A stretch of DNA of 11,050 bases. It comes from an archaeon. Its GTDB lineage: Archaea > Asgardarchaeota > Thorarchaeia > Thorarchaeales > Thorarchaeaceae. Shown here in pieces: positions 1-11,050 of the stretch. The translations under genes and the position numbers were made by a program. The DNA lies in contig JAJRZD010000066.1 of assembly GCA_024275415.1 (NCBI GenBank), forward strand, positions 1 to 11,050. The letters are read 5' to 3'. The first letter of the stretch is position 1, and each line of letters starts with the position of its first letter. The notes beneath the pieces were generated by a model, which was given only the letters and a program-made list of their open reading frames with translations, was not told the origin of the DNA and ran no database searches.

Positions 1-37
1 ATGCCTCTTAGCAACGTTTTAGTTAGAATCATATCAC

Positions 38-946
38 TTGCCAGTCAAGATGCAACTACCTCCTGATATGCTGCTTGGCGTGGGAATTGGCTTCTTGACA
101 GCCCTCCTGTGGGGGATATCCACAAACGTCTACAAGTCCCAGAGTGAATCTGCGACCCCGCTCGCCATATCAGCAATCAAGATGTGGCTCTCATTTATGT
201 TCATGCTTGTAATTGTTCTATTGCCTTTCCGTGAAGTCCCACCACAGATATCCCTACACTCACTCCTGTTCCTCATCTCATCCGTTACGATAGGTCTGGT
301 CATAGGGGATCTCGTCTATCTCATGGGACAAGAGCGTATTGGCGTATCATATGCATTTCCTATCGCCAACATCTATCCCATTACAACCTACATCATAGCT
401 ATCTTCATCGTAGGCGAGGAATTGATACCACTTCGTTTCATTGGCGTAGTCGTGGCGATAGTAGGGATTGGTCTGATATCATATGAGCAGGCAGAGCATG
501 ATGAAGAAGATGGTGTAAAGGACTTCATCGGCATTGGGCTTGCACTGTCGGCGGCAATTTGCTGGTCCATTGGAAGCGTATTCTTGCAGATTGGTGTCAC
601 AGATGTGGATCCGATCGATGCCAATTTCATCAGGATGGCGTTTGGTGCAGTCATTTTCCTTCCAGCCATGGTCGGAGCCAAGCATCGCGGAATGCACCTT
701 CCTTCAGCCAAATCCACAAAGGTCATCTTGGCTGGGGGATTCCTTGGAATGACGCTTGGTTCCCTCTTCTATACCTATTCTGTGAATTTGATTGGTGCTG
801 CTGTGGCGTCACTGTTGGGCTCAACGGCTCCGCTCTTTGCTCTCCCGATCTCAATCTTCTTTTTGAAGGAGTCCTATTCATTCAGGTCAATCTCGGGAGC
901 AATCTTAACAGTCTTTGGTGTGATTCTTGTCATAGTTGCAGTGTAA
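38..946 (+). CDS. DMT/EamA-family (drug/metabolite transporter) membrane protein
   Basis: About 300 aa with roughly 10 hydrophobic segments in two repeated halves. Typical EamA patterns: GxxxALxxAxxW at the start of each repeat (GIGFLTALLWG; GIGLALSAAICW), 'IGVSYAFPI..IYP', 'IGAAVASLLGSTAPLFALPISIFFLKE', 'GAILTVFGV'. ORF start is TTG at 38; ATG at 50 is an alternative start. Confidence 0.9.
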   Translation: MPVKMQLPPDMLLGVGIGFLTALLWGISTNVYKSQSESATPLAISAIKMWLSFMFMLVIVLLPFREVPPQISLHSLLFLISSVTIGLVIGDLVYLMGQERIGVSYAFPIANIYPITTYIIAIFIVGEELIPLRFIGVVVAIVGIGLISYEQAEHDEEDGVKDFIGIGLALSAAICWSIGSVFLQIGVTDVDPIDANFIRMAFGAVIFLPAMVGAKHRGMHLPSAKSTKVILAGGFLGMTLGSLFYTYSVNLIGAAVASLLGSTAPLFALPISIFFLKESYSFRSISGAILTVFGVILVIVAV

Positions 947-1010
947 GATGCCATGTCGATCGTTCCCACCACTTCCGATCTATTGTTGCATTATTACTGC
1001 TCATACTCCC

Positions 1011-1079
1011 AATATATTACACTCAGAAATCGAAAACCTATAGATTGATGATAATATATTACAATATTCGACTCGAATA
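1011..1079. promoter_or_regulatory. AT-rich upstream region with an 11-bp direct repeat and two palindromes (candidate promoter/operator)
   Basis: AATATATTACA at 1011-1021 and 1053-1063 (42 bp apart). TAATATATTA at 1052-1061 is a perfect palindrome. TATTCG-ACT-CGAATA at 1065-1079 is a perfect 6-3-6 inverted repeat. All lie upstream of the 1133/1163 start. Confidence 0.35.
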
Positions 1080-1132
1080 CCTCATTTTGTTTTCACTTGT
1101 GACAACAGTGACTATCTCATTAAAATGCCAGA

Positions 1133-1693
1133 ATGCCCGAATGCTGTCTTGGTACAGAGCTGATGAAAGGGCCTACAATACTTAGCTGGAATACGACTTA
1201 CAGCTGCAATCTCAAATGTCCTCACTGTTATGCATCTGCAACGGACGAGTTGACCTCAGGCCAACTCACCACTGAAGAGGGTTTGGAGTTCATTGATACT
1301 CTAGGGCGATACGATAACCTGGTCTTAGTGTTCTCTGGAGGCGAGCCACTCGTTCGCTCTGCCAATGCTACTTCCGACCTGAGAGATATGCTCAAAGACA
1401 CCTTTGATGTGACCGAGCTCCATGTATATGAAATGGTTCCGTTGGAGATAGAAAGAGAAGCTCTTAAGGACATAGACGTTATTCTTGTTACTGCCGGATC
1501 AGTAGCAAAGGCACTTCAACCTCATTTGGAACACTTAAAGCAGAACAATGCTGTACTGGTGTCAATAGGACCCATGGCGACGCGGACAATGACTGGGATA
1601 GGCATGATTCCCGATGTTGAGGCATCGATTAACACAATGGAAGGAATGCTATATGCCCTGATCGATTATCTATATCACCAAGAAAAGAAATGA
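1133..1693 (+). pseudogene. Chimeric ORF: truncated AhbC/AhbD (NirJ-like) radical SAM N-terminus fused in frame to the C-terminal half of uroporphyrinogen-III synthase (HemD)
   Basis: Residues 18-75 read WNTTYSCNLKCPHCYASA...LTTEEGLEFID...VFSGGEPLVR (CxxxCxxC at 1205-1228, GGEP at 1337-1348). From about 1358 the sequence follows the second HemD domain: RS..A..DL.D.L...FDV.ELHVYE...DVILVTAGS.A...VSIGPMAT..M..IG..PDVEA..NTMEGM..ALIDY. The rest of the radical SAM barrel and the first HemD half are absent. Likely start ATG 1163. Family assignment is by motif recall. Confidence 0.75.
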
Positions 1694-1703
1694 GAAACGA
1701 TAG

Positions 1704-2627
1704 ATGATGAACCCCAACAAGATCGACGATATACTGAAGTCAAAGGAATTCCGAGATGTCAAGGAGAAACTAGGAAGTTTCTTTGAATTATCCGAGCAAG
1801 AAACGTTAGTGTATGTCACATTATTGACAAACACCGAATTGACCGCAACCGAGGTATCGAAGACTTCAGGGATTAGGAGGCCCTGAACCTATGAACTATT
1901 GAAGCATCTAAAAGAGAAAGGTCTTGCCGAAGAGAAGAATAGCACTCCTAAAGTATTCAGTGCAAAATCTCCGCGGACTGTCATCAATGACTGGATATCC
2001 GAACGTGAAAGAGAGATGCAGGAAGAAACAACTGCAATGCTTGGAGTGCTGCAGATACTCCAGAAGATTTGGATCAACCAGCACGAAACACAGTTAGGAA
2101 CCAATCTATTCTTACTCTCAGAGCATTTCGTACGTGAGGTCATACCACAGGAAATTCAAACCGTCACAGAGAACATCTGTCTTGCCATTCGTACTCCTGA
2201 CATCTCCCCTCCTTTGTCGAAAGGCAGTGTATCAGCGTTCTTTGACCACGCCCTTCTCACCAAGGCGATGAAAAAGTTCGCGACACACGGAGCTGTTCTG
2301 CACTTATTGATTGGGAATCTTGAGTCATTTCTGGAGAGATCATGGGCAGAAGGAGTAAGTATCCTGTTACGAGGGATTGATGAGGGTTTCATCGAGGTCA
2401 GAGAAACCAAACAACAAGTCCCGCACACGTTTCTAATTGTGGACAATCGACGGGTGTATTTGTTCTTCTTGGATTGCACTGGATATACGCATCGTGAGGC
2501 AATACGAACAGAGATTCCAGGTCTTGTTGATACATTCAACCTGTTCTGGAACATGCTTTGGGAACATGCAACCGTCGTATCACCAGAACACATTTTATCG
2601 CTCTCCAAGATGCAAAAAAAACAGTAG
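1704..2627 (+). pseudogene. TrmB-family transcriptional regulator interrupted by one in-frame TGA (1884-1886)
   Basis: ORFs 1704-1886 and 1899-2627 share a frame and read through as LSEQETLVYVTLL...TATEVSKTSGIRRP*TYELLKHLKEKGLAE, matching the TrmB winged HTH (L..YEA.VY..LL....TA.EI...SG.PR...Y..L..L..KGLV). The C-terminal part contains HTFLIVDNRRV, resembling the TrmB effector/PLD-like domain. Confidence 0.85.
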
Positions 2628-2784
2628 CCGACGGAGAATAGCATAAAACCCACGCCTTCGTCCAATTTCCCCCGCAATGGCATCAGTTTCTTCCGGTTGT
2701 GGCGGTTTCTTGAAGAGTACCTGCTCCATGTGTTTGAATCGTATCGCATCCTTGTAGATTAGCGTCCCGAATAATGAGTTATGT

Positions 2785-2802
2785 AAAATAGAGTTCTATT
2801 TT
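2785..2802. promoter_or_regulatory. 8-2-8 inverted repeat upstream of the MNT-HEPN pair (candidate operator or terminator hairpin)
   Basis: AAAATAGA-GT-TCTATTTT, followed by extra T residues and by a BRE/TATA-like stretch (GAAACCTTTTCATTAAAA) near 2820-2837. Confidence 0.4.
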
Positions 2803-2858
2803 TTGCTAATACCGAAAGTGAAACCTTTTCATTAAAAGCAAACTCTCATATTGATTTA

Positions 2859-3323
2859 ATGAAATTGCAGATACACGAGGATATTCGAATGTCAATCAAA
2901 GAGGAACTGCTTGAAATCATCAAGGGTTCAGAGCAGATAATCTCTGATGAATTGGCTATTCGCTTTATTTTGCTAGTTGGATCGCAGACGACCACAATGA
3001 CGGGACCTATGAGCGATGTTGACATAGCAATCTATGTGAATCCTGACCGCTACTCAAATGACAACCCGAATCTCCAAATCAAACTAGGGGCACTACTTGG
3101 TGATGGACTGAAGAGGGATGATATTGACATCATCATACTCAACGATGCGCCCCCAGCTATGAGATTCAATGTTGTCAAGAATGGCCTCATCCTGTATGTG
3201 AAAGACGAAGGCGAGTATGAGGACTACGTGGTAAGGACTCTCTCGGATTACTATGATTATTCCTATTTTCTCAATCGCCAATTCGAATACGCAAAGGCAT
3301 CTCTAAGTGGTGAATCAAAATGA
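2859..3323 (+). CDS. mntA: Minimal nucleotidyltransferase (MntA-like antitoxin, type VII TA)
   Basis: Exact GSX10DXD motif (GS-QTTTMTGPMS-DVD), plus 'DIDIIILNDAPPAMRFNVVKNGLILY' and 'DYYDY'. ATGA overlap with the downstream HEPN gene. ATG 2889, preceded by GAGG at 2877-2880, may be the real start. Confidence 0.9.
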   Translation: MKLQIHEDIRMSIKEELLEIIKGSEQIISDELAIRFILLVGSQTTTMTGPMSDVDIAIYVNPDRYSNDNPNLQIKLGALLGDGLKRDDIDIIILNDAPPAMRFNVVKNGLILYVKDEGEYEDYVVRTLSDYYDYSYFLNRQFEYAKASLSGESK

Positions 3324-3733
3324 GCGATTCCGAGTTGAAATCACGCGTGCTGTTCCTTCATAATGCTCTTAGAAAACTCTCAGAACTACGCAACAGGACA
3401 CGCGAACAATTCTTGGAAGATTATACAGTAAGTGATACCGTTCTGTATAATCTTCAAGTAGCAATTGAAACTATAACCGACATTGGCAACTACATTCTCA
3501 AGCGAGGAAATCACAAGATTCCCGAAACAAGAGCTGAGGTTTTCAAGCTTCTTTGTCAGCATCGCTATCTGGATCCCTCAATGGAACCCACTCTTATCGA
3601 GATGTCCCGTTTCAGAAACCTACTGGTTCATGGATACACCGCAGTGAACCTGAATATCGTCTACGGGATTCTCACGAATCGCTTAAGTTTCCTGCAACAA
3701 GTTGTGAACCAGCTTGTTAAGGAAATCAAATGA
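3320..3733 (+). CDS. hepT: DUF86/HEPN ribonuclease (HepT-like toxin)
   Basis: 137 aa with the RX4HXY motif (RNLLVHGY) and 'LYNLQVAIETITDIGNYI'. Translationally coupled to the MNT gene. Confidence 0.9.
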   Translation: MSDSELKSRVLFLHNALRKLSELRNRTREQFLEDYTVSDTVLYNLQVAIETITDIGNYILKRGNHKIPETRAEVFKLLCQHRYLDPSMEPTLIEMSRFRNLLVHGYTAVNLNIVYGILTNRLSFLQQVVNQLVKEIK

Positions 3734-3743
3734 GGAAAGTGCG

Positions 3744-3766
3744 GGGCGACCCTTGCGAGGTCGTCC
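3744..3766. terminator. GC-rich hairpin between convergent hepT and vhuU (possible terminator)
   Basis: + strand GGGCGACC-CTTGCGA-GGTCGTCC. On the - strand CGACC/GGUCG is followed by the pyrimidine/U-rich tract CACUUUCCUCAUUUGAUUUCCUU. Confidence 0.35.
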
Positions 3767-3804
3767 AGCCCAACCCGAGTTTCGGTTGAGCCTTCATCCA
3801 CCGC
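3755..3804 (-). ncRNA. Eukaryote-type SECIS element (cis-acting selenocysteine insertion sequence)
   Basis: The - strand reads AUGA-A-GGCUCAACC-GAAACUCG-GGUUGGGCU-G-GA-C. This gives an AUGA/GA non-Watson-Crick core (3797-3794 and 3765-3764), a 9-bp helix (3792-3784 with 3775-3767) and AAA in the apical loop 11 nt after AUGA. A weak lower helix (GGU/ACC, GCG/CGC) is possible. It lies about 80 nt 3' of an in-frame UGA at a known Sec position. Folded by eye only. Confidence 0.8.
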
Positions 3805-3946
3805 CCAGCACTAGTTCCCTTCTTGCTATCTCGCGCCCCTCATCATCAACGATGACCATATGAGCGGCGCAGGATAGTCAGCAGTCATAGCAGCGCACGA
3901 CCATCTCAAGGAGGTTCAGTACGCCTTCCGGTATCTCTTCTGTCAT
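3794..3946 (-). CDS. vhuU: [NiFeSe] hydrogenase small selenopeptide subunit VhuU (not in ORF track)
   Basis: ATG at 3946, 11 nt after the vhuA stop with an AGAAGGA SD-like spacer. Translation: MTEEIPEGVLNLLEMVVRCYDC-U-LSCAAHMVIVDDEGREIARRELVLGGG*. TGA at 3880-3878 is the first ligand of the hydrogenase C-terminal D-P-C/U-x-x-C-x-x-H motif, which VhuA lacks. Stop TGA at 3796-3794. Confidence 0.93.
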
Positions 3947-3957
3947 GGTCCTTCTCT

Positions 3958-5268
3958 CTATATCATTGGTTCTGGCAGTTTCAGGTCGTCAAGAGCATTG
4001 TCCTCGAAGATCTGTCTGGCAGTCGTCAAGAGGCTCTTTTCCAATCCTGCGATGTTGTTGTTTGTGGCAACAATCATGTTTGCCCTTGTGATGATTCCCC
4101 TCTCATCAGTCCAGTAATGATGGATCAGGGTTCCTCGGGGTGCTTCGACACACCCAACACCATCTCCCTTGCGGGGTGCAACATCAGCAAGCTTGATGTC
4201 GGCACTCACGATATCAGGGTCTTTCAGCAGTCCCACGATTTCCTCTAATGATTGCACGAGTTCGATAATTCTTGCCCAGTGGTATGCAAAAGTAGCATGA
4301 ATAGGGCGTCCGAGTGCATCTCGCATCTCTTTCAATGCCTCCTGAGCCAGTGGGGTCGTCATCTCGTCCACAACATTGCATCGTGCAAGAGTGTTGGCTC
4401 GCCAAATGCCCTTGGGATAGCCCTCCGGCTTGTAGTAAACATGAGTGGCGTAAGAATGGTTAGCGACGTATTCCCCATAGTATTTGCGATAGTCCTTTGG
4501 TTTGAAGTCAGCTACGATCTTTCCATCGGGATCCATCACGCGTAGCTTGCCATCGTATATCTCATGCTTGCCATTGTTGTGCATGCCCAGATAATAGGTC
4601 GGAACAATTGCCAACTTGGTGATAGGATCCCAATAGTCCTGTACAACTTTCTTTGCAAGGTCAACCGTTGCAGTAGTCCATTCCAATGCATCTTCGCTAC
4701 GTTTGAGGTATTCATCTCGTTTCTCTTCAGAGAACGGGTGCATGATGCCTCCCGGAATCGAGGTGACGGGATGAATCGCTTTACCCCCTACAGCTGCACA
4801 GAGATCTTGTCCAAACTGCATCATCTGGAGTGCCATCTTTCCCACATCTGGCAGTGCCTTAATGATGGCGACTACATTCCTTTTCGCTGGATCCCCAAGA
4901 GGACCGGCAAGAAAGTCTGGTGCTGCAAGGGCGAAGAAATGGATGGCATGGCTACTGAACTGCTTTGCGTTGATGAGCAGTCTTCGCAGTTTGACTGCAG
5001 CAGGAGGCGGAGTGATCCGCCATGCAGCCTCGACTGCCTTTGTAGAGGCAAGATGATGAGGCTCGGGACAGATGCCACAGATGCGAGGCGCTATACGTAC
5101 AGCCTCCTCCCCGAATCTCCCTTCCAAGAACTTCTCGAAGAACCGAGTGGATGAAACGTTGAACTGGACATCCTTTACTTTTCCGTCTACCCCGATTTTT
5201 AGTGTGAGTTCGCCATGCCCCTCAAGTCGAGTGACCGGGGCAATCTTTACTGTCTTCTCTTCGGTCAA
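3958..5268 (-). CDS. vhuA: F420-non-reducing (Mvh/Vhu-type) hydrogenase large subunit, C-terminally split
   Basis: Motifs TRLEGHG, RxxCGxCxxxH (PRICGICPEPH), HAIHFFALAAPD, GGKAIHP, EAPRGTLIHHY and VATNNN. It ends without the C-terminal DPCxxCxxH motif. TTG start overlaps the vhuG stop (TTGA). Confidence 0.93.
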   Translation of the reverse strand: MTEEKTVKIAPVTRLEGHGELTLKIGVDGKVKDVQFNVSSTRFFEKFLEGRFGEEAVRIAPRICGICPEPHHLASTKAVEAAWRITPPPAAVKLRRLLINAKQFSSHAIHFFALAAPDFLAGPLGDPAKRNVVAIIKALPDVGKMALQMMQFGQDLCAAVGGKAIHPVTSIPGGIMHPFSEEKRDEYLKRSEDALEWTTATVDLAKKVVQDYWDPITKLAIVPTYYLGMHNNGKHEIYDGKLRVMDPDGKIVADFKPKDYRKYYGEYVANHSYATHVYYKPEGYPKGIWRANTLARCNVVDEMTTPLAQEALKEMRDALGRPIHATFAYHWARIIELVQSLEEIVGLLKDPDIVSADIKLADVAPRKGDGVGCVEAPRGTLIHHYWTDERGIITRANMIVATNNNIAGLEKSLLTTARQIFEDNALDDLKLPEPMI

Positions 5269-6176
5269 TGTTCCTGTCCCCTTTCCTTTCCTCGCATCTT
5301 TGATAGATAGGATGCTGCGTAGTCAGTGAAGTAGAATGAGCCAATTGGGTCTGGGAAAGAACCTTTGAGTTCCTCCGGCTCCATCTCCGCAACGGCTCCC
5401 AGTGCAGAGATGATCTTCGCGCCGTGGTCTGACATTATTGGTGTCGGCCCAAAACATCCTTTGCATGGTGTAGTCACAGATGGGCACTGTGCCCCACAAA
5501 GCCCCATAGTCGCGAACCCGAGGCACAAGTAACCCTGATCAAGGATGCACTTGCCTGCCTCTATATTTCCCTCGTAGTTCCGTTTGAACTTCTTGATATG
5601 TTTCTCCTTCCTTTCCATCGGGCACTGGTCACACACTGTCTTTGTGGGAAGGTCGAACGGCTTGTTAGTCAACAGCGCAGTCAGTGCATCAAGAGTGTTC
5701 TCACTAGTAGGCGGGCAACCAGGGAGCAGGACATCACATTCGACTATCTGAGGATTTGGAGTTATGTGTTCCGTGAATCCTGGCATATTCTCATCAGGTA
5801 TCCGAGGGTCTGTGACCGTTTCAGCCTGAATGAACTTCCTCTCTAGGAGTTCCTTTAGATCCCACTGGTTCGCAAGTCCCTGTACGCCCCCAAAGATTGA
5901 GCATGAGCCCCATGCAACAAGAGTCTTGCATTTCTCTCTCATGACCTTCAGGAGATGCAGATCCTCTTTGGTACGGCAGCTTCCTTCAACCATTCCAATA
6001 TGCACTGATCTATTCGGGAGTGCCTCAAGGTCTGCAAGCTTGTAATCCACCACCGTTGGCCAGAACACGATATCGAGCTTTGGCAGTACATCTAATAGAC
6101 CAAGATGCAGATCGACAAGAGACTGGTCGCAACCCCAACATGAACTCAGCTGTGCAAGTGCGATTCGTTTCGCCAT
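5265..6176 (-). CDS. vhuG: F420-non-reducing hydrogenase small Fe-S subunit (MvhG/VhuG)
   Basis: Motifs SSCWGC, VEGS, AWGSCSIFGG, PGCPP, VCDQC and C...QGYLCLG..T...C.A.CP....PC.GC.GP. Located between mvhD and vhuA. Confidence 0.93.
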   Translation of the reverse strand: MAKRIALAQLSSCWGCDQSLVDLHLGLLDVLPKLDIVFWPTVVDYKLADLEALPNRSVHIGMVEGSCRTKEDLHLLKVMREKCKTLVAWGSCSIFGGVQGLANQWDLKELLERKFIQAETVTDPRIPDENMPGFTEHITPNPQIVECDVLLPGCPPTSENTLDALTALLTNKPFDLPTKTVCDQCPMERKEKHIKKFKRNYEGNIEAGKCILDQGYLCLGFATMGLCGAQCPSVTTPCKGCFGPTPIMSDHGAKIISALGAVAEMEPEELKGSFPDPIGSFYFTDYAASYLSKMRGKERGQEH

Positions 6177-6178
6177 TG

Positions 6179-6646
6179 CTATCTCTCCTTGACCTTATTA
6201 GGCCCTATTTTCTTGATACGTTCAACCATTGCAGTGATTCCCTGTGTGAACACATCCCCTTCGGCAGCACTTGCCCATTGGAGGTGTACCCTGTCAGGAT
6301 GTAGCCCCGCCTCTTTGACAAGATGCCTAAGAAGGGTGAATCGCCCTTGCATCTTGAGATTCCCACTTGTGTAGTGACAATCGCCGGGATGGCACCCACT
6401 TATGAGCACACCGTCTGCACCCTGATGAAGTGCGTCTAGAATAAAAGACACATTGATGCGTCCCGTACAGTTTACCCTGATGATTCTAGCATTTGGAGGC
6501 ATTTGCATCCTACTCGTACCGGCCAAGTCAGCTCCTGCATAAGAACACCAGTTACAGCAGAATGCCACGATCCGAGGTTCGAATTCGCCTTTTGCTTTCC
6601 TTTTCGCCTTGGAGGATTTTGTGATTTGCTGGCTTGCTGCCGTCAT
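6179..6646 (-). CDS. mvhD: Hydrogenase-associated [2Fe-2S] subunit MvhD (all-cysteine form)
   Basis: Motifs IVAFCCNWCSYAGADLAG, RIIRVNCTGR, GADGVLISGCHPGDCHY and W.SAAEG. The SD AGGAGGT (6663-6657) is 1 nt from the ORF-track TTG (6655) but 10 nt from ATG 6646, so 6646 is the preferred start. Confidence 0.93.
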   Translation of the reverse strand: MTAASQQITKSSKAKRKAKGEFEPRIVAFCCNWCSYAGADLAGTSRMQMPPNARIIRVNCTGRINVSFILDALHQGADGVLISGCHPGDCHYTSGNLKMQGRFTLLRHLVKEAGLHPDRVHLQWASAAEGDVFTQGITAMVERIKKIGPNKVKER

Positions 6647-6852
6647 GTCGCTCAAGACCTCCTTCGGTCATGTTGGCGCAGCTCGCGCTATTCCCTATTA
6701 ACGTTCGTGATTTCGAAAACAGACAGTATTGTGGGGATTGTGATTGGTATGTACCTTCTTTTCAAGGAGAATGTATGAAACAGATAATACACTACTCTCT
6801 CTAATCTACTATATTTATGTCAGTGCTCAAAATAAGAACTAACTTCATGCGA

Positions 6853-6898
6853 TGAAACCCTTTTTATGGTGCGTTGGTTCTATGTGTTGCTAGAACCA
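6853..6898 (+). promoter_or_regulatory. BRE/TATA-like element followed by an 8-8-8 inverted repeat upstream of the Lrp/AsnC gene
   Basis: TGAAACCC-TTTTTATG (TATA-like at 6861-6868), then TGGTTCTA-N8-TAGAACCA at 6875-6898. SD-like GGTGA at 6912-6916. Confidence 0.45.
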
Positions 6899-6924
6899 TA
6901 TGTTGGTATCGGGTGATGTGAAGG

Positions 6925-7164
6925 ATGACAATAAAGGCGTTCATAATGGCCAAGGTTGAATCCGTGAAGGCGCGAGAGGTTCTAGAGAATGTTCGAGCAC
7001 TCGATGAAGTTGAAGAGGCTTACTTGATCTATGGGGCATTTGATCTGCTTATCAAAGGTGTTTTCAAGACTCCCGAAGGTTTGAGCTCCTTCGTTGTCGA
7101 TACTCTCAGAAAGGTTGATGGTGTGAAAGATACCGTAACGAACGTCTGTGCAAGCTGCGAATGA
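6925..7164 (+). CDS. Stand-alone Lrp/AsnC ligand-binding (RAM) domain protein
   Basis: 79 aa: AFIMAKVE...EVLENV..LDEV.EAYLIYGAFDLLIK......L..FV...LRKVDGV.DTVT. No HTH domain. GGTGA SD 8 nt upstream. Confidence 0.88.
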   Translation: MTIKAFIMAKVESVKAREVLENVRALDEVEEAYLIYGAFDLLIKGVFKTPEGLSSFVVDTLRKVDGVKDTVTNVCASCE

Positions 7165-7284
7165 ATGTACCACTGATCGTATCGACTTTAGCAAAGGGGA
7201 ATATTCTGCAAGATACTGCTAAGAACTTCTGATCAACATGTTCTGAGATAGGCCATCAGACTACTGAAGGAACGAAACACCTGC

Positions 7285-9168
7285 CTAAGTTGGCAGGTCG
7301 CGCACTTCCTTTAACAACCCCAATCGCTCAAGAGTTTCTACTTTGGGCATTCCCGTATCTATGTCCCATCCACGTTCTACATAGTAATCATTCAACATCT
7401 CATTGAGTTCTACGATTTGTCCTTTTGATGGACCGACTGGAGCTGGGAAATCAGTGAGTCTTCGGGGTAGCTGGTCATCCTTTCGACGTACTCCTAATCT
7501 GACATTGAACATGCGATTGAGATTGACGACCCGCTCTCCAATCTGTCGGAGCTGTTCTACCGTCATATCGATGTCATTGTGCAGCTTCAGTGCCTTTGCA
7601 ATGTCCTCATAGTAGAACTCGGGCGGTATCTGTGTGCCATATTTGCACAGCCCCACGCTCTCGACCATAACCATGAAGTTCTCACACTCTGCGACCATAA
7701 GTCCCTTGTACTTCGGGCTCAGCCTATCTGCCATCTCGGGAAGGTACTCCTCTCCGAAACGCTCCTTAATGTCGTCATCAAAGCCGACCTCATCAAGGAC
7801 TGGGAATGCATAGAGGTGGTCTGCACCTCTGGCAGCAGTGACCGCGGCAAGTCCCATCGATTTCTGGGCTCTGGGTTCCTGTCCTGCTATCTCCTGTTTC
7901 TTCACGGTCATTACATACTCCTCTGAACCCATGCCGAACTTCTGTGCTGCCCGCCAGCTACCTTCTGCAAGGACATCCCCGATGCCCTCCCTGAAGGCAA
8001 TCATCTTGATTAGCTTGATCATGGACTCGTGATTGCCCCAGCCGAGATCCAACCCGCCAGTTTCTTCTCTCGTTATCACACCATTCTCCCATGCTTCCAT
8101 CGCCCAAGAGATTGTACCGCCAAGCGAGATTGTGTCCATGCCCCATTGGTTCGCTAGGTGATGACCGAAAAGCACCGCCTCGAGGTTATCGATTCCACAA
8201 CGAGACCCCAGCGATGTCTGCGTTTCGAACTCGGGAGACCCTCCTGTATACTTGTAGGGCCCTTTCGGCACCATGGTGTACCTGCCACATCGTTGCAGGC
8301 AACAGAAATCTGCTCGTGGCTTGACGAGATAGTGCTCGTTTATTGCATCACCACCAATCTTCTTGTATCCATCAAATACTCCCTGCTTCATGTTGTATGA
8401 TGGTAGCCTGCCGATGTGCTGCATGAGTTCCACAAGGCTGGTGGTTCCATATCTGGCCCTCTCCGGAGTGAATGGGTTGTCCAGCATCCTTCTATGAAAT
8501 ACATCCATCACTTTCAGGTAGTTCGAGGGGTCAGCGACCTCAATCTTCCCCGTACCTCTCACAGAGATTGCTTTGACCCTCTTAGAGCCCATGACTGCAC
8601 CGAGCCCAGACCTTGCTGATGCACGATCCCTGTCATTCATGATTGCAGCGAAGCGTACAAGGTTCTCTCCGGCTTGTCCTATCGCTAGGGTTCTGGCCAA
8701 CCTCCCGTGCTTCTTTCTCAGGTAGTCATCCGTTTCAAAGACATCGGTTCCCCAGATTTCATCGGCGTCCAGCAAGTCTACTTGATCGTCTTTGATATTG
8801 AGGTATACTGGACTCTTTGAGGCGCCTGTGAAGATGATGACATCATAACCCGCGAACTTCAGCTCGGCTCCCCAGAATCCTGCTGCATGGCTTTCTCCCC
8901 AGACACCTGTCAGTGGTGAGAGCGCAGCTATCACATGACGCGATGCCTGTGGGAACATGGATGCGGTGAGAAGTCCTGTTGCGATGCCTAGGACATTATC
9001 TGGAGATAGAGGATCCGTATCTGGTGGTATCATGTCATAGAGTATTCTTGATAGGTATCCTGCCCCTAAGAGGTAGTCCTTGACTATCTCTTCTTCGACT
9101 GGTCTCTTCTCGATTGTCCCCTTGGTCAGATTTACCCAGAGGTTCGTCCCTCCAATGCCTTTGATCAT
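7285..9168 (-). CDS. aor: Aldehyde:ferredoxin oxidoreductase family (tungstopterin) enzyme
   Basis: 627 aa with motifs SPLTG.WGESHAAGFWGAELKFAGYD, IGQAGENLVRFAAI, GLGAVMGSKRVKAI, PEFET, GMDTIS, GEGI-like REGIGDVLAEG, RGADH, GLCK, DDQLP.R and YY.ERGWD. Substrate cannot be determined from the sequence. Confidence 0.9.
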   Translation of the reverse strand: MIKGIGGTNLWVNLTKGTIEKRPVEEEIVKDYLLGAGYLSRILYDMIPPDTDPLSPDNVLGIATGLLTASMFPQASRHVIAALSPLTGVWGESHAAGFWGAELKFAGYDVIIFTGASKSPVYLNIKDDQVDLLDADEIWGTDVFETDDYLRKKHGRLARTLAIGQAGENLVRFAAIMNDRDRASARSGLGAVMGSKRVKAISVRGTGKIEVADPSNYLKVMDVFHRRMLDNPFTPERARYGTTSLVELMQHIGRLPSYNMKQGVFDGYKKIGGDAINEHYLVKPRADFCCLQRCGRYTMVPKGPYKYTGGSPEFETQTSLGSRCGIDNLEAVLFGHHLANQWGMDTISLGGTISWAMEAWENGVITREETGGLDLGWGNHESMIKLIKMIAFREGIGDVLAEGSWRAAQKFGMGSEEYVMTVKKQEIAGQEPRAQKSMGLAAVTAARGADHLYAFPVLDEVGFDDDIKERFGEEYLPEMADRLSPKYKGLMVAECENFMVMVESVGLCKYGTQIPPEFYYEDIAKALKLHNDIDMTVEQLRQIGERVVNLNRMFNVRLGVRRKDDQLPRRLTDFPAPVGPSKGQIVELNEMLNDYYVERGWDIDTGMPKVETLERLGLLKEVRDLPT

Positions 9169-9656
9169 GCAAATTCCTCCTTTTCGTATAGGATCCCCTC
9201 ATGCCGTGCATAAAGGTCGGCAAGTCGTCCATCTGGATCCTTTTGTTCAAGCCCTTTCCGTGTCGTCGTCCAAATCGCATTAGTAGGACATCGCTTCACA
9301 CATTGTCCACATTGGATACATTTGATAGCCTTTCCAGTGTCTGGGTTGATGGTGATTGCATTATAGGGACAGGCTTTGACGCATTCCCCGTGTCCTACGC
9401 ATCTCTTGTTGTTGACCAGTATGATACCTTTTGATGTCCTCGACAATGCCTGCTCTGGGCACGCCTCGATACATGGGGCATCATCACAATTATGACAGAA
9501 AAGCGGGAAATCCAGCCCCGGCTCTACGCGCAAGACTCTCACCCGTGATTGTGTCGGGCTGATGACCTTGTGATAGAACATACTGCATGTAGAAACGCAG
9601 ATCATGCATCCTGTGCAGACCTCTGGGTCGCCATATACAAACTTGTACTCGTTCAA
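9165..9656 (-). CDS. Four-cluster Fe-S electron-transfer subunit (DmsB/HybA-like; AOR small subunit)
   Basis: Cys groups CTGCMICVSTC, CHNCDDAPCIEACP, CVGHGECVKACP and CIQCGQCVKRCP. ATGA overlaps with both neighbours. Confidence 0.9.
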   Translation of the reverse strand: MNEYKFVYGDPEVCTGCMICVSTCSMFYHKVISPTQSRVRVLRVEPGLDFPLFCHNCDDAPCIEACPEQALSRTSKGIILVNNKRCVGHGECVKACPYNAITINPDTGKAIKCIQCGQCVKRCPTNAIWTTTRKGLEQKDPDGRLADLYARHEGILYEKEEFA

Positions 9657-11026
9657 TCTCGTTCACTCCGTATCTCATTGACCTGTCCCATTGGCTGAAA
9701 CTTACCGTGTCCAGGTTTTATCGTTGCAACATCTCCCTCAAAGACCTTCACTCCTCTTACAAAGGTCATTATTGGTGCACCTTTGAGGCGCAGACCTTCG
9801 TATAATGTCCATCCGCACTTTGAGAACATCATGTCGGCCGTGATAGTTTCCTCTTTGTGAGGGTCTATGATGACAAAATCTGCATCAGACCCGATACGCA
9901 GGGCGCCCTTTCTAGGGTACATTCCGAATATCCTTGCAGGATTGGATGAGGCGACCCTGACGAGCCTACCAAGGGATAGCCTGCCTCGATTGATGCCTTC
10001 CGAGAGCAACACACGTAGGATCATCTGGATTCCATCCACCCCAGACCACGCGTTCCTGATGTCCTCTCGTCCAGCCTCCTTCTTCTCGATTGGACATGGA
10101 GCATGGTCACTCACGACCATCTGGATGGACCCACGAAGCAATGCTGACCAAAGGGCTGCCCTATCCTCCTTTGTCCTGAATGGTGGGTTCAGTTTGCTCC
10201 TCGGGCCGAGCCTATTCATATCGTCCCGATAGAATACGAGGTGATGCGGACAAACTTCTGTTGTAACGGTCACCCCTCGAAGCCGCCCTCTCTCAATCTC
10301 TCGCACTCCATTCTTAGTAGTCACATGAGCAATATGCAGATGTCCCCCTGTCTGTTCAGCAATCGAGATATTCTGTCTGATGGCAATCTGTTCTGCGAGT
10401 GGAGGTCTGGCAAGTGAATGACTTATAGGAGCATCCCATTCTCCCTCCATCTCCTTCGAAAACTCGTCTAGAATCCCTTGATCCTCAGAGTGGATAGTGA
10501 CCATCCCTCCATGCTCGGACACCTCGCTGAGGCTTCTTACCAATGTCCCAGTACTTGCCATGAACGGATCGCATGTGAACGCTTTGAATGCACCAACTCC
10601 CTTCTGCAACATGGTGCTGACCATAGAATAATTGTCTTCAGTGAGCATTCCTGCCGTGAAGGAGAAATCGACAATGGACATCTCGTTGCCAGCCTTTTTC
10701 TTATCCTCCAGAGATGTTTCTGAGTCCATCTGGGAAACAAGGGGCATATCGATTATCGTTGTGACCCCGCCGGCAGCCGCAGCGCGTGAGCCACTGGTAA
10801 AGTCCTCATGAGATGTCATCTTAGGATCGTGGATATGAGCATGTCCATCTATGAGCCCTGGCATCACGATGTTCTTGCGAGCGTCTACTACCTGTTCTGC
10901 CTGTGGCAGGTGCTCATCAGACGCTATGGCGCATATCTGCCCGTCAGTTACGGCTAACCCTCCGGTGACCAGTCCTGATTCAAGAAGCAGCCTTGCATTC
11001 TTGATTACAAGATCCACGGAGGCCAA
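9653..11026 (-). CDS. Cyclic amidohydrolase, allantoinase/hydantoinase-like
   Basis: Motifs PGLIDGHAHIHDP, GSRAAAAGGVTTIIDMP, FKAF, HSED, HIAHVTT, EVCPHHL, KLNPPFR, SDHAPCP and AWSGVDGIQ. The lack of Arg after HxH and the SDHxPCP / AWxG signature fit allantoinase better than dihydroorotase (motif recall). TTG start with a strong SD. Confidence 0.8.
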   Translation of the reverse strand: MASVDLVIKNARLLLESGLVTGGLAVTDGQICAIASDEHLPQAEQVVDARKNIVMPGLIDGHAHIHDPKMTSHEDFTSGSRAAAAGGVTTIIDMPLVSQMDSETSLEDKKKAGNEMSIVDFSFTAGMLTEDNYSMVSTMLQKGVGAFKAFTCDPFMASTGTLVRSLSEVSEHGGMVTIHSEDQGILDEFSKEMEGEWDAPISHSLARPPLAEQIAIRQNISIAEQTGGHLHIAHVTTKNGVREIERGRLRGVTVTTEVCPHHLVFYRDDMNRLGPRSKLNPPFRTKEDRAALWSALLRGSIQMVVSDHAPCPIEKKEAGREDIRNAWSGVDGIQMILRVLLSEGINRGRLSLGRLVRVASSNPARIFGMYPRKGALRIGSDADFVIIDPHKEETITADMMFSKCGWTLYEGLRLKGAPIMTFVRGVKVFEGDVATIKPGHGKFQPMGQVNEIRSERD

Positions 11027-11032
11027 AGACTA

Positions 11033-11041
11033 TCCTCCTCC
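11033..11041 (-). promoter_or_regulatory. Shine-Dalgarno sequence for the amidohydrolase gene
   Basis: GGAGGAGGA on the - strand, 6 nt upstream of TTG 11026. Confidence 0.7.
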
Positions 11042-11050
11042 AACCGGTGG

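Follow-up and report, generated by a model that had tools for sequence, protein, structure and literature searches.

The division of a hydrogenase large subunit into VhuA and a separate peptide, VhuU, which carries selenocysteine (Sec), is textbook knowledge for the Methanococcales. The first Cys of the C-terminal motif of such subunits is a ligand of the nickel, and in [NiFeSe] hydrogenases Sec is found in its place. Both chains are present in the Hdr-Vhu-Fwd assembly of Methanococcus maripaludis (9SFI; PMC13518236). Within the Asgard archaea, VhuU selenoproteins with a eukaryote-like SECIS element (lokiSECIS) were described for the Lokiarchaeota by Mariotti et al. 2016 (PMC4989117), and in VhuU.1 of these organisms the AUGA of the element doubles as the stop codon (PMC4989117). 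More than 400 Asgard genomes were later surveyed by Huang, Xiao & Zhang 2024 (PMC11227280). The main text of that survey lists the Thorarchaeia as Sec users, reports the FrhA/MvhA/VhuU family in 68.3% of the Sec-utilising Asgard archaea (a figure repeated in a 2026 review, PMC13188914) and assigns to the frhA/vhuU genes of the Thorarchaeia a type I eSECIS-like element, in which the loop starts with G[U/G]AAA and the lower stem has the form [U/C]GG_C[C/U][A/G].

We have analysed a stretch of 11,050 nucleotides from a Thorarchaeia archaeon (positions 1 to 11,050 of contig JAJRZD010000066.1, assembly GCA_024275415.1), referred to below as the window, for which a preliminary description had proposed a hidden vhuU gene that completes a split [NiFeSe] hydrogenase. 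The features of the locus are collected in Table 1. The genes vhuD, vhuG, vhuA and vhuU are tightly packed on a single strand (minus), with vhuU as the last one, and the TTG start of vhuA overlaps the vhuG stop. The best NCBIfam matches of the four genes are the families VhuD, VhuG, VhuA and VhuU, all of them under the equivalog cut-offs: VhuA scored 479.6 against a cut-off of 800, and VhuU, with U scored as C, reached 59.0 bits against NF041786 where the cut-off is 70, which is still its best family match. The VhuU and VhuA cut-offs appear to be tuned to the proteins of the Methanococcales, as the VhuA profile has 418 positions, as many as the solved M. maripaludis VhuA has residues. The top PDB matches of VhuA were 9sfi VhuA, 5odc MvhA and 9sw2. 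Gene order (vhuD-G-A-U) and the best family and PDB matches (Mvh/Vhu) fit the earlier proposal that the operon would encode a group 3c (Mvh/Vhu-type, F420-non-reducing) hydrogenase. No hdr gene adjoins the vhu locus of the window. The region upstream on the same strand (7285-11026, minus) contains amidohydrolase, 4Fe-4S ferredoxin-like and aldehyde:ferredoxin oxidoreductase (AOR)-family genes, the ends of which overlap mutually. Elsewhere in the window, a 186-aa ORF on the plus strand (1133-1693) has a radical-SAM part at its N-terminus and a HemD (uroporphyrinogen-III synthase) part at its C-terminus.

Table 1. Features of the vhu locus, in positions of the window
Feature	Position	Strand	Description and basis
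vhuD/mvhD	6179..6655	-	delta subunit, FlpD domain 176 bits; all-Cys, without in-frame TGA
vhuG	5265..6176	-	hydrogenase small subunit; domain and NCBIfam matches
vhuA	3958..5268	-	436-aa [NiFe] hydrogenase large subunit, PF00374; ends before C-terminal metal motif
vhuU	3794..3946	-	predicted 50-codon selenoprotein gene, Sec at codon 23; sequence, translation, homology, conservation
UGA predicted to be read as Sec	3878..3880	-	aligned to Sec of solved VhuU and first Cys of DPCxxCxxH
Eukaryote-like SECIS, three-helix junction	3738..3812	-	folds, pair counts, covariance model
SECIS lower stem	3812-3803 with 3747-3738	-	5' strand is formed by the last vhuU codons
SECIS AUGA core	3797-3794	-	contains vhuU stop
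SECIS upper stem-loop	3792-3767	-	9-bp stem 3792-3784 with 3775-3767, loop GAAACUCG
SECIS 3' GA	3765-3764	-	
SECIS side hairpin	3762-3748	-	4-5 bp, loop CGCAA; between 3' GA and lower stem

The vhuU gene is missing from the standard ORF list of the window. Direct reading and translation of the minus strand gave an ATG at 3946-3944, a TGA as codon 23 at 3880-3878 and a second TGA as stop at 3796-3794. The predicted product is MTEEIPEGVLNLLEMVVRCYDC-U-LSCAAH-MVIVDDEGREIARRELVLGGG, with 29 residues through the His and 21 after it, and would thus supply both the Ni-Fe ligand motif of the C-terminus, U-x-x-C-x-x-H, and a pro-peptide of 21 aa. A motif check of the 436-aa VhuA ORF found the N-terminal RICGIC to be present and DPCxxCxxH to be absent. 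The junction between the genes reads ...ccaatgataTAG agagaaggacc ATGacagaagag... on the minus strand, so that the vhuA TAG (3960-3958) is followed after 11 nt by the vhuU ATG in a different frame. The gap and the change of frame imply that VhuU is not a read-through product of vhuA. The preliminary description had stated that VhuA ends before its C-terminal metal motif and that the small frame 11 nt further on is skipped by standard ORF calling. Sequence and ORF list bear this out, and all its coordinates and counts for vhuU proved correct when the sequence was re-read and translated.

The alignments with solved and unsplit hydrogenases place the split and the TGA precisely. Residues 7-421 of VhuA align to residues 4-417 of the 418-aa M. 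maripaludis VhuA (9sfi_g, 436.6 bits); the split thus lies at the homologous place. In turn, residues 5-30 of VhuU align to residues 2-27 of the 27-aa solved VhuU chain (9sfi_M), which reads ...RAYDPXYSCAAHM at the aligned end and has its X (Sec) opposite codon 23. In unsplit MvhA and FrhA chains VhuU aligns to the C-terminus, where the first Cys of DPCLSCATH falls opposite codon 23, and unsplit homologues from bacterial genomes read ...EGLLNxIEMAFRAYDPCxxCATH... where VhuU has ...EGVLNLLEMVVRCYDC*LSCAAH.... Both the bacterial and the methanogen MvhA proteins have Cys at the position aligned with the TGA. The alignment to the fused homologues thus puts the TGA exactly where the C-terminal motif has its first Cys. 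A split as in the Vhu of the Methanococcales and a TGA at the position of the Ni-ligand Cys had both been put forward before, and both hold. The 21-aa tail of VhuU is homologous to the pro-peptide (C-terminal extension) of FrhA, of which the PDB has entries with the gene length of 405 aa as well as entries of 386 aa that stop at the His.

One could argue that the TGA is a nonsense codon that has cut off the C-terminus of a once-fused large subunit, in which case vhuU would be a decaying pseudogene that yields a 22-aa peptide only; indeed, the standard code stops the frame at codon 23 and ORF callers skip the gene. The distribution of the frame was determined by a six-frame search with the peptide in a same-family set and in 201 genomes sampled across the phylum. 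It was found in 22 of the 24 same-family genomes and in 85 of the 201 sampled Asgard genomes, where 101 of the 103 matches had exactly one in-frame TGA and two had none. The E-values of relatives with one in-frame TGA range from 1e-28 to 1e-9, a recurrence of the predicted gene far beyond chance. In addition, we compared the codon positions of 27 distinct vhuU sequences of equal length after the TGA. The mean pairwise differences at positions 1, 2 and 3 were 0.24, 0.19 and 0.47 past the TGA (0.15, 0.04 and 0.48 before it), and the third-position excess of about twofold past the TGA indicates that this region evolves as coding sequence. A lack of conservation beyond the TGA in relatives, named in the preliminary description as a refuting outcome, is thereby excluded. 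The persistence of amino-acid conservation and third-position bias past the TGA in many genera speaks against a remnant, as do the presence of the same split in the solved, active M. maripaludis enzyme and the maintenance of two vhuU loci in the genome, and we consider such decay extremely unlikely. Instead, we are highly confident that vhuU is a genuine gene encoding the predicted selenium-containing tail of a split hydrogenase in this Thorarchaeia archaeon, a judgement that extends to the complete explanation given below, including SECIS-directed recoding and proteolytic cleavage.

A search for the Sec machinery had been advised in the preliminary description, for which its absence from a complete genome would have been a refutation, and tRNA-Sec, SelD, PSTK, SepSecS and EFSec were all found in the genome. 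More specifically, a PSTK-like gene, tRNA-Sec (57.9 bits, anticodon TCA), Sel_Asgard (NF045535), SepSecS and EFSec are clustered within about 5 kb on contig C69 (8094-12355). SepSecS (449 bits), EFSec/SelB (270 bits) and Sel_Asgard (213 bits) all score over the cut-offs; NF045535 is the Asgard 'putative selenocysteine system protein' family. The PSTK gene remains under the equivalog cut-off, yet PSTK is the best match for its ORF, which is located in the Sec cluster. SelD, on contig C127, is a selenoprotein itself with Sec in GUSCK, and its stop is also TGA. The source genome is a metagenome-assembled genome (MAG) of 127 contigs with an estimated contamination of 4.5%, which could raise the suspicion that the TGA is a sequencing error or that the Sec machinery stems from another organism in the bin. 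However, the presence of the same TGA in about 100 independent assemblies excludes a sequencing error, the Sec cluster holds the Asgard-specific family NF045535 and every one of the contig's nearest relatives is a Thorarchaeota MAG. The probability of an assembly or binning artefact can be considered negligible.

The end of vhuU overlaps a eukaryote-like SECIS element that begins 27 codons downstream of UGA-23. Its three-helix structure was set by hand from single-sequence folds and tested by pair counts on a plain MAFFT alignment, with the partners of the 22-pair structure slid by 1-3 columns as control. Pairing was found in 83.7% of the cells versus 29-47% in the slid controls, the covariation score was 0.489 versus at most 0.173, and compensatory changes occurred in 16 of the 22 pairs (upper stem 8/9, lower stem 7/9). 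The three helices are thus supported by covariation. When 29 relatives were folded independently, the minimum free energy structures of most had the three-helix shape. The fold of the single sequence is little better than that of shuffles (z = -1.7), and in view of this modest energy the support for the SECIS comes from covariation and not from energy. A structure obtained with RNAalifold on the plain MAFFT alignment recovered the upper stem only, mis-paired the flanks and was rejected. The stop codon of vhuU is TGA in all 31 distinct relatives, within ATGA in 30 of them and within TTGA in one (L055); downstream of it the relatives have the two strands of a stem enclosing an A-rich loop, and after the second strand GA, or in some of them AA.

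A covariance model of the element (R1) gave exactly two matches in the 3.5-Mb genome, and these are the two vhuU genes; the model includes gene-specific flanks, so that SECIS elements of selD and other gene families escape it, and it missed the more divergent element of L031. A scan of the whole window with Rfam at E<=1 gave no match, SECIS included, but is not counter-evidence to the element. The genes convergent with vhuU (2859-3733, plus) are an MNT-type nucleotidyltransferase (PF18765) and a HepT RNase (PF01934), which form a toxin-antitoxin-like pair; the HepT gene stops at 3733, 5 nt away from position 3738, where the lower stem of the SECIS ends.

A paralogue of vhuU in the relative G018 (L094:2804-2965, on contig C63 of that genome) has TGT (Cys) instead of TGA and reads DCCLSCSAF. 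Together with the Cys in the fused homologues it makes up a classical Sec/Cys pair. The Cys isoform of Methanococcus (Vhc) is unsplit, unlike the split Cys isoform in G018. At the 3' end of the G018 paralogue there is no AUGA and no SECIS match with R1. Its start is a GTG that overlaps the vhuA stop, and Phe replaces the His of the cleavage site (SCSAF). The existence of this split peptide implies that a Cys enzyme is evidently viable, and Cys22 is already adjacent in the VhuU motif. Hence UGA-23 might be decoded mostly or facultatively as something other than Sec, for instance, when selenium is limiting, as Cys or Trp through near-cognate read-through, in which case the enzyme would be of the [NiFe] and not the [NiFeSe] type. 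This is very unlikely considering that nearly all matches have kept the TGA, that the TGA is always accompanied by a covarying SECIS whereas the Cys paralogue has none, and that the genome contains a complete Sec pathway. Genes, SECIS and machinery together predict the incorporation of selenium into VhuU.

With vhuU as a selenoprotein gene, the following course of events can be proposed. EFSec and Sec-tRNA(Sec), recruited via the SECIS, would insert Sec at UGA-23, the recoding of which would be directed by the eukaryote-like, kink-turn-type element. Since the SECIS core encloses the second UGA and the lower stem includes the last codons, a ribosome that arrives there has likely already melted the element, which would lead to termination. 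The Ni-Fe(Se) site would then be completed by the association of VhuU with VhuA: the N-terminal Cys pair (RICGIC) comes from VhuA and the C-terminal ligands Sec23 and Cys26 from VhuU, together predicted to form a [NiFeSe] site. After insertion of the metal, an endopeptidase of the HycI family would cut after His29 and thereby remove the 21-residue tail. Contig C117 carries a gene for a hydrogenase maturation protease of the HycI family, and considering this gene and the homology to the FrhA pro-peptide, cleavage after His29, with a mature peptide of about 29 aa, is most likely.

The genome contains a second vhu locus, on contig C97 (3877-9628), where hdrB-like and hdrA-like genes are followed by vhuD, vhuG, vhuA (438 aa) and vhuU. 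This second vhuU is 90% identical to that of the window and also has one TGA. It carries a 4-codon insertion in the tail and has a SECIS of its own (84.4 bits with R1). Sec was sought in the HdrA and VhuD genes of the C97 locus and in the VhuD of the window, and the relevant motifs were all Cys.

Sec is preceded by Cys (D-C-U; 3878-3883, minus, in the window) in all 32 distinct Asgard VhuU sequences (L012-L056), and the Cys paralogue has D-C-C, whereas D-P-U, D-P-C or D-L-C is found in the non-Asgard homologues examined (methanococcal VhuU, fused). Cys19 (RCYD) is also nearly invariant in Asgard VhuU. Adjacent Cys and Sec residues are reminiscent of the GCUG end of thioredoxin reductase. By analogy, the dyad may give the Ni site a different chemistry, with a reversible selenenylsulfide that protects or gates the active site; if true, this would constitute a variant [NiFeSe] centre, of which none has been described for any solved hydrogenase. 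On the RNA side, the VhuU SECIS would be a three-way junction by virtue of its conserved GCAA side hairpin. Taken as a pair, these two readings are doubtful. The main texts on the Asgard SECIS (PMC4989117, PMC11227280) mention neither the dyad nor the side hairpin in the parts consulted, and neither is claimed here as new.

For the annotation of this genome the consequence would be a selenium-dependent, Vhu-type hydrogenase that is truncated by the standard procedure, so that metabolic reconstructions that ignore vhuU would label the enzyme defective. The locus is also a clean example of the eukaryote-like SECIS of Asgard archaea: of the two UGA codons of vhuU the first is sense, and the second, within the SECIS core, serves as stop. 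Both points are already in the Asgard literature, and the gain is the correct annotation of the genome rather than a discovery. In fact, the Thorarchaeia vhuU is correct but already known: the earlier statement that VhuU selenoproteins had been reported for Loki archaea agrees with the work of 2016 (PMC4989117), and the Thorarchaeia are covered as well by the Asgard survey of 2024 (PMC11227280). VhuU and an Asgard Sec-system protein are both represented by curated NCBI models.

Compared with the unsplit group 3c MvhA (M. thermolithotrophicus 5ODC and bacterial MvhA-like proteins), the Thorarchaeia enzyme shares the fold family and the C-terminal helix with the metal motif. The unsplit MvhA, however, is one polypeptide, has Cys for Sec and reads DPC where VhuU reads DCU. 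The VhuU/VhuA of the Methanococcales (M. voltae, M. maripaludis; PDB 9SFI/9T1S, PMC13518236) is closer, with a homologous split, a U-x-x-C-A-A-H peptide in which the Sec aligns exactly, and the same gene order vhuD-G-A-U. Nevertheless, the two differ in several respects. The methanococcal VhuU has D-P-U in contrast to D-C-U in the Thorarchaeia, VhuD of the window is all-Cys unlike that of the Methanococcales, and vhuU is not followed by a vhuB polyferredoxin gene, the next ORFs being the MNT/HepT pair on the opposite strand. Furthermore, the SECIS of the window is of the eukaryote-like type (AUGA...GA kink-turn) and overlaps the stop, whereas the euryarchaeal element is of the GAA_A type.

The resemblance to VhuU of the Lokiarchaeota extends to the RNA. 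In both, the peptide is about 50 aa long and contains one Sec, and the SECIS combines AUGA with a 9-bp stem and a loop rich in A; the DC* motif is likewise found in Loki-like relatives (L053-L056). The apical loop has 8 nt in the window (GAAACUCG) versus 11 nt in the Lokiarchaeota, and the 3' core is GA in the window versus the AA reported for Loki VhuU. Finally, both features that the main text of the survey by Huang et al. gives for the Asgard SECIS, the G[U/G]AAA start of the loop and the [U/C]GG_C[C/U][A/G] stem, are present in the window, and with respect to that text nothing essential differs.
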